A stretch of DNA of 41,417 nucleotides from a virus: positions 1-41,417 of the IMG/VR virus record IMGVR_UViG_3300045988_097494. One strand, 5' to 3'. Positions 1 through 41,417 of this stretch are shown here, piece after piece; the stretch's first letter is position 1, and the number at the start of each line of letters is the position of its first letter. The translations under genes and the position numbers were made by a program. The notes beneath the pieces were generated by a model. The model was not told the DNA's origin and made no database searches. It saw nothing but the letters and a program-made list of their open reading frames with translations.

Positions 1-49
1 CACGCCTGTCCCACCCTGTCTACACTCCAACCATCAGCACAGCCGAAAG
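1..49. repeat. Terminal direct repeat, left copy (identical to 41369..41417)
   Basis: The first 49 nt (cacgcctgtcccaccctgtctacactccaaccatcagcacagccgaaag) recur exactly as the last 49 nt. This is typical of an assembly overlap on a circular or terminally redundant genome. Confidence 0.9.
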
Positions 50-58
50 GAACCAGCC

Positions 59-283
59 ATGCGCATCGCATGCGACGCCCAGCCAATCTGATGCGGCGAC
101 CATGAACTCAAACCATGCGTAACCTTCTCCCAGTACGAACACGAGCGCACCATAGACGGCCGCACAATGCGATTCGCCGGACCGCCAGACATCATCGTCC
201 GATGCGAAACGTGCGACCGAGAAACCCACACCAACCAGTTCATACTCGACAAAACATTCATCGAACGAACCTGGCCGCAGTAA
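59..283 (+). pseudogene. Cys-rich small ORF interrupted by an in-frame TGA (10 codons, TGA at 89-91, then 63 codons)
   Basis: GAAAGGAaccagccATG at 59. Reading gives MRIACDAQPI, then TGA, then the same frame stays open as CGDHELKPCVTFSQYEHERTIDGRTMRFAGPPDIIVRCETCDRETHTNQFILDKTFIERTWPQ to TAA 281-283. Third codon positions are C-rich like real genes. The only internal ATG is at 167 and it has no RBS. Confidence 0.3.
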
Positions 284-297
284 GCCACCAACAAAAC

Positions 298-330
298 GGG
301 GGCGCCAAGCTTTCCACACTCGGCGCCCCC
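298..330 (+). terminator. GC-rich hairpin (9-bp stem gggggcgcc / ggcgccccc, 15-nt loop)
   Basis: Perfect inverted repeat at 298-306 and 322-330, lying between the interrupted ORF and the gene at 389. Confidence 0.45.
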
Positions 331-388
331 ACAGAAGAAACAAGAACAGGAACGAAGCTAATTTGTTCTTGCACAGAAAGGATACACC

Positions 389-589
389 ATGGCCAGCGAG
401 CCTGTCTACATGCACCACCCAGACATGATCACCCTCCGCCAAGCCGAAGCCATCGCCGGCATCGACTATAAGCGAATCCACGACGCAGCGCGACGCGGAC
501 ACATCTACTGGAACCGCTACGACGTAGCACCCACCTTCCGAGTCAGCAAACGCGACACCATCGCCTGGGCGCAGGAGAGGACATGCTGA
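389..589 (+). CDS. Excisionase/MerR-like helix-turn-helix DNA-binding protein
   Basis: 66 aa with RBS gaaaggatacaccATG. MITLRQAEAIAGIDYKRIHDAARRGHI resembles an HTH_17/Xis-type motif. Confidence 0.6.
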   Translation: MASEPVYMHHPDMITLRQAEAIAGIDYKRIHDAARRGHIYWNRYDVAPTFRVSKRDTIAWAQERTC

Positions 590-930
590 CCTACCTCCTC
601 AAAGCCATCTACGCTCGCCCCATCTCCCACTACATGCACATCCACCCACAAGCCGCCTACCATCTCATCAACACCACACTCAACTACGGTCGGCTCCCAA
701 TCCCAGGCAAAACCGGAGGCATCTACCGATCACTCACCATCAGGCGACACCAAACCACCCTCATCATCCGACGCGAACGCCACGGCTGCACCCTAATGGC
801 CTGGGGGCCGAAGCACGTAATAGTGCAAGACTCCTACAGCACAACAGACTTTGCAGACATCATCACCCGAACGCGGGGTATCCTCAACAGGCAACGAATC
901 CTCGACATGGACTGGCGAGCGATCACGTAA
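583..930 (+). CDS. Hypothetical protein
   Basis: 115-aa ORF whose ATG overlaps the upstream stop (ATGCTGA). No recognisable motif. Confidence 0.45.
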   Translation: MLTYLLKAIYARPISHYMHIHPQAAYHLINTTLNYGRLPIPGKTGGIYRSLTIRRHQTTLIIRRERHGCTLMAWGPKHVIVQDSYSTTDFADIITRTRGILNRQRILDMDWRAIT

Positions 931-1039
931 GCACCACACCCGCAGGACGACCCCTGAGAGCCACACAGACAGGTTTTCGGGGGCCAGTCTCACTTCCCAA
1001 ACCTGCACGCAATCCGAGCGCCTAAGACGCGTAGCGGTC

Positions 1040-1310
1040 GGTTGAGGTGGGGCGGGGGGATATTCCCTGGGGTTGCTGTGGTTTGTTTTTTGGTCGCTGG
1101 TTATTTCGTCGTCGTGATTTTTGGTGTTTGTGCTGGTCAGGTGTGTTGGTGTTTGTTCTCGCTGGCTGTGTTTGTGTGCTTGTGTGTTGGTGTGTTAGTT
1201 GTGTGCGCGCGTGTGTGTTGGTGGTTGCGTGCGTACGTGTGTTCGATGATGTAGGTCACGTGCTGTGTTGTGTGTCTTGGGTTGACGTGAGCTCGTGTGT
1301 GTGGCGTACA
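1040..1310 (+). other. Extreme GT-rich (A/C-poor) non-coding tract
   Basis: By hand count, 1081-1140 is about 83% G+T and 1141-1200 about 90% G+T. It starts with the G-runs ggtggggcgggggg and contains the alternating Pu-Py runs gtgtgcgcgcgtgtgtgt and gcgtgcgtacgtgtgt. Confidence 0.8.
1239..1260 (+). repeat. 22-bp box GTGTTCGATGATGTAGGTCACG, copy 1 (copy 2 at 3107..3128)
   Basis: Exact 22-nt identity between the two sites. Each lies about 21 nt upstream of a TTGAC -35 element and is flanked by a short inverted repeat (cgtgtg..cacgtg here, cgcgtg..cacgcg in copy 2). Confidence 0.85.
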
Positions 1311-1312
1311 GT
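1282..1312 (+). promoter_or_regulatory. Putative promoter of the 1367 cassette
   Basis: TTGACG (1282-1287), 19-nt spacer, TACAGT (1307-1312), then tacggCCATCAGCA and the RBS GAAAGGAtcacgacgATG. Confidence 0.5.
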
Positions 1313-1366
1313 TACGGCCATCAGCAACACAGCCCCAGCGACGGGGTGAACGAAAGGATCACGACG

Positions 1367-2269
1367 ATGAGCAAGACGATGCGGCGCATGGCACTGGCCC
1401 TGGTGTGTGGGGTGCTGGCCCTCATGGGGTGGGTGCCCGCCCACGCCAGCGAGAACACCCCCACCGGTGGGTGGGTGCTCGCCAGCACGGGGGCCCCCGT
1501 TGATGTGTCAGAGACCCCTGCCTGTGAGGATGAGGGGCAGGAGTATGGGCCGTGCCTGTGGGATGCCAGCGCCCACGGTAACGGCGAGGGCGACTCATTC
1601 ATGGTCGAGGAGGACGGCAGCGTCTCCTACCTGAGGAAGGCGGACGGCACCGCCACCGCTACCCCTGCGAAGAAAAGCAAGAGGGCCAAGACGAAGGAAA
1701 ACTCCGACGACGCTACCGTGGCGCCCACGCCTGCGGGGCCTCCCGAGGCGCGCGCGTACCCGGGTTGGGTGTGGACCGGTCGCACCGCCCCTGTCACCAC
1801 TCCCGGCCTGCCCGCGTGCGTTGACGTGCACGGTCAGGAGACCTGTGTCCGGCAGGGGTACACGCTCGTAGTGGACCAGTCGGCATGTACGCAAACCATC
1901 ATCACCGACCAGGGCAACCAGTACGTGCCCGGCCCCGCTGTCGCGCAAGCTCTCTCTGACTCGTGCCAGGCACACAAGCCAGACACTCGAGACCACAAAG
2001 ACGACGCCGGATGGGGCGGAGCGCGACCTAGTTCTACGGGAGTTGTGCACTCGGCTACGCCGAGCGCGGCTGTGAGTAGCGTTGTGGATAAGCCTTCCTC
2101 TCCCAGTCGGGACAGGGTTGTGGGTCCTGTGGATTCTGGCGCCAAAGGCAACTATGACGTTGAGGTTGTGGCGGTGTTTGGCGCGCTGGTCCTGTTGGGG
2201 CTTGCTGTGGCGGTGTGGGTTGAGCGTCGTGCGACTGAGCGTCGCTTGAGTCGCCTTGGCTCAAGGTGA
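1367..2269 (+). CDS. Secreted protein with C-terminal membrane anchor and an internal Cys-containing duplication
   Basis: Signal peptide MSKTMRRMALALVCGVLALMGWVPAHA|SE and C-terminal TM segment VVAVFGALVLLGLAVAVWV followed by RRATERR. Internal repeat GGWVLASTGAPVDVSETPACEDEGQEYGPC versus PGWVWTGRTAPVTTPGLPACVDVHGQETC. The longer ORF from 1295 lacks an RBS. Confidence 0.7.
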   Translation: MSKTMRRMALALVCGVLALMGWVPAHASENTPTGGWVLASTGAPVDVSETPACEDEGQEYGPCLWDASAHGNGEGDSFMVEEDGSVSYLRKADGTATATPAKKSKRAKTKENSDDATVAPTPAGPPEARAYPGWVWTGRTAPVTTPGLPACVDVHGQETCVRQGYTLVVDQSACTQTIITDQGNQYVPGPAVAQALSDSCQAHKPDTRDHKDDAGWGGARPSSTGVVHSATPSAAVSSVVDKPSSPSRDRVVGPVDSGAKGNYDVEVVAVFGALVLLGLAVAVWVERRATERRLSRLGSR

Positions 2270-2451
2270 GTGATTGGGCCTGCCTATCGTACGCATGTTC
2301 GACCAATCGTCTCGGTGGTTGGTTGACTGCGGCGATAGGCAGCCCTTTCGTGTGCTTGGTGGGCGGCGGGATATTGACTTATCGCACTGTGGCCGCCGTC
2401 GCGCGCGCGTGCTGCAGGCCACGCGATCGAACGGTGTTCGTGGGACCTTAG
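2266..2451 (+). CDS. Possible small membrane protein
   Basis: 61 aa with a GTG start overlapping the upstream stop (GTGAGTGA). Hydrophobic core LGGWLTAAIGSPFVCLVGGGILTY. Coding status is uncertain. Confidence 0.3.
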   Translation: MSDWACLSYACSTNRLGGWLTAAIGSPFVCLVGGGILTYRTVAAVARACCRPRDRTVFVGP

Positions 2452-2506
2452 TCCTACGTCTGTCACAGGGGGTGCTTGGTTTGCGCACAACTGGCGTTCA
2501 GGTTGT

Positions 2507-2547
2507 GTTCGAAGGCCGTTCGAACGATTAGGTTTCAGTCCCTGAAA
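2507..2547 (+). terminator. Two short hairpins (gttcgaa-ggccg-ttcgaac and tttcag-tcc-ctgaaa)
   Basis: Inverted repeats at 2507-2525 and 2533-2547, downstream of the 1367/2266 cassette. Confidence 0.3.
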
Positions 2548-2585
2548 ACTGCCTATGGAAACCTTGCTTGACGCGCGGGATTGGC

Positions 2586-2616
2586 TTGATTTCGCGGGAA
2601 AACGGCGCCCTATATG
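2586..2616 (+). promoter_or_regulatory. Putative promoter of the 2668 cassette
   Basis: TTGATT (2586-2591), about 19 nt, TATATG (2611-2616), then GGTCATCTCACC (similar to GGTCATCAGCAC at 3183) and the RBS GAAAGGAatcgaaATG. Confidence 0.35.
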
Positions 2617-2667
2617 GTCATCTCACCGCGCGGGCAATCAGCGGCCCGCCCAACGAAAGGAATCGAA

Positions 2668-2871
2668 ATGACCGGCTACGACGCACTCCGCTCCGGTGAG
2701 GCCACCTACTACGGCGAGGCCCTCATTGCCGCCCAGTGGCTCAGCGATGCGGCATTCACCCGATACGCGACGGCGCAAGGCGTTGACGTGTGGGAGCGGC
2801 TGGCGCCCTATGCGGAGGAGCGGCACGCGGGCGTGATTGCGCGCGCTGCAGCTGCTTGCAGGGCTGCCTGA
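2668..2871 (+). CDS. Hypothetical protein
   Basis: 67 aa starting from the RBS-backed ATG at 2668, inside the 2614..2871 ORF. Confidence 0.55.
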   Translation: MTGYDALRSGEATYYGEALIAAQWLSDAAFTRYATAQGVDVWERLAPYAEERHAGVIARAAAACRAA

Positions 2872-2883
2872 TAGGTCGCCCGT

Positions 2884-2920
2884 AGCCCCCGGTTCTGCTT
2901 CGGCGGGCCGGGGGCTTTGC
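2884..2920 (+). terminator. Rho-independent-type terminator
   Basis: 9-bp stem agcccccgg / ccgggggct (2884-2892 and 2908-2916) followed by tttgctttg. Confidence 0.6.
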
Positions 2921-3041
2921 TTTGCCTGCCCCTCTGGGGCCCTGTGCGCCCCCTTGGGGCACTTTTGGGGGCTGGGTGGTACCCACATATGGGTGGGGTG
3001 CCGAAAGGCCCTCAGATTGGCTCCTGCGCCCTGTCGCGTGA

Positions 3042-3074
3042 GCGTGCGCGTACGTGCGCGCGTATGCGCGCGTG
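3042..3074. other. 33-nt perfectly alternating purine-pyrimidine tract (potential Z-DNA)
   Basis: gcgtgcgcgtacgtgcgcgcgtatgcgcgcgtg alternates R-Y without interruption. It lies 33 nt upstream of box copy 2. Confidence 0.7.
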
Positions 3075-3106
3075 GGGGTGTGTGATGAGCCGGCATGGTC
3101 GAACGC

Positions 3107-3128
3107 GTGTTCGATGATGTAGGTCACG
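3107..3128 (+). repeat. 22-bp box GTGTTCGATGATGTAGGTCACG, copy 2
   Basis: Exact identity to 1239..1260. Confidence 0.85.
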
Positions 3129-3149
3129 CGAATTGGTGGCCATTCCGGA

Positions 3150-3180
3150 TTGACTCACGGCGTCTCGGCGTGTGTATAGT
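3150..3180 (+). promoter_or_regulatory. Putative promoter of the 3229 cassette
   Basis: TTGACT (3150-3155), 19-nt spacer, TATAGT (3175-3180), then taggTCATCAGCA and the RBS GAAAGGAtcacagcaATG. Confidence 0.5.
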
Positions 3181-3228
3181 TAGGTCATCAGCACGGGGCG
3201 GTCAGCCCCAACAGAAAGGATCACAGCA

Positions 3229-3939
3229 ATGAGCATCAACGACCTCATCTCCAACGTCACCACCAACCTCACCGAGTGGGGTGTCAACTACCGTGAGACC
3301 ACCGAGGGCATCAGCGTCGGCGACATTCACCTCGAGGCCATCGAAGAGGGGTATAGGCCCATCGCCACCATCCTGGACGGGACCGAGCTGGTCGGTATGA
3401 CCAGTGACGCCGACAAGGCCGCCGCACTCCTGGCCTTCCCGCTCGCCCGCCGGGAATGGGAACTTGGCTACACTGGAGACTTCAATATCGCCGTGTTCGC
3501 CGGTGAGGTTGAGACGCGCCTCTCCTATGGGAGTGCTGACGTGTCTATTTCGGCGGGGGTTAATGAGGCGGGCCGGTTCGCCGTAATGGGGCACCCGCTG
3601 TTCTCTAAGGACGTCGTTATGTCTGACCTTGAGGCGGTCCTCAGTTCCACCGAGCTGGCATACGGCGCCCCTAATGAGGCGTGGCAGGCGCTGTGCGCGT
3701 CCAGTGACACCGAGCTTATGGGGTGGCAGGAAATCGTCGAATTCTTCAATGGGTCGGTTCTGTTCACCGAGGGCGACCGCTTCACCAAGGTTGAGTCCCC
3801 TGAAACAGAGGCTGTGGCCCTGGTTGAGGACTACAACCCTGAGGTCCCCATCCGCGTGATCGACGTTGAGCACACGATCGACACGACGCACTGGTCGCAC
3901 AGTGACGTTGCGGCCGCCGTCCTACACGCGATCTCCTGA
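3229..3939 (+). CDS. Hypothetical acidic protein
   Basis: 236-aa ORF with the conserved RBS and gene-like codon bias. No motif recognised. Confidence 0.7.
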   Translation: MSINDLISNVTTNLTEWGVNYRETTEGISVGDIHLEAIEEGYRPIATILDGTELVGMTSDADKAAALLAFPLARREWELGYTGDFNIAVFAGEVETRLSYGSADVSISAGVNEAGRFAVMGHPLFSKDVVMSDLEAVLSSTELAYGAPNEAWQALCASSDTELMGWQEIVEFFNGSVLFTEGDRFTKVESPETEAVALVEDYNPEVPIRVIDVEHTIDTTHWSHSDVAAAVLHAIS

Positions 3940-3951
3940 CACGCTCAGGTA

Positions 3952-3993
3952 GCCCGGATGGTCGCAGCGGTGGTTCGACTCCCCCGCCGGGCG
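3952..3993 (+). other. tRNA-like acceptor-stem/T-arm minihelix
   Basis: GCCCGGA..GGTGG-TTCGACT-CCCCC-GCCGGGC-G. GGTTCGACTCC (3972-3982) matches the canonical T-loop signature. There is a 6-bp acceptor-like stem (3952-3957 with 3987-3992). No D or anticodon arm and no CCA end. Confidence 0.4.
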
Positions 3994-4026
3994 CGACACT
4001 CACCCCACACGCTTAGGAGTCACACC

Positions 4027-4323
4027 ATGGCCGTTACGGAAGATCGCCTAGCTGCCGCGCTAGAGTCGGCAGTAGAGGACCTCGAGTTCACGCTAGACGC
4101 GGCATCTGTCCTTTTCGAGGTGACCACTTCGCCGAACACTAACCAGTACATCATCGTCTTCGCCGATGGTGGTCGGCACGCCTACGTCACCGCCGAAATG
4201 TCCGTTTCCGGTGTTCCCATGGTGTTCGTCGACATCTACAGCGTGGACGCCGACGGTGTGGAGCACTGGGCGCGCGGTGACCTGACCGTTAACGCGGCCG
4301 CCCCCTACATCATCAGCGCCTGA
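4027..4323 (+). CDS. Hypothetical protein
   Basis: 98 aa from the ATG at 4027 (RBS taggagtcacaccATG), inside the 3958..4323 ORF. Confidence 0.65.
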   Translation: MAVTEDRLAAALESAVEDLEFTLDAASVLFEVTTSPNTNQYIIVFADGGRHAYVTAEMSVSGVPMVFVDIYSVDADGVEHWARGDLTVNAAAPYIISA

Positions 4324-4351
4324 ACGATCGCGATACGGAAGGAGCCAGGAA

Positions 4352-4825
4352 ATGAGCACTACGTCTGAGCGCATGGCCGAAGCATTCAAACGGGCCACGG
4401 GGGAGGAGGTTGACCCACCGAAACGGCTGGCCATCATGCGAGGGAAGTACACCTTAGATGCCACGCCGGGTTACGGGGGAGGCCGCTACGTAGTCACCGC
4501 CACGGCGTGGGCGGCGGATTCACTGAACGTTGAGTTCAGGGCCAAGACTCAAGGTTCGTCCACCAGCGTCACCAGGATGGAAGCCATGCTGCGAGAGGCT
4601 AGGGCGCGCGCTCGGACGCTAGTTCTACTCTCTGACGTGCTCGGCGCGAATGGCTGGCACGTGAGTCAGCTGAACTTGGTTGGCGAGATTGGCTTGCAAG
4701 CCAGGAAAGGCGACTCCTACGTTCAGGTGTTCGGCGATGGTTCGTGTCATGGTTATGACGACACGGCCGTCCGGTTCGCTGCTGACGTATTCGCGGTAGC
4801 GCTGGAGCACGTTCGGCGCCGCTAG
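4352..4825 (+). CDS. Hypothetical protein
   Basis: 157-aa ORF with RBS ggaaggagccaggaaATG. Confidence 0.7.
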   Translation: MSTTSERMAEAFKRATGEEVDPPKRLAIMRGKYTLDATPGYGGGRYVVTATAWAADSLNVEFRAKTQGSSTSVTRMEAMLREARARARTLVLLSDVLGANGWHVSQLNLVGEIGLQARKGDSYVQVFGDGSCHGYDDTAVRFAADVFAVALEHVRRR

Positions 4826-4833
4826 GCCGGATG

Positions 4834-4861
4834 GTCAGCCCATACGATCATGTGGGCTGGC
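4834..4861 (+). terminator. Hairpin terminator after the 4352 gene
   Basis: 9-bp stem gtcagccca / tgggctggc (one G-T pair) with a 10-nt loop. It is preceded by CCGGATGGTC, the same 10-mer found at 3954-3963. Confidence 0.45.
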
Positions 4862-5008
4862 CACCTCGCCTAGGAGGATTGCGCAGCTGGAAACACGGGA
4901 AGCCGCTAAGTAGGGCTTGCGCACGTTGGTTGAGAACTACATAGAGGAAACGCCATAGGTGGCAGGCACCGCACGCACGGCCGTGGCCCCGCGTAGTCGA
5001 TACAGTCT

Positions 5009-5100
5009 GCCCACCTATGAGTCACCTAGACCGCCCCCACCGTTTCTATGTGTGAGGTTTGCTGTGATCCGATTATGGTCTAGGTGGCCCATAGGTGCCC
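5009..5100. promoter_or_regulatory. Pair of inverted 24-bp TAGGTG-containing repeats flanking a promoter-like region
   Basis: The reverse complement of 5009-5032 (ggtctaggtgactcataggtgggc) matches 5077-5100 (ggtctaggtggcccataggtgccc) at about 20 of 24 positions, with 44 bp between them. TATGGT at 5074-5079. A further cataggtggc lies at 4954-4963. Confidence 0.5.
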
Positions 5101-5131
5101 CGCATCGTGCGGAACCTAGGAAGGAATAGAC

Positions 5132-5770
5132 ATGACCACATATAGGGTGATCACACAGGATGAATGGGATTACCTCACCACCAAGGGCGACATCAGTTTC
5201 TCGGATACCGTTATCGTCGCTTGCGATATTGACGCAACCGCTGGCTACGAGGGTGATCTAAACATCGTCGTCGAAGATGGGGCGCACCTTATTGCGCCGA
5301 GCTCAAGCTCAGGTTGGCATACCCTTGAGTCCAGCTCTCTGAGCTTACTGTGGGACGGCGACGACAATGTTGTGGTACAGGCAGGCAAGGTTAGTGGTGG
5401 TGATGTGACGGTGACCCTGGTCGGCTACCCATCAAACGTGGAGCCCTACATATCCGTAGCTAGTTCCGGCATGGTGTACTTCAAGCGCGTCGATAGTCTC
5501 GACAGCGTGAGCTCCGCCGATAGTCCTGAGCACTACACGTGGATAGGTGGCGCACTCATGCGGCTGGGCGCCCCGGCGCGCTCGGCCGACCTACAGTCCT
5601 GGGACCTACTGGATGCCTTATTCCCCGATAACCCGCATCTCTGGAACGCGGGGAAGTACCTCATCCGGTACGGCCGCAAGGGCGACTCGAGCAAGCGCGT
5701 AGAGGACCTACGCAAGGCCGTCGCCTACCTCGAGCGGGCCATCAAGGCGGAGGAACGCCGTGTCAGCTGA
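5132..5770 (+). CDS. DUF3310-like phage protein
   Basis: The C-terminal HLWNAGKYLIRYGRKGDSSKRVEDLRKAVAYLERAI resembles the DUF3310 signature. The N-terminal ~130 aa are unknown. RBS aggaaggaatagacATG. Confidence 0.5.
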   Translation: MTTYRVITQDEWDYLTTKGDISFSDTVIVACDIDATAGYEGDLNIVVEDGAHLIAPSSSSGWHTLESSSLSLLWDGDDNVVVQAGKVSGGDVTVTLVGYPSNVEPYISVASSGMVYFKRVDSLDSVSSADSPEHYTWIGGALMRLGAPARSADLQSWDLLDALFPDNPHLWNAGKYLIRYGRKGDSSKRVEDLRKAVAYLERAIKAEERRVS

Positions 5771-5984
5771 CGCGCCACTCGAGCATCGCCTCATCACGCA
5801 TGCAGACATGCGCCGCATGGTCGACGGGGCCACTGTATATGACGACCTCAATCAGGCGTGGGTCAAACATGGCTCATGGTGGCACCTAGACGACGGCGAT
5901 ACTCGCCTACTCGGCACAGAACTCAAGCGCCTATCGGCGTGGCTGTACACGCTCGAGCCATTCAATCCCGTCTGGCTCATCTAG
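5760..5984 (+). CDS. Hypothetical protein
   Basis: 74 aa with a GTG start overlapping the upstream gene end. Confidence 0.5.
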   Translation: MSADAPLEHRLITHADMRRMVDGATVYDDLNQAWVKHGSWWHLDDGDTRLLGTELKRLSAWLYTLEPFNPVWLI

Positions 5985-6017
5985 AAGCACCGCCACACAC
6001 CAGGAGGAACACACCCC

Positions 6018-6482
6018 ATGAGTACTCGCGTTGACGTCACGGACGTAGCAAATCAGTTGGACCGCATGTGGCCGCATGCGCGCATGCATGCAGCCCCCAC
6101 GCCCATGGGGCACGCCGTGGTGCTTGGCGCTACCGCGGCGGAGCTCACCCCAGATTGGTGGACGGTGCGCAAGCCGGACCAGGCGGATCGGTTCTGGGGG
6201 TACGTCGAATGCGATGAGGCCGTCATCGCAGATGCGCTTGCGGAGGCGAACGCGCACAACTTCCACGACTCGGTTCGCGGGCGCGTCACAGCATTCGACC
6301 AGCGACTCAAGGTGCGTCGCATCGGCGATGTGTACAGCATCACTACAGCGGAGTCGGAGACCATCATCATCACCCCTGTGGGTGGCCGGATTGCGGTCAC
6401 GGCTGGGGGTGTCACGCATGAGGTTGCGACCGTGGGGAACGCGATCATGGCGGTTGGTTCCCTGGTGGCGTCGACCAAGTAG
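6018..6482 (+). CDS. Hypothetical protein
   Basis: 154-aa ORF with RBS caggaggaacacaccccATG. Confidence 0.65.
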   Translation: MSTRVDVTDVANQLDRMWPHARMHAAPTPMGHAVVLGATAAELTPDWWTVRKPDQADRFWGYVECDEAVIADALAEANAHNFHDSVRGRVTAFDQRLKVRRIGDVYSITTAESETIIITPVGGRIAVTAGGVTHEVATVGNAIMAVGSLVASTK

Positions 6483-6490
6483 TTCCTAGA

Positions 6491-6561
6491 TAGGGGGTTC
6501 CCAACGGAATAGGGGGTTCCCAACGGAATAGGGGGTTCCCAACGGAATAGGGGGTTCCCAA
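6491..6561 (+). repeat. Tandem 19-bp repeats (3.7 copies of TAGGGGGTTCCCAACGGAA) just upstream of erf
   Basis: Exact head-to-tail units at 6491-6509, 6510-6528 and 6529-6547, plus a partial unit at 6548-6561. Confidence 0.95.
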
Positions 6562-6574
6562 GAAAGGGAGACAG

Positions 6575-7258
6575 ATGGCAGAACAGCTCACAGTACACCA
6601 GGCACTCAGCAAGGTCATGGAAGCCGTACAAGCAGTAAGGAAGGACAGCAAGAATCAGGCGCAGCGATTCAACTTTCGCGGCATCGACGCGGTAATGAAC
6701 GCAGTAGGCCCCGCACTCCGCAAGCACGGCGTGATCATCCTCCCCGAAGAGGTTGATGTACACCGCAGCAACGGGACCACGGCCAACGGGAAGCAGACAG
6801 CCGAGGTGGTCGTCAAGGTCACCTACAGGGTCTACGGGCCTGCCGGTGACAGCATTCACGGGGAGGTTGCTGCCGAGGCGATGGACTTCGGCGACAAGGC
6901 AATCGCTAAGGCAATGAGCGTCGCCTACCGGACGTTCCTGCTGCAGGCGCTCACCATCCCCACTGATGATCCCGACCCCGATATTGAGTCCTTCGAGAGG
7001 GGGGTTCCCAACGGAATAGGGGGTTCCCAACGGAACAGGGCACCCCAGCAGGGCACCCCCCTCCCAACAGAACAGGGGGTTCCCAAGAGAACAGCCGCAG
7101 AACAGTGCGGAACCATCCTCGACGGATTCTGCGCCACCCACCAGCTGGACGGCAACAAGGTTCGTGAGGAGTACTTCGCAGCCGGCGGGAAGGCCAACCC
7201 TGACATGCTCCGAGCATGGTTGGTACAGAACTACGGAGCAGGAAAGGTACAGGCATGA
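6575..7258 (+). CDS. erf: ERF-family single-strand annealing recombinase
   Basis: The motifs QRFNFRGIDAVMNAVGPALRKHGV and FGDKAIAKAMSVAYRTFLLQAL are typical of ERF superfamily proteins. Confidence 0.8.
   Translation: MAEQLTVHQALSKVMEAVQAVRKDSKNQAQRFNFRGIDAVMNAVGPALRKHGVIILPEEVDVHRSNGTTANGKQTAEVVVKVTYRVYGPAGDSIHGEVAAEAMDFGDKAIAKAMSVAYRTFLLQALTIPTDDPDPDIESFERGVPNGIGGSQRNRAPQQGTPLPTEQGVPKRTAAEQCGTILDGFCATHQLDGNKVREEYFAAGGKANPDMLRAWLVQNYGAGKVQA
6997..7091 (+). repeat. Second array of the 19-bp GGGGGTTCCCAA repeats, inside the erf 3' region
   Basis: ggggggttcccaacggaa (6999-7016), tagggggttcccaacggaa (7017-7035), two degenerate units, then cagggggttcccaagagaa (7073-7091). The units are translated in different frames (GVPNGI versus GGSQRN). 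Confidence 0.9.
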
Positions 7259-7707
7259 GCAAGGAAGACGCACTCCGCAGGGCGACCATCGCGGCACACA
7301 TCACTAAGGTGGCCTCCCAGGAGAAGAAGAAGGCCCTCAAAGAGCTCAAGGAGTACATGGCCCCCGGGGACACGTCCAAGCCCTCCATCGATGGCAGGCA
7401 GGTCGGTACGGTCAGCGTGAGCTCTCCTCAGCCCCGCTACCAGGTGGTGGACGAGAAGGCGCTCGTGGCCTGGCTCGAGTGGAACAAGCCTGACGCCGTG
7501 CACAAGGTGCCTGCGCCATGGTTCGTTGCCGCTAACGCACTGGATGGGTTCATCAAGCAGACCGGGGAGATTCCCGACGGCGTTGAGGTCGTTCAGGGTG
7601 ACCCGCGCATCTCGGTGCGCATCTCGGCACCTCAGGAGGATGCAATCAGGGACCTGATCGCTAGCGGGGATATCCGCCTAATTGAGATGGAGGAGGCTCA
7701 GGAGTGA
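7255..7707 (+). CDS. Possible Gam-like host-nuclease inhibitor
   Basis: 150 aa, ATGA overlap with erf. An N-terminal Lys/Glu-rich helix is followed by GTVSVSSPQPRYQVVDEKALVAWLE..GVEVVQGDPRISVR, a layout resembling Mu Gam-like proteins. Confidence 0.4.
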   Translation: MSKEDALRRATIAAHITKVASQEKKKALKELKEYMAPGDTSKPSIDGRQVGTVSVSSPQPRYQVVDEKALVAWLEWNKPDAVHKVPAPWFVAANALDGFIKQTGEIPDGVEVVQGDPRISVRISAPQEDAIRDLIASGDIRLIEMEEAQE

Positions 7708-7889
7708 CACCGCGTGAGAGGAACGCTCAACTGAGGTTGGCAGAGATTCGAGAGCGAGCAGAGAACTGGGCCCGGAACGGGAGGTATGAAGCCGAAGGCA
7801 AGCCCCCATTCCCAGCGGCGGCCGATGTCCTGAATCTTCTGGCACGTATCGACAGGTTGGAGCGCCGCCTGAACGAGGCAGAGCTGTGA
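7704..7889 (+). CDS. Hypothetical protein
   Basis: 61 aa with a GTGA overlap to the upstream stop. Confidence 0.5.
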   Translation: MTPRERNAQLRLAEIRERAENWARNGRYEAEGKPPFPAAADVLNLLARIDRLERRLNEAEL

Positions 7890-8257
7890 CCCGCCGAAAG
7901 GGGGTCTCCCAGGAAACAAGGGAGCTCGTGTACGAGAGGGACCAGTACCGGTGTGCCCGCTGCGGTAGGCACGCCGGGAATGGCCCCATGAGCATCCAGC
8001 ATAGGAGAGCTCGAGGCATGGGGGGCAGCAAGGCCCCTAATACGAACAAACCCAGTAACCTCATCCTCCTCTGCGGGGATGGGGTGCGGGGCTGCCACGG
8101 CTACATCGAGCAGAACAGGACGGAAGCCAGGCGGGGCGGATACAACGTTCCCCAGTTCGTAGCCACCCCAGAGACAATCCCAGTCAGATACTGGGATGGT
8201 TACCTCTACAGGATAGACGACGAAGGAGGAAAGGAATGCTTAGTGTCGAAGAAGTGA
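7886..8257 (+). CDS. HNH endonuclease
   Basis: RDQYRCARCGR...IQHRRARGMGG...NLILLCGDGVRGCHGYI forms an HNH/Zn motif. GTGA overlap to the upstream stop. Confidence 0.75.
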   Translation: MTRRKGVSQETRELVYERDQYRCARCGRHAGNGPMSIQHRRARGMGGSKAPNTNKPSNLILLCGDGVRGCHGYIEQNRTEARRGGYNVPQFVATPETIPVRYWDGYLYRIDDEGGKECLVSKK

Positions 8258-8457
8258 CATACACATATGCAACCATCACCTGTGACCATCCAGAATGCAC
8301 CAACAGCATCAGCTTTCGGCCGGGGCCTGAAGACCTGGAACGAGAACTGGCTGATCTTAGAGCCCTACGATACCTGGCCATTCGCAGTGGATGGAAGTTC
8401 ATTAACGACGGCACGACAACAGAGTGCAATTACCACACCAGAAAGGACACAGAATGA
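8236..8457 (+). CDS. Small zinc-ribbon protein (paralog family member 1)
   Basis: Strong RBS gaaggaggaaaggaATG. Pattern TCDHPEC...SGWKF...ECNYH is shared with the genes at 11577 and 11777. Confidence 0.6.
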   Translation: MLSVEEVTYTYATITCDHPECTNSISFRPGPEDLERELADLRALRYLAIRSGWKFINDGTTTECNYHTRKDTE

Positions 8458-8951
8458 GCAACATGAATGCATTGGCGCACAAGTTTATCGCACCCTACAT
8501 CGACGAGGAGCAGGGGCCGTTCGAGGCTGCCGGCCGCTGGCACCGCCAGTTGGGGCGCATCTCCCTCGCCATTGATCACGCTAATGACGACTCCTACCCG
8601 CTCGGTAGAGAGCTCCTAGACGAGGACCTGAAGTTCGAGCTCTCACGCATGGTTGAGGATGCGGCACTCCTGCTGCACTACCTCGGCGTTAGTGATCCTG
8701 CGGCGGAATTCCTTGCCGAGTATGAGCGTGCCGCGAAGAAGCACCCAGGAATGACGCTCGACTCCGACGGACACACGAACGAGTCGCGCTTCTACGCCCT
8801 GGCGGAGGAGGTGGGGGAGGTATGCGCCGCCCTCACCTACGACAACGCGCAGGACACGGGCCACAACGCCAACCTCACCTCGGAGGTCATCCAGGTAGGT
8901 GGGCTCGCCTTGGCTTGGCTCTCTCGTTACCATGGAGGAGTGGTCCAGTGA
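8454..8951 (+). CDS. Possible MazG-like nucleotide pyrophosphohydrolase
   Basis: 165 aa with an ATGA overlap. YALAEEVGEVCAALTYDN resembles the MazG EExGE motif. Confidence 0.4.
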   Translation: MSNMNALAHKFIAPYIDEEQGPFEAAGRWHRQLGRISLAIDHANDDSYPLGRELLDEDLKFELSRMVEDAALLLHYLGVSDPAAEFLAEYERAAKKHPGMTLDSDGHTNESRFYALAEEVGEVCAALTYDNAQDTGHNANLTSEVIQVGGLALAWLSRYHGGVVQ

Positions 8952-9367
8952 GAGACTCCCACGCAATCGCCGCCAAGTTAGAGGAATGCCTAGAAGCCGA
9001 CTACTTTCCTCAGGCAATCAAAGGCGTGTATGCGCTCATTAGTCACATCCTCTTCCTAGAGGAGAAAGTTTCTAGCCTGAAAGACACAATCAACCGATTG
9101 CAGTCCGAGTGCGGCGATAAGGATGCGTGGGAGGGTCGATATTGGGCACTCCTCGAAGAGGCAGAGGCCAGCCGCCCACGCAAGATTCGGACATGCGGCG
9201 AAGGACTTAAGGTCGGGACTGTTGTCATCGATTCAGAAGGGGATGCCTGGCAGGTCACCAAGGATAGAATCTGGGAGGTCGTAGGCGGGGCATATGACAG
9301 AAAGCCAACCCTAGACCCGAAATGGGGGCCTTACGCCATCATCTACACACCCAAGGAGGAATCATGA
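8948..9367 (+). CDS. Hypothetical protein
   Basis: 139 aa from a GTG at 8948 (GTGA overlap), inside the 8822..9367 ORF. The upstream part of that ORF is Arg/Pro-rich and overlaps the previous gene. Confidence 0.5.
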   Translation: MRDSHAIAAKLEECLEADYFPQAIKGVYALISHILFLEEKVSSLKDTINRLQSECGDKDAWEGRYWALLEEAEASRPRKIRTCGEGLKVGTVVIDSEGDAWQVTKDRIWEVVGGAYDRKPTLDPKWGPYAIIYTPKEES

Positions 9368-9549
9368 CGATTCTGCTCACCGTCGCCATTGCGGTGGCGC
9401 TCATCGCTATCGGAGCCTACGTGCACGTAGCCGGAAAGTGCGAACTTCTGGAGTTGGAGTTGCGCCTGGCGCGCGAGGAGGCCGAAGTATGGGCCGACGC
9501 CTACAATGACGCTATCCGCACGGAGCCTGAGCGTGGCGAGGACTCGTAG
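9364..9549 (+). CDS. Small membrane protein
   Basis: 61 aa with an ATGA overlap and N-terminal TM segment ILLTVAIAVALIAIGAYV. Confidence 0.55.
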   Translation: MTILLTVAIAVALIAIGAYVHVAGKCELLELELRLAREEAEVWADAYNDAIRTEPERGEDS

Positions 9550-9892
9550 AAGCGCCAAGGCCGCTGGGGCGCGGTTTGAGAGAGTTGTCGCCGACTACCT
9601 CGCAGAGGAGCTGGACGATGACAGGATCGACCGCGCCCCCAAGGCCGGGGCCAAAGACAAGGGCGACATCGCTAATGTCCGCATGGGTGACCATAAGGTC
9701 GTCATCGAGTGCAAGGATGTCGCCCGCATGGACCTGCCGAAGTGGGCCCGAGAAGCCCAGGTGGAGGCGGAGAACGCCGGCGCACTCATAGGTGTGATTG
9801 TCCACAAACGGCACGGGGTTGCCAAGCCTGACCAGCAATGGGCTACAACGACACTCGGAGACCTCGCCAGACTCCTGAAAGGACACCAATGA
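9533..9892 (+). CDS. Hjc-like PD-(D/E)xK Holliday junction resolvase/nuclease
   Basis: AGARFERVVADYL...KDKGDIANV...VVIECKD matches the Hjc-type E...D...E-x-K arrangement. A GTG at 9533 follows GGAG. An alternative ATG at 9506 has no RBS. Confidence 0.55.
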   Translation: MARTRRSAKAAGARFERVVADYLAEELDDDRIDRAPKAGAKDKGDIANVRMGDHKVVIECKDVARMDLPKWAREAQVEAENAGALIGVIVHKRHGVAKPDQQWATTTLGDLARLLKGHQ

Positions 9893-10077
9893 AAACCATC
9901 CCCGGTTACCTCACCAAGAACGAGGCGGCCAGCATGCTCGGCATCACCCGCCGAACACGCGACCGACATATCCAGAAGCACAAGGTTCCCACCTTCCGCT
10001 TCCTCGGAGACCCCACCATCCACGTCCTCGAAGAGGACATGAAGAAACTCTTCTCCCCCATCCGAAAGGACAACTGA
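9889..10077 (+). CDS. Helix-turn-helix DNA-binding protein (Xis/MerR-like)
   Basis: 62 aa with an ATGA overlap. LTKNEAASMLGITRRTRDRHIQKHKVP is HTH-like. Confidence 0.55.
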   Translation: MKTIPGYLTKNEAASMLGITRRTRDRHIQKHKVPTFRFLGDPTIHVLEEDMKKLFSPIRKDN

Positions 10078-10078
10078 C

Positions 10079-10492
10079 ATGGCATGTGACATCACCGTCG
10101 AAGGCAACCTCGGCTCCGACCCTGAGGTCAAGTTCCTCCAGTCCGGCGAGCAGATCACCGAGCTACGCATCGCAGCCACCCCCAGCAAGAAGAACCAGCA
10201 GGGCCAGTGGGAGGATGTCGGCGACCCGCTTTGGGTGACCGCCTCCTTCTGGGGTGAGCAGTACGCCCACCTTGCCGACACCCTGAAGAAGGGCGACAAG
10301 GTCACCGTGACCGGCATCCTCGTGCAGCGCGGATGGGAGGGCCAGGACGGCACCCGCAAGACCAGCCTCGAGGTGCGGCACCCCCGCTTCCGTGGCGTCA
10401 TCCCCCGCCGCAACAGCAAGCAGACATCATTCAACGCCCACCAGGGCGGGCAGGCTGGCGACCCCTGGGCCAGTGCTGGCGCCCCATTCTGA
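10079..10492 (+). CDS. ssb: Single-stranded DNA-binding protein
   Basis: OB-fold pattern ITVEGNLGSDPEVKF...GDKVTVTGILVQRGWEGQDG, a Gly/Gln-rich tail, and a terminal DPW..APF tip. Confidence 0.8.
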   Translation: MACDITVEGNLGSDPEVKFLQSGEQITELRIAATPSKKNQQGQWEDVGDPLWVTASFWGEQYAHLADTLKKGDKVTVTGILVQRGWEGQDGTRKTSLEVRHPRFRGVIPRRNSKQTSFNAHQGGQAGDPWASAGAPF

Positions 10493-10509
10493 GGAACGGA
10501 AATCACATC

Positions 10510-10695
10510 ATGACTGACTACGAGAAGGCCATCATCCCGAACGGCATTGCAGTGCTTGCCGTATATGTTGGCTCAGCTATTGCACTCATTGCCGGAATAA
10601 TCTTCTTGCCGTGGTGGCCCGCCAAGGTGGTATGTGCGCTCGTCGCCATTTATGGCGCATTGCGCACTGCGGCAGGATATTACTTGAGCCGCTAG
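10510..10695 (+). CDS. Small membrane protein (2 TM)
   Basis: 61 aa from the ATG at 10510, inside the 10333..10695 ORF, with two hydrophobic segments. Confidence 0.55.
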   Translation: MTDYEKAIIPNGIAVLAVYVGSAIALIAGIIFLPWWPAKVVCALVAIYGALRTAAGYYLSR

Positions 10696-10703
10696 GGGTC
10701 CCG

Positions 10704-10910
10704 GTGAACTTGTTTAAACTTTCAGGCATCCTTTACGCGATCGCATGGATTGCCTTCTGGGTTGCGGCCGCTAGCTTCGGCGTCATTGTTCTAGGGGGCG
10801 CCATCTACTTTGCGCCATGTCCGTTTAAGGTTGTGGCACTCATGCTTCTCGTGTCGGCAGCATTCTTCGGTGCCTCAACGGGTGTTGATTTTTGGCGACA
10901 GCGACACTAA
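10704..10910 (+). CDS. Small membrane protein (2-3 TM)
   Basis: 68 aa from the GTG at 10704. LSGILYAIAWIAFWVAAASFGVIVLGGAIYF and VVALMLLVSAAFFGA are hydrophobic. The start is uncertain. Confidence 0.45.
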   Translation: MNLFKLSGILYAIAWIAFWVAAASFGVIVLGGAIYFAPCPFKVVALMLLVSAAFFGASTGVDFWRQRH

Positions 10911-11194
10911 CTCGCAAGACGACACACCCCCGCTCCAGGGGGCAGGTCATCTGCGACGCCTGCTTCACCCCAATCAGGCAAGGGCTCATGTACCGGAGGG
11001 ACACCTGGAAGGACGGAACCTACCACTGGTCCCTCCGGTACTGCCCAGACTGCTGGCTCATCCTCGACGAGGTAGAAGCCGCAACACATCCAACCTACGG
11101 CGGCCCAGACGCCGAACACTACGAGCAATGGGCCATCAACCACATCAACACAGAAAGAGCACAATCATGGATACTGAGAACACTCCCAAACTGA
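10892..11194 (+). CDS. Cys-rich (CxxC...CxxC) hypothetical protein
   Basis: 100-aa ORF with a TTG start and the motifs ICDAC and YCPDC. The start codon is uncertain. Confidence 0.5.
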   Translation: MATATLTRKTTHPRSRGQVICDACFTPIRQGLMYRRDTWKDGTYHWSLRYCPDCWLILDEVEAATHPTYGGPDAEHYEQWAINHINTERAQSWILRTLPN

Positions 11195-11583
11195 CCGTCG
11201 CACAGCTGGACGCTATCAACAAGGCAGTTACCGCCCATAGGCCAGCATGCCTCATCGACTCCAGCACGTCCGCCAATAAGGTGTGCTTGGCCGCCATCTC
11301 CCGGCGAGGCGACACCCTCGGACGCTGGCGGCTAGAACTGAGCGACAGCGGCATGCTCCTGCAAGTAATCATTGATGATGTACAGTACGCCGAGATACTC
11401 CCTAATGAGTTCCCCGATCGGTTCGATCGCGTCTTGGGCGGGCTAGAGCTGTGGGTGAAATCGATGAACGCAGAGGAACTTAAGGTGGTTCTCCGAGATA
11501 TTCCCACCTTGGGGCACCTTATGTCAGAGCACATCATTGACCCTGCCACCTATTCGCAGCTCGGAGGTGTGTCTACATGGTGA
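11167..11583 (+). CDS. Hypothetical protein
   Basis: 138 aa from the ATG at 11167, inside the 10810..11583 ORF. The upstream part of that ORF overlaps other genes and is Arg/His-rich. Confidence 0.6.
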   Translation: MDTENTPKLTVAQLDAINKAVTAHRPACLIDSSTSANKVCLAAISRRGDTLGRWRLELSDSGMLLQVIIDDVQYAEILPNEFPDRFDRVLGGLELWVKSMNAEELKVVLRDIPTLGHLMSEHIIDPATYSQLGGVSTW

Positions 11584-11780
11584 ACATTACGCTTCGCGGA
11601 ATGCAGTGGCTAGCCCGCATGGAATGCAGCCAGTGCCACATTTCCAGAATCGAGCAGGCGCACCAGCGCAGCAAGCCATGGGTGGCCGTCGAGTCCGCCG
11701 TCAAAACCACGGCCCGTACCCTCGGCTGGAAGGTCGGAACAGAGACGGCCATCTGCGGGGCGTGCAGGAGGCACAAATGA
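11577..11780 (+). CDS. Small zinc-ribbon protein (paralog family member 2)
   Basis: 67 aa with the pattern ECSQC...LGWKV...CGACRRH. The ATG overlaps the upstream stop. Confidence 0.55.
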   Translation: MVNITLRGMQWLARMECSQCHISRIEQAHQRSKPWVAVESAVKTTARTLGWKVGTETAICGACRRHK

Positions 11781-11998
11781 CAACTATCTACCAAGCCTAC
11801 GATCTTTTAACGTACACTAGGCAGGCAACAGTGAAGTGTGACCGATGCGGTAAACGCGCGTCAATCACTATCGAGCCAGGCAGTGCATACGAGGACAATC
11901 AGAGGGAACTGGTCGACACCCTCCTCTCCTATGGCTGGGACTTTGAACTCACCAGCGACGGGCACTGCCTATGCTCGCAGCACAAGGGGGAGAAGTGA
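11777..11998 (+). CDS. Small zinc-ribbon protein (paralog family member 3)
   Basis: 73 aa with an ATGA overlap and the pattern KCDRCGK...YGWDF...CLCSQH. Confidence 0.6.
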   Translation: MTTIYQAYDLLTYTRQATVKCDRCGKRASITIEPGSAYEDNQRELVDTLLSYGWDFELTSDGHCLCSQHKGEK

Positions 11999-12159
11999 CC
12001 AAGACGTGGCTCTACATCGATGCGCGGTGCACATGGAAGCCTATCGCACGCTACCTCGCGCGACGATGGCGCAAGCAAGGCTACAGAACCGCATACGTCT
12101 CCGTCAGCGCTTGCAAGGCGCTCGTCGGCGCGCTAGACTACAACCACTCCGGTGAGTGA
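11995..12159 (+). CDS. Hypothetical basic protein
   Basis: 54 aa from a GTG at 11995 (RBS aagggggagaaGTG, GTGA overlap). Confidence 0.45.
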   Translation: MTKTWLYIDARCTWKPIARYLARRWRKQGYRTAYVSVSACKALVGALDYNHSGE

Positions 12160-12183
12160 CTCCGCTGGATGTGGGATAGGTGA

Positions 12184-12223
12184 ACGGCCCAGGGGATTGA
12201 CCAAGATGTCTCCCCTGGGCCGT
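12184..12223 (+). terminator. Strong hairpin (13-bp stem) between the small-gene block and the metallophosphoesterase gene
   Basis: acggcccagggga (12184-12196) pairs with tcccctgggccgt (12211-12223). The 14-nt loop contains TTGACC. Confidence 0.55.
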
Positions 12224-12255
12224 TGCCACACTCTGGACAGAAAGACAAGGCACCA

Positions 12256-13419
12256 ATGACCCCCCTTGATGAAGCCATCATCGAGAACGACCTCCTCCCC
12301 GAGGACCAGCGCGCCAGCAACGTAGAGCTCGCCGCACGATTCAACACATCAGAGTCGTCCGTGCGCCGCCACCGCGCCAAGCTCAAGCGCCGCGGAGCCC
12401 CAGACATGGGGCACGACGCATTCTTCAATGACGTCCCAGTAGAGGCCATCACGCAGCGCGGGAAGACGATCCGCCTCCCCGATGGCTCCTACGAGAAGAT
12501 CACCTGGCGTCCGGGTGCGGTCGAGATGGCGGAGGCTAAGCGCCTCTCCTATAGCGACCTGGAGCCAGTATTCCAGGAGCCCCTCCTCACCAAGCCCACC
12601 AAGATCGCCGACAACTCCACCAAGGTCGTATGCCTCGCCGACTTTCAGATTGGCAAGCGACAGTCAGGCGGTGGAACCGAGGACACGGTTCGCCTCGTCC
12701 GCCGCGCCCTCAAGGACATCGCGGACGACATTCGCTTCCGTGGCCCCTACAAGCGGATCATCCTCGCCGACGTAGGAGACTCGACTGAGGGCTTCTGGAA
12801 TGTCGCCAGCCAGGCCCAGACCAACGACCTCTCCCTCACGGACCAGATTCGCGCCGTGCAACGCCTATACGCCGGAGCCCTCCAGCTGCTTGCCCCTCTC
12901 TGTGAGTCCCTCTACTATGTGGCCGTTCCATCCAACCACTGCGCCGTCCGCACCGGGCAGGGTAAAAACAGTCGCGCCAACGCCCCGGATGACGACTTCG
13001 GAATCATGATCTCAAAGAATATTGAGGATATCATCGCCGGGCGCCCCGGATATGAGCATGTCACCTTCCACCGCCCAGAGAAGTGGGAGGAGGCTGTCAC
13101 TGTGGATGCGGCTGACGGCACGCGCATTGGCTTCACTCACGGCCACCTAGCGGGCTCACAGAGCAAGGTGCCTGGATGGTTCAGGGACCTCGCGTTCGGG
13201 CGCAGGAGCGGCCTCTACGACGCGAGAATCCTGGTCCACGGGCACTGGCACAACTTCGCCGTGAGCCAGGCCGGGGACGCCCGGTGGATCATCTCCTGCC
13301 CGTCCGCAGATCGCGGCTCTGACTGGTGGACGAACCTGTCTGGGGACTCCACTCGGCCAGCTATCCTCACCTTCGAGGCCCAGGGAGGCAGCGCCTCATC
13401 CTGGGAGCTCTACTCCTGA
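12256..13419 (+). CDS. Calcineurin-like metallophosphoesterase with N-terminal HTH-like region
   Basis: Motifs VVCLADFQIG, ILADVGDSTEG, VPSNHC, FTHGH and VHGHWH. N-terminal segment NVELAARFNTSESSVRRHRAKL. The ATG at 12256 has RBS cagaaagacaaggcaccaATG. Confidence 0.75.
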   Translation: MTPLDEAIIENDLLPEDQRASNVELAARFNTSESSVRRHRAKLKRRGAPDMGHDAFFNDVPVEAITQRGKTIRLPDGSYEKITWRPGAVEMAEAKRLSYSDLEPVFQEPLLTKPTKIADNSTKVVCLADFQIGKRQSGGGTEDTVRLVRRALKDIADDIRFRGPYKRIILADVGDSTEGFWNVASQAQTNDLSLTDQIRAVQRLYAGALQLLAPLCESLYYVAVPSNHCAVRTGQGKNSRANAPDDDFGIMISKNIEDIIAGRPGYEHVTFHRPEKWEEAVTVDAADGTRIGFTHGHLAGSQSKVPGWFRDLAFGRRSGLYDARILVHGHWHNFAVSQAGDARWIISCPSADRGSDWWTNLSGDSTRPAILTFEAQGGSASSWELYS

Positions 13420-13424
13420 ACATA

Positions 13425-13444
13425 CAAGGCCCCCGCTTGTAACT
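13425..13444 (+). repeat. 20-nt direct repeat CAAGGCCCCCGCTTGTAACT, copy 1 (decayed terminator copy)
   Basis: Identical to 13564..13583. Only a 7-bp stem (gcttgta / tacaagc) survives here. Confidence 0.85.
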
Positions 13445-13481
13445 ACCCAGATACAAGCACCCCCTAGGAAAGGAGGCGATC

Positions 13482-13556
13482 ATGCGTTGGTATTGGGATG
13501 CCACTGTCGGTAAGGCGCTGAGTGGATGGCGATGGAAGTTGCATCACCTCTGGTGA
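13482..13556 (+). CDS. Trp-rich 24-aa micro-ORF (MRWYWDATVGKALSGWRWKLHHLW)
   Basis: Near-perfect RBS AAAGGAGG (13469-13476) lies 5 nt before the ATG. The ORF is below the ORF-track length cut-off and I translated it by hand. It sits between the two copies of the 20-nt repeat. Confidence 0.35.
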   Translation: MRWYWDATVGKALSGWRWKLHHLW

Positions 13557-13563
13557 GACACGG

Positions 13564-13607
13564 CAAGGCCCCCGCTTGTAACTGGCTTGGTACAAGCGGG
13601 GGCCTTG
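13564..13607. terminator. Bidirectional terminator hairpin between the convergent arms
   Basis: 17-bp perfect stem caaggcccccgcttgta / tacaagcgggggccttg with a 10-nt loop. It lies between the last plus-strand gene and the last minus-strand gene. Confidence 0.7.
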
Positions 13608-13616
13608 TAGCGTCCG

Positions 13617-15701
13617 TCAGCCCTTGATCGCAGCCAGGGCCTCGGGCGTGGCCACAGCCCAGCCGACGATGGTGACGCCAGCCGCACGCGCGGCGGACTT
13701 GGCGGTCTCCTGCTCGTCCTTGGATGCGACAAGCACCCACACGCCGTCAGGGAAGACCGTCTTCGCGGCTCCCCACACGCCAGCGCCAGCCTTAGCGGCC
13801 GACAGGATTCCCTTCTGGGCATCCTTGATCGGGTCAGTCAGGTGCCAGTCGGCGGTAGCGTCCAGAGCGTCACAGACGCGCGTGAACGTTGGATACTGGG
13901 CCTTTATGATGCCGCGCAGCTTCGTCTGCCCACGCCCGTGCACCGCCTGATAGGTCTTGCCTGTACGGCCGCTGAGGACGGTGAGCATCTTCCCGTCCGA
14001 CGACTTGTAGTACTCGGCCGCCGAGTCCTGGAGCCCGTTGCGCACGTTCGGCATGAACTCGATACCAGCCGCCTCGAACATGTCTGCCGACTCAACCATC
14101 CCGGCGACATCCAGGCCAAGGTTACGAGCTCCCTGGATGGACACGTTGGAGAACTCGCGCTTCACGTTGTCGGTGCCGGTGAAGTCGCCGGGGATGCCCA
14201 CAGCCAGGTCGGCGGTGTCGGCGACGCCACGCAGCGGCACAGTCACCTGACTGGGCTTCAGTGCAGCGACCGCCTTGAGGTCGTTCAGCGAGTAAGCGAC
14301 ACGAGCCGGATTGCCCCACCCGCCGGAGAGCCACGCCATGATCGGGAGGCCGTCACCCTGGGCGGGAGGTGGAGTCGGCGGGGCTGCAGGCGCGGCCGGA
14401 ACTACCGGCCCCTGAGCCTTGGCCCACGACGCCAGGGACGCCACCGCGTCACCGATACGCTTCGCTGCGGCCGCACCGAAAGCGACTGCCCCCATCTTCG
14501 TGGGGTGCGTCTCGTCGCTCAGGAGGAGAGTGTCCCTGGTGCCGTCACCCTTCGGGGCTCCAGCGTTACCGGTACCGGACAGAACATCCGACACCTGAAC
14601 AACGGGAGCACCCGGCGTCAGAGGAGTATCCCCAGAGGCAGGCGCCCACGGTGCGGTCACCCGGTAGGCGACACCACCATAGATGATCACGTCGCCCGTA
14701 GCGGATACCCGTCCATCACGCCACGGCACAGCTTGCTTATCGACGACACCAAGCCAGTCAACGAAAGCGACACCGTTGGCAAGCCCGCCAGAGGCGTCCA
14801 CCCCATCCTTCGTTGCCTTCACGTTGACGTTGGCGGAACGAGACTGGAGGCGCGCAACCGAGGACGGCTGCGGCCCAAGCACCACGATCGGCACCTGAGG
14901 AAGCTTGGCGCGCACCTTAGTGACGAAAGACTTCACCGCCTCGGTGATTGCCGAACCGGTAGCGTCGCCGTTGTCGATCACCTTGTCAGCATTCAGTGAC
15001 CCGATGGTCACGATGAGGTTCGGGGCGGCCGCGCAGACTGCATTGACGCGAGAGTCAACCTCGAAGCCGTCACGGCCAGAGGCGGAGTAGCCGAACCCCG
15101 AGCCGTCTACCGCACTGAACGCCGGGACGCAGCCCAGCGCGCGCGATACGACGGAGGGAAGGTTGAAGCCCTGCCCCATGGTGCTCTCAGTGCTCCACGA
15201 GTCACCAAAGAAACCGACCGTAGGAACCCCCTGGCCAGCGCGAAGAGGGAGGGCGGCTAGAGGGGTGCTCGGCGTTGACGGTGCGGGGGCGCCCCCCCCA
15301 GCCTGAGACAACTCAGCCTTTGTTGCGTAGGTGGAAGCAACCTCCGCCTTAGTGGGGTAGGTCTCCTGGGCGTCGCTCTTAGTGACGTACGTACTAGACG
15401 CGTCTGAGCGCGTCAGATAACCGGATAGGTCAGGGGCCTGCCCCCCACCGCCCAGCTGGGCCTGCGTCAGAGCCTCCTTCGTCGCATACGTGGAAGCCAC
15501 GTCAGCGGTTTTCGCATAGTCAGCAAGCTCCGCCTTCGTAGCCGACGCATCAACCCGGGCACTGAGTGCACTGTCCGCGGACGACACCTCAGCTTTCGTG
15601 GCGTAGAGAGACAAGTCAGGGGAGGGGAGTGCTCTCACCTCCTCCTTCGTTGCGAAGACCTCATCCGCCTTCCGCTTGCTGTACCAAGTGCGATCATCCA
15701 T
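13617..15701 (-). CDS. Fibre-like protein with central SGNH/GDSL hydrolase domain
   Basis: The N-terminus has about 8 reiterations of x-Y-A-T-K-A-E-[VL] (VFATKEEV, LYATKAEV, SATKAEL, TYATKEAL, TYVTKSDA, TYPTKAEV, TYATKAEL). SGNH blocks FFGDSWS, IGSLNAD and SDETHPT are present. A Pro/Ala linker PVVPAAPAAPPTPPPA precedes an unassigned ~250-aa C-terminal domain. Confidence 0.7.
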   Translation of the reverse strand: MDDRTWYSKRKADEVFATKEEVRALPSPDLSLYATKAEVSSADSALSARVDASATKAELADYAKTADVASTYATKEALTQAQLGGGGQAPDLSGYLTRSDASSTYVTKSDAQETYPTKAEVASTYATKAELSQAGGGAPAPSTPSTPLAALPLRAGQGVPTVGFFGDSWSTESTMGQGFNLPSVVSRALGCVPAFSAVDGSGFGYSASGRDGFEVDSRVNAVCAAAPNLIVTIGSLNADKVIDNGDATGSAITEAVKSFVTKVRAKLPQVPIVVLGPQPSSVARLQSRSANVNVKATKDGVDASGGLANGVAFVDWLGVVDKQAVPWRDGRVSATGDVIIYGGVAYRVTAPWAPASGDTPLTPGAPVVQVSDVLSGTGNAGAPKGDGTRDTLLLSDETHPTKMGAVAFGAAAAKRIGDAVASLASWAKAQGPVVPAAPAAPPTPPPAQGDGLPIMAWLSGGWGNPARVAYSLNDLKAVAALKPSQVTVPLRGVADTADLAVGIPGDFTGTDNVKREFSNVSIQGARNLGLDVAGMVESADMFEAAGIEFMPNVRNGLQDSAAEYYKSSDGKMLTVLSGRTGKTYQAVHGRGQTKLRGIIKAQYPTFTRVCDALDATADWHLTDPIKDAQKGILSAAKAGAGVWGAAKTVFPDGVWVLVASKDEQETAKSAARAAGVTIVGWAVATPEALAAIKG

Positions 15702-16170
15702 TAGCGCCTTCCTTCCAGGCTAGAAGACCATTGCCGACTTCAACAAGGTCACTGGGGTTCACGGCCTCCAAGAGGCCCTGTCCGATTGGGCGCACCCGAG
15801 TCGATGAGTCATCCTCAACCCTGCGCCCAGCAATAATGTCTGTCAGGTCAACGGTTGTGCCAGCGACGATCCATGCGAGATATTCTCGTCGCCCGCCAGG
15901 GGTGCCCGGGACGTCGATAGTCACGCGATAGTTGCGTTCGTCTTGCGGGAGGGACTCTGGGGCCACCAGCTGGAAGGCTCGCTCTTCCCTGGAGTCTACG
16001 AGGTAGCCGTTTGCGGTAAGCCGTCCAGAAGCATAGTGGGCAACGACCGCCTTCCTGCCATCCTCCTCTACCCCCTCATAGATATCGAGGGGAGTAAACT
16101 CGACGCGCCCCTCACGCCCCAAGCCGTCAGGCCCAATAATGCGCCCCGTGATAGTGGCGTACCCGCTCAC
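15694..16170 (-). CDS. Hypothetical structural (fibre-associated?) protein
   Basis: 158 aa with GTGA overlap upstream and an 8-nt overlap with the SGNH gene. ATITGRIIGPDG..GRVEF resembles a prealbumin/Ig-like N-terminus. Confidence 0.5.
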   Translation of the reverse strand: MSGYATITGRIIGPDGLGREGRVEFTPLDIYEGVEEDGRKAVVAHYASGRLTANGYLVDSREERAFQLVAPESLPQDERNYRVTIDVPGTPGGRREYLAWIVAGTTVDLTDIIAGRRVEDDSSTRVRPIGQGLLEAVNPSDLVEVGNGLLAWKEGANG

Positions 16171-16649
16171 GATGCCTCCTTACGCGCACTGGCGTTGCTC
16201 TTCATCCTGTCGATTCTGTCGTGCAGAGACTCAACCTCGCTGTAGAGGTGGGCGCGGTCAGTGCGCACATCATGCCTGACACCCTCCACCTGGGACTCTA
16301 GCCCCTGGAGCCTGCGAGACTGGTCGCCCATACTATCCTTTAGTGCCCCCACAACCTCAGTGAGAGCATCCATCTTAGAAGTCAGGTCATCGAATCGCAT
16401 GTCTAGGTCGTCTCGCAGGTTAGTGGAGTGGTTGTTGTGCACCCCCTCGGATGCAGATTCGGCAGCGTCTGCAGCTCTGGCGACATGGACGCTCATGCGC
16501 TCCAGACGTTCATCATTCTGTGCCTGCTGCCTCTTAAGTCTACTGGCGAGCCTGGCCACAAGCGCAGCCAGCAGTGTGACCGTGGCCGCAATGAGATCAG
16601 GAGATGTTAGGACTTGTCCTAACGGCAGGACGCTATCTACTGGCTGCAC
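16167..16649 (-). CDS. Membrane-anchored coiled-coil protein (lysis-cassette associated)
   Basis: N-terminal TM segment LIAATVTLLAALVARLA followed by a long charged helical region. It lies immediately downstream of the holin. Confidence 0.55.
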   Translation of the reverse strand: MQPVDSVLPLGQVLTSPDLIAATVTLLAALVARLASRLKRQQAQNDERLERMSVHVARAADAAESASEGVHNNHSTNLRDDLDMRFDDLTSKMDALTEVVGALKDSMGDQSRRLQGLESQVEGVRHDVRTDRAHLYSEVESLHDRIDRMKSNASARKEAS

Positions 16650-16656
16650 TGGTCAC

Positions 16657-16905
16657 TCAGCTCGCGTGACGGGGAGTGTACTCGACGGGGGCTGTGGCGA
16701 TAGCCCTGTCCGTCTCCTTCGCGTCAGCGATAGACGTCAGGACGCTAATCAGGACTGCCGTAGCAGTAAGCCCGAGAGCACCCTTCCAGTTGATATCGAA
16801 AATGCCGACACCGACAGTAAGAGTGCTCACAAGAACCTGGGCGAAAGTCTTGATAGCGCGATCACGCACGCCAGACCAGAATGAAGCTCGAGTGTAAATG
16901 CTCAT
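16657..16905 (-). CDS. Holin (phage r1t holin-like)
   Basis: SFWSGVRDRAIKTFAQVLVSTLTVGVGIFDINWKGALGLTATAVLISVLTSIA matches the r1t-type holin pattern. The ATG at 16905 has RBS gaggtgagtgcATG. Confidence 0.75.
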   Translation of the reverse strand: MSIYTRASFWSGVRDRAIKTFAQVLVSTLTVGVGIFDINWKGALGLTATAVLISVLTSIADAKETDRAIATAPVEYTPRHAS

Positions 16906-16981
16906 GCACTCACCTCTTCCGGGACTAACTGGGGGGCAGGACTTCTGCCCCACCCCCCAGTATACTGTCCGCTACGTGTTG

Positions 16982-18664
16982 TCACATAAGCCGGAACGAC
17001 CCCGGGCGCGACCGATTCAGGGCCTCCTGGAGGGCCGCCCACGTGGCCTCACCAGGCTCACCATCCACGTACTCACCAAAGCTCCAGCCGTCGGCGAAGC
17101 GGCTCCACATCTCGGGAGCGACCGGTCTCACGCAGCACCAAGCCCAGTACTGGAAGATGCGAATCACATGCGAGTCCCAGCCACGATCCTCAGGGATCTT
17201 GTCTGCCCCAATGAGCATCCTCTGGGCGCTAGACGCAACCGTGCTGTTCAGGTAGCGGCGCAGGTTCGCCACAGCAAACATCTCACTGTAGCCGGGGGCG
17301 AAGACGTCAATGAGGCGCTTCATGGTCGCAGGACCATACTCGCCATCCACCTGGAGCAGGCTCGAGGTGGATACGGGGCTAGGGGCCCCGGAGACGACCT
17401 GCCCACCGCCGATCATGCGATCCCAGGTGGCCCGGTCGCGCAGGCGATCCAGGTCCAGGTGGCTGTTATATCCAGGCAGGTACCCATCCTCCGTGTACTG
17501 ATGAATCAGGACATTGCCTCCCCAGTAGGGGACGGTCGGCGTCGGCGGGTCACTGTAAGCCTGCCCATAGGAGGCGTAGTTGGGGCCGCCTGCGTACCAC
17601 AGCGGGAACCGGCCAGCGATGGCGGACCAGTCCCCGCTCCCCATACCCGCCCCGTTCAGGTAGATGCCCGGCGTGGAGCCGGTCTCGGCGGCCATCTGAT
17701 TCAGGATCACGAGGGCGTCCGAGGGAGCCAGGTTGAGGGCGTCAGCCTCCCAGTCCAGCCAGAAAGTCGCGCGGCCCGCATACGCCTTGGCGCGGTCGAG
17801 GAAGAACCTCGCCTGCTCGCCCGCATCCTCGTCATTGGCGAAGAGATAGAGGCCGAGACGCTTCCCGGCGGCCAGCGTCGCCTCCGCCTGGGTGCGCCAG
17901 TAGGGGTTCTCATAGCCGGTGCCCTCCGTGATCTTGACGATCACGAAGTCCGCCCAGATCGCCGCAATGTGGAGCCCGCCCTGGTGGCTGGAGATGTCGA
18001 TGCCGTGGGCGTGCGCAGGGGCTGAGGAAGCTGCGGGGGCTGGAGCAGGCGTGGCGGCCTGCGTCTTCCCCTTCGCGAACTCGGGCCACTGCTGGAAGAA
18101 CTTCGCCTCGTTGAACCGGTGGCAGGAAGTCCACCGGCCAGCCTGAGTGTGCGGGTGCGTACTGTAGCGGGCGGTGCGCGTCTCACCTCCGGTCTGGTCA
18201 CCGAGGTAGCCATCAATCGAGCCGTCCTCGGCGATCCAAGCTTCAGACTCGAGCGGATCATAGCCGTCCTCGACGATGATGATGACATGGCCGACGCCAC
18301 CCTCGTTCGCTGCAGACAGGACGATATCGCCAGCCTGGAAGCCGCCGTCCGGCGTCAGGTTCTCGTCAGCCCACGGGACCTCATCAAATCCGCGAGCCTC
18401 AAGGCCTGGCCGCAGATTCCCCGTCCAATGGTCATTAATTTCTGGAAGGGCCTGGTGTCCCCATGGAACACCGTAGGTGTCGTGCAGGCCATAGCAGACC
18501 GCCCCCGCGGCGAGACTAGAGCAGTCCGCGTTCTGGGGAGAGCTGCAGTGGCCCTCCCAGTTCGCGTTCGCATACCAGGTACGCCGATCCGGCTGGCTGT
18601 AGCCGACATCCTCCTGGTCGCAGATTCGACGCGCAATCCGCGCCGTCACACTTCCTACCGTCAC
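16982..18664 (-). CDS. Endolysin: Cys-His peptidase/amidase, GH25 muramidase and PG-binding-like C-terminus
   Basis: N-terminal DCSSLAAG...GDIVL...GHVIII (CHAP/NlpC-P60-like). Central GH25 motifs HGIDISSHQG, FVIVKITEGTGYENPYW, LGLYLFA, FWLDWE, LIHQYT and LDLDRL. C-terminal LQVDGEYGPATMKRL. Confidence 0.85.
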   Translation of the reverse strand: MTVGSVTARIARRICDQEDVGYSQPDRRTWYANANWEGHCSSPQNADCSSLAAGAVCYGLHDTYGVPWGHQALPEINDHWTGNLRPGLEARGFDEVPWADENLTPDGGFQAGDIVLSAANEGGVGHVIIIVEDGYDPLESEAWIAEDGSIDGYLGDQTGGETRTARYSTHPHTQAGRWTSCHRFNEAKFFQQWPEFAKGKTQAATPAPAPAASSAPAHAHGIDISSHQGGLHIAAIWADFVIVKITEGTGYENPYWRTQAEATLAAGKRLGLYLFANDEDAGEQARFFLDRAKAYAGRATFWLDWEADALNLAPSDALVILNQMAAETGSTPGIYLNGAGMGSGDWSAIAGRFPLWYAGGPNYASYGQAYSDPPTPTVPYWGGNVLIHQYTEDGYLPGYNSHLDLDRLRDRATWDRMIGGGQVVSGAPSPVSTSSLLQVDGEYGPATMKRLIDVFAPGYSEMFAVANLRRYLNSTVASSAQRMLIGADKIPEDRGWDSHVIRIFQYWAWCCVRPVAPEMWSRFADGWSFGEYVDGEPGEATWAALQEALNRSRPGSFRLM

Positions 18665-18810
18665 TTCTTCTCCTTAATTCCGGCCTTCTCGGCCTCCAGG
18701 GCCACGACTCGCTGCTCAGCCACCACGGCCCTGCGGGTTAACGCAGCAACCTCCAGCGTCAATGCGTCAATCACGGCGAGCGCATCTACCTGACTACTCT
18801 GCGGTTCCAT
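18661..18810 (-). CDS. Small coiled-coil hypothetical protein
   Basis: 49 aa from an internal ATG (MEPQSSQVDALAV..), with GTGA coupling to the endolysin start. The start is uncertain. Confidence 0.4.
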   Translation of the reverse strand: MEPQSSQVDALAVIDALTLEVAALTRRAVVAEQRVVALEAEKAGIKEKK

Positions 18811-20662
18811 CGGTGTTGCTCCAATCTTCTGGTTTAGTGGCAGCACCATAGTACGTGCCAGGCATAGATCCGTCATATGCCGCCTCATCGGAGGCCACCC
18901 CCCAGTCAGGGGGGCCGAGCTCCCAGTTGGTCTTACGGGCGTTGTCCTTCATGATCGGCTCGCCGTCAGCATCATCCTCACCGGTGTTGACCATGCGGGC
19001 ACCCTTGACGAGGACGTCCACGCGCGCCCCAGGCTCGCCCGTTACGGTAACGGCCCACAGGTCCGGGTCACTGCGGTCGATCTCAGCAGAGGCCGTTCCA
19101 GAAGCGAATACGACCCATGGGGCGACTGGGGAGGCGATCCTCGGCACGTAGTTGGGGAGCTCCCACCTTGCCCTCCCCTGCCCGTCGAGGGTGAGGTTCT
19201 CCCAGTACTCAACACCGTCGTAGGGAGACTCGGTGCAGGCGTGGGACAGCCATAGGCCGCCGCGCTCCTTGGTGAGCTTTGGAACCTGCATCGTGAACTT
19301 CTTTTCGGGGTTCATGTGGATTCCGTCGTTGTCTAACCAAATCTGCGGATACTTGCGCCACGCCAAGATAGTGGCGTGGTTGTTCACCCACATCCCGGAG
19401 TTCTTGTTGCTCATGCAGGTTAGGGTTGCCCAGTCCCACCCCAAGCCAAAGAAAGCATGGTTGTTGTCATTGGTCTTCCGGTATGCGATTCCGGAATCGT
19501 TGAAGGTAAATGACGAGGAGCCGACTTTGGATGAGAAGCCGTACTTGCTGATAGCCAGCGACCCCCAGTTGCCATTAGGCCCGATAGTGATCGATGCCTG
19601 CTGGGTGCCCAGGATGAGGGATGGCCTAGATTCGGCGCCCTTCTTGGCGGCCGACTGAAGAGTGATCGATGGCTCGCTAGTGTTGGGGTCCTTCTGGATG
19701 AAGAGCGCACCATCTTCCCAGTCATCCTCCAGCGAGTTAAACGCCAGGCCGCACCCGATCTTCGCCCCAGACTTAGCGACGTCGGTGCCGGTCTGTCCCC
19801 ACACGAGGTCGTTGAAGTAGCACTCAGACCACGAGTCTCGGCGCCCAATCCTGCCGCTGATGGAGATTTCGCCAGTGTGGGCGTTGATGTCGAGCGACTT
19901 CCATCCATTGGTGGAGTAGGCTCGCATCCCGCTGTTGTCGATTTTCAGTCCGCGATTGTTTTGACGGTCGGTCTGAATGGATGCGCCCGTGATGACCTGG
20001 CCGTCAATAGCCCCCGCGCGCAGATTGTCTGCGGTGACCGAGTTGGCGGCAAGCATCCCGGCTTTGATCTTCTCGAACTCGCCACTGCGGGCATTTATAA
20101 TGCGCGTCCATACGTGCTTCGCCGTGAGGTCAACGAATGACGCATTACCGGTGACGGTGAGCTGGTCAGTGGTGAGCTGGAGGAACTTGCCGATGTCGCC
20201 AGCGATGCGCCTAGCGGCAAGATCGTTGATGGCTGCGGAGCCCGCGGTCAGACGGCCAACATCCAGGTTGCTGATCTGCTCGCCGGAGACGCGGGCGCGC
20301 TCCCAGTCGACCCCGTTCCACTTCCACTCAGCCACGATGTCGAGGGTGGATGGGTCCTGGATTCGGGCCGTGTCACCATAAGTCTCCCCGGGGAAGTCAG
20401 GCTTATCTGTAGCGTTCCCCTTCTGGTAGAAGACCTTCCCGAAGACGGTGCGCATGCGCCGGATAGACGCCTCGATCGTGGACTGCGCCAACGATGCGGC
20501 GGCCTTCTGGAAGGGATTGTCAGACTCTACCCACTCCCAGCCCTTGTGGGAGTGGACGGTCGTGTTACCGTCAGCGGAGCGGTCATAGGCAGGGAAGGAG
20601 GTCTCTGCGGGGAATGTGGCCGGTCCGGGCCACTGAATGTATTCGTCCTTGATGTCGGCCAC
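18794..20662 (-). CDS. Minor tail protein (candidate receptor-binding protein)
   Basis: 622 aa, the last large gene of the tail module. No catalytic motif recognised. Confidence 0.55.
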   Translation of the reverse strand: MADIKDEYIQWPGPATFPAETSFPAYDRSADGNTTVHSHKGWEWVESDNPFQKAAASLAQSTIEASIRRMRTVFGKVFYQKGNATDKPDFPGETYGDTARIQDPSTLDIVAEWKWNGVDWERARVSGEQISNLDVGRLTAGSAAINDLAARRIAGDIGKFLQLTTDQLTVTGNASFVDLTAKHVWTRIINARSGEFEKIKAGMLAANSVTADNLRAGAIDGQVITGASIQTDRQNNRGLKIDNSGMRAYSTNGWKSLDINAHTGEISISGRIGRRDSWSECYFNDLVWGQTGTDVAKSGAKIGCGLAFNSLEDDWEDGALFIQKDPNTSEPSITLQSAAKKGAESRPSLILGTQQASITIGPNGNWGSLAISKYGFSSKVGSSSFTFNDSGIAYRKTNDNNHAFFGLGWDWATLTCMSNKNSGMWVNNHATILAWRKYPQIWLDNDGIHMNPEKKFTMQVPKLTKERGGLWLSHACTESPYDGVEYWENLTLDGQGRARWELPNYVPRIASPVAPWVVFASGTASAEIDRSDPDLWAVTVTGEPGARVDVLVKGARMVNTGEDDADGEPIMKDNARKTNWELGPPDWGVASDEAAYDGSMPGTYYGAATKPEDWSNTDGTAE

Positions 20663-20670
20663 GATTCACC

Positions 20671-21366
20671 TCACTTCGCGCGAATAATCATGGATGCGAC
20701 GGAGCCGCGGGGGCGGATGGGGAATGGCTGGCCGCCTCCGACGTTCTTTGCATAGGGGCGACGATCAGCCACTGTTGTGCCTGTGGACATGGCGTAGGTG
20801 TAGCCGTTGCCGGAGGTGTCGTTCCACCCGATGTCGGTATTCGCTTTACCGGCGCGCCAGTTGGAGTTCTGGTTGTTGGAATCCACGAGTTCGTGGCCGT
20901 GTGAGGGCATCTCGTTCATGGTGAGCGTGTGGTGGGTCTCGCCGACGGTCGAGCCAGTGACGAGCGCACCCGTGCCCCCCTGGCCGTAGATGACCTTCCC
21001 CTTAAGGTCGGGGACGTTGAACGTGGTGGAGCCATTCCCGCTGCCGCCACTGGTGCCGATCACGTCAAACAGGGCCTTGTACTCGGTGCGGCTCACCTCC
21101 TGCCCGTAGCACAGGAGCCAGTTCTTCGGGGGTTTAGACCCATAGAACGGCAGCACTGCGCCGATAGGGACGATAGCGTCCATGATCGCCAGGTAGGAGC
21201 GGTTGACGCTCTCGAGCTCCCCACGAGCCACGCCAGCAGACGCGGACGCCTTCTCCGCCTCCGCCTGCGCTGACGTGATTCCGTCCTCGATCTTGGTGAG
21301 CTTCGCGGCCGTGATAGGCGTGCGCCCATCCGGCCCATCCTTCCAAACGTTCCCCTGATACGGCAT
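20671..21366 (-). CDS. Phage tail collar domain fibre protein
   Basis: PIGAVLPFYGSKPPKNWLLCYGQEVSRTEYKALFDVIG...TTFNVPDLKGKV is a typical tail collar domain signature. Confidence 0.7.
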   Translation of the reverse strand: MPYQGNVWKDGPDGRTPITAAKLTKIEDGITSAQAEAEKASASAGVARGELESVNRSYLAIMDAIVPIGAVLPFYGSKPPKNWLLCYGQEVSRTEYKALFDVIGTSGGSGNGSTTFNVPDLKGKVIYGQGGTGALVTGSTVGETHHTLTMNEMPSHGHELVDSNNQNSNWRAGKANTDIGWNDTSGNGYTYAMSTGTTVADRRPYAKNVGGGQPFPIRPRGSVASMIIRAK

Positions 21367-21367
21367 A

Positions 21368-23443
21368 TCAGTCTCCTCGCTTCCTCAACGTGAACACGCG
21401 AGCGTCCGGGGACACCCACTGTGACTTGTCGACCACGCCCTTGTCTGGCGGGTATGGGCCTGTCTCCACCAAGGAGACCGCAACCTGCGTCATGGCATCC
21501 GACAGCTTCTGAGTCTCCTTCAACGCCTCGGCGCGGGCAGCGCGCTGAAGAACATCGCTGGCTGCGATCTTCTCCTCAACCGAACGAACGATCGCGTTCG
21601 TGTCAATGGACTGCTCGAGAGTGATGGTCGCTTTGGGGCCCCACTCGGACTTGTTGCCAGCTCGATCATACGCGCGAAGGCAGACCTCGTAGTCGCGAAT
21701 CTCCAGGCCGGCAATAGCCGTGCGCTGCATTGGGGTAATCATGTCCGCGAACTTCGCTGGGGGGCGCCCGGGGTGCTGCACTGACACCTCAACGCCAGCG
21801 AAGTCGGCAGGCATGCTCTGCCCGTTCTGGGCAGAATAGTCCCACCACACCTGGAGGACACCCAGAGACTGCGACAGGGTCGGCTTCGACGGCACCGGCG
21901 GCGGCTCCCTATCCGACTCCGTAGTCAGGACAAGGGGCTGCGACCATGCGCCCGTTGCGTTAGCGCTCTGCGCGCGAACCGAGAACCGGTACTCCGTCCC
22001 CGGGAGCAGAGGGCCCACGGTGGCCTTAGTGACGTCTGCGCCGCGCACAACCATGGACCCGGCGATGCTCGTCCCGAACATGGCCAGCTGCCACGACACC
22101 TCATAGGAGACCACATCGACAGCGTTGCCGAGGGTGTCCGTGTCTACGCGCCCCCACTGGAGGTCTACGAGGGCGCGCACCCACCCCTCTGAGTTGGTGA
22201 CAGCGCGACTAGAGCCGACCAGCCCCTGCGGGGGTAACGGCCAGTACTTGGATGTCGGAGTCGAGGGACGTACGCCGCTACCGGACGTGGAGGCGAGACC
22301 CACAATGCCCTTCGTACGCTTCGTCAGGCGCCCCAGGAGGCTATCCAAGACAGTGCCGAAGGTGGTGTGGCCGACGACCATGCCGTTCTTCTGGGTGACG
22401 CTGATCTGGGCGACCTGAAGGCGCTCCATGCCATCGGCGCGCTCCACCATGATCCAGTCGCCGAGCCGGTAGTCCACCCACGGGAGGAGGTGCACATCGG
22501 TGGCGGCCCACTCACGCTTAATCTCCTCGCTCACGTGCGCCCCAGACTTGAGGGTGGCTTCGGCGACCAGGCGGGCCGTGGATTCGAGCTCCACGCCACC
22601 GGCCTCCACAACCTTCTCGACGCGCCGCATCCCCCTGGGAGCAAGGTCGTTATGGATGAGCCAGGTCCTACCGCCCTCCCCCTTCACTAGGACGTCAGTG
22701 CACATATCCGCCCAGGTTGCCGCCTCAGGGGCCCCCATGAGCGTGGTAGCGAGCGGCCAACGCTTCGACGAGGTGAGGTCCCTCGCCTGAGTCGTGTCGG
22801 CGTTGTACACCTTGAAGGTGCGCCCCTGCCACACCGTGTCGATCATGCCGAGATTGCGGAGGGAGTCGACGATCTGGAGGAGGCTGATCGTGGGGTCGAA
22901 GTAGAGGGTGACGATCTTCGCCCAGTCCTGATTGGCGGAGTCCTTCACGGTGTTGGCGTCCAGGGTGAGGCCGCTGCCCCAGCCGCGCTTGACGGCGTTC
23001 TGCCATACCGTACTGATGATCGCCCCCGCGTTCCGGGATAGGAACTTGAACTTGCCGTCCTTGTCCTTCGACTCAACAGGGACGGACCAGACGAGCGCCT
23101 CCTTCAGGTAGTCGCTGACGTGGATGGCCTCGACCTTGCGGGAGTCGGTGCCGTCGTTGACGAGGTTGTGCTCGGTCTTCTGGGTGATGAACCTCGCGTC
23201 GGGAAGCTCCTCCCAGTCTGACCCGTTGAAGGTGGCCTCCACTGCCACCTCGACCTCGCGCTCAAGGACGCTACCGCGGATGGCGTTCGGTCCCGGCGCG
23301 TAGGTCATGGACAGGGTGGGGGTCTTCCCCCTGGGCGTGGTGACCGTCATCTCGAGGATGTCGGGTACGACACCGATCTTCGCGCCCTGCACCTCGTAGG
23401 CGACGGCGCGCAGCTGCATCCCGGGGAAGTAGTCGCGGCGCAT
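21368..23443 (-). CDS. Tail-associated (Tal-like) minor tail protein with fibronectin type III-like repeats
   Basis: 691 aa immediately after Dit. FN3-like segments YEVSWQ...GTEYRFSVRAQSANATGAWS and YEVCLRAYDRAGNKSEW. Confidence 0.6.
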   Translation of the reverse strand: MRRDYFPGMQLRAVAYEVQGAKIGVVPDILEMTVTTPRGKTPTLSMTYAPGPNAIRGSVLEREVEVAVEATFNGSDWEELPDARFITQKTEHNLVNDGTDSRKVEAIHVSDYLKEALVWSVPVESKDKDGKFKFLSRNAGAIISTVWQNAVKRGWGSGLTLDANTVKDSANQDWAKIVTLYFDPTISLLQIVDSLRNLGMIDTVWQGRTFKVYNADTTQARDLTSSKRWPLATTLMGAPEAATWADMCTDVLVKGEGGRTWLIHNDLAPRGMRRVEKVVEAGGVELESTARLVAEATLKSGAHVSEEIKREWAATDVHLLPWVDYRLGDWIMVERADGMERLQVAQISVTQKNGMVVGHTTFGTVLDSLLGRLTKRTKGIVGLASTSGSGVRPSTPTSKYWPLPPQGLVGSSRAVTNSEGWVRALVDLQWGRVDTDTLGNAVDVVSYEVSWQLAMFGTSIAGSMVVRGADVTKATVGPLLPGTEYRFSVRAQSANATGAWSQPLVLTTESDREPPPVPSKPTLSQSLGVLQVWWDYSAQNGQSMPADFAGVEVSVQHPGRPPAKFADMITPMQRTAIAGLEIRDYEVCLRAYDRAGNKSEWGPKATITLEQSIDTNAIVRSVEEKIAASDVLQRAARAEALKETQKLSDAMTQVAVSLVETGPYPPDKGVVDKSQWVSPDARVFTLRKRGD

Positions 23444-24225
23444 CAGTAGGCCCTCCTCGCCTGAATGGCCCCCGTCGCGCCGGTTACCTGGAGGACGATC
23501 TTGCCTTCATGGTTGGGGGTGAGCTGGAAACCACTCGGTGACATGCTGATCTCCGACGCTCTGCTAGGCGATCCAGGCACGGGCCCCCACCGCTCAGACA
23601 CCTGCCTCCAGGCGTCATAGCGGGCCACGTCAATGAGGAGCCTCTGCCCCGGCTCCATGGTTCCCCGCCAGGTGATCGACGAACCGGACGCCTGATCGAC
23701 AATAGTGCACGTATTGGCGGTAGGGGCGAGCTTCAGGAGGGCATCGGTGATGGGGGCGGCGCCCCCAGCTAGACGACTCAGGTCACCCAGTGAGGTCTCG
23801 ATGGCTGTAGTGTCTCTCCAGACACCCTCCACGGCCTCGAACACGACCGTGACGTCAATGGCCCACTCTCCATACCTCCAGGTAGGCTGAGATACGCTCA
23901 CGAGCCGCACGAGCGCCTCCCTGGGGCTAACGCCTGCCGGGTGATGCTGGAGGGTAGCCAGCTTGTTTGAGGCCCTCAGAATAGCCATGAGCGCCTGGAA
24001 GTTGCGATCCAGGTCGGCTCGGTCTGCCCCCTCAACCATGAACGCGACCGTCACCTTGAAGGTATCCACCTTCAAGCCAGCACCATCGAGAATGCCGCTA
24101 CGGAATGGAACCTCCGTGCTCGCGAGACGAGGCGCCGGGACTGCAGGGAGGAGCGTCCCCTCCATGACGCGCCACTTCCCCGGCCGATCCAGGTCAACCC
24201 CATTCAGGGAGTACTCACTGCTCAT
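23443..24225 (-). CDS. Distal tail protein (Dit-like)
   Basis: 260 aa directly downstream of the tape measure gene, in the position typical of siphovirus Dit. Confidence 0.55.
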   Translation of the reverse strand: MSSEYSLNGVDLDRPGKWRVMEGTLLPAVPAPRLASTEVPFRSGILDGAGLKVDTFKVTVAFMVEGADRADLDRNFQALMAILRASNKLATLQHHPAGVSPREALVRLVSVSQPTWRYGEWAIDVTVVFEAVEGVWRDTTAIETSLGDLSRLAGGAAPITDALLKLAPTANTCTIVDQASGSSITWRGTMEPGQRLLIDVARYDAWRQVSERWGPVPGSPSRASEISMSPSGFQLTPNHEGKIVLQVTGATGAIQARRAY

Positions 24226-24234
24226 GACACCATC

Positions 24235-27200
24235 CTAGATGCTCGACGCAAGACGGATGCCATCAGCGACGTCATCCCGGGTCTTGGAGTCACTCTGCGC
24301 CTGCGGGTAGTAGTTGGTGATGTTGACGGTCCCACCACTGGATGCCTTGCTGCCCGCAGTTACGGACGAGAGAGTATTCAGGGCGTCCCGGGACGGCTTG
24401 GCCTTCTCAAACGACGGGGCCACGTGCGCGGCAATATCCGGCGAGATGTCGTTAGCCAGGTCGTCCGTGAACCCCTCCAGAGAGTCTCTGACCGCATCAT
24501 ACTGGGACTCGAGCCCATCGATGAAGCCCTGCATGACAAGACGTCCAGCATCCCTCAGGATGACCTTATCGACCGGGGCGGGCCCCTTCCATGATGGCAG
24601 GTATGACGTCAGGGAGGACAGCTTGTTCTGGACGGAACTGAACATTGAGGAGAGGCCGTCGATGAAGCCCTGAATGACGCTCTTACCCGCATTCCACAAC
24701 CAGGATGCCGCATTGGAGAATACGTTCTTAACGTTATTCGGGATGTTGCGGACAGTGTTCATCATATTGTTAACCCAGGTGACAACCGTGCTCACAATAC
24801 CACTCCACATGGATGCTGTAGCGTTCCTAATGAACGACCATCCATCACTTACGAGCCTACGGGCACTGCTGATAGCATTGCTGATGGTCGAGGTGATCCA
24901 GTTCCACACGGACTTGATCGTGTTCAACACCGCATTCCAGGCCGTAGATGCCATAGACATGATGCTATTGCCGAAGATGCCGAACTGACCCTTGATGATG
25001 TTCCAGAGCCCCTCACCGATCGTCTTGATGCCATTCCAAGCACCAGACCAGTCACCCTTAATGACCGCGAGCACAGTCTCAATGATGCCCTTGATTACCA
25101 GGATGGCGCCCTTAACGGTCGACATGATCCCATTCCACGACGCCATCACCAGCGGCATCAGCCACTGCATCACCTGCCCCACAAGCTGAATCGCCGGAAT
25201 CAGGGCAGACGCCAGCAACTGAATGAGCTGAGAGATGGGGGGAAGAATCTGCGGCAGGTACTCGGCGATGATGGGAGCCAGCTGGGCAATGATCTCCGAG
25301 ATGACCGGAATCAGAGCCTGAATCACCGGGAGGAGCGCAGCAGACAGTTGCTCGATGATCGGCGTGAGGATCGGAACCAGCTGCTGGAAGATCGGGGCGA
25401 GACCCTCTACAAGCTGCGCCACCAGGGGGGCGATAGCCGCAAGCAAGGTTCCCGCGACCGTGGCGATAGCCCCGAACGCCTCGCCCAGCGCAGGCATCGC
25501 AGGCGCGAGAGCCTGAACAGCCGTCAGGAGGCCGTTGAAGAAGTTGATGAGGCCCTCCTGGAACGCCGGATTCTCCAGGGCTGTGGCGATACCCGTCAGG
25601 GCCGTCTTCAAAGTCTCACCGAGCATCGGGAGGATTTTCGCCAGGGTCGGCTCGAGCGACACGAACGTGTCCCCAAGTCTACCCACGCCCTGAAACGCCA
25701 GGCCCGCAGCGGTCGCCATCGACGAGAACAGGCTAGTCAGAGTACTCTGAAACAGGGGGCCATTCACGGCCTTGTTCGCCTTGTCCAGAGCCTCCGCAAT
25801 GGAATCGATAGGGGCAGACCCGTTCGCCATCGCCGTGAACAGGCCACCAATGATACCGCCCAGGTCTACGGTGATGTCCTTGAGCGTGCCGAACGCCTTA
25901 GCGGCCGACTGGATCGCCTGATCCATCTTCCCCGACTCGGCGGCCTTCGTAGCCCACGCCTCAAACGAGGCAGCCAGGTTGTTCGCCCACTGGGCGATGC
26001 TCGGCAGATACTTCGCCCCCACCTCACCCATGGTGAGGATGCCGTTCGTGAACGAGGCCGCCCCCGTTGACCCGATCGCTAGAGCCTGAGTCAAGTAGGA
26101 CAGGGACTGCTGGAAGCCATCAATATGTCCACTGGCGGCGTTCGCGATGGCCGCCGTCATCGACCCCAACGCAGAAGCAACACCCTGGAGGGCGGGGGTG
26201 AGCTCCAGGATCGCGACGTTAGCGAAGTCCCGGATAGGCTGCGCAGCCTGCTCCCAGTAGGCGCCAGAGATTTGCTTCTGGAGGTTCTCGAACGAGGGGC
26301 CGAGGTCCTCGAGCACTGTCTTCGCGTCCTTGAGTGCGACGATGAGCACACCGGCGCCAGCGGCGGCGGCGCCGAAGATGCCAGGCAGGGCCAGCAGCGC
26401 GGGTGTCGACTTGGCGATACCCACGCTCACGGAGGCCAGGACGCCAAGGCCGCTGCCGATAGTGGACACGGCGCCGCCCACGAGGGTGGCGACAGTGCCA
26501 AGCTTCACTGACGCCGTATCCAGGTTGCGCAGGAAGTCATTCAGGTTGCGCCCAATGGACTCGAACACGTTCCCGCCAGCTAGCGCTTTCAGCTGGGCGG
26601 CCACGCGGGCTAGAGACGTCTTGGCCAGGCGGACATGGATGTCCACCCACCGGGGGTGAACCAGGCGCTTAAGGTCGAACCGGGCTTTCCCGTCATCCAG
26701 GTCGGCGTTCACGGTAGCCTTGCCGTCGAGCTTGCCGAGCTCGTGCTTGATCTTCTTCTTCTGCTCCTCGGAGAGCTTCGCGTGCACCTCGACATCCGCC
26801 TTAATGGCGGCGATGCGCGCCTGGAGCTCCTTCGCGGCGACGGCATCCAGCTTGGCTTTGGCTGGAATGTCTGCCTTGAGGGCGTTCAGCCTCGCCTGGA
26901 ACTGGCGGAATGACCTCTCGTTAACGGTCAGGCCAGCCTTGACGTCACCGGCAGCGCGCTCCACATCCCGCTTGAGCTTAGCGATATCTCCGGGACGAGT
27001 GGACAGGTTAATGGAGGTGCGGATGCTGTCTAGCCGATCCTCAAGCTTCTTCTTCTGCTCCTCAGAGAGGTTCGCATTGACCTTCACTTCGGACTTGATC
27101 TGCTGAATCTTCTTCCGCAGAGCCTCCAACTGGCCAGACTTGAGGTCAACCTCCGCCTTGAAGCGGACATCCGACTTCGCGGCCTCCTCGCGGGCCTTCT

Positions 27201-27369
27201 TGAGTGACTCCTTGTCGAGCTTCACCTCAGCATTGAAGGTGATTTCAAGGTCCTTGACCTGCTTCTGGATTCGCTTCAGGTCTCGGCGGAGCTTCTTTGC
27301 GAAGTCAGAAAGGTCGGGGACGACCTTCACGGAGAGCTTACCTACCGTACCCTTACCGGCCATCTCCAA
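24235..27369 (-). CDS. Tape measure protein
   Basis: 1044 aa. Charged coiled-coil N-terminus with repeated LSEEQKKK, then a long Ala/Gly/Ile-rich helical region. It lies downstream of the G/G-T chaperones. Confidence 0.9.
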   Translation of the reverse strand: MEMAGKGTVGKLSVKVVPDLSDFAKKLRRDLKRIQKQVKDLEITFNAEVKLDKESLKKAREEAAKSDVRFKAEVDLKSGQLEALRKKIQQIKSEVKVNANLSEEQKKKLEDRLDSIRTSINLSTRPGDIAKLKRDVERAAGDVKAGLTVNERSFRQFQARLNALKADIPAKAKLDAVAAKELQARIAAIKADVEVHAKLSEEQKKKIKHELGKLDGKATVNADLDDGKARFDLKRLVHPRWVDIHVRLAKTSLARVAAQLKALAGGNVFESIGRNLNDFLRNLDTASVKLGTVATLVGGAVSTIGSGLGVLASVSVGIAKSTPALLALPGIFGAAAAGAGVLIVALKDAKTVLEDLGPSFENLQKQISGAYWEQAAQPIRDFANVAILELTPALQGVASALGSMTAAIANAASGHIDGFQQSLSYLTQALAIGSTGAASFTNGILTMGEVGAKYLPSIAQWANNLAASFEAWATKAAESGKMDQAIQSAAKAFGTLKDITVDLGGIIGGLFTAMANGSAPIDSIAEALDKANKAVNGPLFQSTLTSLFSSMATAAGLAFQGVGRLGDTFVSLEPTLAKILPMLGETLKTALTGIATALENPAFQEGLINFFNGLLTAVQALAPAMPALGEAFGAIATVAGTLLAAIAPLVAQLVEGLAPIFQQLVPILTPIIEQLSAALLPVIQALIPVISEIIAQLAPIIAEYLPQILPPISQLIQLLASALIPAIQLVGQVMQWLMPLVMASWNGIMSTVKGAILVIKGIIETVLAVIKGDWSGAWNGIKTIGEGLWNIIKGQFGIFGNSIMSMASTAWNAVLNTIKSVWNWITSTISNAISSARRLVSDGWSFIRNATASMWSGIVSTVVTWVNNMMNTVRNIPNNVKNVFSNAASWLWNAGKSVIQGFIDGLSSMFSSVQNKLSSLTSYLPSWKGPAPVDKVILRDAGRLVMQGFIDGLESQYDAVRDSLEGFTDDLANDISPDIAAHVAPSFEKAKPSRDALNTLSSVTAGSKASSGGTVNITNYYPQAQSDSKTRDDVADGIRLASSI

Positions 27370-27375
27370 CCTTCC

Positions 27376-28049
27376 TTAACCTAGCGTCGCAAACAGGGCC
27401 GCAACCCCAGCGGCATCACTCGATGATATCACCGTCGCTTTCCCCTTAGATGGGCGCGGCATCGTCTCAGAATCACTCAAGGACGCCTTACTGACGGCAG
27501 TCGCCTTAGTGAGGAGCGCTAGCCTATCCAATGCCTCATTCAGTCTCTCAGAGTCATGCGAGTAGCCGAACCACTGATCTCCACCCAGTTCGTTCGCCCT
27601 ATACATGCTCCAAGGCTCGTGCGGTAGGCGCTCAAGAAGCTGAGTCACGAGAGACACCCGATAGTCGCCGTGGACGTCAATCCGGTACAGCGCCCAGAAG
27701 TCAGCGGCAGCCTCCGGGTGCCTCTCGAAAAACTCGTCTAGTTCTTGGCGCCTGCGGCTTCCCCCGCGTAGGCCATGACGAGGTTGACGACATCCTCGAG
27801 GTCAGACTCCTCATAGAACTTATCCCACGCATCGAGGTCGACGATGAAGCCGCCAGCCTCGAGGGCCTCCATGACGTCCGCAAGCACGGCGAGCAGGTTC
27901 ACCGACTCGGCACCCTCACCCATGATGGGCTCCAGTGCGGACGTGAGCCGCATCCGCTTCGACGGGCGCAGAGCATGCGGAGAAACGAAGAGCTCATGTC
28001 CCTTAAGGGTGGAGAACTCGGGAAGCTTGTCGACCTTCTTGGTGGCCAT
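27376..28049 (-). CDS. Tail assembly chaperone G-T fusion via -1 programmed frameshift
   Basis: The -1 frame is open from at least 27780 down to 27376, by hand translation (..RGGSRRRQELDEFFERHPEAAADFW..). The total length fits 225 codons with one nucleotide re-read. The candidate slip site is GGGGGAA at 27759-27765. Confidence 0.55.
27738..28049 (-). CDS. Tail assembly chaperone (gpG-like)
   Basis: 103 aa, acidic, between the major tail protein and the tape measure. The ATG at 28049 has RBS ggaaggaaacgctATG. Confidence 0.7.
   Translation of the reverse strand: MATKKVDKLPEFSTLKGHELFVSPHALRPSKRMRLTSALEPIMGEGAESVNLLAVLADVMEALEAGGFIVDLDAWDKFYEESDLEDVVNLVMAYAGEAAGAKN
27759..27765 (-). other. Candidate slippery sequence G-GGG-GAA
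   Basis: A run of five G followed by AA, 19 nt upstream of the gpG stop. It is not a canonical X-XXY-YYZ heptamer. Confidence 0.35.
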
Positions 28050-28136
28050 AGCGTTTCCTTCCAGCGGGGTGTTCGGGGTGTTGGAAGGGGCGCCGCCACA
28101 CACCCCTACATGGGGGCGCCCCTAGTATATCGGCCG

Positions 28137-28958
28137 TCAGTTGACGGTGAACTGCTTCGCGTCCGAGACGCCGACGTTGTTCGTGACAGTGATGTTCTGG
28201 GCGCCAGAGGTCACGCCACGAGGAACGTAGGTGGTGATCTGCGTAGCGGAGTCCTTCTCGAACGCGGCGACCACGTTCCCGAACTTCACCTCTCGGACGC
28301 CATCGAAGTTGGTTCCGGCGATCACGACCTTCGCCCCAACAGCCCCAGTGGCGGGGGTGACGGTGGTAATGGTCGGCTTCGCGGTTCCGACACCGGTGAC
28401 GGTGCGCGGCTCCAGCATCTGGACTCGAGTCTTCCCGGAGTTCGGGGAGAGCAGGGTGCCGGCGATCTTGACCTCAGTGAAGTTGTCCAGCGACAGAGAG
28501 GGCATGTTACCTGCGAGGGAGACGCGCCGGAACAGGTAGCCGGAGACGATACGACCGTCCTCCACGACCACGAGGATGGCGCGCTCACTGGAGGCATCCA
28601 GCTCAATATCCCAGGCGCGCTTCACCGGGTCGTAGGTGGAGCCTGGGAACGCCACCTTCATGACGTCCTCACCGAGGTTGACGGCGTTGATCGTGACCTT
28701 GTTGGTGACATCCTCGCGCGTGGAGCGGACACCCTGACGGTCCCAGGTCCGCTTCGTGGAGGTGTCACCGCCATCGGACTCGAATTCAATCAGATTCTCC
28801 GAGGAGGTGTCACCAAGCCAGGTCCACCCGTCACCCTCCAGGGTGGTGCCGTCACCGAAGGTGTACCCGTCGAGGTTCGGCGCCTCAGCGTCATTCACGG
28901 CGTAGTAGACGTGGCCGCGACCCGCGATCTGAATCTTGCTGTTTCCGAGGTTAGCCAT
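28137..28958 (-). CDS. Major tail protein with C-terminal Ig-like (IPT/TIG-type) domain
   Basis: 273 aa from the ATG at 28958 (MANLGNSKIQIAGRGHVYYA). The C-terminal segment PTITTVTPATGAVGAKVVIAGTNFDGVREVKFGNVVAAF...ITVTNNVGVSD is IPT/TIG-like. Confidence 0.75.
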   Translation of the reverse strand: MANLGNSKIQIAGRGHVYYAVNDAEAPNLDGYTFGDGTTLEGDGWTWLGDTSSENLIEFESDGGDTSTKRTWDRQGVRSTREDVTNKVTINAVNLGEDVMKVAFPGSTYDPVKRAWDIELDASSERAILVVVEDGRIVSGYLFRRVSLAGNMPSLSLDNFTEVKIAGTLLSPNSGKTRVQMLEPRTVTGVGTAKPTITTVTPATGAVGAKVVIAGTNFDGVREVKFGNVVAAFEKDSATQITTYVPRGVTSGAQNITVTNNVGVSDAKQFTVN

Positions 28959-29395
28959 CAGGCCCCCTTCCTGGCCGTCACCTGAAGGGACGAAACCATG
29001 TTGATGTAGTCGGCAGTGGTTCCCATGTCCGTTTCCGGCGTGGGCAGCTGGGTCCACTCAAGGTAAGTGGCCCAGCCTTCGGAGGTCACCATTCCTGACC
29101 TCCAAGCTTTCTCAATGGCCTGCACGAGGGCGTCACTCGCGTCTGACACCTCATCCCCATCTGGGCCAGTCATATACAGGCGAGCCCTGATCTGGGTTGC
29201 AGCGAACGTCGGGCCCGAGGGGTGGATGCGCGAGATGGTCATCTGGACGCGGCACACGAGCTCATTCATGGGGTCATCCACGTCACCATGCGTGCGCCAC
29301 ACGATCCGGGAGAGGATCGGCCACTCGGCGGCGCCAGCGGCGGCAGCATCCTGCACGTACCGGTAGATGAACGGGAGGGGGGCAACGAACGACAC
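28958..29395 (-). CDS. Tail terminator / tail completion protein
   Basis: 145 aa, immediately upstream of the major tail protein. Assigned by position. Confidence 0.45.
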   Translation of the reverse strand: MSFVAPLPFIYRYVQDAAAAGAAEWPILSRIVWRTHGDVDDPMNELVCRVQMTISRIHPSGPTFAATQIRARLYMTGPDGDEVSDASDALVQAIEKAWRSGMVTSEGWATYLEWTQLPTPETDMGTTADYINMVSSLQVTARKGA

Positions 29396-29742
29396 TAGAA
29401 CCCCCCATTCGCGTGCACGACGCCACGCATAACGTTGATCCCGGGAACCCAGGTACGGTGCTTGGCGTTGTCGCGCTTCGTTCGGCGCCCCTGGGCATCC
29501 TGGTAGACGTAGTGGCCGAACTCGACCGCCGCGTCATGGTCAGTGGACGGGGAGATGGACCAGTCCACCTTCCCCTGCTCCAGGCTGAACGACGCAGACA
29601 GCTCGCCCGTCTGAATATGGGCCGCAGCGGCAGCCTCAATCTCCGCGTACACCTTCGCGGCGGCGGCAGCGAACTCTGGCTGGCGGGCCACGACGGCGGC
29701 GATGTCTTCGTGCACATCCTCAGTGTCGTACGCCTCGATCAC
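29395..29742 (-). CDS. HK97 gp10-like neck protein
   Basis: 115 aa. Size, position and the C-terminal VEFGH...WVPGINVMRG pattern fit the HK97 gp10 family. Confidence 0.5.
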   Translation of the reverse strand: MIEAYDTEDVHEDIAAVVARQPEFAAAAAKVYAEIEAAAAAHIQTGELSASFSLEQGKVDWSISPSTDHDAAVEFGHYVYQDAQGRRTKRDNAKHRTWVPGINVMRGVVHANGGF

Positions 29743-30146
29743 TTCGCCTCCGTTCCGAGCGTGTCGCAGCGCACTGACCAGTGACGGGTCATCGGGGAGG
29801 CATCGTAGGTGAGGGGCTCACCAGCCTGCTGGAACGTCTTCCCCACCAGCGACTCAGGACCCTTGATGATCTTCACCCACGAGTGGGGGCCACCCGGCCA
29901 CTTCCGGCCAGTACCGAAAATCTTCAGAGTGGTCTCGTCCGTGAGGTCACCGCGGATCACGCGGTTCTCAGTGGCCTTCAGGGCGTTACCAGCCGACGGC
30001 TGCACGAGCACCTTGTCGATCACGAAGGTCTCCCCCCGCTCGAACCGGCGCCCCGTGCGCCCCTCCTTGACGACAGCGAGCGTCACCTCCACAACGTGGG
30101 GGCCATTCTCAAGGTAGCGCCCACGACGAGGCCGGAAACCTACCAT
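29739..30146 (-). CDS. Head closure / head-tail joining protein
   Basis: 135 aa. Position and beta-rich composition are typical of head-tail joining proteins. Confidence 0.5.
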   Translation of the reverse strand: MVGFRPRRGRYLENGPHVVEVTLAVVKEGRTGRRFERGETFVIDKVLVQPSAGNALKATENRVIRGDLTDETTLKIFGTGRKWPGGPHSWVKIIKGPESLVGKTFQQAGEPLTYDASPMTRHWSVRCDTLGTEAK

Positions 30147-30649
30147 AGCGTCACCTCATCCTCGTCATACACGGGGTGATCCCCAGCGAACTCAAGGGCA
30201 GACGGGCCACGCAGGTACGTCGGGTCCACAGTCAGAGGCCCCTCCAGAGCGTCCAGGAGGTGGGTGCGGCGCGCATAGCCATCCATCTCAGCCCCGGCCA
30301 CACCCCAGCCAGAGGTGCCAGCCTCAAGTGCCCGCCAGTCACGATCAGTGATCTCCAGGACGCCGGAAGCGACAGCCTGGTTCACCGAGTAGGTGTATGT
30401 GCCCTCAGTCTCATACTTAAACAAGCCGCCGCCAGGGGCTCTAAGGACACGGGAGACCGACTCGGCCTCCACCATCCGCATGATGATCGAGAAGCTGTAG
30501 TCGACGCGACACCGGTTCACGGCGTCAGGCATGCGCGACAGGATTAGGGCCTCAGCCCTGTCCAGAAGAGCCTGCACCCAGGTCTTCTCGTCATCCTCCA
30601 GGTACCGCATAAGCGACCCCTGCACGTCATCCAGTGTTGCTGCCGTCAC
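30140..30649 (-). CDS. Head-tail connector (gp6-like adaptor)
   Basis: 169 aa, the first gene after the major capsid gene. GTG start with RBS gaggaggtggagaaGTG. Confidence 0.5.
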   Translation of the reverse strand: MTAATLDDVQGSLMRYLEDDEKTWVQALLDRAEALILSRMPDAVNRCRVDYSFSIIMRMVEAESVSRVLRAPGGGLFKYETEGTYTYSVNQAVASGVLEITDRDWRALEAGTSGWGVAGAEMDGYARRTHLLDALEGPLTVDPTYLRGPSALEFAGDHPVYDEDEVTLW

Positions 30650-30680
30650 TTCTCCACCTCCTCAGAAACTCTGGCCACGG

Positions 30681-30712
30681 GGTGGCCGCCAACCAAAACG
30701 CCAGCGGCCACC
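30681..30712 (-). terminator. Hairpin just downstream of the major capsid gene (possible attenuator)
   Basis: 9-bp stem ggtggccgc / gcggccacc with a 14-nt loop, in the 70-nt gap between the capsid gene and the connector gene. Confidence 0.45.
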
Positions 30713-30719
30713 ACACGGG

Positions 30720-31691
30720 TCACTTACTGACGATCTTCACAAACGCGCGCGGGTCACGCAGGACCCAGCCGAACTGGGCCTCAGCGAGGATCGCACCCAT
30801 GTTGCGGTCGAAGAGGTCAACGCCACCGGCACGCTCGGTCGCCTTACGGTAGGTAATGCTCTCGACGAAGCCGAGACGCAGAGCGTCCTTGAAGTCGCCG
30901 CCGATACCGAGGAGCTTCGCGGCCTGGGCCTTGGCCTTCTCGTAGCCGGAGACAGCGCGAGAGTAGGTGGCCGGGACACCCAGGACGGTACCGAACTTCG
31001 CGGTGATGTCGGGGGCCTGCTGGTAGAGCGGGCGACCCTGAGCATCCAGGGCGTTCACCAGGTTGGAGCGGAACTTCGGGGCGAGGAGGAAGTGGTCGAA
31101 ACCGAACTCGGCCTCGTCAGCGTCATCCAGCACAACCTTGTCGTAGGCGGCGGACAGCTGCTTGGTGAAGTAGCCGGTAGCGGTCGAGGCCAGGTCCAGC
31201 TCCTGCACCTTCGTGGTGGAGGTCAGGGCCTCCTTGCCGGTGATGGCGGTACCGGTGTTCGCGTCGATGCCGTGGATGACGGCAGTGTCGATGGCGCGAG
31301 CAATAGCCTCACCGAGAGCCTTCTGGATACGAGAGTACTCGCCCAGCGGGTCAGCCTTGGCAGTCTCCTCCGAGTAGAGGATCATCACAGCGGCCTTGAC
31401 GGGGGTGACCGTCTTGACCTTGCTGGACAGGGTAGCGACCGGCTTCAGGCCACCCTCCTGGACGATACCGGCGGTGGGCTGGCCGACCGGGATCGGGATG
31501 GCGGTACCGCTGATGGAGACCGGGACGCTACCGGCGAGCCCCTGAACAACGGACCCCTTCATGGCGTTGTCCCAGATACCCTTTACGACGGTCTTGGGAA
31601 ACGCGGCCTCATTCCCGGCGTTAGCGCCGAGAATCTTGGATACTGTCTCGATCTTGGCTTCGTTGTCGGGGTTGTATGCGGGTGCAGGCAT
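30720..31691 (-). CDS. Major capsid protein (HK97 fold)
   Basis: 323 aa, downstream of the scaffold gene. Its composition and length are typical of HK97-type capsid proteins that lack a delta domain. Confidence 0.8.
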   Translation of the reverse strand: MPAPAYNPDNEAKIETVSKILGANAGNEAAFPKTVVKGIWDNAMKGSVVQGLAGSVPVSISGTAIPIPVGQPTAGIVQEGGLKPVATLSSKVKTVTPVKAAVMILYSEETAKADPLGEYSRIQKALGEAIARAIDTAVIHGIDANTGTAITGKEALTSTTKVQELDLASTATGYFTKQLSAAYDKVVLDDADEAEFGFDHFLLAPKFRSNLVNALDAQGRPLYQQAPDITAKFGTVLGVPATYSRAVSGYEKAKAQAAKLLGIGGDFKDALRLGFVESITYRKATERAGGVDLFDRNMGAILAEAQFGWVLRDPRAFVKIVSK

Positions 31692-31700
31692 ATGCCCTCC

Positions 31701-32198
31701 TTACTGGTCTGCGAGGCCGAAGAACCCAAGCGCCTCGCTCAGGCCGTCATCCTCGGTCTCAAGGTCTGCATCCACCGCAGGGTCGCGGGGGACTGAAGGC
31801 GCGGGCGTAGCGTCTGCCTGCTCGCGCAGCGTGGCGAGGGCGTCTACCTGCTCCTGCCACGAGTCTTTGTCGCCGGTGAGGAATGAGGCGAAGCGGGCCG
31901 GAATATTGGCCTTGGAGAGGAGGCCCTCCTTCTCGGAGAGCTCAGCAGCGGCACGCTCGGCAGCCTCCTTCGCCTCAAGCTTCTCGGTGAGGGCGGCCAG
32001 CTGGGCGCGCAGCTCACTCACCTCATCCGAATGAGTCTCCTCATCATCCTTCGGCGTCTCCTCCGCAGGAGTCTTCTCGTCCGTCGCAGAATTCTCAACG
32101 GTGGTCTCCTCGGCGGGCTCGATGGGGTAGTCAGTGGTTGAGATAGGTCCGTCAGTCTCTTCAACGACGGAGGGCTCAGGTGCGGGGGTGTCACTCAT
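31701..32198 (-). CDS. Scaffolding protein
   Basis: 165 aa, highly acidic, with coiled coil ELRAQLAALTEKLEAKEAAERAAAELSEKE. It lies immediately upstream of the capsid gene. Confidence 0.65.
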   Translation of the reverse strand: MSDTPAPEPSVVEETDGPISTTDYPIEPAEETTVENSATDEKTPAEETPKDDEETHSDEVSELRAQLAALTEKLEAKEAAERAAAELSEKEGLLSKANIPARFASFLTGDKDSWQEQVDALATLREQADATPAPSVPRDPAVDADLETEDDGLSEALGFFGLADQ

Positions 32199-33190
32199 TT
32201 GCGCTCCTTCAGCTTCTCCCGGAAGTACTTATCCATTGCTCGGCGCGCATCCACACCATGGAGGTCTTGGTCGCGCACAACCTCATTATACACACGTTCG
32301 AATGCGACCTGCTGGTCTTTCCCCTCCCAGTGCTTGGAGGTAAAAACGGGAACAATCGTGCAGAAATCGTGATCGTGAAATCGGTCCACCCTAAGGCCGG
32401 CAGACTCCGACGTCTTGTACACCGGCCCGCGGGATGCGAGCATGGCGCAGAAGCCGCAGGGCCCATTCTTGTTCGGGTGAGTTACGCGCGCGAAAGCGAA
32501 AGGTCTAGCGATGAGCTCGCCACGTGAATTGCGTCGATACTTGTCCGGCACATCGGAGAACACCTTCATGCTGCGGTGGCGCCCCTTAACGAGCTCCTCC
32601 TCGTCAAGGGTGCGAACAGCCTCCTCCACGCGGTCGGCGACCTTCTCGAACGCCTCATCCAGCGTCATGCGCGGGCGACGGCGGGACTCGACCTTCTCTA
32701 CGTCCTCAATGATCGCCTTCTGGGTGCTCTCGGAGAACCCCTCAAGGTCCTTCGCCAGGTCATCCAGGGCGCCCTCAATGAGCTCAATGGAGGACGGTGC
32801 GGTATCCACCGCGTCGGCGACGGTTCGGCGCGCAGCGGCCAGCACATGCCCCTCCAGGGAGCGCTCCAGGCGCCTCATCCCCTCGGGTGACTTCAATGCC
32901 CCCTGAGTGCCGCGGATGGTGCGGGCGATCGTCTTCGGCGAGTACCCAGGCTGTGGAGGCACCCAAGACTCAGGCACCCCAGCCTTACGGGCCTGGCCGC
33001 GCAGGAACAGGGCGGCGGCCGCCCACGCCTGCTTCCTGGCCTGCCACATGAGCGGAGTCAGTAGGTCGCCCACATGCTCCACGGGGGGCGGCTCAGGGAG
33101 TCCCTCGAACGCTTTGAGGGCATCCTCGGCTCGACGCCTGAACAGCATGACAATGCCGCGCAGGATGCTGTAGAACAGGACCTCACTCAC
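32195..33190 (-). CDS. MuF/SPP1 gp7-like head morphogenesis protein
   Basis: It follows the portal gene. C-terminal motif GPCGFCAMLASRG...HDHDFCTIVP. The GTG at 33190 follows GAGGAGG and overlaps the portal stop. An alternative ATG lies at 33148. Confidence 0.5.
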   Translation of the reverse strand: MSEVLFYSILRGIVMLFRRRAEDALKAFEGLPEPPPVEHVGDLLTPLMWQARKQAWAAAALFLRGQARKAGVPESWVPPQPGYSPKTIARTIRGTQGALKSPEGMRRLERSLEGHVLAAARRTVADAVDTAPSSIELIEGALDDLAKDLEGFSESTQKAIIEDVEKVESRRRPRMTLDEAFEKVADRVEEAVRTLDEEELVKGRHRSMKVFSDVPDKYRRNSRGELIARPFAFARVTHPNKNGPCGFCAMLASRGPVYKTSESAGLRVDRFHDHDFCTIVPVFTSKHWEGKDQQVAFERVYNEVVRDQDLHGVDARRAMDKYFREKLKERK

Positions 33191-34505
33191 TCTCAGGGGC
33201 CTCCTCGGAGTCCTCCGGGGCCTCAGGCGCCTCGGGCATATCCAGGCCAGCGTCGGCATCCATCTTGTCCCCGCGGGCCTTCTCGCGGCGCAGCTGCTCA
33301 GGGGTGAGGTGCAGAAACTCGCGGGCCGTCTCATCGCCGATGATGCCCTGGCTGTGCGCCTGGAGGGCATTCGCCATCTGTGCCGAGGTGGAGGGGGCGG
33401 CAGCGTCGCGCCACGTCACCTCCAGGGCCTCAAGCCCATCCAGGGACATGCCGTTCGCCTGCGCCACGATCCGGCCTACACGCTCCAGGGCGTCACTGAA
33501 CTGGCGCTGCTTGTTCTCCGCTCGAGCGATGAGTCGGTCCTTCGCCACACGCAGCGCCTCGGCCGACGTCGGATTGTTGTCCGACGAGACACCCATCATC
33601 GACGGGGGGATACCGGTCATGGCGGACAGCTGGAGAGCGTAGGAGCGGTACGTGTTGATGAACGGGTCCAGTGCCATGCCGGTAAGCTGCTTCACGTCAC
33701 CACCGGAAGGGATGGCGATCAGGTTCCCCATGTACGCCTGCATCTTCTCGGGATACTGGTCGATCATGGCGGAAGCACCGTCACCCACGACCGCACGCAG
33801 CGGGGACGACGCAACTTCCTGAGCCACCTGCAGGTTCGTGAGCGTGCGGGAGGCAGCGTCAATGACTGAGGTGAGCTCACGCAGGTCAGAGCGCCCGTAC
33901 CTGTCGGACAGGCGCGCCCTGTTGAACATGGGGACGATGGATGCCCCCCACTGATCCTGGCGGCCCTGGCCGACACTCTTCCAGTCGTACCTGCCCTTCA
34001 CATAGAACTCCACGCCCTCGGGCGTGTAGTAGGTGGCCCCCACGTTCCCGTCATCGCGGCGGTAGAGGACAATGCCCTCCACGACCTCGCCACGGAAGTT
34101 GATCCGAACACTAGCGTGCTTCGCATCCACAGCCCGAATGGACGCAAACTCGTGCTCGTCATCCGGCGGGGCGATCACCCAGTACGCGGCGCCAGCGCTA
34201 ATGGCCTCCGCGGCCGCCAGGTTGAACTGGGAGTCCATGTCATTCGCCTGCCACGTCTTCCGCAGTAGATCAACCACACCCAGCTTGTCGTCATCGGCGA
34301 CGCGGTACCCGTCAGGGATGAGAATCTCGGTGAGGACGTCCACTGCCATCTTGGCGAACGGGGCCTGAATCTCCAGGACGCGCGCCTTCGCGGGGAGGCT
34401 GATGCCCACCGCGTCGAGACGTCGCTTACCCTCGTAGTAGCCCTCATAGGTGATGGGCCGGTAGGCGCCCGACGCGAACTTGGCGATCATCTTCTGGAAG
34501 CTCAT
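33183..34505 (-). CDS. Portal protein
   Basis: 440 aa from the ATG at 34505 (ATGA overlap with the terL stop). Assigned by position, size and an acidic C-terminal tail. Confidence 0.8.
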   Translation of the reverse strand: MSFQKMIAKFASGAYRPITYEGYYEGKRRLDAVGISLPAKARVLEIQAPFAKMAVDVLTEILIPDGYRVADDDKLGVVDLLRKTWQANDMDSQFNLAAAEAISAGAAYWVIAPPDDEHEFASIRAVDAKHASVRINFRGEVVEGIVLYRRDDGNVGATYYTPEGVEFYVKGRYDWKSVGQGRQDQWGASIVPMFNRARLSDRYGRSDLRELTSVIDAASRTLTNLQVAQEVASSPLRAVVGDGASAMIDQYPEKMQAYMGNLIAIPSGGDVKQLTGMALDPFINTYRSYALQLSAMTGIPPSMMGVSSDNNPTSAEALRVAKDRLIARAENKQRQFSDALERVGRIVAQANGMSLDGLEALEVTWRDAAAPSTSAQMANALQAHSQGIIGDETAREFLHLTPEQLRREKARGDKMDADAGLDMPEAPEAPEDSEEAPESE

Positions 34506-37297
34506 ATGAACACCTTCCACTCGCCTCGCGGAGCAGTCAGGTCCGCCCACTCCTTCGAGTTCTTCACATGTCTGTACAGCATTCTAGCGCCGATCATACA
34601 CACGGCGAGGTCGATCTTCTTAGACGACTTTGGAGACTCCTTCTTCACCGACCAGCGTCCCTTGAACTCGTTCACGCGGCAGTTCGACACATGCTCACCC
34701 AAAGCCGAGTCACCATCGTGAGTGAACGTCTGCTGCTGAATCTCCGTGAACGCCGTCTCAGCCGCCTCAGCGAACTGGTACGCGTGCGACCGCATGTCCC
34801 AGGCGATCGGGGATGCGGACATGCCACCACGCACCGCGGGCACGATCAGTCGGTCACCGAAGTCCTCCGGCCACGCCGTGCGCGTGAACGACTCCCACTC
34901 GCGCACGTCAGCCCAGAACGCGACCACGTTATAGGTGTCGAACGCCTTCCGCACCCCAGCATCCACGGCAGCCACATTCACTACGCCGAGGGGCTTCTCC
35001 GGCTTCCAGTGCCCGATCTTGAAGACGTGCCCATCCTCCATGCAGCACCCCACGAGGGCCGTGTGGTCATTGGACTTGGAGCCGTCGAAGAACATGACGA
35101 TGCGCTCCCCGGGCTCAACCTTCCGGTCCGGCTTGCGCAGCTGTGTCCACTCCTCCAGGGTGATCCAGGACGCCTCGGCCGCGTTCGGGCGGTTCAGGAA
35201 GAATCGAATGGAGCGCGACTCAGGGTATTCGGGCGACCAAATCTGCTCCTTGATCGACTCCAGATTCACCCACGGGCAGTCCTCATACACGTACTCCAGG
35301 GCCTTCGTGAGCCCAACCTGCCCCTCCTCCGGCTCGTCCGTTAAAACCGTGTTCGGGGGCGCGATACGCGCATCATAGAGGACCTTCGTCTTACCGCGCG
35401 TGAGACCGTCCTCCTGGTCGCACCACGCCTCGAAGATCGCCTCAGCTGACGACTGCTCACCCGGCACCCACGCGTTACAGGTGCCCATGAAGCGGCCGCC
35501 CATCTTCGCAGCGTTCTGCTGGATCGTCTGCAACATAGCCGGGCCACCCTGGGCGGGCAGCCAGTGCTCGAGCTCATCCCCCACAACGAAGGACACCTCA
35601 CCACCCTCCATCGAGTGGGCGGAGGAAGTCATCTGCTGGAGCTTCCCCCCGCCCGGCGTCTCGATGAACGTCTTCGCCACCTCGAGGTCGTACTTGCGGG
35701 CGAGCGCCCCCTTCTTCTGACAAAACGCCCTGACCATGCGGATCGTGTTCTGCGTGTTGTGCGTAAGCACGCCACCCTCAACCTGGAAGAGGTGATCCTC
35801 CGTGCCGATCTGAATACACTGCACCGGGACGCTCGGAACGGGCTCAATCGACTCGATTCGCCGATACGCCGACAGGTGCCGCTGCTCGCGCGGGAGCCTG
35901 GCCCTGTGCTGCGCCAGGCGAGCGGCAGGGAACCCCGGCTGTGGGATGAACTTCACCAAGCGAGACCCGAAGCCTCCATCATACACGAAGCACTTCTGCC
36001 CCAGAGACTCGGCAAGCTCAATGAACGACGCCAAGAGGTTCGTGTTCGTGTTCTTGAACTGCACCTGCCCCTTCTCGGTGACAGTGCCGTCGGAGTCAAT
36101 GAGCCCCTGTAGGAGCGCCAGACGATCCTCATAGGAGGCGCGCAGGTACTCCTCAGGCACATGCTTATTGCCCAGCACGCCTAGCTCACGCAGGCGCTCA
36201 CGGAACGACAGGAGCTTCTGGTACTTCATTCCCTCCCTGTTGCCCTTGTTGCAGCGGCGACACATCGGGTGACCAGAACTGCTCATGACTCGGTTCGGGT
36301 CACCTTCAGCATAGGAGTGGCCGCGGGGGCACATCTGCCTACGGCGACGGATATAGAAGCGCCCGTCATTGGCTTTCTGGAGGTCGGCCTTGATATCGTC
36401 CCACCACTCCAGTTCGCCAGAGAAGATCGCCTCCAGCTCATCGCGGCGACGCCAGTCGAGAGCGATCGTGGAGCCAGCAGTATCACCATCGCCCAACCAG
36501 TAGCCGAGCATGTAAGGGGAGATCAAGGTCGGAGCACTAACCCCGCCGCGGCGTGCAACAAGGGGGATACGCAGGCTACGTCGGCGGCCGCTGTGCAGGT
36601 AGGTTCGCATCTCCTCGGTGCTCATAGTCGCCACGTCGAAACGGTCACCATGCGGGCGCAGACGCTCCACTGTCCACCCGTGGGCGGCGTCGGCAACAAC
36701 CGTCGTCCCATCATCAAAGGTGACTCGATAGCAGTCATGGTCAGTGAACACACGAGTCTTACCGAGCACGGGAGTCGGGTTGCCATCACTGCCGTACACC
36801 ATGTCACCGACATTCAAGTCTCCCACAGTGCTCCAGCCGCCCGCCACGGGCACCTTAGTATCTAGGGCGAGCGGCTGGCTTTCCGACGTGGCTACGATCT
36901 GCACGAGTGGCATGCTCATTGGCTTCGCACGCACCCCGAACGGCTCATGACGATCGAACCCGTCGAACCGGCAAGGGCCGAGGAGTTCGAACAGGCACAA
37001 CGCGGCAGCGAACGGAGACTTCCCGGATCCTTTGCTTAACCTTCTAATTCCCTGCCTGTACACAAAGGAACCCTTATGGGTAAGGGCGTAGAAATGAGCA
37101 AGAAACTCAATCTGACGATCCGTCGGGATGAACGGCTGACCTGCGCGCGGTCCGTTCGGCTGCACGAGGTTGTCCATCATCCATGCAGCAGCATGATACC
37201 CGAGCGTCCGCTCAGGGAGCTCAAGGGGGAGCGTGTCGGTCCGCTCCCGGGGTGCGGGGAGCGTCTCGGTCACTTCGCGGCCCGCGCCTTCGCCCAA
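34502..37297 (-). CDS. terL: Terminase large subunit, interrupted by an intein
   Basis: Walker A RLSKGSGKSP and Walker B FVVGDELEHW, plus a C-terminal nuclease region. The ORF starts at TTG 37297. An alternative GTG at 37273 overlaps the terS stop (GTGA). Confidence 0.9.
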   Translation of the reverse strand: MGEGAGREVTETLPAPRERTDTLPLELPERTLGYHAAAWMMDNLVQPNGPRAGQPFIPTDRQIEFLAHFYALTHKGSFVYRQGIRRLSKGSGKSPFAAALCLFELLGPCRFDGFDRHEPFGVRAKPMSMPLVQIVATSESQPLALDTKVPVAGGWSTVGDLNVGDMVYGSDGNPTPVLGKTRVFTDHDCYRVTFDDGTTVVADAAHGWTVERLRPHGDRFDVATMSTEEMRTYLHSGRRRSLRIPLVARRGGVSAPTLISPYMLGYWLGDGDTAGSTIALDWRRRDELEAIFSGELEWWDDIKADLQKANDGRFYIRRRRQMCPRGHSYAEGDPNRVMSSSGHPMCRRCNKGNREGMKYQKLLSFRERLRELGVLGNKHVPEEYLRASYEDRLALLQGLIDSDGTVTEKGQVQFKNTNTNLLASFIELAESLGQKCFVYDGGFGSRLVKFIPQPGFPAARLAQHRARLPREQRHLSAYRRIESIEPVPSVPVQCIQIGTEDHLFQVEGGVLTHNTQNTIRMVRAFCQKKGALARKYDLEVAKTFIETPGGGKLQQMTSSAHSMEGGEVSFVVGDELEHWLPAQGGPAMLQTIQQNAAKMGGRFMGTCNAWVPGEQSSAEAIFEAWCDQEDGLTRGKTKVLYDARIAPPNTVLTDEPEEGQVGLTKALEYVYEDCPWVNLESIKEQIWSPEYPESRSIRFFLNRPNAAEASWITLEEWTQLRKPDRKVEPGERIVMFFDGSKSNDHTALVGCCMEDGHVFKIGHWKPEKPLGVVNVAAVDAGVRKAFDTYNVVAFWADVREWESFTRTAWPEDFGDRLIVPAVRGGMSASPIAWDMRSHAYQFAEAAETAFTEIQQQTFTHDGDSALGEHVSNCRVNEFKGRWSVKKESPKSSKKIDLAVCMIGARMLYRHVKNSKEWADLTAPRGEWKVFI
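35756..36874 (-). mobile_element. Intein (373 aa, class-3-like) with LAGLIDADG homing endonuclease
   Basis: Block A PLALDTKVPV, block B TTVVADAAHGW, LAGLIDADG motifs LGYWLGDGD and LLQGLIDSDG, block F VQCIQIGTEDHLF, and block G GVLTHN followed by Thr. This corresponds to aa 142-514 of the ORF. Confidence 0.85.
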
Positions 37298-37707
37298 GCC
37301 TGGAGCGCAACCACGCCCGCCGACTCGGCCTCGGACTCGTCTACGCGGTTGATCTCGATCTGCACGCGCCTACGGTCACCCTCAGTGAGCAGGAGGCTAG
37401 TGAGCATCGTGTTCACCGCCGCCAGCATCGTAGGTGAGCGCCGATCCTGCATCTTGTAGTTCGACAGGTCATCGCAGGTGGAGTAGAGGACGATCCAGTC
37501 GGAGGGCTCGTAGTAGCGGATGAACGTGGACTGCTCCACAGCCTTCCACAGCTTCTTCGCAATCGGATGCCAGTCAGGGTCAGGCTTAGGAGGCTTCACC
37601 TGCTCCGCGACCACGTTCACGGGCTCCACGCCACCATCGAGCTTCCTCGCCTGCGTGGTGCGGTGCCCTTCCGTGCTGCGCTTAGGGATCGGTCCCTTAA
37701 CTCCCAT
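37270..37707 (-). CDS. terS: Terminase small subunit (P27 family-like)
   Basis: The N-terminal MGVKGPIPKRSTE motif is typical of P27-type small terminases. RBS aggagagtcgacgATG. Confidence 0.75.
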   Translation of the reverse strand: MGVKGPIPKRSTEGHRTTQARKLDGGVEPVNVVAEQVKPPKPDPDWHPIAKKLWKAVEQSTFIRYYEPSDWIVLYSTCDDLSNYKMQDRRSPTMLAAVNTMLTSLLLTEGDRRRVQIEINRVDESEAESAGVVALQAWAKARAAK

Positions 37708-37718
37708 CGTCGACTCTC

Positions 37719-38051
37719 CTACAAGTATCCGGGGTGCTTACTCTTCGGCCTAGGGCCTCGAGCTTTATTGCCTCGATTATAGCGCCTCTTCCGCGCTTCA
37801 ACAGACTGCTGCTGTGTCCTGGCCATATGGCAGTGCTGGCAGAGACTCCTCAGGTTATCCGGCACGTGGGGGCCGTCAGGGAAGATATGGTCCACCTGAT
37901 TCGCCCTAGCACCACAGAACACACAGAGGCCGCCGTCGCGCTTAAGGACCGTGCGCCTGATCTTCTCCCAGTCCTTAGGGAGCTCCTTGCGGCGCCTGGA
38001 CTGTTTACTCCACGCCAACAGTATGCACCCGCCACAACTCGACAGTAGCAC
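37719..38051 (-). CDS. HNH endonuclease adjacent to terminase
   Basis: LPKDWEKIRRTVLKRDGGLCVFCG...VDHIFP...NLRSLCQHCH. The start is uncertain (ATG 38051 or TTG 38018). Confidence 0.8.
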   Translation of the reverse strand: MLLSSCGGCILLAWSKQSRRRKELPKDWEKIRRTVLKRDGGLCVFCGARANQVDHIFPDGPHVPDNLRSLCQHCHMARTQQQSVEARKRRYNRGNKARGPRPKSKHPGYL

Positions 38052-38244
38052 TCACGCCCATATTCTTAAGCACCTCACCCAACCTAGATTCTACCTCATT
38101 GCGCCTCTCGATGAACTCCCTCTCCGCAGCGTCAAACACGTCCTCGGGTGCGCCAGAGTCTGCATAGCATTCCATGTGCTGAAGAGCCATGCGCAAGCGT
38201 TGTATAGAGAAGAGCGCCTCCCGCAATGCCGGATCGTCGATCAT
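38005..38244 (-). CDS. Hypothetical protein
   Basis: 79 aa with an ATGA overlap to the upstream gene. Confidence 0.55.
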   Translation of the reverse strand: MIDDPALREALFSIQRLRMALQHMECYADSGAPEDVFDAAEREFIERRNEVESRLGEVLKNMGVSATVELWRVHTVGVE

Positions 38245-38492
38245 TCATCCTCCTCGACGCACACATTCGCGATACGGGCGAAGACGTAGAGGCCAGTCAA
38301 TTCTTTCGCAAGGTCAGTGAATGTATTCTCGGCGACGATGCGGGCCGCCGCATACTCATTCCACACCTCATCAACGAGGGGGTCACCATAATTCACACCC
38401 TCGCACTTCTGCAAGGTCAGCCATGTCTCCTCGAGGTCCTCAAGCGCCACGCGGAGCCTGTCCACTGCTGAGACAAAACCGCCGCCACCCAT
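38241..38492 (-). CDS. Hypothetical protein
   Basis: 83 aa from the ATG at 38492 (RBS ggaggtgatttgATG), inside the 38241..38516 ORF. Confidence 0.55.
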   Translation of the reverse strand: MGGGGFVSAVDRLRVALEDLEETWLTLQKCEGVNYGDPLVDEVWNEYAAARIVAENTFTDLAKELTGLYVFARIANVCVEEDE

Positions 38493-38755
38493 CAAATCAC
38501 CTCCAATGCGACACAAGAATCGAAACCATACCGGTCACCCACGAACATCTCCAGCTGCTCCTCCAGGGCCTCCTGCGCCTCCTGGACGCAGATAACCGCC
38601 TCATCCTGCTCGGCGTCCCGCCTGTGGGCCGGCACATCCCACGCACCGCACTGGTCGGCATCATTCAAGGAGTCGCGCAGCTCATCCGCAGCGCAATCCA
38701 TGGCCGCCAGCATCACCTTCTCATGCACCGACGCAGCCCTCTCCACGACGCTCAT
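38492..38755 (-). CDS. Hypothetical acidic protein
   Basis: 87 aa with an ATGA overlap. Confidence 0.55.
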   Translation of the reverse strand: MSVVERAASVHEKVMLAAMDCAADELRDSLNDADQCGAWDVPAHRRDAEQDEAVICVQEAQEALEEQLEMFVGDRYGFDSCVALEVI

Positions 38756-39021
38756 CGCACATCCCCCGGGTAAGTCATGGACACGCCCTCATTCGAGGGG
38801 GAACCCTCACGAATGTCAAACAGGAACGACGGCCTAGCATCCTTCCCACCGAAGTAGGCGTGCTGGACCGACAGGTAGCCGCCCGGATAGACGTACATGT
38901 CACGCTGACCCTCATTCCTGAAGATCAGGGTCCCATCATTCGTGCGCTCAGGATGATTGTCACACAAGATCACGTCAACCTCAGGGGCGGACTTGTCGCC
39001 ATAGACGAGCAGATACAGCAT
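38752..39021 (-). CDS. Hypothetical protein
   Basis: 89 aa from the ATG at 39021 (RBS aaaggagcatccATG). Confidence 0.55.
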   Translation of the reverse strand: MLYLLVYGDKSAPEVDVILCDNHPERTNDGTLIFRNEGQRDMYVYPGGYLSVQHAYFGGKDARPSFLFDIREGSPSNEGVSMTYPGDVR

Positions 39022-39032
39022 GGATGCTCCTT

Positions 39033-39440
39033 TCACCAGATGTTGGATCGCTTACTGGACGGGAGGGGGCAGGGCTCAATACACGGGTGACCCATCGCAG
39101 CCAGCTCACGGACTGTCGGATACGTCTCCCGAACCTCCTTCGCGCACACCGAGCACTTCCCCTGCCCTGAGTAGAGGCGCGTGCCCGGCCAGTCCTTCAC
39201 GGAAGTTCGTGGGGGGCGCATCTTCTGACCGCACGACGAGCACTTGTGCTCGACCGTCCAGTCGATGAGTGCCTTGGGGGTGCATCCCCGCAGGAGCTCT
39301 CGGTAGCAGGGGTTGCAGGTTCCTCGCCCACCGTAGGGCTTGGTGCCGGGGTACTCCTTCGCCGTGGTGAGCGGGGGCCGGTAGGGCTCGCCGCAGTGTG
39401 TGCGCTTTGGGAACTGGCGGTCAGTGTTGGGGTTGGTCAT
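39033..39440 (-). CDS. Tandem zinc-ribbon protein (first gene of the minus-strand arm)
   Basis: 135 aa from the ATG at 39440 (RBS gaaaggatcaaccATG). Internal duplication HCGEPYRPPLTTAKEYPGTKPYGGRGTCNPCY versus CSSCGQKMRPPRTSVKDWPGTRLYSGQGKCSVCA. Confidence 0.6.
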   Translation of the reverse strand: MTNPNTDRQFPKRTHCGEPYRPPLTTAKEYPGTKPYGGRGTCNPCYRELLRGCTPKALIDWTVEHKCSSCGQKMRPPRTSVKDWPGTRLYSGQGKCSVCAKEVRETYPTVRELAAMGHPCIEPCPLPSSKRSNIW

Positions 39441-39468
39441 GGTTGATCCTTTCGGTGGCTGACCTAGG

Positions 39469-39498
39469 CATTCTACCCCAGCAAGGGGCTCTAGGTAA
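39469..39498 (-). promoter_or_regulatory. Putative promoter of the minus-strand (late) arm
   Basis: On the minus strand: TTTACC (39498-39493), 18-nt spacer, TAGAAT (39474-39469), then gcctaggTCAGCCAccGAAAGGAtcaaccATG. Confidence 0.45.
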
Positions 39499-39542
39499 AG
39501 GCGAGGCCCGCCGGGCATACGGAGAAGGAAAGGAAACTTCAC

Positions 39543-40118
39543 TCCGACCCATCCGGCGGGCCTCTATCAGCACGACCATCCTACACGCGACGACGAACCG
39601 AGCGCAACCCTCCGGAATCTCCGGACAGTTCGACACCCCAGAAGCACCCGAAGCCGTGTAAGCCAATCTGAGAGCCTTTCAGCACCCCACCCAGGTCAGC
39701 ACACACACTCACCCCCGTTAGGCCGTCCACGAGCCTCCTGACGGCCTCCCTGGGGTGCGCGCCGCCCGCCGCCGAGGCCCAACCCTCTCTGGAGAGCGTC
39801 AACCAACTAGAGACGATCAACCCAACGTAACCACAACCCAACCCACTGCTTGGCGCTAGAGCAAGGAAGTCTTCAAGGTCAGGTTCCGTCTCGGTACAGC
39901 AAGGAAGGGCAAGGACGACGAAGGTGCCTCAGAGCGCTCCAACTCGACCAGGCGACCAAGGATCAACTAGAGCCAGGTACGTGACTAGCCAACGAACCAT
40001 CTCCTCGTCCTTGCTCTCGTGGACCAACTGGACCGAAGGCCAAGGCGACGACCAAGGACCAACGGTCCGACGGTCGGAGCGAAGCGGAGATCATGGCTTC
40101 GCGCGCACGCGCGACTAT
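39543..40118. other. Gene-free divergent control region, C+A-rich on the plus strand, with dispersed short repeats and small hairpins
   Basis: No RBS-backed ORF. About 70-73% C+A by hand count at 39661-39720 and 39781-39840. Repeated 8-12-mers: caactagag (39804, 39964), gcaaggaag (39861, 39899), cgaccaagga (39953, 40049) and ggaccaac (40021, 40056). Hairpins tccgga-atc-tccgga (39610-39624) and ggccgtc..gacggcc (39721-39746). Confidence 0.7.
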
Positions 40119-40144
40119 AGGTTCTCTTGGAAGGTTCTCCTTAA
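40119..40144 (+). repeat. 13-bp direct repeat aggttctcttgga / aggttctccttaa
   Basis: Adjacent imperfect copies immediately upstream of the 22-bp tandem repeats. Confidence 0.6.
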
Positions 40145-40150
40145 GGGGTT

Positions 40151-40218
40151 AGGTGGCACTGTGTTGCACAGGTGAGTGCACTGTGTTGCACAGGTGAGTG
40201 CACTGTGTTGCACAGGTG
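40151..40218 (+). repeat. Three tandem 22-bp repeats GCACTGTGTTGCACAGGTGAGT (iteron/operator-like)
   Basis: Units at 40156-40177 and 40178-40199 are exact, and 40200-40218 is a 19-nt copy. Each unit contains the dyads CTGTG-ttg-CACAG and GTGCA..TGCAC. Confidence 0.9.
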
Positions 40219-40236
40219 CCGCGACGACAGAGAAGA

Positions 40237-40262
40237 GGGCGCACCCCGAACAGGATGCGCCC
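40237..40262 (+). other. Hairpin gggcgca / tgcgccc (7-bp stem)
   Basis: Inverted repeat between the tandem repeats and the second hairpin. Confidence 0.4.
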
Positions 40263-40283
40263 ACAAGGTCACAGCAAGTAGAC

Positions 40284-40318
40284 GGAGGGCCCCAGCATGC
40301 GTTAGACTGGGGCCCTCC
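40284..40318 (+). terminator. Terminator-like or 5'-UTR hairpin 25 nt upstream of the replication-gene start
   Basis: 11-bp stem ggagggcccca / tggggccctcc with a 13-nt loop, followed by TT. Confidence 0.45.
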
Positions 40319-40342
40319 TTGAGAACACACAGAAAGGATATC

Positions 40343-41368
40343 ATGCGTTACTACGAATCGGAAGCCGCCGCCCTACGGGGCCTGAAGCCCAGCTCCAAAG
40401 TCCTCGCACTGGTGCTCGCGGCCCGCATGAACGACACTCACGACAATTGGCCGGGCCGCCCCGTCTGCTTCCCCAGCCTCGACGCCCTCGCGGAAGACAC
40501 TGACCTCGGGAAGCGCATGGTCCGCTACGCCATCGCAGAACTCATAGAAGCCAAAGTCATCCGCGTCTACAAGGACCGCGAGCCTGGCGCCCGCTGGGAC
40601 CACAACGTCTACGAGTGGACCGCCCCAATCTCCCCCAACTACCGCCCAGACTGGATGAAGCGCCCCGACAAGCAGAAGAGCGCCATCGGCGCTCGACTCA
40701 CCAACGAAGGGTGGGAGTACTGCGAGGAGAATCACGTTGGGCCGCACACTGCAGCCGCCGACCACCCTGAATTCGTCCTCCCTGCTGAGCAGCCAGTCCT
40801 TGTTGACGACCTGGGCGCCACCGACGTCGCCGAAATGTCAGCCGCTGAGACCCCTGTCGAAGAGAAGGAAGCTGGCACGCTACCAATCGACGTTACACCC
40901 CCGAAGAAGCCCGCCCGCGAGGCTACCGGGAAGCCCGCAGACGGCTTTGACGACTGGTGGAAGCAGTACCCCAAGAAGGTCGGCAAGATCGACGCCCAGA
41001 AGGCATACAGGGCCGCCATCAAACAGGGCGCCAAACCTCAGGACCTCCTCGACGGCCTCCGGCGCCACAACGCCAACTGGAAAGCCGCGAACACCGAACG
41101 CCAGTACATCCCCAACCCCGCCTCGTGGCTACGTAAGGGCAGGTGGGAGGACGAGCTCGAAGCACCCGACTCCGGCCAGGCCGCGCCAGCCATCAACCCG
41201 GCCACCGGCAAGGAGGCAACTAAGGAAGACTTCTGGTACGCCTGCATCGACCACGGCATCGACCCCAACGGCATCATCAACTTCTGGAAGCCATCCATGG
41301 ACCTCCCCGGCGACCCGGGATGGCCTGAGGTGGAGGCATACCTGTACCGCCAGGTCGGGCGTGCTTGA
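40343..41368 (+). CDS. Putative replication initiator/organiser with N-terminal winged-helix HTH
   Basis: 341 aa from the ATG at 40343 (RBS agaaaggatatcATG). N-terminal SKVLALVLAARMND...FPSLDALAEDTDLGKRMVRYAIAELIEAKVI is wHTH-like. The C-terminal FDDWWKQYPKKVGKIDAQKAYRAAIK...IPNPASWLRKGRWEDE motif is seen in phage replication/DnaD-like proteins. Confidence 0.5.
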   Translation: MRYYESEAAALRGLKPSSKVLALVLAARMNDTHDNWPGRPVCFPSLDALAEDTDLGKRMVRYAIAELIEAKVIRVYKDREPGARWDHNVYEWTAPISPNYRPDWMKRPDKQKSAIGARLTNEGWEYCEENHVGPHTAAADHPEFVLPAEQPVLVDDLGATDVAEMSAAETPVEEKEAGTLPIDVTPPKKPAREATGKPADGFDDWWKQYPKKVGKIDAQKAYRAAIKQGAKPQDLLDGLRRHNANWKAANTERQYIPNPASWLRKGRWEDELEAPDSGQAAPAINPATGKEATKEDFWYACIDHGIDPNGIINFWKPSMDLPGDPGWPEVEAYLYRQVGRA

Positions 41369-41394
41369 CACGCCTGTCCCACCCTGTCTACACT
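41365..41394 (+). promoter_or_regulatory. Putative early promoter spanning the end junction
   Basis: TTGACA (41365-41370), 18-nt spacer, TACACT (41389-41394, equal to 21-26 after wrap). It is followed by CCATCAGCA and a GAAAGGA RBS, the same layout as at 1282-1312 and 3150-3180. Confidence 0.5.
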
Positions 41395-41417
41395 CCAACC
41401 ATCAGCACAGCCGAAAG
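41369..41417. repeat. Terminal direct repeat, right copy (identical to 1..49)
   Basis: Exact 49-nt identity with the window start. Confidence 0.9.

What the first reader, a model, noticed from the sequence alone, without database searches (positions are those of the whole stretch)
6491..7091. Two arrays of a 19-bp GGGGGTTCCCAACGGAA repeat bracketing the Erf core, with the internal array read in different frames
Nearly four perfect head-to-tail copies of TAGGGGGTTCCCAACGGAA lie immediately upstream of the erf start (6491-6561). About five more copies, two exact and the rest degenerate, lie inside the erf 3' region (6997-7091). The period is 19 bp, which is not a multiple of 3, so consecutive units are translated in different frames (GVPNGI, GGSQRN, QGVPKR). 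The sequence is therefore conserved at the DNA level and not for the protein. Each unit contains the small dyad TTCC-caac-GGAA. Two phased clusters about 440 bp apart resemble iterons of a replication origin, or a looping operator or centromere-like site embedded in a tolerant linker of a recombinase gene. No protein that binds them is evident.
Basis: seen in the sequence. Interest (0 to 1): 0.7.

Follow-up and report, generated by a model that had tools for sequence, protein, structure and literature searches.

The report
Conserved 19-base repeats flanking phage recombinase
A 19-base motif repeated head-to-tail just before and inside a phage recombination gene is real and is conserved as nucleotide sequence, not as protein, across a clade of human oral phages; it behaves as an unstable gene and domain junction and is probably not a replication origin.

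Summary
Array B (6490-6561, 3.8 perfect units) abuts the erf ribosome-binding site. Array C (6997-7090, five units) encodes the disordered linker between the Erf core and a small C-terminal domain. A further single unit lies at the 5' end of the neighbouring HNH gene (7897-7915).

About 190 related contigs from human oral samples keep the arrays at the same boundaries, always on the sense strand. The conserved core is AYAGGGG-N3-CCCA followed by a purine tract. Inside erf the usual codon-position pattern of diversity disappears: the G-run and CCCA are invariant even at third codon positions. Selection therefore acts on the nucleotides.

The arrays are the best-conserved DNA shared with a sister lineage whose N-domain is barely recognisable. 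Copy number of array B ranges from 1 to 8 and changes faster than point substitutions. One genome has lost the Erf core through recombination between arrays B and C. In the sister lineage, five versus three units puts the C-terminal domain in or out of frame.

A RepC-like initiator with its own 22-bp repeats lies elsewhere, so an origin role is unlikely. My best guess is a Shine-Dalgarno-like, start- and boundary-associated cis element acting on expression. No binding factor has been identified.

The parts
6490..6561 (+). Array B: 3.8 perfect head-to-tail units ATAGGGGGTTCCCAACGGA in the 92-nt gap between the upstream ORF (stop at 6480-6482) and erf. The TAG triplets inside the array (6491, 6510, 6529, 6548) close all three reading frames; two further TAGs lie just upstream (6480, the upstream ORF's stop, and 6487).
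   Evidence: TAG positions and frames; present in all relatives with 1-8 units
6560..6577 (+). Shine-Dalgarno sequence AAGAAAGGGAG, spacer and ATG of erf. The Shine-Dalgarno sequence occupies the place of the purine-rich half of the last unit.
   Evidence: In an alignment of 94 distinct leaders anchored on the start codon, AATAGGGG-NNN-CCCA-RGAAAGGA is near-invariant and the central NNN is free.
6575..7258 (+). erf gene (227 aa). The RAD52-like annealing core is aa 1-125, the disordered linker aa 128-171, and the three-helix C-terminal domain aa 174-221.
   Evidence: Pfam ERF and PHROG 155; AlphaFold2 model and Foldseek search
6997..7090 (+). Array C: five units of 19, 19, 18, 19 and 19 nt (94 nt in all) encoding aa 141-172 of the linker. 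Units 1, 2 and 5 are intact; units 3 and 4 are degenerate.
   Evidence: nucleotide-level constraint; linker pLDDT 26-35; in frame in 128 of 129 loci of this lineage
7094..7255 (+). C-terminal domain coding segment. It is the part of the protein that unit-number changes in array C would put out of frame.
   Evidence: sister lineage; the domain is rare, with only 7 representative clusters in 1.8 billion proteins
7897..7915 (+). Array D: a single unit AAAGGGGGTCTCCCAGGAA inside the 5' coding end of the HNH endonuclease gene (7886..8257). Most relatives carry 2-3 units here.
   Evidence: Tandem Repeats Finder detects it as a 19-nt x2.5 array in Caudovirus D_HF2_7; HNH assignment
5760..6482 (+). 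Upstream ORFs p74 (5760..5984) and p154 (6018..6482). p154 is absent from many relatives; in those, p74 ends at the TAG of the first unit of array B, so the left edge of array B is a synteny breakpoint.

Best explanation
What it is. The two arrays are copies of a lineage-specific 19-nt cis element with the form AYAGGGG - three free bases - CCCA - five mostly purine bases. The element marks the 5' boundary of each module in the recombination-gene cluster of a clade of human oral phages. These phages are predicted to infect Actinomycetota.

Features of a unit. Each unit carries a strong Shine-Dalgarno-like G-run. The element is always on the sense strand. In the leader, the last unit is fused in a fixed register to the true Shine-Dalgarno sequence.

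Proposed mechanism (inferred). I think the element acts on expression, at the level of the mRNA.
- Upstream of erf it forms a tandem pseudo-ribosome-binding site. When the junctions read ATA it also provides stop codons in all three frames. Ribosomes arriving from any upstream module would terminate there and be delivered to the erf start.
- Inside erf and the HNH gene the same units sit where the protein is disordered and tolerant of any sequence.

Consequences of the repeat structure. The units are head-to-tail, and 19 leaves remainder 1 on division by 3. The element is therefore also a hypermutable junction. Unit number drifts quickly. Arrays recombine with one another. A change in unit number in the inner array decides whether the C-terminal domain is fused in frame.

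Shown versus inferred.
- Shown: the anatomy, the conservation, the nucleotide-level constraint, the positions, the orientation and the instability.
- Inferred: action on RNA or translation, and any involvement of the ribosome or another factor.
For: (1) Nucleotide-level selection. The codon-position signature disappears in array C, while the G-run and CCCA stay invariant at third positions. The same positions are invariant, and the same central N3 is free, in 94 distinct non-coding leaders.

(2) Depth of conservation. Between the window and the sister lineage (L085) the arrays are 82-90% identical, while flanking genes are at most 72% identical or undetectable. The two N-domains share only topology and a weak hhalign extension. 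N3 differs between lineages (GTT, TAT, CCT, GCT, TCT, TGC), so the arrays are not simply exchanged.

(3) Array C is not merely overwritten by array B. Sharing of units within a genome is only slightly above permuted genomes (exact sharing 2.9% against 1.0%).

(4) Position and strand. In about 190 loci the arrays sit only at four boundaries, all in sense orientation: before p130, before the annealing-protein gene, in the linker, and at the HNH 5' end.

(5) Relation to the ribosome-binding site.
- The last unit is fused to the Shine-Dalgarno sequence for two unrelated genes.
- In some genomes a unit's G-run is itself the Shine-Dalgarno sequence, GTAGGAGG lying 5 nt before GTG.
- Predicted pairing of each unit with the 16S 3' end is -10 to -15 kcal/mol. 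The true erf Shine-Dalgarno sequence gives -9.4, and the first percentile of the early operon is -10.7.

(6) Instability.
- Array B has 1-8 units, with a mode of 4.
- Sixteen of 66 pairs with 0-4 differences in 405 nt of erf differ in copy number.
- L074 lacks the Erf core through recombination between arrays B and C.
- In the sister lineage 12 loci have five units, with the C-terminal domain in frame. Eight loci have three units, which puts an intact C-terminal domain in the +1 frame. The three-unit state occurs in at least three diverged sublineages. Counted as proteins, 57 of 148 member sequences are out of frame.

(7) The linker is predicted to be disordered, with pLDDT 26-35.
Against: - A role in initiation explains array B but not why the G-run and CCCA are kept inside ORFs. 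A double-stranded-DNA-binding protein would explain all sites equally well.
- The role of the invariant CCCA is unexplained.
- RNA folds are no more stable than shuffled sequence (z = -0.07 and -1.17), and there is no Rfam hit.
- Any G-run pairs well with the C/U-rich anti-Shine-Dalgarno sequence, and the rRNA tail used was taken from memory.
- Genomes with ACA junctions (L016) lack the three-frame stops, and the T/C at 7017 is polymorphic at about 50%. Those features are therefore not essential.
- Copy numbers come from short-read assemblies, which can collapse tandem repeats.
- The on/off polymorphism is seen in the sister lineage. In the window's own lineage only 1 of 129 loci is out of frame, and that locus is a 1-kb contig at 2x coverage.
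- No trans factor has been identified.
Confidence: 0.4

Rival explanations
1. The arrays are binding sites on double-stranded DNA for a sequence-specific protein. Candidates are an operator, a looping complex or another nucleoprotein complex bridging arrays B, C and D. The GGG-N5-CCC pseudo-dyad would be the recognition core, and the 19-bp head-to-tail arrangement would allow cooperative filament-like binding, as seen with Xis/Cox or ribbon-helix-helix proteins.
For: - The same position-specific constraint holds in coding and non-coding arrays.
- The half-sites are invariant and the centre is variable, which is typical of protein sites.
- There are several clusters 220-700 bp apart.
- A small HTH_17 (Xis-like) protein is encoded nearby in both lineages, at window 9838..10077 (weak, E = 4e-4) and in L103.
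Against: - No promoter-like site lies near any array, and the arrays sit inside an operon rather than at its control region.
- The strict sense orientation and the fixed register with the Shine-Dalgarno sequence are not required of an operator.
- Copy number from 1 to 8 is tolerated.
- No candidate binder co-varies with N3; this was not testable with partial contigs.
Confidence: 0.22
2. The arrays are recombination junctions. Short portable homologies, or targets of the adjacent HNH nuclease or of the annealing protein, at module boundaries would promote exchange, loss and gain of gene or domain cassettes between co-infecting phages. Their conservation would come from that role and from frequent inter-phage exchange.
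For: - Every array coincides with a synteny or homology breakpoint between lineages: p154 present or absent; the p130 cassette flanked by arrays A and B; Erf core versus a barely recognisable N-domain between arrays B and C; p150/p61 present or absent before array D.
- L074 shows a deletion formed between arrays B and C.
- The arrays are in direct orientation throughout.
- The phage encodes an annealing protein, an HNH nuclease, a RusA-like resolvase (PHROG; Pfam weak PDDEXK_15) and an exonuclease.
Against: - Linkage disequilibrium within the Erf clade is low everywhere and does not drop further across array C at matched distances.
- Selection for evolvability is second-order. It would not readily keep GGGG and CCCA invariant while N3 diverges between lineages.
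- Not all breakpoints carry arrays (p74|p154; C-terminal domain|p150).
Confidence: 0.18
3. The selected function is a frame switch. Each unit is a +1 frameshift cassette consisting of a Shine-Dalgarno-like GGGG, a 3-nt spacer and CCC-A. Together with unit-number changes (phase variation), this would set the ratio of core-only to core-plus-C-terminal-domain isoforms of the annealing protein.
For: - The unit has the architecture of the prfB site, AGGGGG followed three nucleotides later by the slippery codon (PMC12421855).
- CCC is in frame 0 in units 1 and 5 of the window.
- In three-unit alleles of the sister lineage the C-terminal domain is intact in exactly the +1 frame. The array is open in that frame from unit 1 onwards (reading of the sequence).
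- Out-of-frame alleles are common: 57 of 148 member sequences.
Against: - No in-frame stop or evidently slow codon follows CCC.
- Actinomycetota lack prfB frameshifting, and M. smegmatis shifts at only about 6.6% on that motif (PMC12421855).
- In the window, a +1 shift meets the TAG at 7017, but that T is polymorphic (pi = 0.50), so no conserved truncated product is designed in.
- The non-coding arrays A and B cannot be explained this way.
- In-frame and out-of-frame alleles have identical C-terminal domains, so the data have no power to detect selection.
Confidence: 0.12
4. This is the first reader's proposal: the arrays are iterons of a replication origin or a centromere-like partition site embedded around erf.
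For: Tandem direct repeats of iteron-like length occur in two or three clusters, conserved as DNA, within the replication and recombination region.
Against: - Copy number is 1-8, and a single unit occurs in L003 and L023.
- The units are head-to-tail at 19 bp with no helical phasing.
- There is no AT-rich unwinding region.
- The initiator (HTH_36 + RP-C, with a DnaD-like C-terminus) is at 40343..41368. Perfect 22-bp x3 repeats lie 125-190 nt upstream of it, in a roughly 700-nt non-coding region containing the local GC minimum.
- No par genes were found among the early proteins scanned.
- More distant erf genes in actinobacterial genomes carry no such arrays.
Confidence: 0.05
5. The arrays are a neutral, self-propagating minisatellite. 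They would persist through slippage and gene conversion in places that tolerate any sequence (a leader and a disordered linker), with no sequence-specific function.
For: Copy number is hypervariable. The arrays lie only in tolerant positions. There is some concerted evolution between arrays B and C, for example window ATA/ATA against L016 ACA/ACA.
Against: Position-specific invariance of GGGG and CCCA persists across lineages whose N3 and flanking genes have diverged strongly. Exchange between arrays B and C is weak. Retention at four syntenic boundaries across deep divergence is not expected of drift.
Confidence: 0.08

Closest known systems
Start-Associated Sequences (SAS) of Cluster K mycobacteriophages (Pope et al. 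2011, PMC3203893; function still untested in 2025, PMC12699233)
   Same: Both occur in actinobacteriophages. Both are short asymmetric motifs with outer GGG...CCC symmetry and an ATAGG(A/G)G core containing a Shine-Dalgarno-like element. Both are found in one orientation only, next to the starts of non-structural genes of different families. In both, a TAG within the motif sometimes serves as the upstream gene's stop. Both are conserved when the flanking genes differ, and in both the binding factor is unknown.
   Different: The SAS consensus GGGATAGGAGCCC is absent here. The units here are 19 nt, tandemly repeated 1-16 times, and lie about 25 nt upstream of the start, followed by a separate Shine-Dalgarno sequence. 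They also occur in frame inside ORFs, in a linker and an N-terminal tail. They are restricted to 3-4 boundaries of one gene cluster instead of 11-19 genes.
Lambda-type origin iterons inside the initiator gene O, in its interdomain linker (textbook knowledge)
   Same: Both are direct repeats of about 19 bp embedded in the coding sequence of a flexible linker of a DNA-metabolism gene, so that the DNA signal constrains the coding sequence.
   Different: Lambda iterons are bound by the product of the gene that contains them, are fixed in number, and lie next to an AT-rich region. Here the host gene is an annealing protein, copy number is free, there is no AT-rich region, and the initiator is encoded elsewhere with its own repeats.
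prfB programmed +1 frameshift site (AGGGGG, 3 nt, CUU UGA; PMC12421855)
   Same: Both have a Shine-Dalgarno-like G-run placed 2-3 nt before a shift-prone codon. Here that codon is the CCC-A quadruplet, which is known from my own knowledge to be prone to +1 slips by tRNA-Pro.
   Different: There is no in-frame stop or known slow codon. The motif here is repeated, and most copies are non-coding or out of register. The presumed hosts, Actinomycetota, shift poorly on the prfB motif.
Bacterial contingency loci and phase-variable tandem repeats (review PMC11868660; long-unit repeats in M. tuberculosis, PMC12817950)
   Same: The repeat unit is not a multiple of 3 and lies inside an ORF and in a leader. 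Copy number differs between near-identical genomes. Frameshifted alleles keep an intact downstream reading frame.
   Different: The locus is in a phage recombinase gene. The unit sequence itself is under position-specific selection. Reversibility and switching rate have not been measured.
PeSL mobile regulatory cassettes of T4-type phages, and 'boundary sequences' at lambdoid gene junctions (Arbiol et al. 2010 and Clark et al. 2001, cited from memory and not read here)
   Same: Both are conserved short sequences flanking ORFs in a plastic early region, with cassette presence or absence and deletions whose ends fall in the repeats.
   Different: PeSL elements consist of an early promoter plus a terminator stem-loop. 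No promoter-like site or stable stem-loop was detected here.

Membership tests
Iteron-type replication origin | Several direct repeats of about 17-22 bp | tested here: met
   19-bp units, 3.8 + 5 + 1 copies
Iteron-type replication origin | Repeats lie in or next to the gene of the initiator that binds them | tested here: not met
   The initiator (HTH_36 + RP-C, DnaD-like) is at 40343..41368, about 7.7 kb away on a circular map. It has its own 22-bp x3 repeats at 40156-40218.
Iteron-type replication origin | Adjacent AT-rich unwinding element | tested here: not met
   The lowest-GC 40-nt window in 6000-7600 is 0.47, against a genome first percentile of 0.45. The control region near the initiator reaches 0.38.
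Iteron-type replication origin | Conserved number and arrangement of repeats among relatives | tested here: not met
   The upstream array has 1-8 units and differs between genomes with identical erf cores.
Iteron-type replication origin | Origin activity, or initiator binding | not testable with these tools
   Requires plasmid replication assays, footprinting or marker-frequency sequencing.
Start-Associated Sequences (Cluster K mycobacteriophages) | Match to GGGATAGGAGCCC with at most 2 mismatches | tested here: not met
   10 hits at up to 3 mismatches against 18 expected, none at the arrays.
Start-Associated Sequences (Cluster K mycobacteriophages) | Motif lies 3-7 nt upstream of the start codon, in place of the ribosome-binding site | tested here: not met
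   In the window the last G-run is about 25 nt before the ATG, and a separate Shine-Dalgarno sequence follows. The criterion is met only in some relatives' array A, where GTAGGAGG lies 5 nt before GTG.
Start-Associated Sequences (Cluster K mycobacteriophages) | Single orientation, in front of non-structural genes of different families | tested here: met
   All arrays are on the sense strand. They lie before p130 and the annealing-protein gene, and at the HNH 5' end.
Contingency locus (phase-variable tandem repeat) | Tandem repeat with a unit not divisible by 3 inside an ORF or leader | tested here: met
   19-nt units in the erf linker and leader.
Contingency locus (phase-variable tandem repeat) | Unit-number polymorphism among near-identical genomes, with frameshifted alleles that are otherwise intact | tested here: inconclusive
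   The leader array qualifies. Frameshifted alleles account for 8 of 20 loci in the sister lineage but only 1 of 129, from a low-coverage contig, in the window's own lineage. An assembly-collapse artefact is possible.
Contingency locus (phase-variable tandem repeat) | Reversible high-frequency switching within a clonal population | not testable with these tools
   Requires deep long-read sequencing of a plaque-purified lysate.
prfB-type programmed +1 frameshift site | Internal Shine-Dalgarno-like element about 3 nt upstream of the shift codon | tested here: met
   AGGGG(G) followed 2-3 nt later by CCC. Predicted anti-Shine-Dalgarno pairing is -10 to -15 kcal/mol. Motif definition from PMC12421855.
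prfB-type programmed +1 frameshift site | Slippery codon followed by an in-frame stop or slow codon | tested here: not met
   CCC is followed by AAC or AAG, with no in-frame stop.
PeSL-like mobile regulatory cassette | The repeat contains an early promoter and a terminator stem-loop | tested here: not met
   No promoter-like site in 4800-8300 and no plus-strand terminator-like site at the arrays. Folds are no better than shuffled sequence.
PeSL-like mobile regulatory cassette | Cassette gain or loss with end points in the repeats | tested here: met
   The p130 cassette lies between arrays A and B, and the Erf core is deleted between arrays B and C in L074.
parC-type centromere | Adjacent partition genes (ParA or ParM plus ParR or ParB) | tested here: not met
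   No par family was found among about 30 early proteins scanned with PHROGs and Pfam. The scan was not exhaustive.

The most novel reading that the evidence does not exclude
The 19-nt unit is a dual genetic and translational frame switch in a phage recombinase. Each unit combines a Shine-Dalgarno-like G-run, a 3-nt spacer and a CCC-A slip site, and the period leaves remainder 1 on division by 3. Two things would therefore set the ratio of a core-only annealing protein to a core-plus-C-terminal-domain fusion: how many units a genome carries, and how often ribosomes slip +1 within them. The same unit in the leader would terminate upstream translation in any frame and re-deliver ribosomes to erf. 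This would be a phase-variable, frameshift-prone module junction of a kind not described for phages.
Probability: 0.13. Interest if true: 0.85.

Novelty: new variant of a known kind. Interest (0 to 1): 0.62.

Why it matters
These phages are abundant in human oral metagenomes: the Erf search returned 2,265 homologues, and about 190 contigs carry the motif.

The element shows a nucleotide signal overriding protein coding in all three frames of a recombinase linker. It is conserved more deeply than the recombinase core it flanks.

If it acts on translation, it gives a second, independent and more tractable case of the still unexplained start-associated sequences of actinobacteriophages. It is more tractable because unit number varies naturally.

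If it is a frame switch or a recombination junction, it shows how a phage can vary the architecture of its own recombination protein (core alone, or core plus C-terminal domain) and swap modules.

For annotation, it warns that truncated annealing-protein genes in this group are unit-number variants rather than dead genes, and that short-read assemblies may miscount the units.

Tried and rejected
- TTCC-N4-GGAA dyad as the functional core: rejected, because it is not conserved in relatives.
- Stable RNA structure: the leader and linker fold no better than shuffled sequence (z = -0.07 and -1.17), and there is no Rfam family.
- Promoter in or near the arrays: none found.
- Alternative-frame product in the window: the +1 frame stops at 7017 and the other frame at 7165, with no fusion to the downstream gene.
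- A general feature of erf genes: rejected. Twelve erf homologues in actinobacterial and other genomes (31-59% identity) have no comparable arrays.
- Recombination hot spot detected through linkage disequilibrium: inconclusive. Disequilibrium is low across the whole gene, with no clear extra drop across array C.
- Array C as a passive copy of array B through gene conversion: only weak same-genome sharing.
- My first unit logo was circular, because the detection regex fixed GGG and CCCA. I replaced it with codon-position diversity and a leader alignment anchored on the start codon.
- Function of the C-terminal domain: no Pfam hit even at E = 10. Foldseek hits for the whole model come from the RAD52-like core. 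The few large proteins that match the domain are heterogeneous repeat proteins. There is therefore no evidence that the C-terminal domain binds the arrays.
- N-domain of the sister lineage: no Pfam or BLAST similarity to Erf. AlphaFold2 gives an alpha-beta-beta-beta-alpha fold with weak dsRBD-like and RAD52 hits. hhalign extends weakly into it, so it is probably a very divergent Erf core rather than an unrelated replacement. An earlier hhalign run was invalid because one alignment contained sequences from both lineages.
- Host identity: no close prophage among GTDB representative genomes. The only statement available is a predicted Actinomycetota host for the GenBank relative (PMC10537320).
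Full report
**1. Observation**

The window is a complete phage genome of about 41 kb. Early genes lie on the + strand (1 to about 13,400, and from 40,343). Structural genes lie on the - strand.

Tandem Repeats Finder reports 6490-6561 (period 19, 3.8 copies, 100% matches) and 7000-7094 (period 19, 5.1 copies, 67% matches). The 17-mer GGGGGTTCCCAACGGAA with up to 3 mismatches occurs six times, only in these arrays. The chance expectation is 0.25.

erf is 6575..7258 (Pfam ERF aa 8-136, PHROG 155). The upstream array (B) fills the 92-nt gap after the preceding ORF, and its last unit merges into the Shine-Dalgarno sequence AAGAAAGGGAG.

The inner array (C, 6997-7090) consists of units of 19, 19, 18, 19 and 19 nt and encodes aa 141-172. 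An AlphaFold2 model gives a RAD52-like core (aa 1-125), a disordered linker (aa 128-171, pLDDT 26-35) and a three-helix C-terminal domain (aa 174-221).

A further single unit, AAAGGGGGTCTCCCAGGAA (7897-7915), lies in the 5' coding end of the HNH gene 7886..8257.

**2. Relatives**

- The only GenBank relative is Caudovirus D_HF2_7 from human saliva (83% identity). Its host is predicted to belong to Actinomycetota (PMC10537320).
- Scans for the motif gave 31 and 86 viral contigs and 94 metagenome contigs. These sets overlap and were not fully deduplicated.
- The Erf protein has 2,265 homologues at E < 1e-5, and the best 120 are all 85-100% identical.

All relatives keep the arrays. The architectures are as follows.
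- Type I, the window's lineage: p74-(p154)-[B]-Erf core-[C]-C-terminal domain-p150-[D]-HNH.
- Type II: p75b-[A]-p130-[B]-N-domain-[C]-C-terminal domain-[D]-HNH.
- A 74%-identical Erf lineage (L057, L067, L087) also has arrays B and C.

Twelve more distant erf genes in actinobacterial and other genomes (31-59% identity) have no such arrays. The element is therefore clade-specific and not a property of erf in general.

**3. The unit**

Across lineages the unit is A[T/C]AGGGG - N3 - CCCA - five mostly purine bases. N3 is free (GTT, TAT, CCT, GCT, TCT, TGC, CGC, CAT). The TTCC/GGAA dyad of the window is not conserved. All arrays lie on the sense strand.

In 94 distinct leaders aligned on the start codon, which is a non-circular test, AATAGGGG, CCCA and GAAAGGA are near-invariant and N3 is not.

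**4. Selection on nucleotides**

Diversity at codon positions 1/2/3 across 39 distinct erf alleles:

| Region | Position 1 | Position 2 | Position 3 |
|---|---|---|---|
| Core | .057 | .051 | .311 |
| C-terminal domain | .060 | .033 | .272 |
| Array C, units 1-2 | .098 | .197 | .162 |
| Array C, unit 5 | .025 | .024 | .079 |

Third positions that fall in the G-run or in CCCA have diversity of 0-0.1. The variable sites are N3, the purine half and the T/C of the junction, whatever their codon position.

Array C is not simply overwritten by array B. Exact sharing of units within a genome is 2.9%, against 1.0% in permuted genomes. That is significant but small.

Between the window and the Type II phage L085, the arrays are 82-90% identical, while neighbouring genes are at most 72% identical or undetectable.

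The Type II N-domain has no Pfam or BLAST similarity to Erf. It shares an alpha-beta-beta-beta-alpha topology and a weak hhalign extension. The C-terminal domains are about 40% identical. The arrays are thus the most conserved part of the locus.

**5. Instability**

- Array B has 1-8 units in Type I. Among distinct sequences the counts are 3 with one unit, 13 with two, 21 with three, 35 with four, 6 with five, 3 with six and 1 with eight.
- Sixteen of 66 genome pairs with 0-4 differences in 405 nt of erf differ in unit number.
- Array A in Type II reaches about 8 units.
- L074, a 32-kb contig, has lost the Erf core exactly between arrays B and C.

In Type II, array C has one of two forms.
- Five units, U1 followed by (U2U3) twice, with the C-terminal domain in frame: 12 loci.
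- Three units, with the C-terminal domain intact but in the +1 frame: 8 loci, in at least three diverged sublineages.

The corresponding truncated proteins (P0134, P0135, P0137, P0138 and the frameshifted P0139) account for 57 of 148 member sequences.

In Type I, 128 of 129 loci are in frame. The length variants differ by multiples of 3, through an 18-nt unit. The one exception is a 1-kb contig at 2x coverage.

Caveat: short-read assemblies can collapse tandem repeats. Several of the three-unit alleles come from k = 141 MEGAHIT contigs, where a 76-nt repeat cannot collapse.

**6. Relation to translation**

- The last unit is fused in a fixed register to the Shine-Dalgarno sequence of two unrelated genes.
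- In some genomes a unit's G-run has become the Shine-Dalgarno sequence itself.
- Predicted pairing of each unit with the actinobacterial 16S 3' end is -10 to -15 kcal/mol. The erf Shine-Dalgarno sequence gives -9.4, and the first percentile of the early operon is -10.7. The rRNA tail was taken from memory, and G-runs score well trivially.
- With ATA junctions the array carries TAG in all three frames. In relatives, p74 ends at the TAG of the first unit.
- The unit has the layout of the prfB +1 frameshift site, AGGGGG followed three nucleotides later by the shift codon (PMC12421855). There is no in-frame stop, however, and Actinomycetota shift poorly on that motif.

**7. Tests against other readings**

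- No promoter-like site.
- No Rfam hit.
- No fold better than shuffled sequence.
- No AT-rich tract near the arrays.
- The SAS consensus is absent.
- The initiator (40343..41368; HTH_36 + RP-C; PHROG replication initiation and DnaD-like) sits behind a non-coding region of about 700 nt. That region contains a perfect 22-bp x2.9 repeat at 40156-40218 and the local GC minimum. This is a more conventional place for the origin.
- Linkage disequilibrium does not single out array C as a hot spot.
- The C-terminal domain is a rare domain with no recognisable DNA-binding family.

**8. Interpretation**

The following are shown by the data: the anatomy, the clade-wide conservation, the nucleotide-level constraint in three reading frames, the sense orientation, the placement at gene and domain boundaries, and the instability.

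The mechanism is inferred. My preferred reading (confidence 0.4) is a start- and boundary-associated cis element acting on expression at the mRNA level. Its repeat structure would also make it a hypermutable junction.

The rivals and their confidences:
- A double-stranded-DNA protein-binding operator or looping site fits the coding-region constraint at least as well (0.22).
- A recombination-junction role fits the breakpoints (0.18).
- A dedicated frame switch is the most novel possibility (0.12).
- An origin or centromere is unlikely (0.05).
- A neutral minisatellite is hard to reconcile with the position-specific conservation (0.08).

**9. Novelty**

The closest described phenomenon is the start-associated sequences of Cluster K mycobacteriophages, whose function is still unknown (PMC3203893, PMC12699233). 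The element here fails their defining consensus and position. It differs in being tandem, in lying inside ORFs, and in shifting the reading frame. I classify it as a new variant of a known kind.

Noticed in passing
window 40156-40218 (context 39660-40343): A perfect 22-bp x2.9 tandem repeat, GCACTGTGTTGCACAGGTGAGT, with an internal CTGTG/CACAG dyad. It lies in the non-coding control region of about 700 nt, 125-190 nt upstream of the RepC/O-like, DnaD-like initiator gene (40343..41368). It is followed by a GC-rich hairpin and the local GC minimum. It is a likely origin iteron set or early operator. It is not present as a tandem repeat in the relative D_HF2_7.
   Followed up: partly
L085 1899-2537 and proteins P0121-P0139: The sister-lineage annealing-protein-like gene carries a second, in-frame repeat (blocks of TQTNEGQ...VKTTAGQ). 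Copy-number variants give proteins of 145, 212 and 233 aa. The repeat is predicted to be disordered (aa 24-52).
   Followed up: partly
L074 (reverse strand) about 4850-5115: A natural variant in which the whole Erf core is missing. The p74 stop (the TAG of the first unit) is followed by a fused B/C array and then the C-terminal domain, with no start codon.
   Followed up: yes
window 1121-1196: GT-rich tandem repeats (25 bp x2.3 and 8 bp x3.8) lie upstream of ORF 1295..2269 in the early region.
   Followed up: no
window 5081-5101: A short repeat, TAGGTGCCCCA x1.9, lies just upstream of the ribosome-binding site of gene 5132..5770. It loosely resembles the unit (ATAGG...CCCC) and may be a degenerate relative.
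   Followed up: no
window 7255-7707 and 7704-7889: The 150-aa protein downstream of erf (PHROG 5168, with weak Mu Gam-like similarity) and a 61-aa ORF are absent from the sister lineage. There the HNH gene directly follows the annealing-protein gene, so this is another indel bounded by an array on one side only.
   Followed up: partly
window 7094-7255 (Erf C-terminal domain): The C-terminal domain is very rare, matching 7 representative clusters among 1.8 billion proteins. Apart from Erf-like proteins, it matches short repeated stretches in a few large, heterogeneous proteins. Its function is unknown.
   Followed up: partly

Follow-up and report, generated by a model that had tools for sequence, protein, structure and literature searches.

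A class 3 intein, very probably intact, with an in-frame LAGLIDADG homing endonuclease in the terminase large subunit of a phage related to a human saliva virus

The window analysed here is a 41,417-nucleotide stretch of viral DNA (IMG/VR record IMGVR_UViG_3300045988_097494), in which the genes for the terminase small subunit (TerS), the terminase large subunit (TerL) and the portal protein follow one another. The TerL open reading frame overlaps the upstream TerS gene by 28 nucleotides; TerS matches Terminase_7 (E 7e-38) and the downstream portal is of the SPP1 type. A first-pass annotation of this DNA had proposed that the TerL frame is interrupted by an insert of 373 residues with the features of an intein, and had listed its motifs. 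With the TTG start, residues 142-514 of the frame map exactly onto positions 35756-36874 and, on translation, every motif it quoted (Walker A and B, blocks A, B, F and G, two LAGLIDADG motifs and CPRGH...CRRC) is present. The coordinates of all features are collected in Table 1.

Table 1. Features of the interrupted TerL gene, with the evidence on which each is placed.
Feature	Position	Strand	Details and evidence
TerL precursor ORF	34502..37297	minus	931 aa, ~104 kDa, TTG start; ORF listing
N-extein	36875..37297	minus	aa 1-141, ending ...IVATSESQ; carries Walker A
Walker A, GSGKS	37016-37030	minus	in N-extein; translation of coordinates
Intein, Pro1...Asn373	35756..36874	minus	373 aa, 41.9 kDa, ORF aa 142-514; in-frame; gap in intein-free allele
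Block A, PLALDTKVPVAGG	36836..36874	minus	position 1 is Pro, a non-nucleophile; PDB and TerL alignments, translation
Cys48	36731..36733	minus	Cys in 121 of 121 sequences; aligns with Cys48 of 6BS8
Block B, GTTVVADAAHGWTV	36668..36709	minus	D62-x-x-H65 and Trp67 (the W of WCT); alignments, translation
LAGLIDADG motif 1 (block C), LGYWLGDG	36485..36508	minus	putative catalytic Asp129; Asp in 121 of 121 homologues
Zinc-ribbon-like module, CPRGHSYAEGDPNRVMSSSGHPMCRRC	36251..36331	minus	C182, H186, C205, C208; N-terminal half of endonuclease
Block D, LGNKHVP	36155..36175	minus	Lys237; Lys in 119 of 121 homologues; inside Pfam Hom_end/LAGLIDADG_3 region
LAGLIDADG motif 2 (block E), LLQGLIDSDG	36086..36115	minus	putative catalytic Asp262; Asp in 118 of 121 homologues; Pfam LAGLIDADG_3 match; PI-SceI alignment
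Block F, VQCIQIGTEDHLF	35786..35824	minus	Cys353 (ORF aa 494; F:4), predicted initiating nucleophile; alignments
Block G, GVLTHN, then +1 residue	35753..35773	minus	Thr371, His372, Asn373, then Thr515 (+1); alignments, translation
C-extein	34502..35755	minus	aa 515-931 and stop, starting TQNTIRMV; carries Walker B and nuclease domain
Walker B, VVGDELEH	35564-35587	minus	in C-extein; translation of coordinates

Joined without the insert, the two exteins give a protein of 558 residues (62.5 kDa) that matches the terminase large subunit family of PHROGs (phrog_9, E 6.5e-67). A Pfam scan of this sequence returned no terminase ATPase family, Terminase_1 included, and the TerL_nuclease model scored weakly (19.6 bits, below its cutoff of 24), so that the identification as TerL rests on PHROGs, the annotation of homologues and gene order. 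A sequence search of the PDB with the intein-free TerL gave no match on which the insertion site could be placed. In base composition the intein is not distinct from its exteins (GC 0.615 against 0.621; GC3 0.74 against 0.80). Antisense homing endonucleases have been described in a 2025 survey of actinobacteriophages, and the possibility of one lying over the intein was considered and rejected, since family searches with the plus-strand open reading frames across it (36269-36865 and 35564-36112) produced no meaningful matches.

The limits of the insert are defined by a natural intein-free allele. The closest relative of this phage (~41 kb) is Caudovirus D_HF2_7, which originates from human saliva and whose terminase of 558 residues is 98% identical to the window TerL over the exteins. 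Alignment of the two, which was the comparison the first-pass annotation had called for, leaves one clean gap of 373 residues, D_HF2_7 reading ...IVATSESQ/TQNTIRMV..., exactly the junction predicted to result from deletion of residues 142-514. Since the Gln before the gap differs from the terminal Asn of the insert, and its initial Pro from the Thr that follows, the gap admits no other placement, and the intein begins with Pro. The junctions are thus fixed without ambiguity at Pro1, Asn373 and Thr+1, and the +1 residue, Thr515, is Thr in the empty allele also. A class 1 intein of the ordinary kind, with Cys, Ser or Thr at an N-terminal junction that had simply been misplaced, would require a freedom that these junctions (SESQ/P...N/TQNT) do not offer. 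Position 1 is none of these residues, the nearest Ser lies at -3 within conserved extein, and Pro1 of the homologous Bethlehem intein has been confirmed by N-terminal protein sequencing (PMC2807308); we regard the chance of such an error as negligible.

The residues of the splicing domain point to class 3. As defined by Tori et al. (2010), inteins of this class have a non-nucleophilic residue at position 1, here Pro; a Trp at block B position 12, here Trp67, which with His65 aligns with the H-x-W of 6BS8 and of Bethlehem gp10; a Cys at block F position 4, here Cys353, the aligned counterpart of Cys118 in 6BS8 and of Cys320 in Bethlehem gp10; and, at block G position 5, a Thr that precedes His-Asn, here Thr371-His372-Asn373. 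Class 1 inteins begin with Cys, Ser or Thr and class 2 (KlbA-type) inteins lack the Trp-Cys-Thr triplet, and the insert departs from both in having Pro1 and the complete triplet. In a phmmer search of the PDB the best matches, well beyond what chance would give, were 6BS8, the class 3 intein of Mycobacterium smegmatis (Msm) DnaB (E 8.5e-21), and 6RIX/6RIY (~1e-20), with the His65/Trp67 pair, the block F Cys (Cys353/Cys118) and the Thr-His-Asn sequence all aligned. All of the best 120 database homologues have the Trp, 119 have the block F Cys (120 of 121 sequences) and 116 the Thr. They start with Ala in 97 cases, Pro in ten and Gly in nine, and at +1 there is Ser in 91 of them and Thr in 21.

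An AlphaFold2 model of the intein (pLDDT 93.9, pTM 0.92) is consistent with this assignment. Foldseek recovers the HINT fold of 6BS8 and 6RIX at 2.7-2.9 Å rmsd with probability 1.00 (2.8 Å for 6BS8), PI-SceI at a TM-score of 0.65 (E 2.6e-18), and I-DmoI. Pfam and NCBIfam scans of both the frame and the insert matched no dedicated intein-splicing (Hint) model, returning only LAGLIDADG_3, Hom_end and weak intein-containing radical-SAM models, and the class assignment consequently rests on the PDB and phage homologues, that is, on direct alignment to class 3 inteins that have been characterised experimentally. On this basis we consider the insert very probably to be an intact intein of class 3 with an in-frame LAGLIDADG homing endonuclease, as the first-pass annotation had proposed from the split ATPase, the Trp-Cys-Thr triplet, the +1 Thr and the two LAGLIDADG motifs.

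That the insert is instead a permanent accessory domain of TerL, or a relic no longer able to splice, is highly improbable. It separates Walker A from Walker B, which lie on opposite sides of it; it is entirely missing from a terminase with exteins that are 98% identical; all the class 3 splicing residues are intact; and purifying selection acts on the splicing domain. Because the insert divides the ATPase in this way, splicing should be needed for packaging.

Searches with tblastn placed the closest phage relatives among the TerL inteins of cluster-A mycobacteriophages (E 1e-68 to 1e-75, a match at 3e-75 included), with 40.8% identity to that of Anglerfish and 39.5% to that of Bethlehem. These inteins interrupt TerL at the identical position (SQDQ/PLAL...LTHN/TKNT); in an alignment of four TerL sequences the window and Bethlehem inteins both lie between an invariant Gln and T-x-N-T. 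The insertion point is that of Bethlehem gp10 and hence of the TerL1-c insertion-site group of Kelley et al. 2016 (PMC5050341), who reported splicing by the Bethlehem gp10 intein and cleavage of the intein-less terL of Solon by its endonuclease. The first-pass annotation had named the Bethlehem DnaB intein as the prototype of class 3; the link to class 3 is sound, the host protein is not DnaB. In the study of Tori et al. (PMC2807308), which established Pro1 by N-terminal sequencing and the obligate role of Cys320, the spliced junction of the Bethlehem intein is VSQDQ/TKNTFSLFPI, and because this junction, the length of 341 residues and Pro1, His65 and Trp67 all match gp10 (L003), the published 'MP-Be DnaB' prototype is none other than the TerL intein of Bethlehem gp10, inserted where the window intein lies. 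The latter is thus an allelic homologue of the prototype, beyond a mere analogue, as the two occupy the same position in TerL.

The correspondence extends to details. The TerL proteins are homologous (41% identity overall), the flanking sequence conforms to ...Q/P-L-A-L...L-T-H-N/T-x-N-T, and Pro1, His65 and Trp67 carry the same numbers; the block F Cys, Thr-His-Asn and Thr+1 are shared, as is a two-motif LAGLIDADG endonuclease in frame, and the central target CCAG/ACGnAGAACACG agrees at 15 of 16 nucleotides. However, the inteins themselves are only ~40% identical, the window intein has 373 residues against 341, mainly through an insertion of 37 residues carrying a zinc-ribbon-like module, and position 48 is Cys in the window but Thr in Bethlehem. 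The host phages also differ, Bethlehem being a Fromanvirus and the window phage a relative of a human oral actinophage (D_HF2_7). The best relatives of solved structure, Msm DnaBi1 (6BS8/6OWN) and M. chimaera DnaB-1 (6RIX/6RIY; E ~1e-20), are 41-44% identical over the HINT halves and share D62xxH65-x-W67, Cys48, the block F Cys and Thr-His-Asn, whereas they are mini-inteins without an endonuclease, reside in the P-loop of DnaB rather than in TerL, and have Ala1 and Ser+1 in place of Pro1 and Thr+1. PI-SceI (the Sce VMA1 intein) is the best full-length fold match, with the same two-domain architecture of HINT and LAGLIDADG and aligned blocks D and E (LIDSDG); it nonetheless belongs to class 1, with Cys1 and an Asp at F:4, lacks the zinc-ribbon-like module and is only ~15% identical.

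By homology to the Bethlehem TerL intein and Msm DnaBi1, splicing would proceed by the class 3 route. Following folding of the 104-kDa precursor, the thiol of Cys353 (block F:4) is predicted to be the obligate nucleophile, attacking the Gln141-Pro142 peptide bond, activated by block B residues His65, Trp67 and Asp62, to form a block F branched thioester. The N-extein would then be transferred to the Thr515 (+1) hydroxyl to form a block G branched ester; cyclisation of Asn373, assisted by His372, would free the 42-kDa intein, and an O-to-N acyl shift would link Gln141 to Thr515 in the mature 62.5-kDa TerL.

The first-pass annotation had also raised the possibility that the intein serves as a post-translational checkpoint. 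Put in molecular terms, either oxidation, through a Cys48-Cys353 disulfide, or zinc bound at Cys353 would reversibly block splicing and hence packaging. In Msm DnaBi1, splicing depends on Cys48, which can pair with the block F Cys in a redox disulfide; when H2O2 induces this Cys48-Cys118 bond splicing stops (PMC6195587), and zinc on Cys118 stops it too (PMC7360933). Both cysteines have aligned counterparts here, in Cys48 and Cys353, Cys48 being invariant across the class 3 homologues recovered (Table 1), and slightly more TerL precursor was seen in an oxidising strain of E. coli (Kelley et al. 2016, PMC5050341). In that same study, however, all five of the TerL inteins tested spliced readily, with ligated extein as the main product; Bethlehem gp10 splices with Thr in place of Cys48, so that the Cys pair is not required, and sensitivity in vitro would not demonstrate an adaptive role. 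A conditional switch strikes us as rather unlikely, though not far-fetched, and its role as a checkpoint is speculation with a precedent in the Msm DnaBi1 redox switch.

The freed intein is predicted to be a LAGLIDADG endonuclease with two motifs, two candidate catalytic Asp residues (Asp129 and Asp262) and a block D Lys (Lys237). The LAGLIDADG_3 (25.8 bits; cutoff 22.5) and Hom_end (21.3; cutoff 21.1) models of Pfam both score above their gathering cutoffs, and the fold matches PI-SceI and I-DmoI. The enzyme would cut intein-less terL alleles at a ...CCAG/ACG... site during co-infection or when phage meets prophage, and recombinational repair would then copy the intein into the cut allele. 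The TerL alleles of close relatives contain no intein (D_HF2_7), one (the window) or two (P0121). Comparison with a variant intein (L004, 74% identical) gave a dN/dS of 0.16 over the full intein and of 0.15 within the endonuclease, which are rough values because dS between the pair (~1.2-1.4) is near saturation; both the splicing domain and the endonuclease are under purifying selection. The sole contig with L004 carries frameshifts, and this copy may be an assembly error or in decay.

An intein that splices while its endonuclease is inactive, a fixed passenger inherited vertically and in the course of reduction to a mini-intein, should also be weighed. Homing endonucleases often decay after fixation under the homing-cycle model (bioRxiv 10.1101/2025.01.02.630785), the related copy L004 is frameshifted, and the empty site of D_HF2_7 differs from the occupied site at four of the central 16 nucleotides, all synonymous. 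Against this, the two catalytic Asp residues and the Lys of block D are preserved, here and in nearly all homologues, endonuclease dN/dS is ~0.15, the model of the endonuclease is of high confidence, the presence/absence polymorphism among close relatives implies that empty targets persist, and the allelic Bethlehem endonuclease is active (PMC5050341). We judge inactivity improbable and favour a functional homing endonuclease. The four differences are not clearly above expectation (pS ~0.36) and we do not read them as a resistant site; similarly, extein divergence from D_HF2_7 rises from ~5 to 7-11 differences per 60 nucleotides near the junction, too small an excess for a co-conversion tract to be claimed.

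The Cys/His-rich insertion noticed in the endonuclease at first pass proved to be a recognisable zinc-ribbon-like module common to HNH_3 endonucleases. It is absent from the mycobacteriophage alleles in the TerL alignment and present in the seven closest TerL inteins of our first search, as well as in those of P0123 and P0136. A profile built from the intein inserts alone retrieves HNH_3 endonucleases (E 2e-7 to 1e-3, with two to five matched stretches each), and the module matches an HNH endonuclease family of PHROGs (phrog_826, E 4e-4). The link to HNH_3 is detected by profile search only: tblastn of the 53-residue insert against phage genomes gave no matches, the HNH_3-associated repeat is not represented in NCBIfam, and the module lies outside all Pfam and NCBIfam models. 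A RING match returned by Pfam for the insert alone was dismissed as meaningless.

Free-standing HNH_3 (PF13392) endonucleases carry C-terminal tandem repeats of the form CxxGH...N...CxxC, for example CPRGHPYDAENTRIGSKGERLCRTC in P0127, to which the intein sequence conforms; zinc-ribbon HNH endonucleases in general have been described by Xu et al. 2013 (PMC3592412). In the intein there is a single copy of this unit, set inside the LAGLIDADG domain, whereas the HNH_3 enzymes have a tandem array joined to an HNH domain, and the loop of the window module is eight residues longer than in short-form intein inserts. Binding of metal and of DNA is putative in both contexts; the module most likely adds DNA contacts. 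A broader reading joins these strands. The endonuclease of this subclade would be a natural chimera, a LAGLIDADG core with one captured HNH_3 CxxGH...CxxC repeat unit that alters or extends target recognition and aids movement between divergent terL genes, and in these human oral phages redox state or zinc could gate terminase maturation, and with it packaging, through the invariant Cys48/Cys353 pair. The combination is unlikely to hold as a whole.

The intein is a new example of a type already characterised, real but ordinary apart from its zinc-ribbon-like module, and it leaves knowledge of the class 3 mechanism unchanged. It draws attention to a point easily overlooked in the literature, that the class 3 prototype named for DnaB in fact resides in a terminase, at the position occupied here. 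The module within the LAGLIDADG domain may represent a small example of the exchange of DNA-binding modules between families of homing endonucleases. Finally, the best-studied class 3 intein, that of Bethlehem TerL, is extended from soil mycobacteriophages to a lineage whose closest relative derives from saliva, and close relatives with zero, one and two TerL inteins offer a natural system for the study of ongoing intein homing.

Translation places the insert, on the minus strand, exactly where the first-pass annotation had described it: at residues 142-514 of the terminase large subunit (TerL) ORF, at 35756-36874 and between Walker A and Walker B. The insertion point lies within the ATPase core, ahead of Walker B and 47 residues past the Walker A lysine. 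The spliced sequence matched phrog_9 (terminase large subunit) in PHROGs at E 6.5e-67; in Pfam only TerL_nuclease was matched, below threshold, with no match to an ATPase model, and a search of PDB sequences found no solved TerL close enough in sequence to place the insertion site. When the ORF was compared with phage genomes by megablast one record was matched, that of Caudovirus D_HF2_7 (OR148984.1), whose circular genome of 41.8 kb comes from human saliva, in two pieces at 90% nucleotide identity that together span all but the insert. The annotated D_HF2_7 terminase has 558 aa, which is 931 minus 373, and this intein-free homologue, a comparison that had been proposed beforehand as a check, aligns with exteins 98% identical in protein and a single clean 373-column gap. 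At the gap D_HF2_7 reads IVATSESQ/TQNTIRMV, the very join predicted on removal of residues 142-514, and the DNA alignment concurs. Since Q differs from N and P from T, the gap position cannot be slid; the intein is Pro142 to Asn514 (ORF numbering), with Thr515 as the +1 residue. That unslidable gap rules out a concealed Cys or Ser at the actual N-terminal junction, which would make this an ordinary intein and had been named as a case for refutation.

All of the intein motifs quoted in the first-pass annotation were recovered by translating their coordinates (see table), and alignment to 6BS8 and Bethlehem likewise bears out the Trp two residues past the block B His, the block F Cys and the terminal THN. 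A phmmer search of PDB sequences matched the class 3 DnaB intein of Mycobacterium smegmatis (6BS8/6OWN; E 8.5e-21) and the M. chimaera DnaB-1 intein (6RIX/6RIY; E ~1e-20), ADAAHGW aligning with ADAQHQW, VPVQCIQI with VPVRCVEV and LTHN with PTHN, while the middle part of the insert matches PI-SceI. The two LAGLIDADG motifs are corroborated by Pfam LAGLIDADG_3 and Hom_end, both over gathering thresholds, and by fold. An AlphaFold2 model built from 51 homologues is of high confidence (pLDDT 93.9, pTM 0.92), and Foldseek matched the full-length model to PI-SceI (TM 0.65, E 2.6e-18), the HINT halves to 6BS8 and 6RIX (2.7-2.9 A, 41-44% identity) and the endonuclease part to I-DmoI. Base composition does not distinguish the insert (GC 0.615, against 0.621 in the exteins), and antisense ORFs spanning it gave no meaningful match.

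Features of the TerL precursor, its intein (residues in intein numbering) and the neighbouring genes
Feature	Position	Strand	Sequence, residues or remarks
TerL precursor ORF	34502..37297	-	931 aa, TTG start, single uninterrupted reading frame
Walker A	37016-37030	-	GSGKS, coordinates translated
Walker B	35564-35587	-	VVGDELEH, coordinates translated
Position 1			Pro1
Block A		-	PLALDTKVPVAGG
Conserved Cys	36731-36733		Cys48
Block B		-	GTTVVADAAHGWTV; Asp62-x-x-His65, Trp67
LAGLIDADG 1		-	LGYWLGDG; Asp129
Cys/His stretch		-	CPRGHSYAEGDPNRVMSSSGHPMCRRC; Cys182, His186, Cys205, Cys208
Block D			Lys237
LAGLIDADG 2		-	LLQGLIDSDG; Asp262
Block F		-	VQCIQIGTEDHLF; F:4 Cys353
Block G		-	GVLTHN, then Thr; Thr371-His372-Asn373
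C-extein first residue			Thr+1
Small terminase subunit ORF	37270-37707	-	Upstream of TerL; Pfam Terminase_7, E 7e-38
SPP1-type portal ORF	33183-34550		Downstream of TerL

The closest characterised relatives are found in mycobacteriophages. In tblastn searches of phage genomes with the insert, cluster-A mycobacteriophage terminases came out on top with full-length coverage (E 1e-68 to 1e-75), Anglerfish being 40.8% and Bethlehem 39.5% identical, and alignment of the TerL proteins puts these inteins at the same position as in the window, likewise with Pro first (SQDQ/PLALNTEV...LTHN/TKNT). The central target sequence is also near-identical, CCAG/ACGCAGAACACG in the window against CCAG/ACGAAGAACACG in Bethlehem. 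The first-pass annotation had cited Bethlehem as the class 3 prototype, correctly, but had given its host protein as DnaB. The intein from which Tori et al. (2010; PMC2807308) established class 3 was the 'MP-Be DnaB intein', for which they reported 341 aa, Pro1 by N-terminal sequencing, His65, Trp67, Cys320, Thr339, His340, Asn341 and Thr+1, with a sequenced spliced junction of ...VSQDQ/TKNTFSLFPI. Length, residues and junction all match the Bethlehem gp10 sequence (L003), and the 'MP-Be DnaB intein' is therefore the gp10 TerL intein. Kelley et al. (2016; PMC5050341) named the gp10 intein TerL1-c and grouped it with class 3, in a clade that also holds mycobacterial DnaB-b inteins; in their assays it spliced within an MBP-intein-GFP reporter, and its endonuclease cut the intein-less terL of Solon. 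A 2025 survey (bioRxiv 10.1101/2025.01.02.630785) counts 287 class 3 inteins among ~800 from actinobacteriophages, and 293 inteins whose host protein is a terminase large subunit. Sharing its site and features with the characterised Bethlehem intein, the insert was rightly interpreted and is of an already known kind; the evidence supports a LAGLIDADG intein of class 3 that occupies the TerL1-c site and is allelic and homologous to the class 3 prototype.

The class 3 signature was followed through the window intein and its 120 best matches from a search of 5.8 billion proteins (121 sequences). Trp is kept in all 121, the block F Cys in 120 and the Thr of the triplet in 117; position 1 is Ala in 97, Pro in 11 and Gly in 9, and the +1 residue Ser in 91 and Thr in 22. 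With these columns kept, the best 120 relatives are thus essentially all class 3 inteins, residing in dCTP deaminase, DnaB, RecA, TerL and other proteins. Cys48, termed non-conserved by Kelley et al. (2018), is invariant in the 121 aligned sequences.

Cys48 also bears on the proposal that the intein may act as a post-translational checkpoint. In the class 3 intein Msm DnaBi1 this residue is essential for splicing, which H2O2 blocks through a Cys48-Cys118 disulfide (PMC6195587) and which zinc bound at Cys118 reversibly inhibits (PMC7360933); both cysteines are conserved in the window intein, and by analogy redox or zinc sensitivity of its splicing in vitro is plausible. Against an adaptive role, all five TerL inteins assayed elsewhere spliced readily, with ligated extein as the main product (PMC5050341), and the Bethlehem gp10 intein splices despite having Thr at the position of Cys48. 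A regulatory role is unproven.

The Cys/His-rich insertion noted in the endonuclease region is present on translation; the mycobacteriophage alleles lack it, showing a 37-column gap there in the TerL alignment. The seven TerL inteins that the first search ranked closest, each with Pro1 at the Q/T site, contain it in a short form (C-x2-GH-x11-C-x2-C) or in the longer form of the window and of another such intein, P0001, and it matched phrog_826 (HNH endonuclease family; E 4e-4). A profile built solely from the seven intein inserts (alignment A5), searched against 1.84 billion representative proteins, retrieved other TerL inteins, among them P0123 (short form) and P0136 (a long form), together with small proteins at E 2e-7 to 1e-3 that carried 2-5 matched stretches apiece. 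In most of those scanned, tandem repeats such as CPRGHPYDAENTRIGSKGERLCRTC come after an HNH_3 domain; P0124, P0125, P0127, P0128, P0130, P0132 and P0135 bear 2-5 tandem copies of a ~25-aa repeat, C-P-x-G-H-x-Y-x3-N-...-G-x-R-x-C-R-x-C. This repeat is covered by no model in Pfam or NCBIfam and thus appears to be an uncurated one of zinc-ribbon-like type. In the AlphaFold2 model two short strands make up the module, right after a beta-hairpin of the N-terminal endonuclease half, at pLDDT ~90 with a dip to 71 past the module. We infer that a single putative DNA-binding unit, zinc-ribbon-like in type, has been grafted onto the LAGLIDADG domain.

The two ends of the window share an exact direct repeat of 49 nt (1-49 = 41369-41417), and its first 25 kb are collinear with D_HF2_7 (81% identity over 61% of the stretch), which indicates that the window is a complete phage genome, assembled as a circle, of ~41.4 kb (about 41,368 bp). 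The sole other phage-database match to these 25 kb is Dulem virus 38, from a lemur (Varecia variegata) sample, whose polymerase/primase gene is 80.8% identical in nucleotides to 12448-13420. The last 28 nt of the small terminase ORF overlap TerL at its TTG start. Among PHROGs this ORF is best matched by phrog_226, which carries the label 'minor tail protein', probably a mislabelling. Directly upstream of the ORF lies an HNH endonuclease gene (110 aa, 37719-38051, minus strand; Pfam HNH, phrog_333 E 3e-25), and an HNH gene beside the terminase is the usual arrangement in cos-type phages. In the genome collection the only relative of the intein-free TerL was an intein-less copy, 58% identical, in a Rothia sp. 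MAG (NZ_JAUMWB010000001.1, 552620-560221), which hints at Rothia or a related oral actinobacterium as host.

By homology, Cys353 would attack the Gln141-Pro142 bond to form a block F thioester branch, the N-extein would pass to the Thr515 hydroxyl, cyclisation of Asn373 would release a 41.9-kDa intein and an O-to-N shift would yield the 62.5-kDa TerL; the free intein would cut empty terL sites, and repair would copy it in. All catalytic residues are intact. A variant at the same TerL site with 74% amino acid identity, on ENA metagenome contig ERZ4768188 k141_3670 (1-2064), gives dN/dS of 0.17 for the N-terminal HINT part, 0.15 for the endonuclease and 0.04-0.05 for the exteins, values that are approximate because dS is near saturation. 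Intact residues and low dN/dS are evidence that the predicted splicing and endonuclease activities are both maintained. The variant itself is frameshifted between blocks F and G and carries a compensating frameshift pair in the C-extein around Walker B, being either poorly assembled or a decaying copy.

The lineage is polymorphic, with no TerL intein in D_HF2_7, one in the window and two in P0121, a 1089-aa TerL that has the same intein and matches that of the window at 97% identity over intein and C-extein. The second, a 158-aa mini-intein, interrupts the Walker A P-loop (GSGK/ASDL...ARCITV...VVTHN/SPF; boundaries GSGK/ASDLRHKILTTDGW...ARCITVAAEDGLYLVGETMVVTHN/SPF) at the site of window TerL 37016-37030, where the window's own P-loop is uninterrupted. 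This mini-intein begins with Ala1 and carries a block F Cys and THN with Ser+1, but Phe replaces the Trp after the block B His; with otherwise class 3 residues, this makes it a class-3-like 'FCT' variant. Two aspects are mildly new: the presence of an HNH_3-type zinc-ribbon-like module within the endonuclease, and a polymorphism of zero, one or two inteins in a lineage of phages of which the nearest relative known is from human saliva.
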